Virus record (IMG/VR): IMGVR_UViG_2711768076_000008
From: a virus
Lineage: Duplodnaviria; Heunggongvirae; Uroviricota; Caudoviricetes
Reading direction: 5' to 3' (one strand)
DNA length: 32,575 bases
The translations under genes and the position numbers were made by a program. Of this stretch, positions 1 through 32,575 are shown piece by piece. Numbering within the stretch: the first letter of the stretch is position 1; the number at the start of each line of letters is the position of its first letter. The notes beneath the pieces were generated by a model. That model saw nothing but the letters and a program-made list of their open reading frames with translations, did no database searches and was not told the origin of the DNA.

Positions 1-118
1 GGGAAATATCCTTTCAGTAAACTGTCAGTGCCGGATGCTCACCCGTGTCCGGCGCAAGCACTCCACCTCACCCGTGGAGAACTCCTTAATTACCAACCTT
101 AGCTTCGTTGGTTAGCTA

Positions 119-337
119 TTAACGCGGGTATGTAATCATTCTGGCAATGGTTAATGCCGCTGCTTTTTCCAGATTGGTGATATCCTGCTCCAGAGAGGAC
201 AGATTTTCAGCCTGCTTAGCCCTGACTTCATTAGCCCATTTCAGATCCTGCGCTGCATTAATTTTCTGGCGCATCCACTCATAAAGTTCATCATCGGTAT
301 AGTCTGGCGCGATGATGACGGGTTCTCGTTTCTGCAT
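119..337 (-). CDS. hypothetical small protein (72 aa)
   Basis: Intact ORF on the same strand as the repressor, in the early-left position; no motif I recognise. Function unknown. Confidence 0.4.
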   Translation of the reverse strand: MQKREPVIIAPDYTDDELYEWMRQKINAAQDLKWANEVRAKQAENLSSLEQDITNLEKAAALTIARMITYPR

Positions 338-423
338 GTCGGCTCCTTGTGGTTAGCGTTGCCTGCTTTTAACCACGTCAGGCGAGGTGGTATCCTCTGA
401 GGGGTCTGTTACTCGAGAGGAAA

Positions 424-630
424 TTGGTTATGAATACAATCAAGTTTTCTTGCCCAGAATGTGGTGGCGAAGTCTTTGACACATCCTTTAAACCGCAGGG
501 CTCTGACAGTTTCGCGGGAGCCATCTGCAAAAATTGTGGTCACCTTGTAACTGAAGATGAGTCCTCGCAGTTTGATGACGAAATCGTTGACAATATCTTC
601 GGTGCACTCACCAGAGACTTTCTGAAGTAA
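424..630 (+). CDS. putative zinc-ribbon protein (68 aa)
   Basis: Two CxxC pairs (CPECGG ... CKNCGH) typical of a zinc ribbon; GAGAGGA-like SD about 7 nt upstream of the ATG. Fully overlapped by an antisense 118-aa ORF (409..765), so the strand assignment is not settled. Confidence 0.4.
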   Translation: MVMNTIKFSCPECGGEVFDTSFKPQGSDSFAGAICKNCGHLVTEDESSQFDDEIVDNIFGALTRDFLK

Positions 631-1061
631 AGGCGCATACCGCTTAGTTACCGCTCTGATAATTCTTACCTGTCCGGCAATGGCGCTGATATCAATATAA
701 AGCGCCATCGCTGTTTCTTTGCTGATCCCTGGACGCCTTCCATTCTGATGTTTGACTTCGCCCACTGAGAAATCCTCTGTTTCCCCTTAACGCCGGGGTA
801 GCGGAACAAAAACCTGCTGCATAGTTATTAAAGTTGAACCCTGCCGTCATGTTCTTACGCCTCGGGCTGGCTACTTAACCCCTGACCACTGCCTGGTAAC
901 TCGAAGTATTGCCCTGCATTCTGTAGGATGGGGTGAGGGAATGAATGAAGTTTAGAAAAACGAACTTTTCAGGTCAATGTTTTTTTATCAAAACATTTTA
1001 AGCAGGCAGCTGTTAAGCCATCACCACGATGGCATACAGTTAATCAAATAGATGAGGTTGG

Positions 1062-1700
1062 TTAAATATCTTGTTGAATTTTAAAGCATACGCCCAATAT
1101 GCAAGATAGATCATCCAGCATAATTGAAGGGTAGCGAGGATTCGTGGGGACTAAAAGAATATCCGGCCCTTCTATCTCCAGTTTACGAATGACAGGTGTT
1201 GTGGTCCCTTTGGGTAAGGCAAGGACAATATTTCCTGGTTGTACGGTTCGATCGGGATCAACAAAAACTGTTGAACCATTTGGGATGGAAACTCCCCCAC
1301 CAGATGTTGACATACTGTCACTCTCTAGAACAACTGCAAAGGTATTGACCGGGATTTCTCCGACAAGCTGCACACAAGAGGTTATTGAGGAATTTTTCAT
1401 ATAATCACTCCAGCTTGCTGCCTGCTGAAGTGATAGTAGCGGAACCGTTTTTATCGGCGGTAAAGATAGATCAAGCGAATCACCTGTATTTAACTCTCCT
1501 CCATTAAGAAGCCAATTTTCGTTTACTTTCAATATTTTTGCCAGTGAACTTATGTAACGCGAGGACGGCGCTCCTCCACCGTTCATCCATTGACTTACGG
1601 AGCCTTTTGATGCGCCAGTGCCATTGACAAGGTCTTTGCCTTTCAGGTTTAGCGCATGCATACGTTGGGTTATGCGTTCAGATATAGTTTGCTTGCTCAT
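1062..1700 (-). CDS. CI-like prophage repressor (HTH N-terminal domain, LexA/S24-type C-terminal domain)
   Basis: 212 aa. N-terminal HTH-like segment (GKDLVNGTGASKGSVSQWMNG) and a C-terminal region resembling the S24 autocleavage fold. Transcribed divergently from the Cro-like gene, as in a lambda immunity region. Confidence 0.8.
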   Translation of the reverse strand: MSKQTISERITQRMHALNLKGKDLVNGTGASKGSVSQWMNGGGAPSSRYISSLAKILKVNENWLLNGGELNTGDSLDLSLPPIKTVPLLSLQQAASWSDYMKNSSITSCVQLVGEIPVNTFAVVLESDSMSTSGGGVSIPNGSTVFVDPDRTVQPGNIVLALPKGTTTPVIRKLEIEGPDILLVPTNPRYPSIMLDDLSCILGVCFKIQQDI

Positions 1701-1791
1701 GTTTTGATTTTAAAACACAGATGGTTTTGTTTCTTGACTTTCTTTGGTTTTGATTATTAAACTTTTGACGTTCAGTTTTATGGAGCGACTC
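1701..1791. promoter_or_regulatory. candidate divergent promoter/operator region between the repressor and Cro-like genes
   Basis: 90-bp AT-rich intergenic region with repeated GTTTTGATT/GGTTTTG motifs (about 1701-1709, 1723-1729, 1747-1755) and a TTGACT -35-like hexamer at 1734-1739. Exact operators and the -10 element are not resolved. Confidence 0.35.
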
Positions 1792-2034
1792 ATGAAAAAA
1801 TCAGAAGTATTAGGCTATTTTGGCGGAGTTGTTAAAACAGCCGCAGCTCTAGGAACGTCAAAAACCACAGTCAGCATGTGGGGGGAAGAGGTTCCGTGGA
1901 AATGGGCGTTGCTAATTCAGGCAGTCACTGCCGGGGCGCTCAAATATGAGTTACACATACCGACGGTTGTCATTCCCGGTTCTGATCATAATCCGCCTTC
2001 TAACCAAGGGGGGATTCATGAAAATCAAGCATGA
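1792..2034 (+). CDS. Cro-like / YdaS-like transcriptional regulator
   Basis: Small ORF (MKKSEVLGYFGG...) divergent from the repressor; the position and my recollection of Rac-prophage YdaS suggest a Cro-type HTH protein. An alternative ATG lies at 1780. Confidence 0.55.
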   Translation: MKKSEVLGYFGGVVKTAAALGTSKTTVSMWGEEVPWKWALLIQAVTAGALKYELHIPTVVIPGSDHNPPSNQGGIHENQA

Positions 2035-2443
2035 ACACATCCGCATGGCGATGAATGCCTGGGCGCATCCGGACGGCGAAAAAGTACCGGCTGCGAAAAT
2101 TACCAAAGCGTATTTCGAGCTGGGAATGACGTTCCCGGAACTGTATGACGACAGCCATCCGGAAGCCCTGGCTCGCAATACCCAGAAAATTTTCCGCTGG
2201 GTGGAGAAAGACACCCCTGATGCAGTTGAAAAAATTCAGGCGTTGTTACCAGCGATCGAAAAGGCAATGCCACCTTTGCTGGTGGCCAGAATGCGCAGCC
2301 ACAGTTCAGCTTATTTTCGGGAGTTGGTGGAGACGCGGGAGCGACTGGTGAGAGACGCTGATGATTTTGTCGCAGTGGCAATCGCCGGTTTCAATCAGAT
2401 GAACCGTGGTGGCCCGGCAGGAAATGCTGTGGCAGTACATTGA
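2018..2443 (+). CDS. YdaT-like protein (CII-position regulator/toxin-domain family)
   Basis: ORF MKIKHEHIRMAMNAWAHPDGEK... overlaps the Cro-like stop and resembles the Rac-prophage YdaT sequence as I recall it. Not verified by search. Confidence 0.55.
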   Translation: MKIKHEHIRMAMNAWAHPDGEKVPAAKITKAYFELGMTFPELYDDSHPEALARNTQKIFRWVEKDTPDAVEKIQALLPAIEKAMPPLLVARMRSHSSAYFRELVETRERLVRDADDFVAVAIAGFNQMNRGGPAGNAVAVH

Positions 2444-2514
2444 CTGACAATAGCCATATCGAATCGCTTCCGGCAACTCGTGAGTAAAAAGATTCGGTAT
2501 CAGAAGAGGTGAGT

Positions 2515-3585
2515 ATGGCTAACGCCTGGCTCAGATTATGGCATGACATGCCAAATGACCCTAAGTGGCGAACAATTGCCAGGGTGTCAGGGCAGCCAAT
2601 TGCAACAGTGATGGCAGTGTATATCCACCTCCTGGTGAGCGCGTCACGAAATGTCACGCGAGGTCACATTGATGTCACGACAGAAGATTTGGCAAGTGCG
2701 CTCGACGTGACAGAAGAGGTAATTGATTCAATTTTGCAGACGATGCAGGGGCGGGTACTTGATGGTGATTTAATCACTGGATGGGAAAAACGCCAGGTGC
2801 TGAAAGAGGACAACGGCAATATTTCGCAAACCGCAAAATCTCCGGCAGAGCGCAAGAGGGCGCAGCGAGAGAGGGAAAGAAAGCGGGAACAAAATGGCGA
2901 TTGTCACGGCGAGTCACGAAATGTCACGCACATGTCACGACGAGTCACGACAGATAAAGATACAGATAAAGATACAGATCAAGAAGATCAAAACACTATG
3001 GTCCATGGCGTAAAAAACGCCACGAACCAGGCAGGGGATGTTCAGACCGTCACTCCTGGCCAGCCCGCAGGCACGACACCGGAAGCCGATTCAGCGTATG
3101 CGCTGAAAGCCGATTCGGGCGCTGTGCAGCAGGTGATGACCGCAAGGCAGGAGCAATCACACCAACTTCAGCAGCCTGAAGCCGATTCCGCCATTCAGCG
3201 GGAAGCCGATCGGGTAGTCCCGGAAAACACCGGGCAGCCTGTGGGACGAGTGGATTATCCTGATGTGTTCGAACAGGTCTGGCGGGAATACCCGTTGCGT
3301 GCCGGGGCAAACCCGAAGAAATCCGCTTTCAGTGCCTGGAAAGCCAGATTACGCGAGGGGGTGCCACCAGAGGCCATGCTGGATGGCGTGAGGCGTTACG
3401 CAAGATACCTTGCGGCTACCGGGAAAACGGGAACGGAATTTGTTCAGCGAGCGACGACGTTTTTTGGACCGGACCGGAATTTTGAAAACCCCTGGCTGCT
3501 CCCGGTAAGCGGCACGAACAACCAGCGTTGTGTGAATCATATTTCTGAACCGGATAACGAAATTCCGCCGGGCTTCAGGGGGTAA
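2515..3585 (+). CDS. putative replication initiation protein (lambda O-like role) containing the origin iterons
   Basis: 356 aa ORF downstream of the cro/cII-like genes. Its coding sequence holds two clusters of GTCACG repeats at about 10-bp spacing plus an A/T-rich direct repeat, the classic layout of an iteron origin inside the initiator gene. SD AGAGG sits 5 nt upstream of the ATG. Confidence 0.6.
   Translation: MANAWLRLWHDMPNDPKWRTIARVSGQPIATVMAVYIHLLVSASRNVTRGHIDVTTEDLASALDVTEEVIDSILQTMQGRVLDGDLITGWEKRQVLKEDNGNISQTAKSPAERKRAQRERERKREQNGDCHGESRNVTHMSRRVTTDKDTDKDTDQEDQNTMVHGVKNATNQAGDVQTVTPGQPAGTTPEADSAYALKADSGAVQQVMTARQEQSHQLQQPEADSAIQREADRVVPENTGQPVGRVDYPDVFEQVWREYPLRAGANPKKSAFSAWKARLREGVPPEAMLDGVRRYARYLAATGKTGTEFVQRATTFFGPDRNFENPWLLPVSGTNNQRCVNHISEPDNEIPPGFRG
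2643..2679. repeat. iteron cluster 1 (4 x GTCACG/GTCACA, about 10-11 bp spacing)
   Basis: GTCACG at 2643, 2653 and 2674, with GTCACA at 2663; read directly from the sequence. Confidence 0.6.
2903..2990. repeat. iteron cluster 2 (5 x GTCACG, 10-11 bp spacing) followed by a tandem ACAGATAAAGAT repeat, A/T-rich: candidate ori
   Basis: GTCACG at 2903, 2913, 2923, 2934 and 2944, then cagataaagatacagataaagatacagatcaagaagatcaaaac. Confidence 0.6.
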
Positions 3586-3625
3586 GTGTTAATTTCTGGT
3601 CATGAGGTAATTTTCAGGAGGGCTT

Positions 3626-4048
3626 GTGGCAAAAGTTTTTACACAAGAAGAGCGAGAAAAAATTAAAGGGCAGGTTGTTGAACTCGTACGCCAGAGTGGG
3701 CGTGAGACGTTACGGCAACTGGAAGTCAAGACAGGTGCGACAAGATATCTGATGAGCGTTCTCGCAAGAGAGCTGGTTGCCAGCGGCGATGTATACAACT
3801 CCGGCTACGGGTTATTCCCCTCTGAACAGGCGCGTAAGGACTGGCAAAACGCCCGCAAAAAACTCTCGAGGGCAAAGGTGAAGAAACCTGCTGTGGTTGA
3901 TCCGGACCTTATCTGGTCATCACCTGACGGAGAAATACGTCGCTACGACAGTCGCCTAAACATAATCTGTCGCGAGTGCCGGAAGAGTGAAGCTATGCAG
4001 CGTGTACTGGCTTTCTATCAGGGGAATTTTCAGGAGGCGGCGCAGTGA
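3626..4048 (+). CDS. hypothetical phage protein (140 aa)
   Basis: GTG start with an AGGAGG SD upstream; basic protein with no motif I recognise. Confidence 0.5.
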   Translation: MAKVFTQEEREKIKGQVVELVRQSGRETLRQLEVKTGATRYLMSVLARELVASGDVYNSGYGLFPSEQARKDWQNARKKLSRAKVKKPAVVDPDLIWSSPDGEIRRYDSRLNIICRECRKSEAMQRVLAFYQGNFQEAAQ

Positions 4049-4245
4049 GCAGGATTGACTACCAGGAATTGGCTGCTGCTAACGCTTTCCTAGCTGATGT
4101 ACGGGCGGTGGCGTTTAACGACCTTTGCGCGGCGTTTGCCAGGCACGCAAAAGTTGCAGGACTGGATGATGCCGATACCGTAACGCTTAAGGAAGTGACA
4201 GAAGCATTGTTGCATTGTGCGGAACAGATTCGCGCGCCTGAATAA
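4045..4245 (+). CDS. hypothetical small protein (66 aa)
   Basis: ORF whose start overlaps the preceding stop (translational coupling). Confidence 0.4.
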   Translation: MSRIDYQELAAANAFLADVRAVAFNDLCAAFARHAKVAGLDDADTVTLKEVTEALLHCAEQIRAPE

Positions 4246-4340
4246 TTAAATTTAGTGTTGTAAATAAAATTTAATCCTTAACCGGAGGGATTTCTGCACC
4301 CTCAGAACATCAGGAGGCCGCCCGAAAGGGCGGTAATGAA

Positions 4341-4523
4341 ATGCGAAAGTTCAGAATAATTATTGAAACGGGAATAGCTGGTGGAGATTTTGAGGATGTA
4401 TTCGAAGTGGATGATGGTGCGACACCAGATGAAATACAGGACGAAGCAAAAGAAATTTTCTTTAACTACTGCAATTACTCATATCACGAAATAAAAGATG
4501 AGGAGGAAGAACAAAATGGCTGA
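4341..4523 (+). CDS. hypothetical small acidic protein (60 aa)
   Basis: ORF rich in D/E; AGGAGG SD at 4312-4317 separated from the ATG by a 6-bp hairpin with a GAAA loop. Confidence 0.45.
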   Translation: MRKFRIIIETGIAGGDFEDVFEVDDGATPDEIQDEAKEIFFNYCNYSYHEIKDEEEEQNG

Positions 4524-4692
4524 TTTTGGTTCAACTAAATACAACGTCAGTTTTGAAGAATGGCATGAACTGTTAATGGACTATGCAGAGTTACGCGGTG
4601 GAAGTGCCGCTGATGCTGAAGCATGGCGTTATGACTACGAAGCAGGAAAAACTCCGGTCGAAGCATATTGTGATGAGTGGGGCGATGAATGA
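4516..4692 (+). CDS. hypothetical small acidic protein (58 aa)
   Basis: Internal ATG at 4516 preceded by GAGGAGGAAG; the track ORF begins at 4498. Confidence 0.45.
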   Translation: MADFGSTKYNVSFEEWHELLMDYAELRGGSAADAEAWRYDYEAGKTPVEAYCDEWGDE

Positions 4693-5204
4693 GCGAGATT
4701 AATTATCAGGAAGGACATGAAACGGCAGGGCAGGCAAAACCAGTTGCATGGCGATATCGCTACGTGAAAAAAGGCATTACGGACTCACAGGGGGAGCCGT
4801 GGGTTGGTGACTGGAAATATGTACCGACAAAAGAGGATTGCAACGACAGGCCGAGCTATGAAATTCAGGCGTTATTCACTGCCCCGCCTGTGCCACTGAC
4901 ATCAGAAGGACTGGTTAAAGCCGTGCGCTTTTATGAACAGGTAAAGCGTGAGAATCCACCAGTCGAAACAGGAGCATGGAAAGATGCTGTTGATTGGGTA
5001 CTCAAAGAGGCCTGCAGTGCTGTCATTCTGGGTAAAGCCGACAACCCACCAGCTTCCGGCAATCAGGTTAGCGAATTAACAATGTGGGTTAAACGACTGG
5101 TCAGCCAACTGAAAAAAGCCAAGCCGGACTGCAAATTACCGGAGAAGGCGATGGACTACCTGAAGCGAAACGGACTGATAAGCGTGGAGGATGTTTTACG
5201 GTGA
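4689..5204 (+). CDS. hypothetical phage protein (171 aa)
   Basis: ATGA overlap with the upstream gene; no motif I recognise. Confidence 0.5.
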   Translation: MSEINYQEGHETAGQAKPVAWRYRYVKKGITDSQGEPWVGDWKYVPTKEDCNDRPSYEIQALFTAPPVPLTSEGLVKAVRFYEQVKRENPPVETGAWKDAVDWVLKEACSAVILGKADNPPASGNQVSELTMWVKRLVSQLKKAKPDCKLPEKAMDYLKRNGLISVEDVLR

Positions 5205-5343
5205 GATAGTAAATGCATGTAATGAGACGGGGGGGGTGAGGGGAGGCTTCATCTGGATAGATCTTGCACCGTTCATATGTTATAAAAACAATTCCTACTG
5301 TTAAATCGTTGTTTGTTTTAGTTGCTATATTTAAGGAGTGAAT

Positions 5344-5601
5344 ATGCAGTTAATTGTTGATTACCCAGATCATAACATTTATTCATCTTTTGTGGATGCG
5401 GATGCTGAACTTCGAGAGTTAAATGGTGGGGCAGTAGTTGTAATAACGGTAAAAATACCTCTTACTAGCACATCGGAACAGTTGTTTAATAAATACACTT
5501 GCGGGGAAAGTCTTCGTATTAAATTGAGGAATGGCGATGAATGGAAAATGTATTTCGTTATGCTTGATGGAGGGCGCTATATATTTTCCTCGCACCTGTG
5601 A
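5344..5601 (+). CDS. hypothetical protein in an AT-rich island (86 aa)
   Basis: AAGGAG SD 5 nt upstream of the ATG; flanked by AT-rich non-coding DNA with lower GC than the surrounding phage genes. Confidence 0.45.
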   Translation: MQLIVDYPDHNIYSSFVDADAELRELNGGAVVVITVKIPLTSTSEQLFNKYTCGESLRIKLRNGDEWKMYFVMLDGGRYIFSSHL

Positions 5602-5697
5602 TAAAAATGATGAGCCGAGACTGTATTTACGGGACGCTGAGAGAATACCATAGAAAAGCTTATCTAACTTAAGTAGAATTGCTGCGGGTGCTTGAGG

Positions 5698-5733
5698 CTA
5701 TCTGCCTCAGGCATGAACACCAAAGGCAGATAG
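5698..5733 (+). promoter_or_regulatory. stable stem-loop in the hok mRNA leader (10-bp perfect stem CTATCTGCCT/AGGCAGATAG)
   Basis: Perfect 10-bp inverted repeat with a 16-nt loop; a mutually exclusive 5-bp hairpin GAGGC/GCCTC (5694-5708) overlaps it. Confidence 0.5.
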
Positions 5734-5854
5734 AGAAAAGCCCCAGTTAACATTACGCGTCCTGCAAGACGCTTAACATTAATCTGAGGCTCAATCTATG
5801 AACGGCAAATCTAGGTTAGCCTCTTACGTGCCGAAAGGCAAGGAGAAGCAGGCT

Positions 5855-6010
5855 ATGAAGCAGCAAAAGGCGATGTTAATCGCCCTGATCGTCATCTGTT
5901 TAACCGTCATAGTGACGGCACTGGTAACGAGGAAAGACCTCTGCGAGGTACGAATCCGAACCGGCCAGACGGAGGTCGCTGTCTTCACAGTCTACGAACC
6001 TGAGGAGTAA
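5855..6010 (+). CDS. hok: Hok/Gef-family type I toxin (51 aa)
   Basis: MKQQKAMLIALIVICLTVIVTALVTRKDLCEVRIRTGQTEVAVFTVYEPEE matches the Hok/Gef fold and is close to the E. coli HokD/RelF sequence as I recall it. AAGGAG SD 9 nt upstream. The in-frame upstream extension (track ORF 5798..6010) is Mok-like. Confidence 0.85.
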   Translation: MKQQKAMLIALIVICLTVIVTALVTRKDLCEVRIRTGQTEVAVFTVYEPEE

Positions 6011-6017
6011 GAGACTT

Positions 6018-6039
6018 GGCGAGGGAGAAATCCCTCGCC
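6018..6039 (+). promoter_or_regulatory. hok 3' stem-loop (9-bp stem, GAAA loop), fold-back-type element
   Basis: GGCGAGGGA-gaaa-TCCCTCGCC immediately after the hok stop codon. Confidence 0.5.
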
Positions 6040-6079
6040 GCCTCTGATGTGTCAGGCATCCTCAACGCACCCGCGCTTA

Positions 6080-6102
6080 ACCCGCTTCGGCGGGTTTATT
6101 TT
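6080..6102 (+). terminator. rho-independent terminator of the hok transcript
   Basis: ACCCGC-TTCG-GCGGGT stem followed by TTTATTTTAT. Confidence 0.7.
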
Positions 6103-6468
6103 ATCTGTAAATATTTTTATAAAAATAATGCCCACACACAGCATAAAACAAAAAGTATCACAGATAAAAAAGGAGCGTAATGTGCAGATTTGTTGTTTTC
6201 CATATTTACTCACTTTAACATAATCAATATTGATATGGTTGTTGTTTCGGTGGTTTCAAACGAGATGTTATGGTGATCTGGTAAAATTGCATAACATTAA
6301 AATTTAATTTATCTAATCGCTTTTAATAATAAGCGTTGTGTTTATCCCAGCAATCTGTTGTTTGACTTTTATTCCATTAATGTAGGGGCTTTACACTGGA
6401 ACCAGTTTATTTATACTTTATACGCCAGCCTGAACAACTGGCACCTGCTGCGCCAGCAGAGACAACCG

Positions 6469-6747
6469 ATGGCGCACGATACCAAATTACACAATTCTGA
6501 TGATTCTGCCGTCTTTGCCAGCAGGCACGGGCGGCGTTCCCGCACTTTCAAATCTGACTGGTTCCAGCATGACCCATGTACTGAAGAACAGGCCGAATGG
6601 CTAATTCATAACTATCGCAGACGCGGATACGAGATTAAGAAAGCCCTCAGCCTCGATTATCGTCACTGGATAATCTATGTCAGGCTCCCTTATTCCGAAC
6701 GCCCACCGCGCCCATCCCGCACATACCAGCAACGGATCTGGAGGTAA
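6469..6747 (+). CDS. hypothetical phage protein (92 aa)
   Basis: ORF ending in TAA immediately before the GTG start of the DUF968 gene (coupled). The start is chosen at the first ATG after a roughly 350-bp AT-rich gap; the track ORF begins at 6358. Confidence 0.4.
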   Translation: MAHDTKLHNSDDSAVFASRHGRRSRTFKSDWFQHDPCTEEQAEWLIHNYRRRGYEIKKALSLDYRHWIIYVRLPYSERPPRPSRTYQQRIWR

Positions 6748-6748
6748 C

Positions 6749-7804
6749 GTGCGGATATTACTTCGACCTGTTCTGGTACCGGAACTCGGGCTGGTGGTCC
6801 TTAGGCCGGGCCGTGAATCCATGCAAGTATTTCATAACCCTCGAGTGCTGGTGGAGCCTGAACCGAAAAGCATGCGCGGTCTGCCGTCCGGAGTCGTCCC
6901 TGCCGTTCGCCAGCCGCTGGCGGAGGATAAATCATTACTGCCATTTTTCAGCGATGAGCGGGTGATTCGTGCTGCTGGCGGCGCTGGGGCACTGTCTGAC
7001 TGGCTGTTGCGTCATGTCAAATCCTGCCAGTGGCCTCATGGTGACTATCATCACAGTGAAATCGTCATACATCGTTACGGTACCGGCGCGATGGTGTTGT
7101 GCTGGCACTGCGACAACCAGTTGCGTGACCAGACATCCGAATCACTCGGGCAACTTGCTCATCAAAACCTGTCAGCATGGATGATTGACGTCATCGGTCA
7201 CGCAATAAGCGGTACGCAGGAGCGTGAATTATCTCTGGCTGAATTATCCTGGTGGGCGGTCCGCAATCAGGTGGCGGACGCGCTACCGGAAGCGGTATTA
7301 CGTCGTTCGCTGGGGTTGCGTGCGGAAAAAATCCGTTCAATGTACCGTGAAAGCGACATCGTACCGGGAGAGCAGACCGCCACCAGCATACTGAAGCAGC
7401 GCACAAAAAATCTTGCGCCGCTGCCTCACGCCCACCAGCAAAAACCGCCACAGGAAAAGACGGTGGTCAGCATTGCTGTTGATCCGGAGTCACCGGCTCA
7501 GTATCTCCAGCGCCAGAAACCACAACGGGAAGAGATGCCTGTATACACGCGCTGGGTAAAAACGCAGAAATGCATGACGTGCGGTAATCAGGCAGATGAT
7601 CCGCATCACATCATTGGTCATGGACTGGGAGGGATGGGAACAAAGGCTGATGATTTGTTTGTTATTCCGCTGTGCCGCAAATGTCATAACGAACTGCACG
7701 CCGGGGTAAAAGATTTTGAAGAAAAACACGGCAGCCAGCTGTTGTTGCTGATTCGTTTTTTAATGCACGCGAGAAATTCGGGCGTCCTGAAGTGGAAAGC
7801 ATAA
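6749..7804 (+). CDS. DUF968-family phage protein with C-terminal HNH-like Cys/His motif (YdfU-like)
   Basis: C-terminal CMTCGN...HHIIGHG...CRKCHNELH motif; GTG start with a GGAGG SD. The position just upstream of rusA and Q is typical of lambdoid nin regions. Confidence 0.6.
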   Translation: MRILLRPVLVPELGLVVLRPGRESMQVFHNPRVLVEPEPKSMRGLPSGVVPAVRQPLAEDKSLLPFFSDERVIRAAGGAGALSDWLLRHVKSCQWPHGDYHHSEIVIHRYGTGAMVLCWHCDNQLRDQTSESLGQLAHQNLSAWMIDVIGHAISGTQERELSLAELSWWAVRNQVADALPEAVLRRSLGLRAEKIRSMYRESDIVPGEQTATSILKQRTKNLAPLPHAHQQKPPQEKTVVSIAVDPESPAQYLQRQKPQREEMPVYTRWVKTQKCMTCGNQADDPHHIIGHGLGGMGTKADDLFVIPLCRKCHNELHAGVKDFEEKHGSQLLLLIRFLMHARNSGVLKWKA

Positions 7805-8182
7805 ATGACAGAATGCATAGAGTTTGTTTTGCCTTACCCGCCGACGGTGAACACCTACTGGCGCCGTCGTGGTAGTACATATTTTGTATCAAAAGCTGGT
7901 GAGCGTTATCGCCATGATGTGGAGCTTATTGTTCGCCAGCAGCGACTGAAATTAAATCTGTCCGGTAGGTTGGCAATCAGGATTATTGCAGAGCCACCGG
8001 ATAAGCGCCGCCGCGACCTGGACAATATCCTGAAGGCACCACTGGATGCGCTGACACATGCAGGACTGCTTATCGACGATGAGCAGTTTGACGAAATCAA
8101 TATAGTGCGCGGTTTGCCTGTTCCTGGTGGGCGACTGGGCGTGAATATTTTCGTAATAAGAGGTAGTAATGATGGTGCGTGA
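7805..8182 (+). CDS. rusA: RusA-family Holliday junction resolvase
   Basis: 125 aa with the conserved DKRRRDLDN segment; start overlaps the upstream stop. Confidence 0.85.
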   Translation: MTECIEFVLPYPPTVNTYWRRRGSTYFVSKAGERYRHDVELIVRQQRLKLNLSGRLAIRIIAEPPDKRRRDLDNILKAPLDALTHAGLLIDDEQFDEINIVRGLPVPGGRLGVNIFVIRGSNDGA

Positions 8183-8540
8183 TATTCAGATGGTTCTTGA
8201 GCGGTGGGGGGCATGGGCTGCGAGTGATAGCTCTGGGGTAGACTATTCACCTATAGCAGCTGGTTTTAAGGGGCTTATGCCGCAGATAAGTAAAACACGA
8301 ATTTCTTGTACAGACGATGACGCTCTTATCATTGAGAGCTGCCTTGCTTTACTAAAAAAGAAAAAACCGTACGAACATTCTCTGATTGTGGCTCATTACC
8401 TATACGGCATCTCGAAACGGAAGATTGCAAAGGCACGCAAAAAAGATGAGAAATTGATACGGATAGAGATCCAGATGGCAGAGGGCTTTATCGATGGCTG
8501 TCTCTCAATGCTTGATGTTCGTCTCGAGATGGAATTGTGA
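8169..8540 (+). CDS. putative late-gene antiterminator (Q-like)
   Basis: 123 aa ORF directly after rusA, the canonical Q position in lambdoid phages; the sequence style fits small Q-family antiterminators. The family call is from context and recollection only. Confidence 0.5.
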   Translation: MMVRDIQMVLERWGAWAASDSSGVDYSPIAAGFKGLMPQISKTRISCTDDDALIIESCLALLKKKKPYEHSLIVAHYLYGISKRKIAKARKKDEKLIRIEIQMAEGFIDGCLSMLDVRLEMEL

Positions 8541-8556
8541 ACCTCTTGAATATTCT

Positions 8557-8582
8557 AAACGGCCTAAGGGCCGTTTTATTCT
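8557..8582. terminator. bidirectional rho-independent terminator between Q (plus) and the convergent minus-strand operon
   Basis: AAACGGCC-TAAG-GGCCGTTT hairpin with T-rich flanks on both strands; the minus-strand gene's stop codon lies inside the 3' arm. Confidence 0.65.
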
Positions 8583-9007
8583 TCTTTAGTAACTTCAATA
8601 GGTAAAACTTCTACATTCTTACCAATGTTAACAATCTTTCTAACAGTTTCTTCCCGATCAGCAATAAGCTCAGCTTTAAATTTCTCGCTTAGATGAGGGC
8701 TTTTCAGTTGCTCATCAATACCTTTTAAATCTCTCTCAAGGCGATTTCTTAGGGCGGCTTCGGCTGGAGACTCAAGTCCATGTCGATTGATAACATACAA
8801 CATAATGTAGGTTAGCATTGCTGACACTAATGGGGCGAGGGCATACAAAAAAGCTCTCCATTCACTATTAGGGTCAGGCGCCAATAGTGGTACCAATGTA
8901 GTTAGAACTGCGCCAATCCCGCCTGTTGTTAGACCAGAATTACTACTTAAAATGCTTTTTTTATCACCGCTCATTATTTGACTGCCTGTGCGCGGTTGCA
9001 TCATCAA
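8576..9007 (-). CDS. small membrane protein, about 2 TM helices and a charged C-terminal tail (gene 3 of the minus-strand operon)
   Basis: Two hydrophobic helices (GGIGAVLTTLVPLLA; FLYALAPLVSAMLTYIMLYVI) then a K/E-rich tail. Start uncertain (ATG at 9004, 9001 or 8974). AT-rich. Confidence 0.55.
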   Translation of the reverse strand: MMMQPRTGSQIMSGDKKSILSSNSGLTTGGIGAVLTTLVPLLAPDPNSEWRAFLYALAPLVSAMLTYIMLYVINRHGLESPAEAALRNRLERDLKGIDEQLKSPHLSEKFKAELIADREETVRKIVNIGKNVEVLPIEVTKEE

Positions 9008-9227
9008 TTAGCTCAACGATCTTCTTTCCATCTTTAGCATCTAAGTGGATAGTAATCGTTTTTTCAAGCATGCGTTCAGCACTGTAAAACCTTAGTTCTA
9101 CGATTTTTGTAGGAAAAATTTTACGCCACAACAACGCGGAACCAGCATAAACAAAGCGATAGAAGGTCGGGAGACTTACAAGCACCCCCAACCAAAAAAC
9201 GATTTGTAAAAGCTGTTGCTGAATCAT
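8964..9227 (-). CDS. small membrane-anchored protein, 1 N-terminal TM helix (gene 2 of the minus-strand operon)
   Basis: 87 aa; N-terminal hydrophobic segment LLQIVFWLGVLVSLPTFY followed by a soluble domain. AT-rich. Confidence 0.55.
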   Translation of the reverse strand: MIQQQLLQIVFWLGVLVSLPTFYRFVYAGSALLWRKIFPTKIVELRFYSAERMLEKTITIHLDAKDGKKIVELIDDATAHRQSNNER

Positions 9228-9242
9228 TAGTTTCTACCAAAG

Positions 9243-10124
9243 CTAGATCAATTTTTTCCCTTGAATCACGCGATGACGAAGTGCTTTCTTGATAACATAC
9301 TTTTCTGTTTGTCCTCGTGCGGAAGTTGTACGTGTTGTTTCTAGAAGCACAGAAAACATATCTTCACTTGTGATCGTTCCCTCTGCTTGCCTTACTTTAG
9401 CTAAAAACTCATAGTCTGTAAGTAGTACGGAGTGCTCATCTTGGTTGTAGTCCATCCTCCACCCCTTCTCACTATGAAAGTTAACTTGGGTAAATTTTAC
9501 ATTAACCTCTTTTTCTTCAACTGTTTTGGTCAAAAGCGTCCCTCTGGGAAGGGGTTTAATCTCTTCAGTTTGCTCTCCTTCAAGCTTGAGCAAAACTTTA
9601 TCATTCTCATCTACAATTTTAAAAATGGGAGAGTCTTTACCATCTAAAGGAGCCTGAACAACAGAAATCAACGCATCCCGAATTGTTGGCTCAGTTACCA
9701 AGGTTGCAACTGCTGATGAGCATTCAATCTCACCATCTTCAAATTCAAGAACAGCCTTATCTGTTCCTGCTTTTTTGGTAATCGAAACAACTTTTTTTGA
9801 GCCTAATTGTCTTATTAACGATAAAGCGGTGGCATGAGCTGTTGCGCCCACAGTTCCAACAATCCCGATAGTTTGCAGAACGTCAATTGCATGCGGTAGG
9901 AGTTGCACTACAGTATATGCAATACCCACAGATCCTTTCTGGATGGGGGCAGTGACTAAAATTTTTACAGATTTGTTGCCCTCATTTAACAAGCTATCAG
10001 CTTTATTAATAAGAGTTGTCATGGAAAGTATTGATTTACCAAGTGTTTCAGCGTCAATAGCATGCTTTGACAATTCTTTATCATTGGCGTCATAAAACAC
10101 CTTAAAGGAAGTTGACTTCTCCAT
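9243..10124 (-). CDS. hypothetical 293-aa protein (gene 1 of the minus-strand operon), no recognisable domain
   Basis: Long intact ORF with an AAGGA SD 7 nt upstream; AT-rich composition unlike the flanking phage genes. No catalytic or nucleotide-binding motif recognised by eye. Confidence 0.6.
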   Translation of the reverse strand: MEKSTSFKVFYDANDKELSKHAIDAETLGKSILSMTTLINKADSLLNEGNKSVKILVTAPIQKGSVGIAYTVVQLLPHAIDVLQTIGIVGTVGATAHATALSLIRQLGSKKVVSITKKAGTDKAVLEFEDGEIECSSAVATLVTEPTIRDALISVVQAPLDGKDSPIFKIVDENDKVLLKLEGEQTEEIKPLPRGTLLTKTVEEKEVNVKFTQVNFHSEKGWRMDYNQDEHSVLLTDYEFLAKVRQAEGTITSEDMFSVLLETTRTTSARGQTEKYVIKKALRHRVIQGKKLI

Positions 10125-10382
10125 GACGGTCCTTGCTATGCCTCATTGATTAATGCATATCTTGTTGATGGCTAAATTTGTAGAGACTTAATTTACCTAG
10201 AAAAGAAGATAAAATCACTAACGCGGTCCGCATTTTCTTGTTTATTGTGTTAAGAGTGGTCACTTCGGCATACAGCTTAAAACCGCTGCCGTGCGTTTTT
10301 TTGTCGTTTATCTCTGATAATTATGGTGAATGCGCTGGTGGAGGAGGTAAGGGTGATTTTTAACCAGGTGATTTTTGAATGC

Positions 10383-10411
10383 TTGCAACATTGATTTCGT
10401 AACGTTATTAT
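10383..10411 (+). promoter_or_regulatory. candidate sigma70-type promoter upstream of the tRNA cluster (possible late promoter pR' equivalent)
   Basis: TTGCAA (10383-10388), 17-bp spacer, TATTAT (10406-11); the first tRNA begins about 10 nt downstream. Confidence 0.45.
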
Positions 10412-10420
10412 CCTGCGCCC

Positions 10421-10496
10421 GGCCCTTTAGCTCAGTGGTGAGAGCGAGCGACTCATAATCGCCAGGTCGCTGGTTCAAATCCAGCAAGGGCCACCA
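10421..10496 (+). tRNA. tRNA with CAU anticodon (Ile2/lysidine type or Met)
   Basis: 7-bp acceptor stem GGCCCTT/AAGGGCC, perfect T arm (GCTGG-TTCAAAT-CCAGC), anticodon loop CTCATAA, CCA end encoded. Resembles the E. coli ileX-type tRNA as I recall it. Confidence 0.8.
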
Positions 10497-10497
10497 A

Positions 10498-10574
10498 CCG
10501 CCACTAGCTCATCAGGAAAGAGCGTCAACCCTTTAAGTTGAGTGTGCGAGGTTCGAGTCCCCGGTGGCGGTCCA
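10498..10574 (+). tRNA. tRNA-like gene, anticodon ambiguous (loop CCTTTAA reads UUU by position but has C at position 33)
   Basis: Acceptor stem CCGCCAC/GTGGCGG, D stem GCTC/GAGC, anticodon stem TCAAC/GTTGA, T stem with one A-C mismatch, CCA encoded. The arms resemble a tRNA-Arg(UCU) scaffold with an altered loop. Confidence 0.55.
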
Positions 10575-10576
10575 GT

Positions 10577-10652
<76 letters not shown>

Positions 10653-10655
10653 TAT

Positions 10656-10730
<75 letters not shown>

Positions 10731-10936
10731 GTTAGAGTCTTTCAGTCTGCGATGATGGGAAAGCCCGGAGTGACTGAAAGACGTTTGGGTTATGAATGAG
10801 CGTCTTTTTTGCAAAATTGCTGTGCAGGAATAACAACCTTCGGGCAGGCGATCATTCATAAGCACTCTGCTTTTATTCCGATTAACTGTGGGTGGTTTGT
10901 TGGATAGAGTGCTTTCCTGACTGTAGATCCAATTTC

Positions 10937-10961
10937 GCCCGCTTTTGCGGGCTTTTCTTTT
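10937..10961 (+). terminator. rho-independent terminator upstream of the holin (candidate tR'-type late terminator)
   Basis: GCCCGC-TTTT-GCGGGC followed by TTTTCTTTT, about 60 bp before the holin start. Confidence 0.6.
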
Positions 10962-11021
10962 CAAATCCCTTTCATCTCTCAGTGTAAAACTACGCCATCC
11001 GTTATTTGCGGAGGTGAGGCT

Positions 11022-11237
11022 ATGAAATCCATGGACAAAATTTCAACTGGCATTGCCTACGGCACCTCCGCAGGCAGTGCTGGCTACTGGTTTTTACAGT
11101 GGCTTGATCAGGTCAGTCCGTCACAGTGGGCTGCGATTGGTGTGCTGGGGAGTCTGGTTCTGGGCTTCCTGACTTATCTGACAAATCTGTACTTCAAAAT
11201 CAGAGAAGACAAGCGTAAGGCTGCGCGGGGAGAGTAA
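11022..11237 (+). CDS. S: class II holin / pinholin, phage 21 S type, with dual start (Met1 and Met4)
   Basis: [29 protein letters not shown]... matches phage 21 S as I recall it; ATG at 11022 and 11031 gives the antiholin/holin dual-start arrangement. Confidence 0.9.
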
Positions 11238-11241
11238 TTTA

Positions 11242-11592
11242 ATGACTCAAAACTATGAACTGGTTGTTAAGGGAGTCCGCAATTTTGAGAATAAAGTTGC
11301 GGTAACTTTAGCCTTACGGAACAAAGAACGCTTTGACGGTGAAATTTTTGACCTGGACATCACCATGGACCGTGTTGAAGGTGCTGCGCTGGAGTTTTAT
11401 GAGGCAGCAGCCAGAAGGAGAATCAGACAGGTATTTCTGGATGTTGCTGCCAGGTTATGTGAATGGGATGAGCCGTCGCCAGAAAAACGCCCCATAATTT
11501 TTGAGGCGCAGAATGTGTGGGTAACCTACAAAGGAAAGCTACCGGGAAGAATTACTTGTTCTCTGAAGACTCCTCCGGAATCGCAACCTTAA
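11242..11592 (+). CDS. hypothetical protein (116 aa) inserted between holin and endolysin
   Basis: Intact ORF with no lysis-protein motif, lying between S and R. Confidence 0.5.
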   Translation: MTQNYELVVKGVRNFENKVAVTLALRNKERFDGEIFDLDITMDRVEGAALEFYEAAARRRIRQVFLDVAARLCEWDEPSPEKRPIIFEAQNVWVTYKGKLPGRITCSLKTPPESQP

Positions 11593-11655
11593 GCCACTGA
11601 CCGGAACAGATAAACCTGTCCATGGGCAGAAACCGGTAAATTCTGATAAATATCC

Positions 11656-12189
11656 ATGAACGCAAAAATCAAATACGGCCTGTCAGCTGCCGTTCTGGCG
11701 CTGATTGCTGCAGGCGCGTCTGCTCCTCAAATACTTGACCAGTTTCTGGATGAAAAAGAAGGTAACCACACAACGGCATACCGTGATGGTTCTGGCATAT
11801 GGACCATCTGTCGTGGTGCCACAATGGTGGATGGTAAGCCCGTCATACCGGGAATGAAGCTGTCGAAGGAAAAATGCGACCAGGTTAACGCTATTGAACG
11901 TGATAAGGCGCTGGCATGGGTGGAGCGCAATATTAAAGTACCACTGACCGAACCACAGAAAGCGGGTATAGCGTCATTTTGTCCCTATAACATTGGCCCC
12001 GGTAAGTGTTTCCCGTCGACGTTTTATAAGCGGCTGAATGCCGGTGATCGTAAGGGTGCATGCGAGGCGATTCGCTGGTGGATAAAAGATGGTGGGCGCG
12101 ATTGCCGCATACGTTCAAATAACTGCTATGGACAGGTTATTCGTCGTGACCAGGAAAGCGCATTAGCCTGTTGGGGGATAGATCAGTGA
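11656..12189 (+). CDS. R: SAR endolysin (T4-lysozyme-like muramidase with N-terminal signal-anchor-release segment)
   Basis: N-terminal hydrophobic SAR segment ([15 protein letters not shown]) followed by the E-x8-D-x5-T catalytic signature ([16 protein letters not shown]); phage 21 R type. Confidence 0.9.
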
Positions 12190-12623
12190 GCAGAGTCGCC
12201 GCGATTATTTATGCTCTGGTTATCTGCATCATCGTCTGCCTGTCGTGGGCGGTCAATCATTACCGTGATAACGCCATCGCCTACAAAGAACAGCGCGACA
12301 AAGCCGCATCCACTATCGCTGACATGCAGAAGCGTCAACGTGATGTAGCAGAACTCGACGCCAGATACACAAAGGAGCTTGCTGATGCTAACGCGACTAT
12401 CGAAAGTCTCCGTGATGATGTTTCTGCTGGGCGTAAGCGGCTGCAAGTCGCCGCCTCCTGTGCAAAGTCAAAGACCGGAGCCAGCGGCATGGGCGATGGA
12501 GAAAGCCCAGGACTTACAGCAGATGCTGAACTCAATTATTACCGTCTCCGAAGTGGAATCGACAAGATAACCGCGCAGGTTAACTACCTGCAGGAATACA
12601 TCAGGACGCAATGCCTGAAATAA
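12186..12623 (+). CDS. Rz: i-spanin Rz
   Basis: [34 protein letters not shown]... closely matches lambda Rz as I recall it. GTG start at 12186 overlapping the endolysin stop; the track ORF uses TTG at 12171. Confidence 0.85.
12385..12570 (+). CDS. Rz1: o-spanin Rz1 (lipoprotein) embedded in the +1 frame of Rz
   Basis: AAGGAG SD 7 nt upstream of the ATG; signal peptide with lipobox LLGVSG|C, then a proline-rich mature region. Confidence 0.75.
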
Positions 12624-12654
12624 TTTTTTTGCAAATCACAAAGTCAATTTAATG

Positions 12655-12678
12655 AGCCTCGCGATGCGGGGCTTTTTT
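12655..12678 (+). terminator. rho-independent terminator after the lysis cassette
   Basis: GCCTCGC-GAT-GCGGGGC followed by TTTTTT. Confidence 0.6.
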
Positions 12679-12825
12679 ATGTCCGCAGTAAACGCGCTTC
12701 ACACGCGCGACTTCTGAACACAGAACCTTTCAGGATGACCCTTGAGGATGCCGGTTTGGTTATCGGTGCCTTTCTGTGGGCCGGAATCCTGTGTGACAAG
12801 GTTCATCACTAAAAGGTAATTACCG

Positions 12826-13380
12826 ATGAATTATCCAACTATCGTTGACGGCATTGACTTCAAAGAACTGGTTTTTATTACCAACAATGACCCTGTCACC
12901 GATTCATTTATGGTGGCGAAAGCATTTCGTAAGCGACATGACAACGTTGTGCGTGATGTAGAAAGAACTATCCCTGCTTGTCCTGAAGAGTTTGATACAA
13001 AACTCAATTTTGAGGTTTGCTATAAAAACAATGAGTTACAGAATGGTAAGCCACAAAAATTCTATCGGCTACGCAAGGATGGGTTGATGCTTTTGGTTAT
13101 GTCCTACACCAAAAAAGAAGCAATGCGTATCAAAATTGCTTACATCAACGCATTCAACTGGATGTACGCCATGCTTCAGGTTGGTCATCGTCAATTTGAA
13201 GAAGAGCGAAACGCCGTAATGCTGGAGTACATGAAAGAAAAGGATGTCGCCAGCATGTCTGGCCGTCTGCTCAATCGCTGGGGAAGAACGAAAAAACCTC
13301 AATTGCTTGCAAAGCTGGAACGTCTGGAGAAGCAAGGACAGTTTTTATTACCGGGATTCGATAAAGGCATTCAAGCCTGA
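12826..13380 (+). CDS. Rha-family phage regulatory protein
   Basis: N-terminus LVFITNNDPVTDSFMVAKAFRKRHDNVVRDVERTI fits the Rha-family signature as I recall it. Confidence 0.65.
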   Translation: MNYPTIVDGIDFKELVFITNNDPVTDSFMVAKAFRKRHDNVVRDVERTIPACPEEFDTKLNFEVCYKNNELQNGKPQKFYRLRKDGLMLLVMSYTKKEAMRIKIAYINAFNWMYAMLQVGHRQFEEERNAVMLEYMKEKDVASMSGRLLNRWGRTKKPQLLAKLERLEKQGQFLLPGFDKGIQA

Positions 13381-13697
13381 CACATCATGCGCTGTATCGT
13401 CGCCGTATTCCCGTATTAACAGAGACCGTAGCCCGACGGGGAACTCCTTCTGCGCGAGTGTGCGGGAATAATCAAAAACGATGCACACCGGGTTTTTACC
13501 GCGTTTATGGTTCGCGGGTTTGTCCCTCATGCTCGCCAGTCCTGTGCGGGGGTGGAAGAAACAGGACACTTACACAGATTCTTGTGGGCACGATGCTATG
13601 CCTTTCTGGATTATCCCGATGCCATTCATGCAAGGCGTTGTATCAGACGTTCGTCAGAGCTGTCAGGCTGACGGGTCCTCCCGGTGGGGTGGCCTGC

Positions 13698-13717
13698 CAC
13701 GGGGCGGGAGCGTCGCG
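13698..13717. other. candidate cos site (cosN-like cohesive-end sequence)
   Basis: ACGGGGCGGGAGCGTCGCGG resembles the lambda cosN region ACGGGGCGGCGACCTCGCGG (recalled from memory), about 170 bp upstream of the small terminase gene. Confidence 0.5.
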
Positions 13718-13886
13718 GAAAAAGGCTAGTTTTTGCATTTTTATCGGCCACCATCATCTTTGCATCTTATTGATTATTAATGGTTATTTTTTTTTGCATG
13801 TCGAATTGAGTGTTTTTTGTTCGACATCGAACGCGTTTTCTTAAAGTTGTTCGCACGATGCATATTTAAAGCTCTCCGGAGGAAAT

Positions 13887-14378
13887 ATGGATCATGAGTT
13901 GAAAAACCTGGTGCTGAATATTAATCAACTGGCGGCTTTATCTGGTCTGCACCGCCAGACTGTCGTGGCAAGACTGAAAAACATTCGTCCCGCTGGTGGA
14001 CATGACAAACTCAAGCTATACCGGTTGACCGATATTCTGACTGAATTTATGGGGTTACCACCGCCGGTTGCTGAGGGCGAAATGGATCCACATGAACGCA
14101 AAGCCTGGTATCAGTCTGAACGTGAGCGTCTTAAGTTCGAACAGGAAACGGCACAACTCATTCCGGCCAGTGATGTCAGACGGGAGTTTGCCATCTGGGC
14201 AAAAGCGGTCGTGCAGGTGCTGGAGACATTACCGGATATTCTTGAACGTGACTGCGGTCTGCAGCCTGCCGCTGTGAGCCGTGTTCAGTCCATTATTGAT
14301 GATCTGCGCGATCAGATAGCCCTGCGGGTGACTGAAGCAGGTGCGGATGATGAGGAGGAATTACAGCAGGAGGAGTAA
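13887..14378 (+). CDS. terminase small subunit (Nu1-like, HTH DNA-binding)
   Basis: 163 aa ORF immediately upstream of and overlapping the large terminase; N-terminal HTH-like region; GGAGG SD. Confidence 0.7.
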   Translation: MDHELKNLVLNINQLAALSGLHRQTVVARLKNIRPAGGHDKLKLYRLTDILTEFMGLPPPVAEGEMDPHERKAWYQSERERLKFEQETAQLIPASDVRREFAIWAKAVVQVLETLPDILERDCGLQPAAVSRVQSIIDDLRDQIALRVTEAGADDEEELQQEE

Positions 14379-16480
14379 TGCTGAATCAGGAAACCGCAAA
14401 GGCAGCACGAACCGATTCAGGTTATATCCTTCGCGCACCGAGACGAATGCGGGTTGCTGATGCCGTTGCTCAGTATATGCGGGTGCCCATGGGGGCAGGG
14501 AACTCAGTCCCGTGGGATCCGCTGGTGGCACCGTATGTTATTGAGCCTATGAACTGCCTGGCCTCGCGTGAATACGACGCAGTGATATTTGTTGGCCCGG
14601 CACGAACCGGCAAGACTATCGGCCTGATTGACGGCTGGGTGATTTACAACGTGATTTGCGATCCTGCTGATATGCTGATCATTCAGATGACGGAGGAAAA
14701 AGCCCGCGAACACTCCAAAAAACGACTCGCCAGAACGTTTCGCGTCAGCCCGGAAGTGGTCAGTCGCCTGAGTCCGAACAAAAATGACAACAACGTTTAT
14801 GACAGAACATTCCTTGCTGGTAACTACCTGAAAATCGGCTGGCCGTCAGTCAATATCATGTCCTCATCAGATTATAAATGCGTGGCGCTGACGGATTATG
14901 ACCGTTTTCCGGAAGATATTGATGGCGAGGGGGATGCCTTCTCTCTTGCCTCAAAACGTACCACCACATTTATGTCCAGTGGTATGACGCTGGTGGAGAG
15001 TTCCCCCGGCAGGGATGTGAAGGATGTGAAATGGCGACGGACTTCACCGCATGAGGCTCCACCAACCACGGGGATACTGTCGCTCTATAACCGTGGCGAT
15101 CGCCGTCGCTGGTACTGGCCCTGTCCACACTGTGGTGAGTATTTTCAGCCCTGCGGCGATGTGGTTGCTGGTTTCCGTGATATTGCCGATCCCGTGCTGG
15201 CAAGTGAGGCGGCTTATATTCAGTGCCCTTCCTGTTCAGGACGGATTATGCCTGAACAAAAACGTGAGCTGAACGGACGTGGGGTCTGGTTGCGGGATGG
15301 TGAATCCATCAATGCGGATGGCAGTCGTTATGGTGATCCCCGACGCTCACGTATTGCGTCATTCTGGATGGAGGGTCCGGCAGCTGCTTACCAGACACTC
15401 TCGCAACTCGTTTACAAACTGCTTACTGCAGAACAGGAATACGAGACAACCGGAAGTGAAGAAACACTCAGGGCGGTTATCAATACCGACTGGGGATTAC
15501 CTTATCTTCCCCGCGCCAGCATGGAGCAACGAAAAAGTGAACTGCTTGAGCAGCGGGCAGAGCCAGTTCCTTCCCGCAGTGTGCCTGATGGCGTTAATTT
15601 CCTTGTGGCGACAGTGGATGTGCAGGCGGGACGTCATCGCCGTTTTGTGGTTCAGGTAACGGGCTATGGCAGCCGTGGCGAACGCTGGATTATTGATCGT
15701 TACAACATCACGCAGTCATTGCGCGGTGACAGCGACGGGGAGAGCCAGCGAATTGATCCGGCCAGCTATCCGGAAGACTGGGATGTCCTGCTGACGGATG
15801 TTTTTCATAAAAGCTGGCCGCTGGCCTCCGATCCTTCTCAACAAATGCGACTGATGGCAATGGCGGTGGACTCCGGCGGTGAAGACGGGGTCACTGATAA
15901 TGCCTATAAATTCTGGCGTCGTTGCCGTCGTGATGGCCTTGGTAAACGTATTTACCTGTTTAAGGGCGACAGCATCCGGCGCGCAAAACTGATCACTCGT
16001 ACATTCCCTGATAACACCGGACGAACGGGCCGACGGGCGCAGGCCTCAGGTGATGTGCCGCTCTGGCTTCTTCAGACGGATGCACTGAAAGACCGGGTGA
16101 ATAACGCGTTATGGCGTGACTCGCCAGGTCCCGGCTATGTGCATTTCCCTGACTGGCTGGGGAGCTGGTTTTACGACGAACTGACGTATGAAGAGCGGAG
16201 CAGTGACGGGAAATGGAGTAAGCCTGGTCGCGGTGCCAACGAAGCTTTTGACCTGATGGTGTATGCCGAGGCTCTGGTCATTCTGCATGGATACGAAAAG
16301 ATCCGCTGGCCGGATGCACCGGAGTGGGCGAGCCGGGAAACCTGGCTGGAGTGTGTCCAGGACAGTACCGAACCGTCATCCTCACCGGAACCGGTATCCA
16401 CGCCTGTTAAAAAACAAAAACGGAAGAAAACAGTAACTGACGATGTTAACCCCTGGCTGACTTCCGGAGGATGGTTATGA
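14378..16480 (+). CDS. terminase large subunit (GpA family)
   Basis: 700 aa with Walker A-like GPARTGKT; size and position match lambda gpA. Confidence 0.85.
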   Translation: MLNQETAKAARTDSGYILRAPRRMRVADAVAQYMRVPMGAGNSVPWDPLVAPYVIEPMNCLASREYDAVIFVGPARTGKTIGLIDGWVIYNVICDPADMLIIQMTEEKAREHSKKRLARTFRVSPEVVSRLSPNKNDNNVYDRTFLAGNYLKIGWPSVNIMSSSDYKCVALTDYDRFPEDIDGEGDAFSLASKRTTTFMSSGMTLVESSPGRDVKDVKWRRTSPHEAPPTTGILSLYNRGDRRRWYWPCPHCGEYFQPCGDVVAGFRDIADPVLASEAAYIQCPSCSGRIMPEQKRELNGRGVWLRDGESINADGSRYGDPRRSRIASFWMEGPAAAYQTLSQLVYKLLTAEQEYETTGSEETLRAVINTDWGLPYLPRASMEQRKSELLEQRAEPVPSRSVPDGVNFLVATVDVQAGRHRRFVVQVTGYGSRGERWIIDRYNITQSLRGDSDGESQRIDPASYPEDWDVLLTDVFHKSWPLASDPSQQMRLMAMAVDSGGEDGVTDNAYKFWRRCRRDGLGKRIYLFKGDSIRRAKLITRTFPDNTGRTGRRAQASGDVPLWLLQTDALKDRVNNALWRDSPGPGYVHFPDWLGSWFYDELTYEERSSDGKWSKPGRGANEAFDLMVYAEALVILHGYEKIRWPDAPEWASRETWLECVQDSTEPSSSPEPVSTPVKKQKRKKTVTDDVNPWLTSGGWL

Positions 16481-16689
16481 ACCAGAATGATATCGAAGCC
16501 ATGATTCAGCGTTATATGGAAGCTGAAATGGCGGTGCTGGACGGAAAATCCGTCACCTTTAATGGTCAGCAGATGACCATGGAAAACTTATCTGAGATCC
16601 GGCAGGGACGGCAGGAGTGGGAGCGCCGCCTTGCGGCTCTGATTACACGACGACGGGGGCATCCCGGGTACCGGCTGGCGAGGTTCTGA
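16477..16689 (+). CDS. W: gpW-like head-tail joining protein
   Basis: 70 aa ending RRRGHPGY, similar to the lambda gpW C-terminus; ATGA overlap with the terminase stop. Confidence 0.7.
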   Translation: MNQNDIEAMIQRYMEAEMAVLDGKSVTFNGQQMTMENLSEIRQGRQEWERRLAALITRRRGHPGYRLARF

Positions 16690-18197
16690 TGGCAATTCTT
16701 GATGATGTGATTGGCGTTTTTTCACCTGGATGGAAAGCGGCAAGGCTGCGTTCCCGTGCGGTGATCCAGGCTTATGAAGCCGTAAAAACGACGCGGACAC
16801 ACAAAGCCCGACGGGAGAACCGAACTGCCGACCAGCTAAGCCAGTACGGGGCCGTGTCGTTACGTGAGCAGGCCCGTTACCTTGATAACAACCACGATCT
16901 GGTTATTGGTGTATTTGACAAGCTGGAAGAACGGGTGGTGGGGAAAAACGGGATTATTGTCGAGCCACATCCGGTATTACGCAATGGGGCCATTGCCCGT
17001 GATCTGGCAGCGGAGATTCGCACCCGATGGAGTGAATGGTCTGTCAGCCCGGAAGTCACCGGGCAGTTTACCCGTCCGATGCTGGAACGTCTGATGCTGC
17101 GTACCTGGCTGCGCGATGGTGAGGTGTTTGCCCAGATGGTTTCCGGGCGCATAAACAGCCTGACGCCTTCTGCCGGTGTTCATTTCTGGCTGGAGGCGCT
17201 CGAGCCGGACTTTATTCCCATGACCAGTGATGAGAGCAACAGGCTGAATCAGGGCGTGTTTGTTGATGACTGGGGGCGTCCCGAAAAATATCTGGTGTAT
17301 AAAAGCCGTCCCGTATCCGGACGGCAGATGGAAACCAAAGAAGTGGATGCAGAGCGAATGCTGCATCTTAAATTTGTTCGCCGTCTGCACCAGATGCGCG
17401 GGACGTCTTTGTTGTCCGGTGTGCTGATCCGCCTCAGTGCCCTGAAAGAGTATGAGGATTCTGAGCTGACTGCAGCAAGGATCGCCGCTGCTCTGGGGAT
17501 GTACATCCGGAAAGGCGACGGGCAGAGCTATGAACCGGATGGTAATGGCAGCAAGGATAAGGAACGCGAGCTTACCATTCAGCCAGGCATTATTTACGAC
17601 GATCTGAAACCCGGCGAAGAAATCGGAATGGTGAAGTCGGATCGCCCCAATCCTAACCTTGAAACTTTTCGTAATGGTCAGTTGCGTGCCGTGGCGGCGG
17701 GCAGTCGTCTGAGTTTTTCCAGTACAGCGCGCAACTATAACGGCACTTACAGCGCCCAGCGTCAGGAGCTGGTTGAATCCACTGATGGCTACCTGATCCT
17801 GCAGGACTGGTTTATTGGTGCCGTCACCCGCCCGATGTATCGTGCCTGGCTGAAACAGGCTGTGGCATCCGGTGTTATCAGGCTACCCCGCGATCTTGAC
17901 CGTTCTTCACTGTATACCGCGGTGTATTCCGGACCGGTGATGCCGTGGATTGACCCTGTTAAGGAGGCTGAGGCCTGGAAAATTCAGATTCGTGGTGGAG
18001 CAGCGACAGAATCAGACTGGGTACGTGCAGGTGGTCGTAATCCGGATGATGTCAAACGTCGGCGCAAGGCCGAAATTGATGAAAACCGCAAGCTGGATCT
18101 GGTATTTGATACCGATCCGGCCAGTGATAAAGGAGGCAGCAGTGCCGCAACGAAACGACAGGAGCCGCAGCACACCGACGACCAGTCCGAAGAATAA
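16689..18197 (+). CDS. portal protein
   Basis: 502 aa ORF in the lambda gpB position between W and the protease; the start overlaps the W stop (TGATG). Confidence 0.75.
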   Translation: MAILDDVIGVFSPGWKAARLRSRAVIQAYEAVKTTRTHKARRENRTADQLSQYGAVSLREQARYLDNNHDLVIGVFDKLEERVVGKNGIIVEPHPVLRNGAIARDLAAEIRTRWSEWSVSPEVTGQFTRPMLERLMLRTWLRDGEVFAQMVSGRINSLTPSAGVHFWLEALEPDFIPMTSDESNRLNQGVFVDDWGRPEKYLVYKSRPVSGRQMETKEVDAERMLHLKFVRRLHQMRGTSLLSGVLIRLSALKEYEDSELTAARIAAALGMYIRKGDGQSYEPDGNGSKDKERELTIQPGIIYDDLKPGEEIGMVKSDRPNPNLETFRNGQLRAVAAGSRLSFSSTARNYNGTYSAQRQELVESTDGYLILQDWFIGAVTRPMYRAWLKQAVASGVIRLPRDLDRSSLYTAVYSGPVMPWIDPVKEAEAWKIQIRGGAATESDWVRAGGRNPDDVKRRRKAEIDENRKLDLVFDTDPASDKGGSSAATKRQEPQHTDDQSEE

Positions 18198-18210
18198 TTC
18201 CTGGTTCAGG

Positions 18211-20169
18211 ATGCAGGCTGGTCACCAGAGTGACGCGGATATTTATATTTATGACGAGATTGGTTTCTGGGGGGTTACAGCGAAGCAGTTTATCAGTGAT
18301 CTGAATGCACTGGGCGATATCACTCACATTAATCTCCATATCAATTCACCGGGTGGCGATGTCTTTGAAGGCATCGCCATTTTTAATGCGCTGAAAACAC
18401 ATGGTGCGTCCATTACCGTTTATGTCGACGGTGTGGCGGCGTCAATGGCGTCGGTCATTGCGATGGTGGGAAACCCGGTCATTATGCCGGAAAACACCTT
18501 CATGATGATTCATAAACCATTTGGCTTTACGGGCGGTGATGCGGAGGACATGCGCACCTATGCCGACCTGCTCGATAAGGTTGAGGCGGTTCTGTTACCC
18601 GCTTATGCACAGAAAACCGGGAAAACCACCGATGAAATTGCTGTCATGCTGGCGGATGAGACCTGGATGTCCGGTGCCGAATGTCTGGCACATGGATTTG
18701 CTGATCAGGTGACGCCAGCCGTTAAGGCAATGGCATGTATTCAGTCAAAACGTACAGAGGAATTTAAAAAGATGCCGGAATCCATTCGAAACATGATTAC
18801 TCCGCCACGCAACAGTGCTCCACGCGTACAGGATGATGAACCTGCTGCCTCCCGGACGCCAGTGCAGGCAGCAGCACCCGTGGTGGATGAAAACAGTATC
18901 CGTGCGCAGGTACTGGCAGAGCAAAAAGCGCGTGTAAACGGTATTAATGATCTGTTTGCCATGTTTGGCGGGCGTTATCAGACGCTGCAGGCTCAGTGTC
19001 TTGCCGATCCTGAATGTTCGCTGGAGCAGGCCCGCGAAAAGCTGTTGAACGAGATGGGGCGCGAGTCCACGCCATCCAATAAAAATACCCCGGCTCATAT
19101 TTATGCCGGTAACGGTAATTTTGTGGGGGACGGGATCCGCCAGGCGCTGATGGCGCGTGCCGGATTTGAAAAAACCGAACGTGATAATGTCTACAACGGG
19201 ATGACCCTGCGTGAATATGCCCGTATGTCACTGACTGAACGGGGTATTGGGGTTTCCAGTTATAACCCGATGCAGATGGTCGGTGCGGCGTTCACACACA
19301 GTATGTCTGACTTCGGTAATATTCTGCTGGATGTTGCGAACAAAGCCATTCTGCAGGGCTGGGAAGATGCCCCTGAAACCTATGAACAGTGGACGCGGAA
19401 AGGTCAGTTGTCTGATTTTAAAATTGCCCATCGTGTGGGTATGGGGGGCTTCAGTGCTCTGCGTCAGGTGCGTGAAGGGGCGGAATATAAATACGTCACC
19501 ACCGGAGATAAACAGGCCACTATTGCACTGGCGACCTATGGCGAGCTGTTCAGTATCACCCGTCAGGCCATTATCAATGATGATCTGAATATGCTGACCG
19601 ATGTCCCGATGAAACTGGGCCGTGCGGCGAAATCCACTATTGCCGATCTGGTTTATGCCATTCTGACGTCTAACCCGAAAATCTCCACAGATAATGTAAG
19701 TCTGTTCGATAAAGCGAAACATGCAAACGTACTGGAGAGCGCTGCAATGGACGTGGCATCGCTGGATAAAGCCCGCCAGTTGATGCGCGTTCAGAAAGAG
19801 GGGGAGCGTCATCTGAATATTCGTCCTGCGTTCGTACTGGTACCGACGGCGATGGAGTCTGTTGCTAACCAGGTCATTCGCTCCTCAAGTGTCAAGGGGG
19901 CTGACATTAACGCCGGTATTATTAACCCGGTGAAAGATTTTGCGACCGTTATTGCAGAGCCTCGTCTTGATGATAACAGCCAGACCACCTTCTACCTGGC
20001 TGCGTCAAAAGGCTCCGATACGATTGAAGTGGCTTATCTCAACGGTGTGGATACGCCATATATTGATCAGATGGAGGGCTTCAGTGTGGATGGCGTGACA
20101 ACGAAAGTGCGTATTGACGCCGGTGTCGCGCCAGTTGATCACCGCGGTCTGGTGAAATGTACGGCGTAA
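18211..20169 (+). CDS. ClpP-type prohead protease fused in one frame to scaffold-like linker and major capsid protein
   Basis: N-terminal region with the ClpP-like signature (IYIYDEIGFWGV ... INSPGGDVFEG ... ASMASVI); an Ala/Gln-rich linker; a C-terminal region of about 350 aa in the major-capsid position. Start taken at the first ATG after the portal stop. Confidence 0.7.
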   Translation: MQAGHQSDADIYIYDEIGFWGVTAKQFISDLNALGDITHINLHINSPGGDVFEGIAIFNALKTHGASITVYVDGVAASMASVIAMVGNPVIMPENTFMMIHKPFGFTGGDAEDMRTYADLLDKVEAVLLPAYAQKTGKTTDEIAVMLADETWMSGAECLAHGFADQVTPAVKAMACIQSKRTEEFKKMPESIRNMITPPRNSAPRVQDDEPAASRTPVQAAAPVVDENSIRAQVLAEQKARVNGINDLFAMFGGRYQTLQAQCLADPECSLEQAREKLLNEMGRESTPSNKNTPAHIYAGNGNFVGDGIRQALMARAGFEKTERDNVYNGMTLREYARMSLTERGIGVSSYNPMQMVGAAFTHSMSDFGNILLDVANKAILQGWEDAPETYEQWTRKGQLSDFKIAHRVGMGGFSALRQVREGAEYKYVTTGDKQATIALATYGELFSITRQAIINDDLNMLTDVPMKLGRAAKSTIADLVYAILTSNPKISTDNVSLFDKAKHANVLESAAMDVASLDKARQLMRVQKEGERHLNIRPAFVLVPTAMESVANQVIRSSSVKGADINAGIINPVKDFATVIAEPRLDDNSQTTFYLAASKGSDTIEVAYLNGVDTPYIDQMEGFSVDGVTTKVRIDAGVAPVDHRGLVKCTA

Positions 20170-20192
20170 ACGTCGCAGACAACAACTCTGAT

Positions 20193-20212
20193 GGCCCGTA
20201 AGGGCTTTTTTT
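20193..20212 (+). terminator. weak intrinsic terminator after the capsid gene
   Basis: GGCCC-GTAA-GGGC followed by a run of seven T. Confidence 0.45.
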
Positions 20213-20255
20213 GTACCTGAAATCAGCCCCTGAACGGGGCTGTGCGGAGACAGTT

Positions 20256-20579
20256 ATGGCAAAGAATTTTGTAGAAGAAGGAAAAACGGTGGCGATTGTT
20301 GCCAGTGCAGCCATCAGCAGCGGAGATCTGGTGCAGGTGGGCGATGTTTTTGCGGTGGCGCTGACCGATATTCCACAGGGTGAAACAGGCGACGGCATGA
20401 CCGAAGGTGTGTTTATGCTGCCTAAGCTGAAAACGGATGACATGAAAACGGGTAAGAAGGTTTATCTGAAGTCAGGAAAAGTTCAGCTGACTAACAGCGG
20501 CTCTGATCCGCTGGTCGGGGTTGTCTGGGCAGATGCCGGAACCAGTGCAGAAGAAGTGCCGGTAAAACTCAATGTCTGA
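20256..20579 (+). CDS. putative head decoration or head-completion protein (107 aa)
   Basis: GGAGA SD upstream of the ATG at 20256; sits between capsid and head-tail joining genes. Family not verified. Confidence 0.45.
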   Translation: MAKNFVEEGKTVAIVASAAISSGDLVQVGDVFAVALTDIPQGETGDGMTEGVFMLPKLKTDDMKTGKKVYLKSGKVQLTNSGSDPLVGVVWADAGTSAEEVPVKLNV

Positions 20580-20847
20580 TCCCTTTTCCCGGCTGGCAGC
20601 GCGTATGGATGCTATCACGGTCAGAAAGATGGGAAAGACAGCCTCGATTAATGATGTCGATATGACTGTGATCCCGGGAGAAACACTGGCAGAGCTGAAT
20701 GCTCTGTCCGGACCTGCGGTCTCTCTGGTGGTGTTTTCTTCGGGATACCGCCCACGGCGCGGGGATCGCGTTGTTTATGACGGACAACAATGGACGGTCA
20801 CACGGCATGAACGCTTTAACGGTAAGCCAATGATCTTTATTGAGTAA
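20572..20847 (+). CDS. putative head-tail joining protein (FII-like)
   Basis: 91 aa ORF immediately upstream of the Z-like gene; overlaps the previous stop. Confidence 0.45.
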   Translation: MSDPFSRLAARMDAITVRKMGKTASINDVDMTVIPGETLAELNALSGPAVSLVVFSSGYRPRRGDRVVYDGQQWTVTRHERFNGKPMIFIE

Positions 20848-20858
20848 AGAGGTGTGGG

Positions 20859-21437
20859 ATGAAGGGGCTTGAGAATGCCATCCGCAATCTGAACAGCCTT
20901 GATACCCGTATGGTGCCACAGGCCAGCGCATGGGCGATAAACCGTGTGGCACAGAAAGCGGTCTCGGTTGCCACCCGGCAGGTTGCCGGGAATACCGTTG
21001 CGGGAGATAACCAGGTGAAAGGGATCCCCCTGAAACTGGTTCGTCAGCGTGTCCGGGTGTTTAAAGCCAGTCCGTCAGGAAAAATGACGGCCAGGATCCG
21101 CGTTAACCGGGGCAATCTGCCCGCCATTAAGCTGGGGACAGCCCGGGTCAGACTGACCCGGCGTGGTGGAAAACTGCAGTACCGTGGCAGTGTGCTGAAG
21201 GTGGGTAAATATCTTTTCCGGGATGCGTTTATTCAGCAACTGGCGAATGGTCGCTGGCATGTGATGCGGCGTATTGATGGCAAAAATCGTTACCCCATTG
21301 ATGTGGTGAAAATCCCTCTGTCCGGACCGCTGACACAGGCATTTGAAGATGCCCGCGACCGCATCATTGCTGCGGAAATGCCGAAACAGCTGGGGTATGC
21401 ACTGAAACAACAACTGAGGTTATGGCTGACCCGATGA
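20859..21437 (+). CDS. Z: minor tail protein Z-like
   Basis: 192 aa, the same length as lambda gpZ and in the same position before U. Confidence 0.65.
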   Translation: MKGLENAIRNLNSLDTRMVPQASAWAINRVAQKAVSVATRQVAGNTVAGDNQVKGIPLKLVRQRVRVFKASPSGKMTARIRVNRGNLPAIKLGTARVRLTRRGGKLQYRGSVLKVGKYLFRDAFIQQLANGRWHVMRRIDGKNRYPIDVVKIPLSGPLTQAFEDARDRIIAAEMPKQLGYALKQQLRLWLTR

Positions 21438-21835
21438 ACCGACATACACAAATCCGCCAGGTCGTACTGGCACGCCTTCGGGAACAGTGTGGAGACAGCG
21501 CCACGTTTTTTGACGGGCTTCCGGCATTTGTTGATGCGCAGGAACTGCCTGCCGTGGCGGTGTGGCTGAGTGATGCTCAGTACACCGGAAAAATGACGGA
21601 TGAAGATGACTGGCAGGCTGTTCTGCATATTGCTGTCTTCATCCGGGCACAGGCACCGGATTCAGAGCTGGATATGTGGATGGAGAGCACCATTTTCCCG
21701 GCCCTGAATGATGTATCGGCACTTTCCGGACTCATCGACACCCTGATCCCACTCGGTTTTAACTATCAACGTGATAATGAGATGGCCACCTGGGCGATGG
21801 CGGAAATCACGTACCAGATCACGTACACGAATTAA
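21422..21835 (+). CDS. U: tail terminator protein U
   Basis: ATFFDG...PAVAVWLSDAQYTG...WQAVLHIAVF...PDSELDMWMES...ITYQITY aligns with lambda gpU as I recall it. Confidence 0.85.
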   Translation: MADPMNRHTQIRQVVLARLREQCGDSATFFDGLPAFVDAQELPAVAVWLSDAQYTGKMTDEDDWQAVLHIAVFIRAQAPDSELDMWMESTIFPALNDVSALSGLIDTLIPLGFNYQRDNEMATWAMAEITYQITYTN

Positions 21836-21845
21836 GGAGGTGGTA

Positions 21846-22589
21846 ATGACCACGCCAAATCCACTGGCAAAGACGAAAGGTGCGGGGACGACGTTCTGGA
21901 TGTATACCGGCAACGGCGATGCGTTTGCGAACCCTTTGTCGGACACTGACTGGCTGCGTCTTGCGATGGTGAAGGATCTGCAACCTGGCGAAATGACCGC
22001 TGATGCAGAAGATGACACTTATCTCGATGATGAAGATGCAGACTGGAAAACGACAACCCAGGGGCAGAAATCCGTTGGTGATACTTCGGCGACGCTGGCC
22101 TGGCGTCCGGGTGACAGCGGGCAGAAAAAACTGGTTCAGTTGTTCGACTCCGGTGAAGTCTGCGCGTTTCGTATCAAATATCCCAACGGCACTGTTGATG
22201 TTTTCCGCGGCTGGCTGAGCTCACTGGGTAAAACCATTGCCTCAAAAGACGTGATGACCCGCACAGTGAAAATCAGCGGTGTGGGGCGTCCATATCTGGC
22301 AGAGGAGGGCACTGAAACTGTGGGCGTTACCGGGCTGACGGTGGCACCGGCATCCGCCAGTGTCAATGTGGGAGCAACCACCACGCTGACCTTTACAGTA
22401 AAACCTGACGGAGCCAGTGACAAAGCGATCAGTGTGCATTCGACAGATCCACAGACAGCCACTGTGACCCTGAACGGACTTGTGGCCACGGTGAAAGGCG
22501 TGAAGCAGGGCAGCGTCAGCATTGTGGGCATGACCGCTGACGGGAATTTTGTGGCTGTGGCTGCGGTGACTGTCAGCGCTGCAGGTTAA
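21846..22589 (+). CDS. V: major tail protein V (with C-terminal Ig-like domain)
   Basis: MTTPNPLAKTKGAGTTFWMYTGNGDAFANPLSDTDW... aligns with lambda gpV as I recall it; GGAGG SD. Confidence 0.9.
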   Translation: MTTPNPLAKTKGAGTTFWMYTGNGDAFANPLSDTDWLRLAMVKDLQPGEMTADAEDDTYLDDEDADWKTTTQGQKSVGDTSATLAWRPGDSGQKKLVQLFDSGEVCAFRIKYPNGTVDVFRGWLSSLGKTIASKDVMTRTVKISGVGRPYLAEEGTETVGVTGLTVAPASASVNVGATTTLTFTVKPDGASDKAISVHSTDPQTATVTLNGLVATVKGVKQGSVSIVGMTADGNFVAVAAVTVSAAG

Positions 22590-22610
22590 CAGGACGATAC
22601 TCATCATTTG

Positions 22611-22634
22611 CCCCGGTTATCCGGGGCTTTTTTG
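22611..22634 (+). terminator. intrinsic terminator-like hairpin after V
   Basis: CCCCGG-TTAT-CCGGGG followed by CTTTTTT. Confidence 0.55.
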
Positions 22635-22646
22635 CAGGTGGAGAAC

Positions 22647-23036
22647 ATGATGTTTCTGAAACAGGGCACGTTTAATTATGAAAAGCAGTCCGTGGTGCTC
22701 AGTGAGCTGTCCGGGCTGCAGAGAATTGAATATCTGGCGTTTGTTCAGCAGCGAACGGCAAAGTTTGATGCCGAAGAGGGAGAACTGCCGGAGGCTGAAC
22801 GACAGATTGCTTTTCTGCGGATGGGGATGGATATCAATGCCTGGCTGGTTTCCCGCTCACTGTGGAATGCGGAACAGTCTCAGGATGTTGAGACGCTTTG
22901 CGCATCCGTTATTACAACATGGTCGTATGATGCCCTGGGAGCGGGGGCGGAGATGGTTCTGTCGCTGAGCGGTATGGGAGCCATTGAGAATGCCGGGGAT
23001 TTGGAGCATGAGGTGCTGACGCCGGAAAAGTCCTGA
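22647..23036 (+). CDS. G: tail assembly chaperone G
   Basis: MMFLKQGTFNYEKQSVVLSELSGLQRIEYLAF... is similar to lambda gpG as I recall it. Confidence 0.8.
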   Translation: MMFLKQGTFNYEKQSVVLSELSGLQRIEYLAFVQQRTAKFDAEEGELPEAERQIAFLRMGMDINAWLVSRSLWNAEQSQDVETLCASVITTWSYDALGAGAEMVLSLSGMGAIENAGDLEHEVLTPEKS

Positions 23037-23044
23037 CGCGGGAA

Positions 23045-23374
23045 ATGCAGTTTGTCATGCGGCTTGCCCGGGAGTTCCGGCGGGCAGACTGGCGGCGGAT
23101 GCTGTCGGAAATGTCGGCCACTGAGCTTGGTGAGTGGGGCGATTATTTCCGGATGCAGAGCTTCAGTGATGTGTGGATGGATGCGCAGTTTGCCTCGCTG
23201 AAGGCATTGATCGTGAGAATGGTGTCCGGTAGCAGTGATGCTGCGGTGGCTGATTTCAGCCTTTTACCGGAAGAGAACGGGATACCGGAGCGAACGGACG
23301 AAGAACTGATGCATCTTGGGGAAGGTATTTCCGGAGGTGTGCGTTATGGACCAGATAGCCAACCTGGTCATTGA
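23045..23374 (+). CDS. T: tail assembly protein T frame (expressed as G-T fusion by -1 frameshift)
   Basis: ORF in the -1 frame relative to G, open from 23012; the putative slippery heptamer G GAA AAG at 23024-23030 lies just before the G stop. Confidence 0.65.
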   Translation: MQFVMRLAREFRRADWRRMLSEMSATELGEWGDYFRMQSFSDVWMDAQFASLKALIVRMVSGSSDAAVADFSLLPEENGIPERTDEELMHLGEGISGGVRYGPDSQPGH

Positions 23375-26300
23375 TTTGGGGATTGATGCGGCAGAGTTTA
23401 AAAATGAAATTCCCCGTATCAAAAACCTTCTGAATGGTGCAGCCAGCGATGCAGAACGGTCTTCTGCCCGTATGCAGCGTTTTATGGAGCGTCAGACTCA
23501 GGCCGCCCGGCAGACAATGCAGGCGGCTTCTTCGGCTGCAACAGCCGCATCCGTCCATGCGCAGACGGTGGAGAAGAGCGCACAGGCTCATGAACGCATG
23601 GCCCGCGAGGTGGAGCAAACCCGCCAGCGTATGGAGGCACTGAGCCAGAAAATGCGCGAGGAACAGGCGCAGGCCATGGCTCTGGCGGAGGCTCAGGATA
23701 AAGCAGCTGCTGCGTTTTATCGTCAGATTGACAGTGTGAAACAGGCCAGTGCGGGGCTGCAGGAATTACAGCGTATTCAGCAGCAGATCCGACAGGCCAG
23801 AAACAGTGGCGGGATTGGTCAGCAGGATTATCTGGCGCTGATTTCTGAGGTTACGGCGAAAACCCGTGTTCTTACGCAGGCTGAGGAAGAGTCTACCCGA
23901 CAGAAAGTGGCGTTTATCCGTCAGCTTAAAGAGCAGGCAACCCGCCAGAATCTTTCTTCTTCTGAGTTGCTTCGTGCCAGGGCTGCCCAGCTGGGGGTAA
24001 GCAGTGCTGCAGAAGTGTATATCCGCAAAATGGAGCAGGCAGGAAAAGCCACGCATTCGCTGGGTCTGAAAAGTGCAGCAGCCCGCCAGGAGATAGGCGT
24101 TCTGATAGGTGAACTGGCCCGTGGCAATTTAGGAGCGCTGAGGGGATCCGGGATAACGCTGGCTAACCGTGCCGGATGGATAGACACACTGATGTCACCG
24201 AAAGGCATGATGCCAGGCGCGGTTATTGGCGGTATTGCCGCGGCCGTCTATGGTCTGGGTAAAGCCTGGTATGACGGTCAGAAGGAGGGGGAAGAATTTA
24301 ACCGCCAGCTGTCGCTGACGGGGCATTATGCCGGAGTCACTGCCGGGCAGCTGTGGACGCTCAGTCGTGCTATTTCCGGGAATGGTATCACGCAACATGC
24401 TGCAGCCGGTGCGCTGGCTCAGGTGGTGGGGAGTGGTGCATTTCGTGGAAACGATATCGGTATGGTGGCGAGAGCTGCCGCACAGATGGAGCGATCGGTT
24501 GGCCAGTCGGTCAGCGATACCATAAATCAGTTTAAGCGGCTGAAGGATGATCCTGTAAATGCCGCGAAGGCTCTGGACAATGAGCTGCATTTTCTTACTG
24601 CCACTCAGCTTGAGCAGATACGCGTCCTTGGGGAGCAGGGGCGGTCCAGTGATGCTGCACGGATAGCCATGTCTGCACTGGCAGAGGAAACCGGTCGGCG
24701 TACTGCGGATATTGATAATAACCTCAATGCGCTTGGCAGTACGCTGAAGTATCTGTCTGATTTATGGAGTCGTTTCTGGGATGCGGCCATGAATATTGGT
24801 CGTGAAGACTCGCTGGATGAACAGATTGCCGCTTTACAGGAGAAAGTGTCGCGGGCGAAAAGACTCCCCTGGACGGCATCATCTTCTCAGGTTGAATACG
24901 ATCAGCAGCGTCTTAACGATCTTCAGGAGAAAAAACGCCAGAAGGATTTGCAGGATGCAAAAGAGCAGGCAGAGCGGAATTATCAGGAGCAACAGAAACG
25001 CCGTAATGCTGAAAATGCTGCACTGAACCGGATGAATGAAACGGAAGCAGCACGACATCAGCGTGAAATAGCGCGTATTAATGCCATGCAGTACGCCGAT
25101 CAGGCTGTCAGGGATGCGGCGATACAACGTGAAAATGAACGTTACGAGAAAGCCCTGGCATCCGGTAAGAAAAAAACACGCGAAACCCGTAATGATGAGG
25201 CCACCCGGTTATTGCTGCAGTACAGTCAGCAACAGGCACAGGTGGAAGGACAGATTGCTGCTGCCAGACAGTCAGCAGGCATTGCCACGGAAAGGATGAC
25301 AGAAGCGCATAAACAGCTTCTGGCTCTGCAGCAGCGCATCAGCGACCTGGACGGGAAAAAACTGACGGCAGATGAAAAGAGTGTGCTGGCCCGTAAAGAT
25401 GAACTGATTCAGGCACTGACGCTGCTGGATGTAAAACAGCAGGAGCTTCAGAAACAGACGGCACTCAACGAGCTGAAGAAAAAAACAATTCAGCTGACCA
25501 GTCAACTGGCTGAAGAAGAGCGCGCTCAGCGTCAGCAACATGACCTGGATATCGCCACGGTGGGTATGGGTGATCAGCAGCGACAGCGATATCAGGTACA
25601 ACTGAGTCTTCGCCAGAAATACCAGCAACAGCTGGAGCAGTTGAGGCGGGATAGTGAGCAGAAAGGGACATATAACACGGATGACTACAGAAAGGCCGAG
25701 CAGGCGCTGACGGAGAGCCTGAACCGACAACTGAATGAGAATCGCCGTTACTGGCAACAGCTTGAAGTTGTACAGGGTAACTGGAAAAACGGAGTCCTGC
25801 GTGCATTTCAGGATTTTACCGTGGATGCAGATAATACGGCAGAAACAGCAGAACAGGTGTTCTCGTCAGCCTTCAGCAACATGGGAAATGGCCTGGCAAC
25901 TTTTGTCACTACCGGCAAACTCAATTTCAAATCCTTCACCTCTTCGGTGCTGTCAGATATGGCGAAAATCCTGGCGCAGGCAACCATGATGAAATCGATA
26001 AAAGGGATTGGCAGTGTACTGGGATTTGATCTCAGCAGCCTTTCCCTGAATGCCAATGGGGGGATTTATCAGTCTGCTGATTTGAGTCGTTACAGTGGCA
26101 CGGTGGTTAACCGTCCGACGTTTTTTGCTTTTGCAAAAGGCGCGGGTGTGATGGGGGAAGCGGGACCTGAAGCCATTCTGCCATTGCGTCGTGGTGCTGA
26201 CGGTAAGCTGGGGGTTGTGGCGGATATTGGGGGTTCAGGTATGGCGATGTTTTCCCCGCAGTACAACATCGAGATCAATAACGATGGCACGAACGGGCAG

Positions 26301-26411
26301 ATAGGTCCGGCTGCCCTGAAGGCGGTTTATGACCTCGGGAAAAAAGCGGCAGCGGACTTTATGCAACAGCAGGCCCGTGATGGTGGTCGGTTAAGTGGAG
26401 CATATCGGTAA
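23346..26411 (+). CDS. H: tail tape measure protein H
   Basis: 1021 aa, Ala/Gln-rich coiled-coil sequence in the lambda gpH position; GGAGG SD. Confidence 0.9.
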   Translation: MDQIANLVIDLGIDAAEFKNEIPRIKNLLNGAASDAERSSARMQRFMERQTQAARQTMQAASSAATAASVHAQTVEKSAQAHERMAREVEQTRQRMEALSQKMREEQAQAMALAEAQDKAAAAFYRQIDSVKQASAGLQELQRIQQQIRQARNSGGIGQQDYLALISEVTAKTRVLTQAEEESTRQKVAFIRQLKEQATRQNLSSSELLRARAAQLGVSSAAEVYIRKMEQAGKATHSLGLKSAAARQEIGVLIGELARGNLGALRGSGITLANRAGWIDTLMSPKGMMPGAVIGGIAAAVYGLGKAWYDGQKEGEEFNRQLSLTGHYAGVTAGQLWTLSRAISGNGITQHAAAGALAQVVGSGAFRGNDIGMVARAAAQMERSVGQSVSDTINQFKRLKDDPVNAAKALDNELHFLTATQLEQIRVLGEQGRSSDAARIAMSALAEETGRRTADIDNNLNALGSTLKYLSDLWSRFWDAAMNIGREDSLDEQIAALQEKVSRAKRLPWTASSSQVEYDQQRLNDLQEKKRQKDLQDAKEQAERNYQEQQKRRNAENAALNRMNETEAARHQREIARINAMQYADQAVRDAAIQRENERYEKALASGKKKTRETRNDEATRLLLQYSQQQAQVEGQIAAARQSAGIATERMTEAHKQLLALQQRISDLDGKKLTADEKSVLARKDELIQALTLLDVKQQELQKQTALNELKKKTIQLTSQLAEEERAQRQQHDLDIATVGMGDQQRQRYQVQLSLRQKYQQQLEQLRRDSEQKGTYNTDDYRKAEQALTESLNRQLNENRRYWQQLEVVQGNWKNGVLRAFQDFTVDADNTAETAEQVFSSAFSNMGNGLATFVTTGKLNFKSFTSSVLSDMAKILAQATMMKSIKGIGSVLGFDLSSLSLNANGGIYQSADLSRYSGTVVNRPTFFAFAKGAGVMGEAGPEAILPLRRGADGKLGVVADIGGSGMAMFSPQYNIEINNDGTNGQIGPAALKAVYDLGKKAAADFMQQQARDGGRLSGAYR

Positions 26412-26740
26412 TGGAGACGTTTCACTGGAAAGTGCGCCCGGATATGAATGTGGTATCAGAGCCGAAAGTGGTGACAGTGAAGCTGGGCGATGGTTATGAA
26501 CAGCGTCGTGCGGCGGGACTGAATAACCAGTTGTCGACTTACAGCGTGACGATACGTGTTCGTAAATGTGAACACCCATCTTTAAAAGCCTTTCTGGAAC
26601 GGCACGGTGGCGTCCGTGCATTTCAGTGGACGCCACCTTATGACTGGAAACCGATTAGGGTGGTTTGTCGTAAATGGTCGGCAAGCGTGGGGGCGCTGTG
26701 GGTAACCATAACGGCAGATTTTGAACAGGTCGTGGCATAG
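26411..26740 (+). CDS. M: minor tail protein M
   Basis: 109 aa, METFHWKVRPDMNV...GDGYEQR...TYSVT... aligns with lambda gpM as I recall it. Confidence 0.9.
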   Translation: METFHWKVRPDMNVVSEPKVVTVKLGDGYEQRRAAGLNNQLSTYSVTIRVRKCEHPSLKAFLERHGGVRAFQWTPPYDWKPIRVVCRKWSASVGALWVTITADFEQVVA

Positions 26741-26749
26741 GAGGCTCTG

Positions 26750-27448
26750 ATGCAGGATATTCCACAGGAAACACATCATGAGACGACACGCCTCACTCAG
26801 TCAGCCCAGGTGGTGCTCTGGGAAATCGATCTGACAGAGGTCGGTGGTGAACGTTATTTTTTCTGTAATGAGCAGAACGAAAAAGGTGAGCCGGTTACCT
26901 GGCAGGGGCGGCAGTATCAGGCATACCCCATTCAGGGGACAGGATTTGAACTGAACGGCAAGGGCAGTGCTGCCCGTCCGACACTGACGGTTTCTAACCT
27001 GCACGGCATGGTCACGGGGATGGCGGAAGACCTGCAGAGTCTGGTCGGCGGAACGGTGGTCAGGCGTAAGGTTTACGCCCGTTTTCTGGATGCGGTGAAC
27101 TTCGTCAACGGAAACAGTGACGCCGATCCGGAGCAGGAGGTGATCAGCCGCTGGCGCATCGAGCAGTGCAGCGAACTGAGTGCGGTCAGTGCCTCCTTTG
27201 TGTTGTCCACACCGACGGAAACGGATGGTGCTGTTTTTCCGGGGCGTATCATGCTGGCCAACACCTGCACCTGGACCTATCGCGGTGATGAGTGCGGTTA
27301 TAGTGGTCCGGCGGTCGCGGATGAATATGACCAGCCGACGTCCGATATCACGAAGGATAAATGCAGCAAATGCCTGAGCGGTTGTAAGTTCCGCAATAAC
27401 GTCGGCAACTTTGGCGGCTTCCTTTCCATTAACAAACTTTCGCAGTAA
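26750..27448 (+). CDS. L: minor tail protein L
   Basis: 232 aa, near-identical to lambda gpL as I recall it (VVLWEIDLTEVGGERYFFCNEQNEKGEPVTWQGRQYQ...). Confidence 0.95.
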   Translation: MQDIPQETHHETTRLTQSAQVVLWEIDLTEVGGERYFFCNEQNEKGEPVTWQGRQYQAYPIQGTGFELNGKGSAARPTLTVSNLHGMVTGMAEDLQSLVGGTVVRRKVYARFLDAVNFVNGNSDADPEQEVISRWRIEQCSELSAVSASFVLSTPTETDGAVFPGRIMLANTCTWTYRGDECGYSGPAVADEYDQPTSDITKDKCSKCLSGCKFRNNVGNFGGFLSINKLSQ

Positions 27449-27453
27449 ATCCC

Positions 27454-28197
27454 ATGACACAGACAGAATCAGCGATTCTGGCGCACGCCCGGCGATGTGC
27501 GCCAGCGGAGTCGTGCGGCTTCGTGGTGAGAACGCCGGAAGGGGAAAGATATTTTCCCTGCGTGAATATCTCCGGTGAGCCGGAGGCGTATTTCCGGATG
27601 TCGCCGGAGGACTGGCTGCGGGCAGAGATGCAGGGTGAGATTGTGGCGCTGGTCCACAGCCACCCCGGTGGTCTGCCCTGGCTGAGTGAGGCTGACAGGC
27701 GGCTGCAGGTGCAGAGCGATTTGCCTTGGTGGCTGGTCTGCCGGGGTGAGATTCATAAATTCCGCTGTGTGCCGCATCTTACCGGGCGGCGCTTTGAGCA
27801 CGGGGTGACGGACTGTTACACGCTGTTCCGGGATGCTTATCATCTGGCGGGGATTGAGATGCCGGATTTTCATCGCGGGGATGACTGGTGGCGTCACGGT
27901 CAGAATCTCTATCTGGATAATCTGGAGGCAACGGGGCTGTATCAGGTGCCGTTGTCAGCGGCGCAGCCGGGCGATGTGCTGCTGTGCTGTTTTGGTTCAT
28001 CGGTGCCGAATCATGCCGCCATTTACTGTGGTGACGGCGAGCTGCTGCACCATATTCCTGAACAACTGAGCAAACGAGAGAGGTATACCGACAAATGGCA
28101 GCGACGCACACACTCCCTCTGGCGTCACCGGGCATGGCACGCATCTGCCTTTACGGGGATTTGCAACGATTTGGCCGCCGCATCGACCTTCGTGTGA
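27454..28197 (+). CDS. K: tail tip assembly protein K (JAB/MPN and NlpC/P60-like)
   Basis: Strong match to lambda gpK as I recall it; its 3' end overlaps the start of I as in lambda. Confidence 0.9.
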   Translation: MTQTESAILAHARRCAPAESCGFVVRTPEGERYFPCVNISGEPEAYFRMSPEDWLRAEMQGEIVALVHSHPGGLPWLSEADRRLQVQSDLPWWLVCRGEIHKFRCVPHLTGRRFEHGVTDCYTLFRDAYHLAGIEMPDFHRGDDWWRHGQNLYLDNLEATGLYQVPLSAAQPGDVLLCCFGSSVPNHAAIYCGDGELLHHIPEQLSKRERYTDKWQRRTHSLWRHRAWHASAFTGICNDLAAASTFV

Positions 28198-28742
28198 AAA
28201 CGGGGGCCGAAGCCATCCGGGCGCTGGCCACACAGCTCCCGGCGTTTCGTCAGAAACTGAATGACGGCTGGTATCAGGTGCGCATTGCCGGGCGTGATGC
28301 AGGTGAAACCGAATTATCTGCCCGTCTTAATGAGCCGCTGGCAAATGGTGCCGTGATCCACATCGTACCGCGCCTGGCGGGGGCTAAAAGTGGCGGCGTA
28401 TTTCAGGCTGTGCTGGGGGCGGCGCTGATTGCGGTGGCATGGTGGAACCCTGCAGGCTGGCTGGGTGCTGCGGCTTTATCGGGCATGTATGCGGCAGGAG
28501 CCAGTATGATCCTAGGCGGTGTGGCCCAGATGCTGGCACCGAAAGCCCGGACGCCCACAGCGACCAGCACGGATAACGGTAAGCAGAACACCTATTTCTC
28601 GTCACTGGATAACATGGTTGCTCAGGGCAATGTTCTGCCTGTTCTGTACGGTGAAATGCGTGTGGGGTCGCGGGTGGTTTCTCAGGAGATCAGCACGGCA
28701 GACGAAGGTGACGGTGGTCAGGTTGTGGTGATTGGTCGCTGA
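28095..28742 (+). CDS. I: tail tip assembly protein I
   Basis: MAATHTLPLASPGMARICLYGDLQRFGRRIDLRVKTGAEAIRALATQLPAFRQKL... aligns with lambda gpI as I recall it. Confidence 0.9.
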   Translation: MAATHTLPLASPGMARICLYGDLQRFGRRIDLRVKTGAEAIRALATQLPAFRQKLNDGWYQVRIAGRDAGETELSARLNEPLANGAVIHIVPRLAGAKSGGVFQAVLGAALIAVAWWNPAGWLGAAALSGMYAAGASMILGGVAQMLAPKARTPTATSTDNGKQNTYFSSLDNMVAQGNVLPVLYGEMRVGSRVVSQEISTADEGDGGQVVVIGR

Positions 28743-28799
28743 TGCAAAATGTTTTATGTGAAACCGCCTGCTGGCGGTTTTGTCGTTTATGGAGCATGA

Positions 28800-32201
<3,402 letters not shown>

Positions 32202-32220
32202 ATTTTATAACCCATAACGG

Positions 32221-32245
32221 GCGTCAGAAATGACGCCTTTTTTAT
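32221..32245 (+). terminator. rho-independent terminator after J
   Basis: GGCGTCA-GAAA-TGACGCC followed by TTTTTT. Confidence 0.7.
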
Positions 32246-32267
32246 TGCAGAAAAGCGAGAGGTAATT

Positions 32268-32575
32268 ATGCGTAAACTTTATGCCGCCATTTTGTCCGCA
32301 GCCATTTGTCTGGCCGTATCCGGTGCGCCTGCATGGGCGTCTGAACATCAGTCCACGCTGAGCGCGGGGTATCTTCATGTCTCGACGAACGTTCCCGGCA
32401 GCGATGATCTGAACGGGATTAACGTGAAATACCGTTATGAGTTTTCGGACACACTGGGGATGGTGACGTCTTTCAGCTATGCAGGAGACAAGAATCGCCA
32501 GCTGACCCATTACAGCGATACCCGCTGGCATGAAGATTCCGTTCGTAACCGCTGGTTCAGCGTAATGGCGGGGCC
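32268..32575 (+). CDS. lom: Lom/Ail-family outer membrane protein, 5' partial (runs off the window end)
   Basis: MRKLYAAILSAAICLAVSGAPAWASEHQSTLSAGYLHVSTN... matches lambda Lom as I recall it (signal peptide plus beta-barrel start). Absent from the ORF track because there is no in-window stop. Confidence 0.85.
   Translation, partial: MRKLYAAILSAAICLAVSGAPAWASEHQSTLSAGYLHVSTNVPGSDDLNGINVKYRYEFSDTLGMVTSFSYAGDKNRQLTHYSDTRWHEDSVRNRWFSVMAG

Follow-up and report, generated by a model that had tools for sequence, protein, structure and literature searches.

The DNA between positions 2643 and 3029 is most probably the theta-replication origin of a lambdoid (pro)phage, set within the gene that encodes the phage's own initiator. 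By the window we mean the whole stretch of viral DNA that was analysed, 32,575 nucleotides in length. Embedding an origin in an initiator gene is a well-known principle. The two-part layout found here is distinctive, and the origin is one previously undescribed in this initiator family. The searchable literature on iterons, replisome organizers and GTCACG contained no description of the family's origin, nor experimental support for binding, melting or origin activity. Papers on the Stx-phage ‘Eru’ replication region describe no origins or repeats.

From what kind of genome does this DNA come? The window represents a lambdoid (pro)phage. Its minus strand encodes an S24/HTH cI-like repressor (1062–1700). 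A cII/YdaT-like ORF (1946–2443) stands after a cro-like ORF and before the initiator gene (2515–3585, plus strand, 356 aa), which holds all of the repeats. Next comes a DUF977/Ren-like (LygF) gene (3626–4048, plus strand; Pfam PF06163, E 4e-28; phrog_142, ‘Ren-like exclusion protein’), whose product has weak matches to DNA-binding proteins too (phrog_2391). Further 3′ are small ORFs, hok/sok, a DUF968/HNH gene, RusA, a Q-like antiterminator and four tRNAs; the lysis genes and the lambda-like morphogenesis genes are also downstream of the initiator gene. Sequenced E. coli phages, vB_EcoS-640R1, Tritos and Evi among them, contain DNA with 98–99.9% identity to that of the window.

The repeat arrays, the A/T-rich tract and the hairpin

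The repeats form two clusters, both on the plus strand. Cluster 1 (2643–2679) consists of four copies, GTCACG, GTCACG, GTCACA and GTCACG, which start at 2643, 2653, 2663 and 2674 and are thus spaced at 10, 10 and 11 bp. Cluster 2 (2903–2949) consists of five copies of GTCACG, starting at 2903, 2913, 2923, 2934 and 2944, with spacings of 10, 10, 11 and 10 bp. From the last start of cluster 1 to the first of cluster 2 the distance is 229 bp. A single inverted copy (CGTGAC on the plus strand, the motif itself being on the minus strand) occupies 2706–2711, 27 bp 3′ of cluster 1. A sequence-only reading of this DNA had placed nine GTCACG copies, 10–11 bp apart within both clusters, in the reading frame of a putative initiator. 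The spacing and the frame are confirmed, every copy being inside the ORF 2515–3585. All nine positions are right and eight of the copies are exact; the one at 2663, however, is GTCACA, and the inverted copy had been missed. Cluster 1 codes for residues 43–55, the loop/β-1 between two helices of the winged-helix domain. Cluster 2 falls where the basic helix gives way to the linker, and directly abuts the A/T-rich tract.

Might such an arrangement have arisen by chance? In the window as a whole GTCACG is not significantly enriched: there are 22 copies where 15.7 would be expected, a total that was attained in 5 of 100 shuffles. Eight plus-strand copies of GTCACG fall within 310 nt; in 300 dinucleotide shuffles the number was usually 1–2, with a maximum of 4 that was seen once. 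The five copies in 52 nt are the densest hexamer repeat of the 32.5-kb window, and in 100 shuffles the corresponding maximum was 3 in 91 and 4 in 2. We conclude that the local clustering and the periodicity of the repeats are far beyond chance. Elsewhere in the 32.5-kb window the motif forms no further cluster.

The A/T-rich tract (2950–2999), a candidate DNA unwinding element, is purine-rich on the top strand. It is 72% A+T and 70% purine, and it codes for the acidic linker TDKDTDKDTDQEDQ. The sequence-only reading had remarked on a tandem repeat in A/T-rich DNA after the second cluster, and three measures agree with it. Tandem Repeats Finder reports the unit ACAGATAAAGAT in 2.9 copies with 95% matches at 2950–2984; the GC content goes down to 27.5–35% at 2940–2999; and no 40-mer of the gene is less stable than the one that begins at 2954. 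At −43.4 the ΔG of this 40-mer is 3.6 s.d. from the gene mean of −57.4 (s.d. 3.9), which puts it in the top 0.27% of the window. The 12-bp unit itself is present in 1 to 5 copies among E. coli prophages. Directly 3′ of the tract is an imperfect palindrome, or hairpin, of 13 pairs (2999–3029; TGGTCCATGGCGT-AAAAA-ACGCCACGAACCA). An A/T-rich tract thus lies beside iterons inside an initiator gene, as in origins of the lambda type.

Both elements recur in relatives. In 57 of 60 homologous loci the A+T content of the 45 nt after cluster 2 exceeds that of the gene, by 20 points on average, and on the coding strand the mean purine content of these 45 nt is 0.71. A perfectly paired stem of 6 bp or more, with a loop of 3–5 nt and located 15–95 nt after the last iteron, is present in 23 of 62 homologous loci (37%), as against 326 of 4537 control windows (7%; odds ratio 7.6, p 3e-11).

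Conservation of the layout and selection on the DNA

How widely is this layout shared? A survey of one genome per species gave 80 loci from Enterobacterales, Pseudomonas, Bordetella, Acidovorax, Janthinobacterium, Sphingomonads and other hosts, so that relatives of the initiator span the Gamma-, Beta- and Alphaproteobacteria. Phage records were added for Pseudomonas phi1, Aeromonas pAEv1818, one metagenomic phage and Ralstonia phage Firinga. (Genomes of Phi1-type phages with the homologous module have been deposited as 50.9-kb circular ‘plasmids’ of P. aeruginosa, which is circumstantial for autonomous replication.) We looked in the 5′-most 650 nt of the gene for a hexamer that recurs at 10/11-bp spacing at least twice in succession (a periodicity score of at least 2). 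Of 76 homologous loci 63 have one, but only 2 of 515 control blocks taken from those loci do; since the homologous loci are phylogenetically related, such counts represent non-independent events. The spacing between iterons in the homologues was 10 bp in 247 cases and 11 bp in 59.

Two clusters with a common motif, near +130 and +350–450 from the start codon, are present in 53 of 64 informative loci. The other 11, about a sixth, have the second cluster alone. The sequence-only reading had called two separated clusters less usual than a single array, and this is so by comparison with lambda, but not within the initiator family. The motif differs from lineage to lineage: GTCACG, (C)GAACG(C), GCAACG, GTAACG and GTGACG have been found, with ACG(C) as the common part. 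In any one locus, on the other hand, clusters 1 and 2 always match. A motif that varies by lineage and yet agrees between clusters speaks for a single cognate binding protein that moves together with the locus. Many homologues also have inverted copies at the position equivalent to 2706–2711.

Among close relatives the number of copies in cluster 2 varies from 3 to 5 while the core is unchanged. In E. albertii and many O157 prophages cluster 1 has two extra copies, an addition of 21 bp or 7 codons that keeps the frame. Cluster 1 is fixed at +129 in close relatives, and the first copy of cluster 2 is found at +379, +387–389, +398 or +407. We had considered a conserved helical phasing between the two clusters and rejected it: the distance from one to the other shifts in steps of 9–10 bp. 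Among the copies in E. coli prophages the iteron cores are invariant; the IMG/VR scan returned identical E. coli copies only and so informs about variation in the population, not about divergence.

Do the repeats exist for the sake of the DNA or of the peptide that it encodes? The copies of cluster 1 start in codon phases 3, 1, 2 and 1, and those of cluster 2 in phases 2, 3, 1, 3 and 1. Depending on the phase, a copy encodes Ser–Arg, Val–Thr or x-His-x. Since the copies occupy all three phases, they are repeats of DNA and not of peptide.

The synonymous codons tell the same story. In the first 130 codons of 22 GTCACG-bearing homologues, with about 65% nucleotide identity to the window, we determined the codon-pair identity, that is, the share of sequence pairs with the same residue that also use the same codon, for amino acids of 4–6-fold degeneracy. 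It is 0.96 at the eight motif codons and 0.29 (maximum 0.56) at the 46 others (Mann–Whitney p 4e-6). V47 is GTC, T48 is ACG, G50 is GGT and V54 is GTC in 22 of 22 homologues each, while S44 is TCA, and T55 ACG, in 21 of 22. In the inverted copy V65 is GTG in all 19 homologues that have Val there. By contrast the spacer codon R49 is free (identity 0.29), with CGA in 9, CGC in 7, CGT in 5 and CGG in 1. Invariant motif codons amid freely varying degenerate ones indicate purifying selection on the DNA sequence itself. The array thus has at least three direct repeats in helical phase, maintained by selection, as is typical of iterons.

Simple inheritance of the repeats is disfavoured because synonymous sites are saturated. 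Spacing and layout have been kept even under divergence of the protein, the motif and the synonymous sites; the sequence-only reading had named the reverse, a spacing lost while the protein is kept, as an outcome that would count against it. Its central proposal, an origin inside the initiator gene on the principle of lambda ori in O, is supported by this comparative conservation of spacing and layout.

The initiator and its probable route to the helicase

What kind of protein would act at these sites? The initiator begins with a winged helix (aa 1 to about 95), followed by a basic helix (aa about 110–127), the acidic linker and a helical C-terminal domain. No Pfam family matches it at E ≤ 0.01. 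The best PHROG, phrog_3729 (‘replication initiation protein’), matches from end to end; phrog_4880 and phrog_5968 (‘replisome organizer’) match with E values of 7e-6 and 1e-4, and the NCBI cluster is named ‘phage replisome organizer’. The profile PF09681 is aligned over positions 1–119 of its 121 at 16.5 bits (E 0.0085), below the cutoff of 23.3, and at E ≤ 1 it is matched by 6 of 48 relatives. The N-terminal 130 residues give a confident model (pLDDT 83), a winged helix and then the basic helix, and the N-terminal domain is a winged helix like the DnaD-NTD. Toward the other end the protein forms a small bundle of helices, which resembles the C-terminal domains of DnaD proteins only weakly. 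The initiator is thus a winged-helix protein of the replisome-organizer/DnaD-like type, comparable to SPP1 G38P. Homology to lambda O, suggested by GenBank labels (‘DNA replication protein O’), was considered and rejected; it finds no support in Pfam or PHROG, and the labels are annotator-given.

The gene is a mosaic. The N-terminal domain and its repeats are joined, in one relative or another, to at least three different C-terminal modules, and the downstream partner varies as well: a DnaB-like helicase, a DnaC-like loader or neither. Conversely, in the Shigella phage 75/02 Stx the C-terminal module of the window stands behind an unrelated N-terminal domain. That initiator gene contains no GTCACG array; after its different N-terminal module it has an A-rich tract and then the same palindrome as the window. 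Ahead of that A-rich tract it has AGGGGCT(T/C) in two direct and two inverted copies about 250 bp apart, an observation that is weak because there are only four copies.

How is the helicase loaded? From the initiator gene to the Q-like gene no product matches a helicase or a loader. The sequence-only reading had noted that no DnaC/P-like loader follows, and this is borne out: the next gene is the DUF977/Ren-like one, and there is no such loader as far as the Q-like gene. The C-terminus of the initiator, on the other hand, has a DnaT-like tail of 13 residues, SEPDNEIPPGFRG (3544–3582, plus strand), detected by phmmer against the PDB. It is nearly identical to the last 13 residues of E. coli DnaT, SEPDNHIPPGFRG, and the DnaT chains 6aep, 2ru8 and 9zbt are matched through the last 21–24 or so residues only. 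The similarity does not extend to full-length DnaT (NCBIfam PRK02854, 19.3 bits against a cutoff of 201, residues 333–356 only).

In relatives the tail goes together with a partner. A DnaC-like loader gene is directly downstream in 4 of 8 loci with a ‘P.GF’ tail but in 3 of 65 loci without it (Fisher p 0.002). In the surveyed loci the ‘P.GF’ tail is never paired with a gene for a DnaB-like helicase; such genes accompany an ‘NFxK.LEGKY...AA’ tail instead. In E. coli, dnaT is immediately upstream of dnaC in one operon (PMC13377028), and in related phages an initiator with a DnaT-like tail likewise precedes a DnaC-like loader gene. Since the phage has no loader of its own and the tail is tied to DnaC-like loaders in relatives, the host's DnaC/DnaB is probably used. 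We infer that the tail serves as a recruitment peptide directed to DnaC, or to DnaB–DnaC, and the missing loader is plausibly explained in this way. How DnaT hands over to DnaB/DnaC was an open question in a structural paper on the preprimosome in 2026 (PMC13377028), and the phage tail may help with it.

How, then, might this origin fire? Initiator binding, melting, origin activity and the route of the helicase are inferred along the following lines. The N-terminal winged-helix domain would bind the short asymmetric sites GTCACG(A/C). Spaced by one helical turn, the bound initiators would lie on one face of the DNA and would form a cooperative array on the five sites of cluster 2. Cluster 1, 260 bp upstream with four sites and the inverted copy, probably joins or modulates the same nucleoprotein complex. 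The resulting strain, together with transcription from the early rightward promoter and supercoiling, would lead to melting of the 50-bp tract 2950–2999. The C-terminal domain would then bring the replicative helicase, most likely the host's DnaC–DnaB.

Alternatives, significance and comparison with known systems

Could the repeats bind the initiator without being an origin? The main rival to the origin reading is that the sites are regulatory only, being used for autorepression, where binding early in the gene would stop its transcription or translation, or for a pairing of the clusters (‘handcuffing’) that limits initiation; the true origin would then be at another place. Iteron plasmids and Vibrio chromosome II use additional iteron clusters, located outside the minimal origin, as negative regulators (PMC3401445), and an accessory cluster 1 fits the 11 of 64 homologues that lack it while retaining cluster 2. 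But cluster 2 is always joined to the least stable, strand-asymmetric, A/T-rich tract, often with a palindrome next, which is the anatomy of an origin and not of an operator. Moreover, the arrays are 130–430 nt into the gene, far from the promoter region, and the 32.5-kb window offers no alternative cluster of the motif. We consider a purely regulatory role unlikely. In a milder version the origin would be made up of cluster 2 together with the A/T tract, cluster 1 serving for negative control alone. The role of cluster 1 in initiation is in fact uncertain because those 11 homologues do without it. By analogy it could act as an enhancer, like P4 crr, or exert negative control, like the extra clusters of iteron plasmids.

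Two further alternatives can be largely excluded on the comparative evidence. One is that another protein, either a host factor or the winged-helix DUF977/Ren-like product, binds repeats that merely hitch-hike in the initiator gene. The weak DNA-binding-protein matches of the DUF977 protein (phrog_2391) would suit it. However, the two-cluster layout of GTCACG occurs in Pseudomonas, Aeromonas, Bordetella and others with different genes downstream, and the motif follows the N-terminal domain, changing from one of its lineages to another. In 75/02 Stx, where the N-terminal domain is different, the motif is gone in spite of the same C-terminal module and the same DUF977 neighbourhood. A different binder is therefore very improbable. 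Less credible still is the idea that the repeats have no function as DNA and stem from peptide repetition or from recent slippage within a linker of low complexity. It is true that the ACAGATAAAGAT tract, at 1–5 copies among E. coli prophages, looks like slippage, and that cluster 2 is within a variable linker. But the copies stand in three reading phases, encoding SR, VT and xHx; their codons are invariant while synonymous sites elsewhere are saturated; and different classes of Proteobacteria have retained the motif, the 10/11-bp period and the layout in two clusters. The codon phases and the invariance at synonymous sites rule out an artefact of peptide repetition or slippage.

We return to the origin reading and to the peptide that cluster 1 encodes. 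Residues 43–55 read SRNVTRGHxDVT in initiators with GTCACG, NATERGR in those with GAACGC and TATQ.NADATRGN in those with GCAACG, and they are the only part of the winged-helix domain that differs systematically between the iteron classes. Mutual information between motif class and alignment columns was uninformative, the top columns being either iteron-encoded or lineage-specific indels of the linker. It is conceivable, though we rate it as a long shot, that cluster 1 encodes the very loop that helps to read the variable first three bases of the site, so that the binding site would encode its own reader. If so, a change in the repeat would alter site and reader together, and new origin specificities, as well as escape from incompatibility, could arise by a built-in mechanism.

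What use might be made of such an origin? Prophages of E. coli and Shigella very commonly have this initiator: a single 90% cluster comprises 5786 member sequences. The comparative anatomy amounts to a ready experimental system: a compact origin of about 390 bp in which the copy number varies naturally, a 6–7 bp site that comes in five natural specificity classes, and C-terminal tails that sort with the partner (‘PPGF’ with DnaC-type loaders, ‘NFxK.LEGKY’ with DnaB-like helicases). The repeats would mark the origin for prophage annotation and for the building of phage-derived replicons, and would predict replication incompatibility groups among co-resident prophages.

A close parallel to the initiator is the Bacillus phage system whose organizer was named above. 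In SPP1 oriL, 356 bp of repeats and unwinding element inside the replisome-organizer gene 38 are sufficient for origin activity (PMC5737612; PMC6316719). The window origin likewise belongs to an initiator of the replisome-organizer type and, on its sequence anatomy, has its repeats (counterparts of the ‘AB boxes’ of SPP1) and candidate A/T-rich unwinding element within the organizer's own gene, an arrangement kept in the homologues; the N-terminal domain, as we have seen, aligns across PF09681 below threshold (16.5 against 23.3 bits). SPP1 differs in having its own loader (G39P), its own helicase (G40P) and a second origin, oriR, none of which the window has, and its host belongs to another phylum.

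The lambda origin consists of four iterons and a 39-bp high-AT region inside O (PMC6022878). Here too the proposed origin is part of the initiator gene and sits where the DNA-binding N-terminal domain meets the linker, with an array of sites flanked on one side by an A/T-rich tract of about 40–50 bp that encodes a dispensable linker. In both the initiator is modular, its N-terminal part being specific for the origin and its C-terminal part for the partner, and the gene is in the early rightward operon after cro and cII. Neither has DnaA boxes; between 2600 and 3050 the window has no match to TTATNCACA with one mismatch or fewer. Boxes of this kind, in or beside the origin, are common in plasmids and absent in lambda. 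As to the parallel drawn by the sequence-only reading, the principle of an embedded origin holds, but the initiator is not a homologue of O: it is unrelated, with no match to the Pfam O family. The lambda sites, moreover, are about 18–19 bp long, have internal dyad symmetry, are bound by dimers and form a single array of four. In the window the core is 6–7 bp, asymmetric and repeated with a period of 10–11 bp, in arrays of 4 and 5 about 260 bp apart, and no P-type helicase-hijacking gene is downstream.

Two separated clusters of one initiator's repeat are found in phage P4 (ori and crr) and in the plasmids P1 (incC and incA), F and RK2. One cluster adjoins the site of melting, while the distant one is a required enhancer (P4 crr) or a negative control (the plasmids). 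The window too has two separated clusters of the same repeat, but both are inside the coding sequence of the initiator, about 230–270 bp apart, and the initiators are unrelated: P4 alpha is a primase–helicase and plasmid Rep proteins are tandem winged-helix proteins. Particular to the window origin are the short asymmetric site at each helical turn and the additional cluster, cluster 1, within the coding sequence of the DNA-binding domain.

In-frame variation in repeat number

How do the repeats inside the initiator gene behave among close relatives? In the E. coli prophage loci compared (L085–L164), which are near-identical apart from unit number, the A/T tract (window 2950–2984) holds 1 to 5 copies of its ACAGATAAAGAT unit, always in frame. 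Each change in copy number alters two lengths at once, that of the candidate unwinding tract and that of the acidic linker of TDKD repeats that it encodes. The first iteron cluster also varies in number, by pairs of 10 + 11 bp with the reading frame kept. In the E. albertii locus (L006, +129 to +181) a 21-bp insertion supplies two extra iterons of this cluster and seven codons (TCHGVSL), and the same two-iteron insertion occurs in proteins P0057, P0078, P0089 and P0094.

Initiator tails and helicase partners

The initiator ends in SEPDNEIPPGFRG (window 3544–3582, aa 344–356), a tail almost the same as the C-terminal end of DnaT from E. coli. Across the initiator family, a ‘P.GF’ tail goes with a DnaC-like loader gene downstream (4/8 versus 3/65 loci, p = 0.002), while DnaB-like helicase genes accompany initiators with ‘NFxK.LEGKY..AA’ tails. 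These tails appear to be recruitment peptides, each specific to its partner.

Two circular 50.9-kb ‘plasmids’ of P. aeruginosa clinical isolates, CP137943.1 (L167) and CP124671.1, are phi1-like phage genomes. Both carry a homologous initiator/iteron module together with a DnaB-like helicase gene, so these are phage genomes recovered in episomal form.

Other features of the window

A hok/sok toxin–antitoxin locus lies at 5686–6010, where the sok RNA (5686–5860; Rfam RF01794, 111.7 bits) overlaps the Hok/gef ORF (5798–6010; PF01848, E = 6e-22). GAAGCA occurs three times at a spacing of exactly 21 bp (4618, 4639 and 4660; span 4618–4665) within a small ORF at 4498–4692. Four tRNA genes stand in a row at 10421–10727, between a Q-like antiterminator (8169–8540) and the lysis genes; in Stx phages, tRNAs and toxin genes occupy this site.

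The hairpin and the Shigella phage 75/02 Stx initiator

Immediately 3' of the A/T tract lies the hairpin TGGTCCATGGCGT-AAAAA-ACGCCACGAACCA (window 2999–3029). Across the initiator family, this position shows an excess of GC-rich hairpins with loops of 3–5 nt (37% versus 7% of control windows). The same palindrome recurs in Shigella phage 75/02 Stx (L166, 2412–2442), there downstream of a different N-terminal module: the initiator of this phage shares the C-terminal module of the window protein behind an unrelated N-terminal domain. Within that phage's initiator gene AGGGGCT(T/C) occurs as two direct and two inverted copies some 250 bp apart (2078–2099 and 2331–2351), only four in all and a count not significant on its own, and an A-rich tract follows them. 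This arrangement may be the two-part layout of the proposed window origin in another family.

Follow-up and report, generated by a model that had tools for sequence, protein, structure and literature searches.

The segment at positions 5651-6103 (+ strand) of the viral record IMGVR_UViG_2711768076_000008 very probably carries a complete hok/mok/sok type I toxin-antitoxin cassette of the hokD/hokW clade, predicted from its letters and from modelled RNA folds to work by a folding switch together with antisense control. The window, in what follows, is the whole stretch of 32,575 nucleotides that was analysed. The cassette is an ordinary copy of a common, well-described RNA-controlled module that is already known, and it adds no new kind of system. 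The main value of the locus lies in correct annotation: genome pipelines annotate the toxin open reading frame only and omit mok, the Sok gene and the RNA switch elements, the coordinates of which are now supplied for a complete locus. What hok/sok does for a lambdoid prophage, be it lysis timing, stabilisation or defence, is a moderately interesting question.

An earlier note on this DNA had proposed a hok/sok arrangement. The Pfam toxin domain, the Rfam leader, the order of the boxes known from plasmid R1, the switch obtained in silico, the helices kept among relatives and the identity with hokW-sokW all agree with that proposal, and the sequence features that the note listed were all found where it had placed them or within a few bases. 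Positions 5640-6110 were read straight from the sequence, and the R1 paradigm, as summarised in PMC9841398, served as the map for placing elements. The R1 regulatory boxes could all be placed on the hok cassette, in the correct order.

Toxin and mok coding sequences

Two nested reading frames and their ribosome-binding sites make up the coding part of the locus:

5855-6010, + strand: hok toxin gene, 51 aa plus stop; Pfam HOK_GEF; hokD in the identical RefSeq locus
5798-6010, + strand: mok reading frame, 70 codons; ATG at 5798, stop at 6008-6010; in frame with hok
5786-5789, + strand: mok Shine-Dalgarno (SD) sequence GAGG, 8 nt before the mok ATG; invariant in 32 loci
5842-5845, + strand: hok Shine-Dalgarno sequence GGAG, read from the sequence; conserved

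The 51-aa Hok peptide, read from the ATG at 5855, is MKQQKAMLIALIVICLTVIVTALVTRKDLCEVRIRTGQTEVAVFTVYEPEE, that is, HokD with an A46V change. It matches Pfam PF01848 HOK_GEF with an E value of 6.4e-22 and 77.3 bits (cut-off 22). The NCBIfam Hok and HokA models also match this reading frame, but under their curated cut-offs, so family membership rests on Pfam and Rfam instead. Both HokD (preprint 10.1101/2025.08.07.668861) and HokW (PMC8621323) are reported to be toxic. The 70-aa frame at 5798-6010, its same-frame ATG at 5855 and the HOK_GEF match bear out the earlier description of a 51-aa Hok toxin in frame with a Mok-like extension.

Across the 32 aligned loci described below, this one counted, the mok reading frame always spans the hok start and its frame relative to hok varies: frame 0 in 23 loci, +1 in six and a 19-codon open reading frame in three. 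In-frame mok was considered as a possible novelty and rejected, since with 23 of 32 loci it is the majority state and thus the normal arrangement for the clade. In the +1-frame relatives of the clade, mok terminates within hok. The mok frame of R1 is also out of frame with hok. A candidate TadA editing hairpin at Tyr47 was likewise set aside: its TACGAA motif does not vary, but in the full-length fold this motif lies outside any hairpin loop.

Promoter, leader and 3' elements of the hok mRNA

The elements of the sense transcript are as follows:

5651-5679, + strand: hok promoter from a consensus scan; -35 TAGAAA at 5651-5656, 17-nt spacer, -10 TAGAAT at 5674-5679
5686-6103, + strand: predicted full-length hok mRNA, about 418 nt; start placed by promoter spacing and by where the Rfam model begins, end at the T run of the terminator
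5686-5697, + strand: tac (translational activator element), GGGUGCUUGAGG; predicted to pair with fbi when the mRNA is full length and with ucb once it is shortened
5688-5714, + strand: metastable 5' hairpin, 11 bp (5688-5698/5704-5714), -19.6 kcal/mol; sequesters tac in the modelled nascent RNA
5698-5733, + strand: perfect 10-bp stem (5698-5707/5724-5733), mutually exclusive with the metastable hairpin
5738-5746, + strand: ucb (anti-SD box), AAGCCCCAG; predicted to pair with the mok SD region 5784-5791 when the mRNA is full length and with tac once it is shortened
5746-5783, + strand: Sok-target hairpin, the complement of which forms the Sok RNA hairpin; 18-nt extension relative to the Rfam consensus
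5818-5823, + strand: dcb, AGCCUC; partner of the mok SD in the shortened mRNA
6017-6040, + strand: 3' hairpin with a GAAA loop; 9-bp stem 6018-6026/6031-6039
6060-6072, + strand: fbi (fold-back inhibition element), CCUCAACGCACCC; 12 bp with tac, one bulge
6079-6103, + strand: intrinsic terminator; 7-bp GC-rich stem (hairpin 6079-6096), UUCG loop, T run

In relatives, a -10-like hexamer (TAGAAT, TATAAT or TATATT) lies 6-8 nt upstream of a GGG start. The Rfam model RF01794 ("sok") aligns to 5686-5860 over its full length, with model position 1 at 5686, 111.7 bits (gathering score 59) and an E value of 7e-25. This match falls on the hok-sense strand, so what the model describes is the leader of the hok mRNA rather than the antisense gene.

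Several structures had been noticed before. The perfect 10-bp stem at 5698-5733 is present exactly as described, 5698-5707 pairing fully with 5724-5733, and so are the 9-bp stem with a GAAA loop past the stop codon and the intrinsic terminator after it (6079-6096, then the T run). The competing 5-bp hairpin at 5694-5708 needs amending: its pairing (5694-5698/5704-5708) exists, but as the core of the 11-bp metastable hairpin. By analogy with R1, the 3' GAAA hairpin is likely to be the protective end of the processed mRNA. The 18-nt insertion in the Sok-target hairpin was weighed as a new feature and discarded, being common, with compensatory changes, to the entire hokD/hokW clade and to loci of Kluyvera and Enterobacteriaceae.

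A predicted folding switch and its conservation

The full-length mRNA (5686-6103, 418 nt) has a predicted minimum free energy of -175.9 kcal/mol (z = -8.7 against shuffles); together with the Rfam E value of 7e-25, this speaks against a chance resemblance. In this fold, a 12-bp helix with a single bulge joins tac to fbi, and the mok SD region is paired with ucb. When the 3' end is shortened to 6045-6058 and fbi is gone, tac-ucb pairing is predicted instead; two of the three shortened RNAs (ends 6050 and 6058) also show SD-dcb pairing, and two (ends 6045 and 6058) a free Sok-target hairpin. For the first 30-50 nt of nascent RNA the best fold is the 11-bp hairpin that hides tac, and once the transcript extends to 5745 the fold with tac-ucb pairing and the 10-bp stem becomes the most stable. 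The alternative mRNA folds that the earlier note expected are thus obtained, closed for the full-length RNA and open for the 3'-shortened ones, and these predicted structures on 5686-6103 reproduce the published hok mechanism at the level of modelling.

To assemble relatives, one genome per species was scanned, yielding 47 loci that encode relatives. The alignment, from tac to fbi, has 32 rows: 29 non-redundant full loci, this locus, that of Sakai prophage 5 (Sp5) and that of a Rac-type phage. It covers Escherichia, Kluyvera, Photorhabdus, Pantoea and Citrobacter. The R1-type locus, whose leader has diverged too far for reliable alignment, was kept out of these rows and served for element-by-element comparison only.

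The structures scored on this alignment were derived from the sequence of the present locus, which favours them over the slid controls with which they are compared: the closed (full-length) structure is paired in 86% of cells (controls about 43%) and has 27 pairs in which both sides changed (controls 7-13); the open structure is paired in 85% (39-49%) and has 13 such pairs (4-7); and the metastable hairpin is paired in 96% (28-54%) and has two (0-1). Among individual helices, tac-ucb is paired at 99.6%, the 10-bp stem at 92.5% (three pairs changed on both sides), tac-fbi at 90% and the 3' hairpin at 88% (three pairs changed on both sides); the Sok-target hairpin has six pairs with both-side changes, and the SD-dcb pairs are invariant in the 32 loci. 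The most telling evidence comes from tac position 5689, which is U or C. It covaries with fbi position 6069 (U-A in 19 loci, C-G in 11) and, in the metastable hairpin, with position 5713 (U-A in 19 loci, C-G in 12); in the tac-ucb helix position 5689 is a bulge. This double covariation indicates that the mutually exclusive pairings are both under selection.

Within the clade, tac, ucb, dcb and both hexamers of the Sok promoter are 96-100% conserved, the conservation of the hexamers being inseparable from that of the overlapping sense-RNA dcb and hairpin. The most variable leader segment is 5799-5812, the target of the Sok 5' tail, at 57% identity, against at least 80% elsewhere in the clade.

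A probable Sok antisense gene

A candidate antisense gene was located on the minus strand:

5841-5813, - strand: putative Sok promoter; -35 TTGCCT at 5841-5836, 17-nt spacer, -10 TAACCT at 5818-5813; at the position of the R1 Sok promoter
5806-5736, - strand: predicted Sok RNA, about 71 nt; single-stranded 5' tail, long hairpin, U-rich 3' end; ends placed to within about 3 nt

A Sok-like gene had been expected on this strand at about 5750-5860. The expectation of such a gene stood; its limits shifted, the predicted RNA covering about 5806-5736 and its promoter reaching to 5841. The predicted RNA folds at -31.5 kcal/mol (z = -6.2), and the promoter overlaps dcb, as it does in R1.

A generic sigma-70 consensus scan found no minus-strand promoter at the locus, because the -10 hexamer TAACCT matches the consensus at three of six positions only. 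We did not take this null scan as refuting Sok, since the sokW promoter works with the same weak TAACCT. The promoter here is identical to that of Sp5 sokW over a stretch that begins upstream of the -35 and extends a single base beyond the -10. The mutagenic primer YO-421 replaces exactly the AGGTTA/TAACCT -10 hexamer of sokW, and mutating this hexamer abolished antitoxin activity; sokW RNA was detected on Northern blots, neutralises HokW and is reported to have 71 nt of complementarity to the hokW leader (PMC8621323). The length predicted here, about 71 nt, agrees with that reported complementarity. Promoter identity with sokW, the sokW experiments and the matching length together make it very likely that the Sok gene at 5736-5841 (- strand) is real.

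Distribution and prophage context

A 551-nt query around the locus has matches in 4726 of 5426 complete E. coli genomes, at a median of two places per genome. Two genomes are 100% identical over the query, and the PGAP annotation names the reading frame hokD (WP_000813256.1). Strains LSN03-016011/A and EcPNK006 are examples of carriers of the identical cassette. Seventy-nine phage records match as well, isolated temperate phages included, with annotations such as hok, mok, MokW and HokD; near-identical cassettes occur, for example, in the isolated temperate phages Tritos and mEp460. Homology to most matches begins near 5669, at the hok -10, and ends near 6097, at the terminator, which indicates that the cassette moves as a unit.

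The cassette lies between the replication genes and Q of a lambdoid E. coli prophage that appears to have a full late region. The early gene order is a LexA-family (CI-type) repressor, cro, YdaT, the replication region, small open reading frames, hok, DUF968, RusA and Q; four tRNA genes, lysis genes, terminase, head, tail, J and Lom follow Q. Positions 780-8221 are 98.9% identical to a prophage of strain LSN03-016011/A, and the late region matches a different mosaic. The record with the 100% match at the locus, NZ_CP035884.1, is collinear only across 780-8221 (98.9%), with a different mosaic in the late region, and its annotation was applied to the early region only. From cro (about 1790) to Q (about 8520), all annotated genes, hok included, are on the + strand, and the stretch from a pR-like promoter (1734-1763) to the hok terminator (6079) contains no + strand terminator-like site.

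The open reading frame just upstream (5338-5601) has 38% GC, against 51% for the whole stretch, and matches no Pfam or NCBIfam family. No relBE genes, therefore, flank the locus; the two remarks made earlier on its surroundings, that relBE-like neighbours are missing and that the upstream neighbour is an unrelated AT-rich frame, both hold.

Proposed mechanism and role

In silico folding and homology suggest the following early steps. The hok mRNA would be made from its own promoter, the 11-bp 5' hairpin hiding tac during transcription. The finished 418-nt RNA would then close by tac-fbi pairing, with ucb covering the mok SD, and in this form it would be neither translated nor bound by Sok. The later steps are modelled on R1 and on Sp5 hokW-sokW. 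Slow 3' trimming would remove fbi, upon which tac-ucb pairing and the Sok-target hairpin would form and the mok translation start region would be exposed. Short-lived Sok (about 71 nt), made constitutively from the minus strand, would pair with the mok start region and block translation of mok and thereby of the coupled hok, and the Sok-hok duplex would be cut by RNase III. Should the Sok supply end, the stable pool of processed mRNA would be translated, and the 51-aa Hok would insert into the inner membrane and collapse it. Activation by 3' exonucleases and duplex cleavage by RNase III are known for R1 (PMC9841398) and partly known for hokW (PMC8621323).

The most likely role, by analogy with one study of one relative, hokW-sokW, is that Sok disappears when the prophage is induced and that Hok speeds up growth arrest and the release of phage. 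In Sp5, sokW RNA is lost on RecA-dependent induction, HokW is made about 1 h before endolysin, and phage release is doubled (PMC8621323). The same machinery may instead serve prophage stabilisation or abortive-infection defence, a possibility that we take seriously while favouring help with lysis. As cited in PMC8621323, R1 hok/sok stabilises plasmids and reduces T4 plating; hok is about four-fold enriched in prophages, where its function is unknown (10.1101/2025.08.07.668861), and the cassette, with its own promoter and terminator and its movement as a unit, is moron-like. Against this, the sole direct test of a prophage copy gave faster arrest and a two-fold higher phage yield on induction, and the uninduced lysogen showed no growth effect (PMC8621323); enrichment of hok beside defence systems, moreover, was not found (10.1101/2025.08.07.668861).

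It is far less probable that the cassette is a silent relic, recognisable but with killing and regulation lost, like the hok loci of the K-12 chromosome. There, insertion elements interrupt hokA, hokC and hokE, and a rearrangement has disrupted hokD (PMC12214031), which lacks everything upstream of the hok SD. Decayed copies also occur among the relatives, such as L008 with its broken tac, and the chromosomal loci tested so far gave no post-segregational killing, according to a preprint (10.1101/2025.08.07.668861). Here, however, every element is intact, with no insertion element and no frameshift; this intactness and the strong conservation of tac, ucb, dcb and the Sok promoter hexamers within the clade speak against a relic, as do the cassettes of Tritos and mEp460 and the fact that the 93.5%-identical hokW-sokW is functional (PMC8621323). 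Also unlikely, if somewhat less so, is that Hok comes mainly from early-right (pR) read-through on induction, the switch and Sok only silencing promoter-derived mRNA in the lysogen. The unbroken + strand gene order and the lack of a terminator-like site upstream of 6079 fit such a transcript, which would miss the exact 5' end needed for tac-fbi closure. An extended 5' end nevertheless leaves internal tac-fbi pairing possible, and in Sp5 mitomycin C brought no rise in hokW mRNA, whereas the sokW RNA disappeared (PMC8621323).

Two linked ideas may be added, although as a pair they are speculative and rather improbable. Situated in the early-right operon and separated from the pR-like promoter by no predicted terminator, the cassette could act as an induction-coupled timer: read-through after repressor cleavage would meet the convergent Sok promoter head-on and shut it off. 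If true, this would account for the RecA-dependent loss of sokW RNA in Sp5, for which there is so far no explanation. The second idea is that the hypervariable 14 nt past the mok ATG (5799-5812), as the target of the Sok 5' tail, give a copy-specific response to Sok; if so, each prophage copy would answer its own Sok only, and multiple copies per genome would act independently.

Comparison with known hok/sok systems

The closest characterised system is hokW-sokW of Sakai prophage 5 (VT2-Sakai, E. coli O157:H7), a type I toxin-antitoxin pair by experiment (PMC8621323), with about 93.5% DNA identity over 5669-6082. It shares the architecture of the present cassette, down to the 18-nt extension of the Sok-target hairpin, a 70-aa mok in frame with hok and a Sok promoter whose -35, spacer and -10 are identical, and it too lies in a lambdoid prophage on the same strand as the flanking genes. 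HokW has 46 of the 51 residues of Hok here, the C-terminus reading VFTVYEPEE in the present protein and VFVDYESEK in HokW. The two also differ at many positions in 5799-5812, just past the mok ATG in the Sok 5' tail target, and the Sp5 locus diverges directly past fbi and is without the GC hairpin terminator found here. Whereas hokW-sokW is known by experiment, the present cassette is known from its sequence.

With hok/sok (parB) of R1 the cassette shares the order tac, metastable hairpin, ucb, Sok target, mok SD, dcb/Sok -10, hok, 3' hairpin and fbi, and the same predicted closed and open folds. Unlike R1, it has mok in frame with hok and a longer Sok-target hairpin, and its host is a prophage rather than a plasmid. 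At the protein level, HokW is 44% identical to R1 Hok (PMC8621323). Loci of the hokC (gef)/mokC/sokC type (L018-L025) have the same tac and fbi sequences as here and about 80% protein identity; mok is in frame in four of the six sampled and a 19-codon open reading frame in the other two. They differ in being without the 18-nt hairpin extension, in their Sok hexamers (-35 TTGACC, -10 CACTCT) and in occupying a fixed chromosomal site, not a prophage.

K-12 hokD (relF), in the Qin prophage, is nearly identical in the coding region, 3' hairpin, fbi and terminator. The alignment to hokD/relF that the earlier note had suggested places homology from the hok SD onward only, with 50 of 51 Hok residues identical (A46V); relBE stands in place of the promoter, tac, ucb, Sok target, mok start and Sok promoter, and K-12 hokD is described as being without the canonical components (PMC12214031). 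Judged by sequence comparison, the present cassette is the complete form, without relBE, of the locus left truncated in K-12 hokD, and this form is presumably ancestral.

Variation and constraint within the cassette

Thirty-two hok loci, the window included, were aligned from tac to fbi. The most variable leader segment within the hokD/hokW clade is 5799-5812, the 14 nt that follow the mok ATG, where identity falls to 57%; every other leader segment retains at least 80% identity within this clade. The hairpin that encloses the variable segment (5793-5798/5812-5817) is conserved only in part, with 67% of cells paired across the 32 loci. The 5' tail of the predicted Sok RNA would pair with these same 14 nt.

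A single-T indel at 5839/5840 (column 159 of the alignment) has a twofold consequence. It switches the mok frame relative to hok, in-frame vs +1, and also converts the Sok -35 from TTGCCT to TTGACC, with a spacer longer by one. Regarding strand assignment, the Rfam model RF01794 is named 'sok antitoxin', but it matches the hok-sense strand at 5686-5860 and its final model positions fall on the hok ATG. A hit to this model accordingly identifies the hok leader rather than the Sok-encoding strand.

Within the toxin gene, the hexamer TACGAA (5993-5998, at Tyr47 of Hok) does not vary among the 32 aligned loci. The tRNA deaminase TadA recognises the motif UACG. In the predicted full-length hok mRNA fold the A of this motif is unpaired, yet it lies outside any hairpin loop.

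Surroundings of the cassette and possible read-through

Homology to the hok cassettes of other phages stops at about 6097, and a spacer of 29% GC lies directly 3' of the hok terminator. The end of homology thus places a module boundary at this spacer, with which two promoter-like sites beyond the terminator are reported:

6104-6360, spacer of 29% GC
6197-6224, promoter-like site
6390-6417, promoter-like site

On the upstream side, a scan from the pR-like promoter to the hok terminator (1734-6079) found no + strand terminator-like site. Judged from this sequence scan, early-right transcription would traverse the hok cassette, convergent to the Sok promoter.

Further downstream, the window carries a tRNA gene cluster:

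10421-10730, + strand, four tRNA genes, after the Q antiterminator and ahead of the holin

They carry the anticodons CAT, TTT (Lys), TGT (Thr) and TCC (Gly). ARAGORN calls the tRNA with the CAT anticodon Met, and PGAP annotates it as Ile in the homologous locus.

Comparison with other hok loci

The hokW locus of Sakai prophage 5 (about 1897-1960 of that locus) departs from the window (6083-6103) directly after fbi and is without a counterpart of the GC-rich hairpin terminator. The second copy in E. coli ECMA0423 is a paralogue whose Hok protein is identical; its tac has decayed, GGGTGCTTGAGG being absent, and its leader has small indels. It exemplifies a dead hok copy.

In the relBE-hokD locus of the K-12 Qin prophage, homology to the window (compared at 5841) starts only at the hok SD, the K-12 leader being replaced by relBE. 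In a Kluyvera sp. contig the same relE-proximal sequence as in K-12 is joined, again at this point, to another Hok, which is Citrobacter-like (68% identical). The same join with another Hok shows that the relBE-hok junction was reused or recombined.

What the first reader, a model, noticed from the sequence alone, without database searches (positions are those of the whole stretch)
8576..10124. AT-rich three-gene operon on the opposite strand in the Q-to-lysis moron hotspot: candidate undescribed accessory or defence system
Three co-directional, closely packed or overlapping minus-strand ORFs (293 aa soluble; 87 aa with one TM helix; 143 aa with two TM helices and a charged tail) are convergent with the phage late genes. 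Their base composition is visibly more AT-rich than the flanking phage genes, which marks them as a horizontally acquired moron. The slot between Q and the lysis genes is a classic cargo position in lambdoid prophages, for example toxins or porins. I recognise no enzymatic, nucleotide-binding or DNA-binding motif in any of the three. A soluble protein followed by small membrane proteins is the layout of sensor-plus-membrane-effector abortive infection or superinfection exclusion modules, but that is only an analogy.
Basis: partly seen in the sequence, partly recalled or inferred. Interest (0 to 1): 0.85.

Follow-up and report, generated by a model that had tools for sequence, protein, structure and literature searches.

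The report
Prophage gp29-like three-gene defence operon
Three real, co-inherited genes sit backwards between a prophage's late-gene switch and its lysis genes, and their main protein is a distant relative of a mycobacteriophage protein reported to protect lysogens from other phages, so this is most likely an untested E. coli version of a known but mechanistically unsolved anti-phage system.

Summary
Three minus-strand genes (A 293 aa, B 87 aa, C 132 aa) form the most AT-rich 1.5 kb of the window. All three are under purifying selection, and they stay together in every related locus checked.

The cassette is not entirely undescribed. Protein A belongs to PHROG 3243 and NCBIfam NF053583 ("LAPAL", named a putative phage structural protein). 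It also matches the untested PADLOC candidate PDC-S42 and a DefensePredictor "predicted novel defense gene" cluster.

The new result is a remote, full-length homology between A and gp29 of mycobacteriophage MichelleMyBell (hhalign probability 96%, E 4e-9; HMMER E 4e-19). gp29 is the large protein of the gp29/gp30 prophage defence system, described as a toxic protein plus a small membrane protein with unknown mechanism. That system also sits beside a lysis cassette.

The AlphaFold model of A (pLDDT 84) has no whole-chain match in the PDB. It contains one or two OB-like barrels resembling SSB and RPA. B is a one-helix and C a two-helix inner-membrane protein; homology of C to holins is not supported.

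The best reading is a proteobacterial three-gene variant of a gp29/gp30-type abortive-infection system. No phenotype has been tested, so function remains inferred. Interest is moderate.

The parts
9243..10124 (-). Gene A (293 aa): gp29-like / LAPAL / PDC-S42-family protein. It has an N-terminal strand plus a long helix, a hydrophobic Gly/Ala-rich segment (residues 55-104), and then one or two OB-like beta-barrels (about 112-187 and 198-285).
8964..9227 (-). Gene B (87 aa): an N-terminal transmembrane helix (residues about 6-28), a conserved FP-x-[RK] motif, and a cytoplasmic tail of about 50 aa.
   Evidence: ORF. Hydropathy and flanking charges. Detected next to A in 55 of 60 loci, with a B-like ORF read in one of the other five (L056) and the remaining four having a gap of the same size. 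dN/dS 0.12-0.36. No family match except a weak hit to phrog_36230.
8576..8974 (-). Gene C (132 aa from the ATG at 8974; an alternative TTG at 9007 gives 143 aa): two transmembrane helices (about 14-33 and 39-64), a conserved RHGLESP...RDLK motif and a charged helical tail. Predicted N-in/C-in topology. Overlaps B by 11 nt.
   Evidence: Homologues are found only on contigs that also carry A. phrog_35868 (unknown function) matches 22 of 29 members. Holin families match only 4 of 29 (PHROG 565) and 1 of 29 (Pfam) members.
8557..8576 (.). Strong hairpin between the stop codons of Q and C. On the + strand it is followed by a T-tract and looks like an intrinsic terminator for the Q transcript. On the - strand the same hairpin has no U-tract.
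   Evidence: Folding -15.1 and -14.4 kcal/mol, z -3.8 and -4.5, with 0 of 200 shuffles folding as well.
10125..10420 (.). Intergenic region between the start of A and the first tRNA. It holds A's ribosome-binding site (AAGGA, 10130-10134), a conserved non-coding block (10190-10262) and a weak + strand terminator-like hairpin with a T7 run (about 10279-10302). By inference it must contain the cassette's own promoter and the phage late promoter.
   Evidence: Sequence. The block is conserved across 8 loci whose coding regions are saturated at synonymous sites. Window 10201-10309, which overlaps this block, also lies upstream of the holin in Shigella phage SfIV, next to a different reversed cassette. 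It shows no significant RNA fold. The consensus scan found no - strand sigma-70 site.

Best explanation
This is a prophage-borne anti-phage defence operon, a three-gene proteobacterial variant of the mycobacteriophage MichelleMyBell gp29/gp30 type of system.

Shown:
- A is a full-length remote homologue of gp29.
- A, B and C are real genes inherited as one unit.
- B and C have hydropathy typical of small inner-membrane proteins whose soluble parts face the cytoplasm.
- The module sits next to lysis cassettes of unrelated types, in either orientation, and also in a non-phage island.

Inferred mechanism: the operon is transcribed from its own promoter in the lysogen. A is the core sensor-effector. 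It carries one or two OB-like barrels of the SSB/RPA kind and a conserved F216/W222/R223 loop, so it probably binds single-stranded nucleic acid or a phage protein bound to such nucleic acid. B and C tether and restrain A at the inner membrane, in the way gp30 is thought to accompany the toxic gp29. When another phage infects, A is triggered and stops phage replication at the cost of the infected cell (abortive infection), possibly with membrane damage contributed by C.

My estimate is about 0.65 that the cassette is a defence system at all, and about 0.4 for this particular division of labour.
For: Homology to gp29:
- hhalign of the enterobacterial A alignment against MichelleMyBell gp29 gives probability 96.0, E 3.8e-9, over 268 columns (residues 9-288 against 11-295). 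Matching motifs include PA-x-GSF, F..(G)W(R/K), V..ED..F...V and K..V.KV..HR.
- The LAPAL-type alignment against gp29 gives probability 96.9, E 1.3e-10.
- A superfamily HMM scores gp29 at 74.9 bits, E 3.6e-19 with Z set to 1e6. The enterobacterial-only HMM scores 44.9 bits.
- gp29 (310 aa) is followed by an overlapping 67-aa two-helix membrane protein, directly after lysin A and holin and before the integrase.
- The system is described as a toxic gp29 plus a putative membrane gp30 that defends against lytic phages, mechanism unknown (PMC11856565 citing Dedrick 2017).

Other predictors:
- PADLOC PDC-S42, which is a guilt-by-embedding candidate.
- DefensePredictor lists the cluster with representative WP_021526742.1 as a predicted novel defense gene, log-odds 5.78.

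The cassette behaves as an autonomous unit:
- A with C in 60 of 60 loci, correlated divergence and purifying selection.
- The same layout at about 30% identity in Proteus, Photorhabdus and Providencia.
- It sits beside four different holin/endolysin types and in a non-phage island.

A appears to be the core:
- Solitary homologues occur across phyla with no B- or C-like genes downstream.
- Solitary homologues also lie in the lysogeny or moron slots of Lactobacillus phage A2 and Listeria phage vB_LmoS_188, the latter next to a 'putative superinfection immunity protein'.
- Some solitary homologues are adjacent to a type IIG restriction-modification enzyme plus an SNF2 helicase, or to a NERD-UvrD helicase.

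Against: - No experiment exists for this branch of the family. PDC-S42 and the DefensePredictor cluster are untested predictions.
- Identity to gp29 is only about 19%.
- B and C show no detectable homology to gp30 (hhalign probability 0.7).
- What gp29/gp30 does is known to me only through a secondary summary and my own recollection; the primary paper is not in the library.
- The DefensePredictor table labels the cluster a putative novel defense gene. I take this to mean the authors' homology tools found no link to a known defence protein, but I did not read the column headers.
- In Proteus the module lies on the same strand as Q and the lysis genes, directly upstream of the holin. In Photorhabdus it lies directly after the lysis gene, also on that strand. 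A role in the lytic cycle is therefore possible there.
- C is interrupted by an insertion sequence in 22 of the 24 Proteus mirabilis contigs read, so C is dispensable there.
- No promoter for the cassette was found by the consensus scan.
Confidence: 0.4

Rival explanations
1. Rex-like division of labour. A is only a cytoplasmic sensor. B and C, and C especially, form the effector: a pore or ion channel that depolarises the inner membrane when A is activated, as proposed for lambda RexA/RexB and Sbash gp30/gp31.
For: - The layout is a roughly 290-aa cytoplasmic protein plus small membrane proteins, carried by a prophage.
- C has the class II holin architecture: two helices, predicted N-in/C-in topology and a charged tail.
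- B and C are translationally coupled, and their cytoplasmic parts could dock A.
- The Sbash and Rex model is described in PMC6426596.
Against: - A homologues are widespread without any membrane partner, so A must be able to act alone.
- The secondary source describes gp29 as a toxic protein.
- Neither Pfam nor PADLOC returned any Rex or DUF4747 match for A, B or C.
- Holin homology of C is not supported: 1 of 29 members match the Pfam family and 4 of 29 match the PHROG family.
- C is disrupted by an insertion sequence in most P. mirabilis copies.
Confidence: 0.2
2. Superinfection exclusion at the envelope. The membrane-bound complex blocks genome entry of incoming phages and does not kill the cell. 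A's OB-like barrels might capture the incoming DNA end.
For: - All three proteins are predicted to be at, or facing, the inner membrane.
- Small prophage-encoded membrane proteins are classic exclusion factors (established knowledge: P22 SieA, T4 Imm, HK97 gp15).
- A homologue in a Listeria phage lies next to an annotated 'superinfection immunity' gene.
Against: - The soluble domains are predicted to be cytoplasmic, not periplasmic.
- Solitary A homologues lack membrane partners.
- The reported toxicity of gp29 fits abortive infection better than entry blocking.
Confidence: 0.08
3. An accessory to the phage's own lysis or late functions, for example an antiholin or lysis-timing regulator, or a membrane remodelling factor used during the lytic cycle.
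For: - In phages the module always abuts the lysis cassette.
- It is co-directional with the late genes in Proteus, Photorhabdus and the L056 group.
- C is holin-shaped, with weak hits to holin families.
Against: - It sits beside four unrelated holin/endolysin types and in either orientation.
- It also occurs in a Providencia island with no lysis genes.
- Solitary homologues lie next to restriction-modification and helicase genes or on conjugative elements.
- A 293-aa protein with OB-like barrels has no precedent among lysis regulators.
- Here the cassette points away from the late operon.
Confidence: 0.08
4. A non-defence moron. Either an addiction (toxin-antitoxin-like) module that stabilises the prophage, or a lysogenic-conversion function that alters host envelope physiology.
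For: - AT-rich foreign cargo in a classic cargo slot.
- A toxic large protein with small partner proteins resembles toxin-antitoxin logic.
- Another small toxin gene, hokD, lies nearby in the same prophage.
Against: - The homologous gp29/gp30 system is reported to give phage defence.
- Two independent defence predictors flag A.
- Toxin-antitoxin and defence roles are not mutually exclusive, so this rival differs only if no phage phenotype exists.
Confidence: 0.15
5. A is a virion structural protein, as the NCBIfam name 'LAPAL motif-containing putative phage structural protein' suggests.
For: Only the NCBIfam product name.
Against: - It lies outside the structural module and on the opposite strand.
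- It is coupled to two membrane proteins.
- Homologues occur in non-phage islands and next to restriction-modification genes in Patescibacteria.
- PHROG 3243 carries no structural annotation.
- The LAPAL motif itself is absent here: the equivalent segment reads TLGKSIL.
Confidence: 0.02

Closest known systems
Mycobacteriophage MichelleMyBell gp29/gp30 prophage-mediated defence system (DefenseFinder name MMB_gp29_gp30; Dedrick et al. 2017, known to me through PMC11856565 and from memory)
   Same: - A is a full-length remote homologue of gp29 (293 against 310 aa; hhalign probability 96, HMMER up to 75 bits).
- In both, the large protein is followed by overlapping small membrane-protein gene(s).
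- Both are carried by a temperate phage immediately beside the lysis cassette.
   Different: - Identity is only about 19%.
- There are two membrane partners here (B with one helix and a cytoplasmic domain, C with two helices and a long tail) instead of one 67-aa two-helix protein, and no detectable homology between them.
- The host is Gram-negative.
- The position is between Q and the late promoter, on the opposite strand.
- No phenotype has been tested for this branch.
PADLOC PDC-S42 / NCBIfam NF053583 'LAPAL' family / PHROG 3243 / the DefensePredictor cluster represented by WP_021526742.1
   Same: A matches all of them over its full length. They are catalogue entries for the same superfamily, which has 1235 clusters at 50% identity with E up to 1e-3.
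   Different: - All are uncharacterised or untested labels.
- PDC-S42 is defined as a single gene found embedded in BREX, DISARM or type I restriction-modification systems, and its core members lack B and C.
- This protein is a divergent branch: E 5e-26 against 1e-85 to 1e-102 for core members.
- It lacks the literal LAPAL motif.
Lambda RexA/RexB and mycobacteriophage Sbash gp30/gp31 (abortive infection by a soluble activator plus a membrane ion channel)
   Same: A prophage-expressed pair of one soluble protein of roughly 280-300 aa and small polytopic membrane protein(s). The proposed outcome is abortive infection (PMC6426596).
   Different: - RexB and gp31 are single four-helix proteins; here there are one-helix and two-helix proteins.
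- Unlike RexA, A's relatives often occur alone.
Class II holins (for example S21, including the one at 11022-11237 in this window)
   Same: C has two transmembrane helices, predicted N-in/C-in topology, a charged C-terminal tail and a small size, and it lies near lysis genes.
   Different: - Sequence membership failed: Pfam Phage_holin_9 scores 12 bits against a cutoff of 27, in 1 of 29 family members. PHROG 565 matches 4 of 29 members, with a best E of 0.0017.
- C's tail is much longer (about 70 aa).
- C is always coupled to A and B, and the phage already has its own holin.

Membership tests
MMB gp29/gp30-type defence system | The large protein is homologous to MichelleMyBell gp29 | tested here: met
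   [not shown]
MMB gp29/gp30-type defence system | The partner is homologous to gp30 (67 aa, two transmembrane helices) | tested here: not met
   hhalign of the C alignment against gp30 gives probability 0.7. B was not compared with gp30. B and C are small membrane proteins in the same position, but homology is not demonstrable.
MMB gp29/gp30-type defence system | Lysogenically expressed; protects the lysogen against heterotypic phages; the large protein is toxic when expressed alone | not testable with these tools
   Needs cloning, plaque assays and RNA-seq. Only composition, orientation and context argue for independent expression.
MMB gp29/gp30-type defence system | Location in the variable region flanking the lysis cassette of a temperate phage | tested here: met
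   MichelleMyBell genes 29 and 30 lie directly after lysin A, holin and gp28. Here the cassette lies between Q and the tRNA and holin genes.
PADLOC PDC-S42 (untested candidate) | Match to the PDC-S42 HMMs | tested here: met
   PDLC05015 at E 4.9e-26, residues 5-286 against profile 4-291 of 302. This is weaker than core members, which score 1e-85 to 1e-102.
PADLOC PDC-S42 (untested candidate) | A single-gene system, found embedded in or beside BREX, DISARM or type I restriction-modification systems | tested here: not met
   Here it is a three-gene operon in a prophage Q-to-lysis slot. Among distant solitary homologues, 2 of the 7 loci sampled were adjacent to defence genes (type IIG restriction-modification plus SNF2 helicase; NERD-UvrD helicase).
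NCBIfam NF053583 LAPAL_fam | Score above the curated cutoff | tested here: met
   183.2 bits against a cutoff of 60, full length.
NCBIfam NF053583 LAPAL_fam | Presence of the LAPAL motif, and a role as a phage structural protein | tested here: not met
   The motif (DLAPAL in the N-terminal helix of distant members) is replaced by TLGKSIL here. Nothing in context or fold supports a structural role.
Lambda RexAB / Sbash gp30-gp31 | RexA (DUF4747) and RexB domains | tested here: not met
   No Pfam or PADLOC hit for A, B or C at E up to 1 other than those listed.
Holins (class II) | Membership of a holin sequence family | tested here: not met
   Pfam Phage_holin_9 scores 12 bits against a cutoff of 27 and matches 1 of 29 members. 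PHROG 565 matches 4 of 29 members. The family's own PHROG (35868) has unknown function.
Holins (class II) | Two transmembrane helices, N-in/C-in topology, charged C-terminal tail | tested here: met
   Kyte-Doolittle peaks at residues 14-33 and 39-64, a Lys-rich N-terminus and an Arg/Lys-rich segment after the second helix. The topology is inferred from the positive-inside rule, not measured.
OB-fold nucleic-acid-binding domains (SSB/RPA/PriB type) | A five-stranded barrel with a helix between strands 3 and 4, and structural similarity to known OB folds | tested here: inconclusive
   [not shown]

The most novel reading that the evidence does not exclude
gp29, LAPAL, PDC-S42 and PHROG 3243 are one phylum-spanning superfamily of more than 1,200 clusters, ranging from Patescibacteria to Actinobacteria to E. 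coli. Its members would be prophage- and island-borne sensor-effectors built on tandem OB-like barrels that recognise a nucleic-acid signature of phage infection. Different lineages would have bolted on interchangeable small membrane proteins: gp30 in mycobacteriophages, and B plus C in Proteobacteria. On this reading the E. coli cassette is a genetically tractable model in which to solve the unknown mechanism of gp29/gp30.
Probability: 0.3. Interest if true: 0.7.

Novelty: new variant of a known kind. Interest (0 to 1): 0.55.

Why it matters
The gp29/gp30 defence system has been reported only in a mycobacteriophage, and its mechanism is unknown. This work ties gp29 to four separate, uninformative catalogue labels: PHROG 3243, NCBIfam LAPAL 'structural protein', PADLOC PDC-S42 and a DefensePredictor 'novel' cluster. 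It shows that a three-gene version sits in lambdoid prophages of E. coli, Klebsiella, Salmonella, Serratia, Proteus and other genera.

If the E. coli operon protects against phages, three things follow:
- It would give a tractable host in which to find the trigger and the killing mechanism.
- It would correct a misleading product name now being propagated in RefSeq.
- It would add the slot between Q and the late promoter to the list of prophage defence hotspots.

If it does not protect, that would be a useful negative result for two defence-prediction tools.

Tried and rejected
- **Family scans of B and C.** Pfam, NCBIfam and PADLOC gave nothing significant.
- **Holin homology of C.** Scanning 29 family members gave no recurrent holin hit, so this was rejected.
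- **PDB sequence search with the A profile.** No hit below E 0.1.
- **tblastn of A against 50,697 phage records.** No hit. Only distant family members gave hits.
- **Literature searches.** 'PDC-S42', 'LAPAL motif' and the three WP accessions returned nothing. Neither the Brenes & Laub 2025 paper nor Dedrick 2017 is held, so I could not check whether this operon was in the former screen or read the primary description of gp29/gp30.
- **Peptide-motif search of the DefensePredictor supplements**, including sequences of validated systems. No occurrence.
- **Hotspot test.** Related prophages that share the tRNA-proximal sequence carry a different Q (about 229 aa) with no cargo between Q and the tRNAs. 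SfIV carries a different reversed two-gene cassette with no PADLOC or Pfam match. The slot could therefore not be shown to hold known defence genes.
- **Rfam scan of 8300-11100.** Only the four tRNAs were found.
- **The conserved upstream block.** It has no significant RNA fold.
- **Partners of the Vibrio homologue.** The B-like gene aligns only weakly (probability 31) and the C-like gene not at all.
- **Transferring annotation from strain AMSHJX01 to the left 6.5 kb of the window.** Abandoned, because that part is not collinear.
Full report

Yes. The ORF listing finds three co-directional minus-strand ORFs at 9243-10124 (A, 293 aa), 8964-9227 (B, 87 aa) and 8576-9007 (C). GC over 8576-10124 is 0.398 against 0.514 for the window, and no other 1549-bp stretch of the window is as low.

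All three are genuine genes.
- Against relatives, synonymous sites are near saturation (pS 0.52-0.84), while non-synonymous change is 0.06-0.12 in the closest pairs.
- The divergences of A, B and C are correlated across 36 distinct loci (Spearman 0.77-0.80), with B and C evolving faster than A.
- A has an AAGGA ribosome-binding site, and B and C overlap by 11 nt.

- C most likely starts at the ATG at 8974 (132 aa), as in PGAP and as the homologues' N-termini indicate.
- A has a moderately hydrophobic Gly/Ala-rich stretch at residues 55-104, so it is not plainly soluble.
- The cassette is convergent with Q and divergent from the tRNA and lysis genes. The Q and C stop codons are 35 bp apart around a strong hairpin (z -3.8 and -4.5), which on the + strand is followed by a T-tract.
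- There is no room for a late promoter between Q and C. The late promoter must therefore lie in 10125-10420, and the cassette is inserted between Q and its target promoter. This last step is inference.

**2. Context and distribution**

The window is a lambdoid prophage. On the + strand it carries a DUF968 gene, RusA and Q (PF06530). The cassette follows on the - strand. Then come four tRNAs (10421-10730), a class II holin, a DUF1327/YdfR gene and a lysozyme, again on the + strand.

The whole cassette is present in 20 of 5426 complete E. coli genomes. It is annotated either as three hypothetical proteins or as 'LAPAL motif-containing putative phage structural protein' plus two hypotheticals. 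It is absent from 50,697 deposited phage genomes.

Homologues of A at 53-95% identity occur in many genera: Enterobacter, Citrobacter, Klebsiella, Salmonella, Cronobacter, Pantoea, Serratia, Dickeya, Edwardsiella and others.

In all 60 related loci examined, A is followed by a C homologue. A B homologue was detected in 55. A B-like ORF was read in one of the other five (L056), and the remaining four have a gap of the same size. In the enterobacterial prophages inspected, the module lies between Q and the lysis genes on the opposite strand, and it sits beside unrelated lysis cassettes:
- S21-type holin plus lysozyme
- Phage_holin_2 plus lysozyme
- Phage_holin_8 and Phage_holin_3_7 plus a family 19 glycosyl hydrolase.

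A branch at about 30% identity keeps the same three-gene layout but differs in placement:
- In Proteus it is co-directional with the late genes, in the order Q, methyltransferase, A-B-C, holin.
- In Photorhabdus and the L056 group it lies after the spanin gene.
- In Providencia it lies in a non-phage island, next to an AlpA-like regulator and a type VI secretion immunity gene.

C homologues were found only where A is present.

**3. What the catalogues say**

A has no Pfam domain, but it matches several catalogue entries:
- PHROG 3243, unknown function, E 3.9e-57.
- NCBIfam NF053583, 183 bits against a cutoff of 60.
- PADLOC PDC-S42, E 4.9e-26, full length.

PDC systems are 145 untested candidates proposed because they are embedded in BREX, DISARM or type I restriction-modification loci (bioRxiv 10.1101/2024.01.29.577857).

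DefensePredictor (PMC13092281) lists, in its table of 1,041 uncharacterised E. coli clusters, the cluster whose representative is exactly this protein (WP_021526742.1). It is labelled 'predicted novel defense gene', with a mean log-odds of 5.78 against a cutoff of 4. It is not among the 42 validated systems, as far as a peptide-motif search of the supplements can tell.

An exhaustive profile search finds 1235 clusters at 50% identity with E up to 1e-3. Almost all are 285-310 aa long and align over their full length. The distant members carry the eponymous DLAPAL motif and hit the PDC-S42 model at 1e-85 to 1e-102.

In 33 genome loci from Patescibacteria, Desulfobacterota, Burkholderiales, Bacteroidota and Enterobacterales, these distant members have no B- or C-like genes downstream. 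Of the 7 loci whose neighbours I sampled:
- one is adjacent to a type IIG restriction-modification enzyme plus an SNF2 helicase
- one is adjacent to a NERD-UvrD helicase
- one lies in a RecET prophage region
- one lies beside type IV secretion genes.

**4. The key link**

Distant members also occur in deposited temperate phages:
- Lactobacillus phage A2 ORF19, between the endolysin and the integrase.
- Listeria phage vB_LmoS_188 ORF27, between the integrase and a 'putative superinfection immunity protein'.
- An integrated Vibrio element (PQ189332). Its A-like gene carries the depositor's note 'MMB_gp29_gp30__gp29' and is followed by an 83-aa one-helix gene and a 161-aa two-helix gene.

I therefore fetched mycobacteriophage MichelleMyBell (KF986246). 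Its gp29 is 310 aa. It is followed by an overlapping 67-aa two-helix protein, gp30, and both lie directly after lysin A, the holin and gp28, and before the integrase.

The homology tests were:

| Query | Target | Result |
|---|---|---|
| Enterobacterial A alignment (hhalign) | gp29 | probability 96.0, E 3.8e-9, 268 columns, near full length |
| LAPAL-type alignment (hhalign) | gp29 | probability 96.9, E 1.3e-10 |
| Enterobacterial-only HMM | gp29 | 44.9 bits |
| C alignment (hhalign) | gp30 | probability 0.7 |
| B alignment (hhalign) | Vibrio 83-aa gene | probability 31 |
| C alignment (hhalign) | Vibrio 161-aa gene | probability 0.3 |

The A-gp29 alignment includes the family's conserved motifs. 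The membrane partners, by contrast, are not demonstrably related to gp30 or to the Vibrio genes.

MMB gp29/gp30 is described as a toxic protein plus a putative membrane protein that defends against lytic phages, with unknown mechanism (PMC11856565 citing Dedrick et al. 2017). I could not read the primary paper.

**5. Anatomy of the proteins**

With 47 sequences, AlphaFold gives A a mean pLDDT of 83.8 and a pTM of 0.72. The predicted parts are:
- An N-terminal strand and a long helix. This region holds the conserved Y11, D12, H21 and D24.
- A hydrophobic insertion with a disordered Gly/Ala-rich loop (residues 87-99).
- Two units with the strand/helix order of an OB fold (112-187 and 198-285).

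The invariant Q213, N215, F216, G221 and W222, with the nearly invariant R223, lie between the first two strands of the C-terminal unit. gp29 has an aligned F, W and R there. Placing this loop on a binding face is inference.

B has one transmembrane helix followed by positive charges and a tail of about 50 aa. C has two helices, a Lys-rich N-terminus and a tail of about 70 aa. By the positive-inside rule, both tails face the cytoplasm, where A is.

**6. Mechanism**

I commit to a defence operon of the gp29/gp30 kind, with a probability of about 0.65 that it is a defence system at all. Within that, I favour A as the core sensor-effector and B and C as membrane tethers or regulators (about 0.4). 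The reasons are that A-like proteins are widespread on their own, that the secondary source describes gp29 as a toxic protein, and that the membrane partners are not conserved between lineages.

The main rival is a Rex- or Sbash-like arrangement in which A activates a B/C channel (0.2; PMC6426596). Less likely readings are:
- entry exclusion at the envelope
- an accessory role in the phage's own lysis, which is argued against by the unrelated lysis cassettes, both orientations and the non-phage island
- a non-defence moron
- the NCBIfam 'structural protein' label, which nothing supports.

**7. Novelty and score**

The family was already flagged by two predictors and catalogued under three labels, and its distant relative gp29/gp30 is a named defence system. 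The finding is therefore not categorically new. What is new here is:
- the demonstrated link between those labels and gp29
- the conserved three-gene proteobacterial architecture
- the position of the cassette between Q and the late promoter
- the OB-like fold prediction.

I rate it a new variant of a known kind, with interest 0.55. It is a good and tractable candidate, but one of about a thousand predicted E. coli candidates, and it has no phenotype yet.

Noticed in passing
window 10190-10262 (with 10279-10302): A non-coding block just upstream of gene A (ACCACTCTTAACAC ... TGCGGACCGCGTTAGTGATTT ... GTAAATT on the minus strand) is conserved across eight loci whose coding regions are saturated at synonymous sites. 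Window 10201-10309, which overlaps this block, also lies upstream of the holin of Shigella phage SfIV, beside a different reversed two-gene cassette (gp49/gp48, no family match). It has no significant RNA fold. It is followed on the + strand by a weak hairpin plus a T7 run. It may be the Q-dependent late promoter and leader, or a divergent promoter-operator region.
   Followed up: partly
L061:8140-9360 compared with L062:8133-8522 (Proteus mirabilis prophage): In 22 of the 24 P. mirabilis contigs read, an insertion-sequence transposase (369 aa, rve domain) is inserted about 13 codons into the C homologue, leaving A and B intact. This is either clonal spread or selection against C.
   Followed up: partly
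window 10421-10730: Four tRNA genes lie between the cassette and the holin. ARAGORN calls the first one Met (anticodon CAT) and PGAP calls it Ile, so it is presumably a lysidine-type tRNA-Ile2. The others are Lys(TTT), Thr(TGT) and Gly(TCC). Related prophages carry Ile-Arg-Arg or Ile-Thr-Gly sets at the same place, directly downstream of a different Q.
   Followed up: partly
window 5855-6010: A hokD-type type I toxin gene (MKQQKAMLIALIVICLTVIV...) lies in another AT-rich dip (GC 0.33-0.36 at about 6050-6500), upstream of the DUF968 gene. It is a second small membrane-toxin cargo in the same prophage.
   Followed up: no
window 1-6500 compared with 6500-32575: The window is mosaic. From about 6.5 kb onward it is collinear with E. 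coli AMSHJX01. The left 6.5 kb (ydfC, a LexA-like repressor, Cro/CI, YdaT and replication genes) instead matches other strains at 99.7%.
   Followed up: partly
L108:3971-5575 (Vibrio element PQ189332, classed in Vinavirales): An integrated Vibrio element classed with non-tailed viruses carries an A-like gene (depositor's note MMB_gp29_gp30__gp29), followed by a one-helix 83-aa gene and a two-helix 161-aa gene, next to its integrase. The layout is the same as A-B-C, outside Enterobacterales and outside tailed phages. Partner homology is weak for the first gene (probability 31) and absent for the second.
   Followed up: partly
L100:969-2391 (Shigella phage SfIV gp48/gp49): A different reversed two-gene cassette (356 aa and 108 aa, with no Pfam or PADLOC match) occupies the equivalent slot immediately upstream of the shared non-coding block and the holin. 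This is another uncharacterised cargo at this position.
   Followed up: partly

Follow-up and report, generated by a model that had tools for sequence, protein, structure and literature searches.

The region from position 13673 to 13886 of the window (the whole 32,575-nucleotide stretch of DNA analysed here) is very probably the cos site of an apparently intact lambdoid prophage, with cosQ, cosN, an A/T-tract spacer and cosB following one another in the same order as in lambda. This reading is adopted because the matches to cosQ and cosN, the conservation of the region, the families of the adjacent terminase proteins and the deposited genome ends of related phages concur. The initial annotation had proposed a lambda-like cos site upstream of the small terminase (TerS) gene, with predicted cohesive ends of about 12 nt, and this core proposal is upheld, as cosQ, the CG dinucleotides beside the nicks, a conserved 64-bp block, the terminases, the record ends of relatives and the position of the site all agree with it.

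The late-gene order of the window is that of a standard lambdoid prophage. A CI-like repressor, a replication region, RusA and a Q antiterminator are encoded ahead of four tRNA genes; these are followed by lysozyme, Rz and a Rha-like protein, then by a 506-bp gap, and then by TerS and the large terminase (TerL). Beyond TerL are a W-like protein, a lambda-family portal, a ClpP-capsid fusion and a cement protein, and then the lambda-like tail genes Z, U, V, G, H, L, K, I and J. The gap extends from the end of the Rha-like open reading frame at 13380 to the TerS start codon at 13887, and the cos candidate is located in it, between Rz-type lysis genes and terminase genes, as in lambda. The initial annotation had described a non-coding stretch of about 500 bp before TerS, which is accurate: the gap measures 506 bp, and no coding signature was found in its open reading frames. 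One of these, at 13481-13729, runs across cos (mEp460 gp59, PHROG 17397) and was rejected as a gene: of 39 unique homologues, 16 have a broken frame, and variable columns number 17, 14 and 15 at the three codon positions. A search of the gap against Rfam returned no RNA family, a promoter search returned no promoter-like sites, and a terminator search returned one terminator-like hairpin, which is the R1 element described below and does not exceed chance expectation. An inverted repeat over the TerS start codon (13854-13867 and 13883-13896) was treated as fortuitous because it is weakened in PhiR40_1 and in mEp460-type sequences.

cosQ, cosN and their conservation

The heptamer GGGTCCT is encoded on the + strand at 13673-13679 and is identical to cosQ of lambda (48473-48479 of NC_001416), the packaging-termination signal; its function is taken over from lambda (PMC4669245). 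The window holds a single copy of GGGTCCT, as against ~3.3 expected by chance. The initial annotation had made no mention of cosQ, the most telling feature of the region. Downstream, cosN, a nicking site of ~22 bp, occupies 13697-13718 on the + strand and reads CCACG/GGGCGGGAGCGT/CGCGG, with slashes at the predicted nicks. Alignment with the lambda cos region, part of the check suggested with the initial annotation, gave identity at 7 of 7 positions of cosQ and at 16 of 20 positions of cosN (ACGGGGCGGGAGCGTCGCGG at 13699-13718 compared with ACGGGGCGGCGACCTCGCGG of NC_001416), and a distance from cosQ to the predicted N1 nick of 22 bp in the window and 23 bp in lambda. ACGGGGCGGGAGCGTCGCGG is the best match to lambda cosN in the window; the motif had been recognised correctly, although it had been placed at 13698-13717, 1 nt from its actual position. 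Taken alone, 16 of 20 is modestly unusual, and scores of at least 16 were reached in 5 of 200 first-order Markov shuffles of the window. The joint pattern GGGTCCT-N18-26-ACGGGGCGG, on the other hand, has a single occurrence in the window and was absent from all 100 shuffles; on sequence grounds, the cosN match is decisive only once the cosQ context is added. The papers retrieved by a full-text literature search for GGGCGGGAGCG all dealt with G-quadruplexes or other unrelated subjects.

The predicted 5' cohesive end is the 12-nt sequence GGGCGGGAGCGT at 13702-13713 on the + strand, bounded by N1 at 13701/13702 on the top strand and N2 at 13713/13714 on the bottom strand. It matches the lambda cohesive end GGGCGGCGACCT at 8 of 12 positions; bp 1-6 are identical, and the differences are at bp 7, 8, 9 and 11. 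Natural variation of lambda-like cosN falls in the bp 7-12 half of the cohesive end, with N15 varying at bp 9 and 12 and Gifsy-1 at bp 8, 9 and 11, and cosQ and the nick-flanking CG dinucleotides are constant among these variants (PMC4669245). The changes in the cosN variants of Gifsy-1, N15 and phi-D326 are confined to bp 7-12, as in the window (PMC4669245); unlike those variants, cosN of the window is also changed at bp 7. The CG dinucleotides beside both predicted nicks are retained in the window (CCACG/GGGCGG...GCGT/CGCGG), and all 14 phages of an alignment that includes lambda have the same right flank, CGCGG. The nick contexts, ACG/G and CCGCG/A on the bottom strand, are spaced exactly as in lambda. 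From these conserved flanks we infer the nick positions and the 12-nt overhang.

Comparison with relatives outlined the core of the site. Among 73 unique relatives, comprising window-type and mEp460-type sequences, the 64 bp at 13672-13735 are nearly invariant, the majority base reaching at least 97% at almost every position, and the flanks on both sides are variable. Within this block, cosQ is invariant in the 73 relatives, as is cosN with the exception of position 12 of the cohesive end. The limits of the block also appear in individual phages: phi458 and cdtI have an unrelated left flank with the junction exactly at cosQ, and in mEp460-type phages and cdtI the sequence to the right of GGCTAGTTTTT is unrelated.

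Loci were also gathered together with a TerS alignment, 45 from bacterial genomes (one genome per species) and 80 from IMG/VR, and in more than 100 of them the TerS start codon follows the cosQ-cosN pair at a constant distance. The distance from GGGCGG to the TerS start is 185-187 nt in the window and the mEp460 group and 129 nt in the mEp213 group. Fifty-two diverse loci with this TerS family, from Escherichia, Citrobacter, Klebsiella, Enterobacter, Rahnella, Sodalis, Pasteurella, Mannheimia and named phages (Enterobacterales and Pasteurellaceae), were compared, and 50 of them contain cosQ (GGGTCCT or GGTACTC), 20-23 bp, 12 nt and CGCGG in succession. The 12-nt ends of the 52 loci conserve GGGCGG as their left half and vary in their right half, which is the pattern given by Feiss et al. 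for lambda-like cosN (PMC4669245). When the 241 bp at 13660-13900 were used as a query, matches were obtained in 2168 of 5426 complete E. coli genomes (~40%), ~550 of these at no less than 95% identity. In those E. coli records cos is unannotated, and TerS is labelled only 'DUF1441 family protein'.

Terminases and deposited genome ends of related phages

The adjacent terminase genes are of the lambda type, consisting of a Nu1-related TerS and a gpA-family TerL. TerS (13887-14378, + strand) is a protein of 163 amino acids that belongs to Pfam DUF1441 (4.6e-44), outside the Nu1 family of lambda, and matches PHROG 141, 'terminase small subunit', at 2.7e-77. Residues 8-159 of the window TerS match phrog_57, the family of lambda Nu1, at 8.3e-9, and the reverse search with lambda Nu1 finds phrog_141, the family of the window TerS, at 5.6e-8; because of these reciprocal PHROG matches, TerS is classed as a remote homologue of Nu1. 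A profile comparison aligned TerS and Nu1 collinearly, though with low probability (E 0.0034, probability 9.5%). This low-confidence alignment pairs NINQLAALSGLHRQTV with the Nu1 N-terminal segment KKQLADIFGASIRTI, which we take to be the helix-turn-helix of Nu1. A profile search of PDB sequences with TerS found nothing meaningful, and a single-sequence structure model of TerS (pLDDT 53) was too poor for use.

TerL (14378-16480, + strand), which is predicted to nick cosN, is a 700-amino-acid protein of the gpA family, with Pfam matches to GpA_ATPase (PF05876, 8.5e-72) and GpA_nuclease (PF20454, 3.3e-85). It is 24% identical to lambda gpA in a collinear alignment over ~620 amino acids, and its identity is 87.6-87.8% to TerL of cdtI and Tritos, 79% to that of LLS and 71% to that of yong2. 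Characterised members of the gpA family give 5' cohesive ends, and TerL type correlates with end type (PMC12315714).

The genome ends of related phages, as deposited, coincide with the predicted nicks. The records of cdtI (AB285204/NC_009514) and Tritos (OV696610) open with GGGCGGGAGCGTCGCGGAAAAAGGCTAGTTTTT, identical to 13702-13734 of the window; the last bases of the cdtI record are GGGTCCTTCCGGTGGGGTGGCCTGCCACG (...GCCACG), which equals window 13673-13701 with 1 mismatch. The record of Hafnia phage yong2 opens at CGCGG, equivalent to window position 13714, and closes with the 12 nt; its boundary corresponds to predicted N2 and lies exactly 12 nt past the start of cdtI and Tritos in the aligned frame. 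Three independent deposits (cdtI, Tritos and yong2) were thus opened at one of the two predicted nicks. A feature of the LLS record, '5' extended single-strand cohesive site GGGCGGCGCGCT', marks 12 nt at the aligned position; its authors inferred this end from TerL type and from Feiss's analysis of mEp213, and the same sequence is given as the putative cos of LLS and mEp213 (PMC12315714, citing Vahanian et al. 2017). The ends of the cdtI, Tritos and yong2 records may likewise rest on analogy; the Tritos publication is silent on termini. The record ends are strong circumstantial evidence for the predicted nicks, short of proof. A scan of IMG/VR for a 28-mer found no contigs ending at cos and only copies embedded in prophages.

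These data also bear on the possibility that the site is a genuine cos whose nicks have a stagger other than 12 nt or fall at bonds other than those cut in lambda, so that the ends would be 9-11 nt long or shifted. Such an arrangement is known in the wider family, as Cr-LKS3, with a TerS of the same family (37% identity), has been reported to carry a 9-nt 5' end, GGGCTCGCG (PMC9303873), and between GGGCGG and CGCGGAAAAAGG the phages CP-1639, VT1-Sakai and mEp460_4F5 have 2, 1 and 3 fewer nucleotides, respectively. Moreover, the first base of the mEp460_4F5 record (LR595868.1) falls 5 nt left of predicted N1, and the right half of its cosN is 3 nt short. The mEp460_4F5 paper gives no account of how the ends were set, and the boundary of that record is considered unreliable because another, lambda-like record of the study is likewise interrupted within cosN and carries a base change, in a cos that is otherwise identical to lambda; this suggests that the mEp460_4F5 boundary is an assembly artefact, a break at the physical end rather than a mapped terminus. 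Against displaced or shorter ends stand the lambda-like spacing of the nick contexts in the window and the starts of cdtI and Tritos at N1 and of yong2 at N2, 12 nt apart, and we regard displaced or shorter ends as improbable.

Proposed cosB elements and the linked TerS domain

With 13702 numbered as bp 1 of the predicted left end, the segment that follows cosN is an I2-like A/T-tract spacer at 13719-13747 (+ strand), with A5 at 13719-13723 and T5 at 13730-13734 and 13738-13742. Up to 13735 the spacer is invariant in the 73 relatives and identical in cdtI and Tritos. In lambda, I2 is a poly-dA/poly-dT segment between cosN and cosB (PMC4856287), and the spacer of the window presumably has a role in bending.

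In lambda, phi80, 21 and Gifsy-1, cosB has the order R3-I1-R2(inverted)-R1 (PMC9026076), and the cosB region of the window displays the same order and orientation at approximately the same positions. The R3-like putative TerS element CCACCATCATC lies at 13748-13758 (+ strand, bp 47-57); it is invariant among window-type relatives and occupies the same position as CATCATCATC in mEp213 and LLS, Fels-1, VT1-Sakai, Chris1 and many genome loci. The I1-like putative IHF site CATCTTATTGATT, at 13763-13775 on the - strand (bp 62-74), agrees with YAANNNNTTGATW at 12 of 13 positions and is the sole match in cosB to the IHF consensus with at most one mismatch. An IHF-like site in the same orientation and position (bp 62-64) is present in 34 of the 52 related loci, 12 of them perfect, and both cosB types keep the ATTGAT core unchanged. 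The R2-like element is inverted and extends over 13796-13808 (- strand, ~bp 95-107), with the core ATGTCGAA at 13798-13805 (bp 97-104); GATGTCGAA or GATGATGAT is found at this place in relatives, and the core is conserved in window-type relatives with a single exception, which reads ATGTCTAA. The R1-like element TGTTCGACATCGAAC, at 13818-13832 (+ strand, ~bp 117-131), has the core TTCGACAT at 13820-13827 (bp 119-126); it is invariant among window-type relatives, and TGTTC(A/G)NCATC is present at the equivalent place in all relatives. The R elements share just a short core (~TTCRNCATC), and their limits represent our own reading.

ATGTCGAA and TTCGACAT form a perfect 8-nt inverted repeat with 14 nt between its arms and 22 bp from centre to centre. 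The initial annotation had reported this repeat at 13808-13837; the repeat is real, and its correct position is 10 nt further left, at 13798-13827. The accompanying suggestion that it is a cosB-type element gains support, as a putative assignment, from the location of the arms at the R2 and R1 places of relatives, from their conservation (apart from ATGTCTAA) and from their inclusion in the TerS-linked cassette described below. The TTTTTGCAT direct repeats, for which a role as terminase or IHF binding elements had been envisaged, do not sustain that role. TTTTTGCAT has copies at 13730 and 13791, with a further TTTGCAT at 13759; the second TTTTTGCAT copy is mostly TTTTTGTAT in the closest relatives, and the copy at 13759 varies. 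The repeats were rejected as protein-binding sites because even close relatives do not conserve them, and they are better read as T-tracts; the IHF site is likely to be CATCTTATTGATT at 13763-13775 rather than TTTTTGCAT.

Between R1 and TerS is an additional conserved segment of 32 bp, CTTAAAGTTGTTCGCACGATGCATATTTAAAG (13840-13871, + strand), which contains an R1-like TTGTTCG and may represent a fourth TerS site. It is kept in window-type and mEp460-type loci and missing from mEp213-type loci, in which R1 abuts the start codon. Compared with lambda, the cos of the window has an identical cosQ, an A/T-tract spacer, R3 at ~bp 47-57, an IHF-like site, an inverted R2 and a direct R1. It differs in the R elements themselves, which in lambda have the unrelated sequence CGTTTCC..., in the distance from R2 to R1 (22 bp as against ~47 bp) and in the extra 32-bp segment before the start codon. 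The layout is also complex when set against the simple, single-R cosB of N15. The binding of TerS and IHF and the role of each subsite are proposed by analogy.

Three groups of relatives illustrate how cosB varies. In LLS and mEp213, which share with the window a Gifsy-2-like fused protease-capsid head module, TerS is 62-63% and TerL 79% identical to the window proteins; cosQ and the spacer are the same, and the elements read CATCATCATC for R3, GATGTCGAA for R2 and TTCACCATC for R1. The mEp460-type phages (mEp460, Ayreon, 569R4, phi458 and mEp460_4F5) have the same cosQ, cosN and spacer as the window, a TerL that is 99% identical, a TerS that is identical over residues 69-163, and a cosB of the same length and layout; the cosB sequences differ, with R3 TTCGTCATCAC, R2 GGTGTCGAT and R1 TTCATCAC. 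The authors of the Ayreon study had merely assumed cos to lie within ~1 kb upstream of TerS (PMC5764929). In cdtI, TerS is just 42% identical to that of the window, and cosB is unrelated after GGCTAGTTTTT, with GGCGGCGGCAAC and TTTTCACCTG repeats and a perfect IHF consensus.

The differences between the window and the mEp460 type extend into TerS. When the window was compared with phage 569R4, identity was 94-100% outside 13736-14090 and 52-78% inside this interval. TerS of the mEp460 type and of the window differ at 21 amino acids, all of which are in residues 1-68 and none in residues 69-163; the differences in the predicted recognition helix include V26A, V27A and K31Q. Codons 1-68 (13887-14090) encode the N-terminal domain of TerS, which is predicted to determine specificity. 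It is proposed that cosB (13736-13886) and residues 1-68 of TerS would make up one exchangeable specificity cassette; this covariation of cosB with the TerS N-terminus is the strongest functional argument for the putative cosB elements. The cosQ-cosN-spacer core is common, base for base, to carriers of the mEp460-type and cdtI-type cassettes, with cdtI holding a third and more distant cassette on the same core. In lambda and phage 21, cosB and the N-terminus of Nu1 jointly determine packaging specificity (PMC4669245). There is about an even chance that the core carries at least three natural cassettes (window-type, mEp460-type and cdtI-type) and that the window represents a distinct, undescribed packaging specificity, in the manner of lambda and 21.

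Probable use of the site, proposed packaging and meaning

A second alternative is that the site is a fossil, conserved by descent in a prophage that no longer yields packaged DNA. Many lambdoid prophages of E. coli are defective, the visible part of the element is only 32.5 kb, and the spacer between I1 and R2 contains a T9 run (13786-13794) in the window and a run of 10 nt in all relatives compared, so that the I1-R2 spacing is 1 bp shorter. Set against this, all of the late genes examined are full length, namely Q, the lysis genes, TerS, TerL, the portal, the protease-capsid fusion and the tail genes Z through J. The phages PhiR40.1, PhiR47.1 and PhiR55.1 form plaques (bioRxiv 10.1101/2025.11.03.685801), and the window is 100% identical to them in TerS, 99.1-99.4% identical in TerL and identical in all putative subsites. 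Their cos regions are 98.5-98.9% identical to that of the window, which departs from them at one base (13864, A in the window and G in these phages) and in the T-run that is one base shorter. Viability is plausible on this comparison, and an unused site is considered unlikely. The weakest alternative, a fortuitous likeness to lambda cosN in a phage that begins headful (pac) packaging elsewhere, could draw on the shuffles that equalled the cosN score and on a Pfam label for TerS of just DUF1441, but it is scarcely credible given the joint cosQ-cosN pattern that no shuffle produced, the fixed distance of this pair from the TerS start in more than 100 loci, its near invariance between variable flanks, a TerL of the gpA type and not of the P22, Sf6 or T4 type, and related phage records that open at the predicted cos; insofar as sequence allows a judgement, headful packaging is excluded.

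With the region read as a cos in use, packaging would proceed as follows, on the model of lambda. TerS dimers would use an N-terminal helix-turn-helix to contact the R-like elements of cosB, and IHF would bend the DNA between R3 and the inverted R2; the bound TerS and the bent DNA would then place the gpA-type TerL on cosN. TerL is predicted to nick the top strand at 13701/13702 and the bottom strand 12 nt to the right, and the staggered nicks would generate 5'-protruding cohesive ends, GGGCGGGAGCGT. Packaging would run rightward into the head genes and stop at the next cos of the concatemer, where cosQ, GGGTCCT, would be needed for terminal nicking.

The site belongs to the well-known lambda-like cos family. 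The deposited ends of cdtI and Tritos already imply its cosN, and the cosB variant of the window appears not to have been described. Cassette exchange around an unchanging cosQ-cosN core is a neat case, provided by nature, of swapped packaging specificity and not a new principle. If the proposal of several natural cassettes is true, common E. coli prophages would provide a natural set for the evolution of TerS-cosB specificity, and the same prophages would be suited to asking which co-resident prophages or satellites can cross-package. The present assignment gives genome ends and a packaging direction to a prophage type with matches in ~40% of complete E. coli genomes, and it can be used for delimiting and orienting such prophages, for reading virome assemblies that are broken here and for predicting elements with shared cohesive ends.

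Length variation in cosN and cosB

Within the window, a 32-bp segment, CTTAAAGTTGTTCGCACGATGCATATTTAAAG (13840-13871, plus strand), lies between R1, a predicted TerS-binding element of cosB, and the TerS ribosome-binding site. This segment, which contains an R1-like TTGTTCG, is kept in the loci with window-type and mEp460-type versions of cosB and TerS; it is absent from mEp213-type loci, in which R1 directly adjoins the start codon.

The length of the cosN right half, measured as the distance from GGGCGG (the left half of the predicted cohesive end) to CGCGGAAAAAGG, also differs between relatives, with three bases missing at the ends of the mEp460_4F5 record LR595868.1 (L001 and L002), two in CP-1639 (L013) and one in VT1-Sakai (L014). 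The shorter right halves indicate either that the lineage has cohesive ends of variable length, of which Cr-LKS3, with 9 nt reported, is an example (PMC9303873), or that in LR595868.1 the missing bases reflect faulty assembly at the physical ends. The spacer from the IHF-like site to R2, a second predicted TerS-binding element, is 1 bp shorter in the window than in its closest relatives; a nine-T homopolymer is present at 13786-13794, where these relatives carry TTTGTTTTTT or ten T, and the nine-T run of the window could come from slippage or be a sequencing error.

An open reading frame across cosQ and cosN

The predicted cosQ and cosN are both covered by an 82-aa ORF (13481-13729, plus strand), which is assigned to PHROG 17397 and annotated in mEp460 as the hypothetical protein gp59. 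Disruptions of the ORF occur in 16 of the 39 unique homologues, while a codon-position bias was not seen at its variable sites. Because of these two results, the ORF is probably an annotation artefact.

Other elements of the prophage

Rfam places a sok antitoxin RNA, part of a toxin-antitoxin locus of the hok/sok type, in the early region of the prophage (5686-5860, plus strand; 111.7 bits). Four tRNA genes (Met-CAT, Lys-TTT, Thr-TGT and Gly-TCC; 10421-10730, plus strand) are clustered, with the Q antiterminator region on one side and the lysis genes on the other.

The region upstream of cosQ

In lambda (L004, about 48441-48460) and in many prophages of the window's terminase family, drawn from several genera (L012, L013, L014, L026, L027, L029, L031, L041-L046 and L049), cosQ is preceded at a distance of 5-8 bp by a palindrome, ATGATAATCATTATCAT, and the left flanks adjoining this palindrome are otherwise unrelated among these carriers. 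The palindrome agrees at approximately 16 of 19 positions with the Fur-box consensus, GATAATGATAATCATTATC. The window lacks the palindrome and holds GTCAGGCTGAC (13662-13672) in the same place.

Farther upstream, in the left part of the gap that precedes TerS (13380-13567), neither strand gave a coding signal. At 85-97% identity, this stretch matches the right-end region of many phages, lambda-like and Stx-converting, whose terminase is a different one, of the lambda Nu1 type; the region upstream of cos is therefore a mosaic unit that is exchanged separately.
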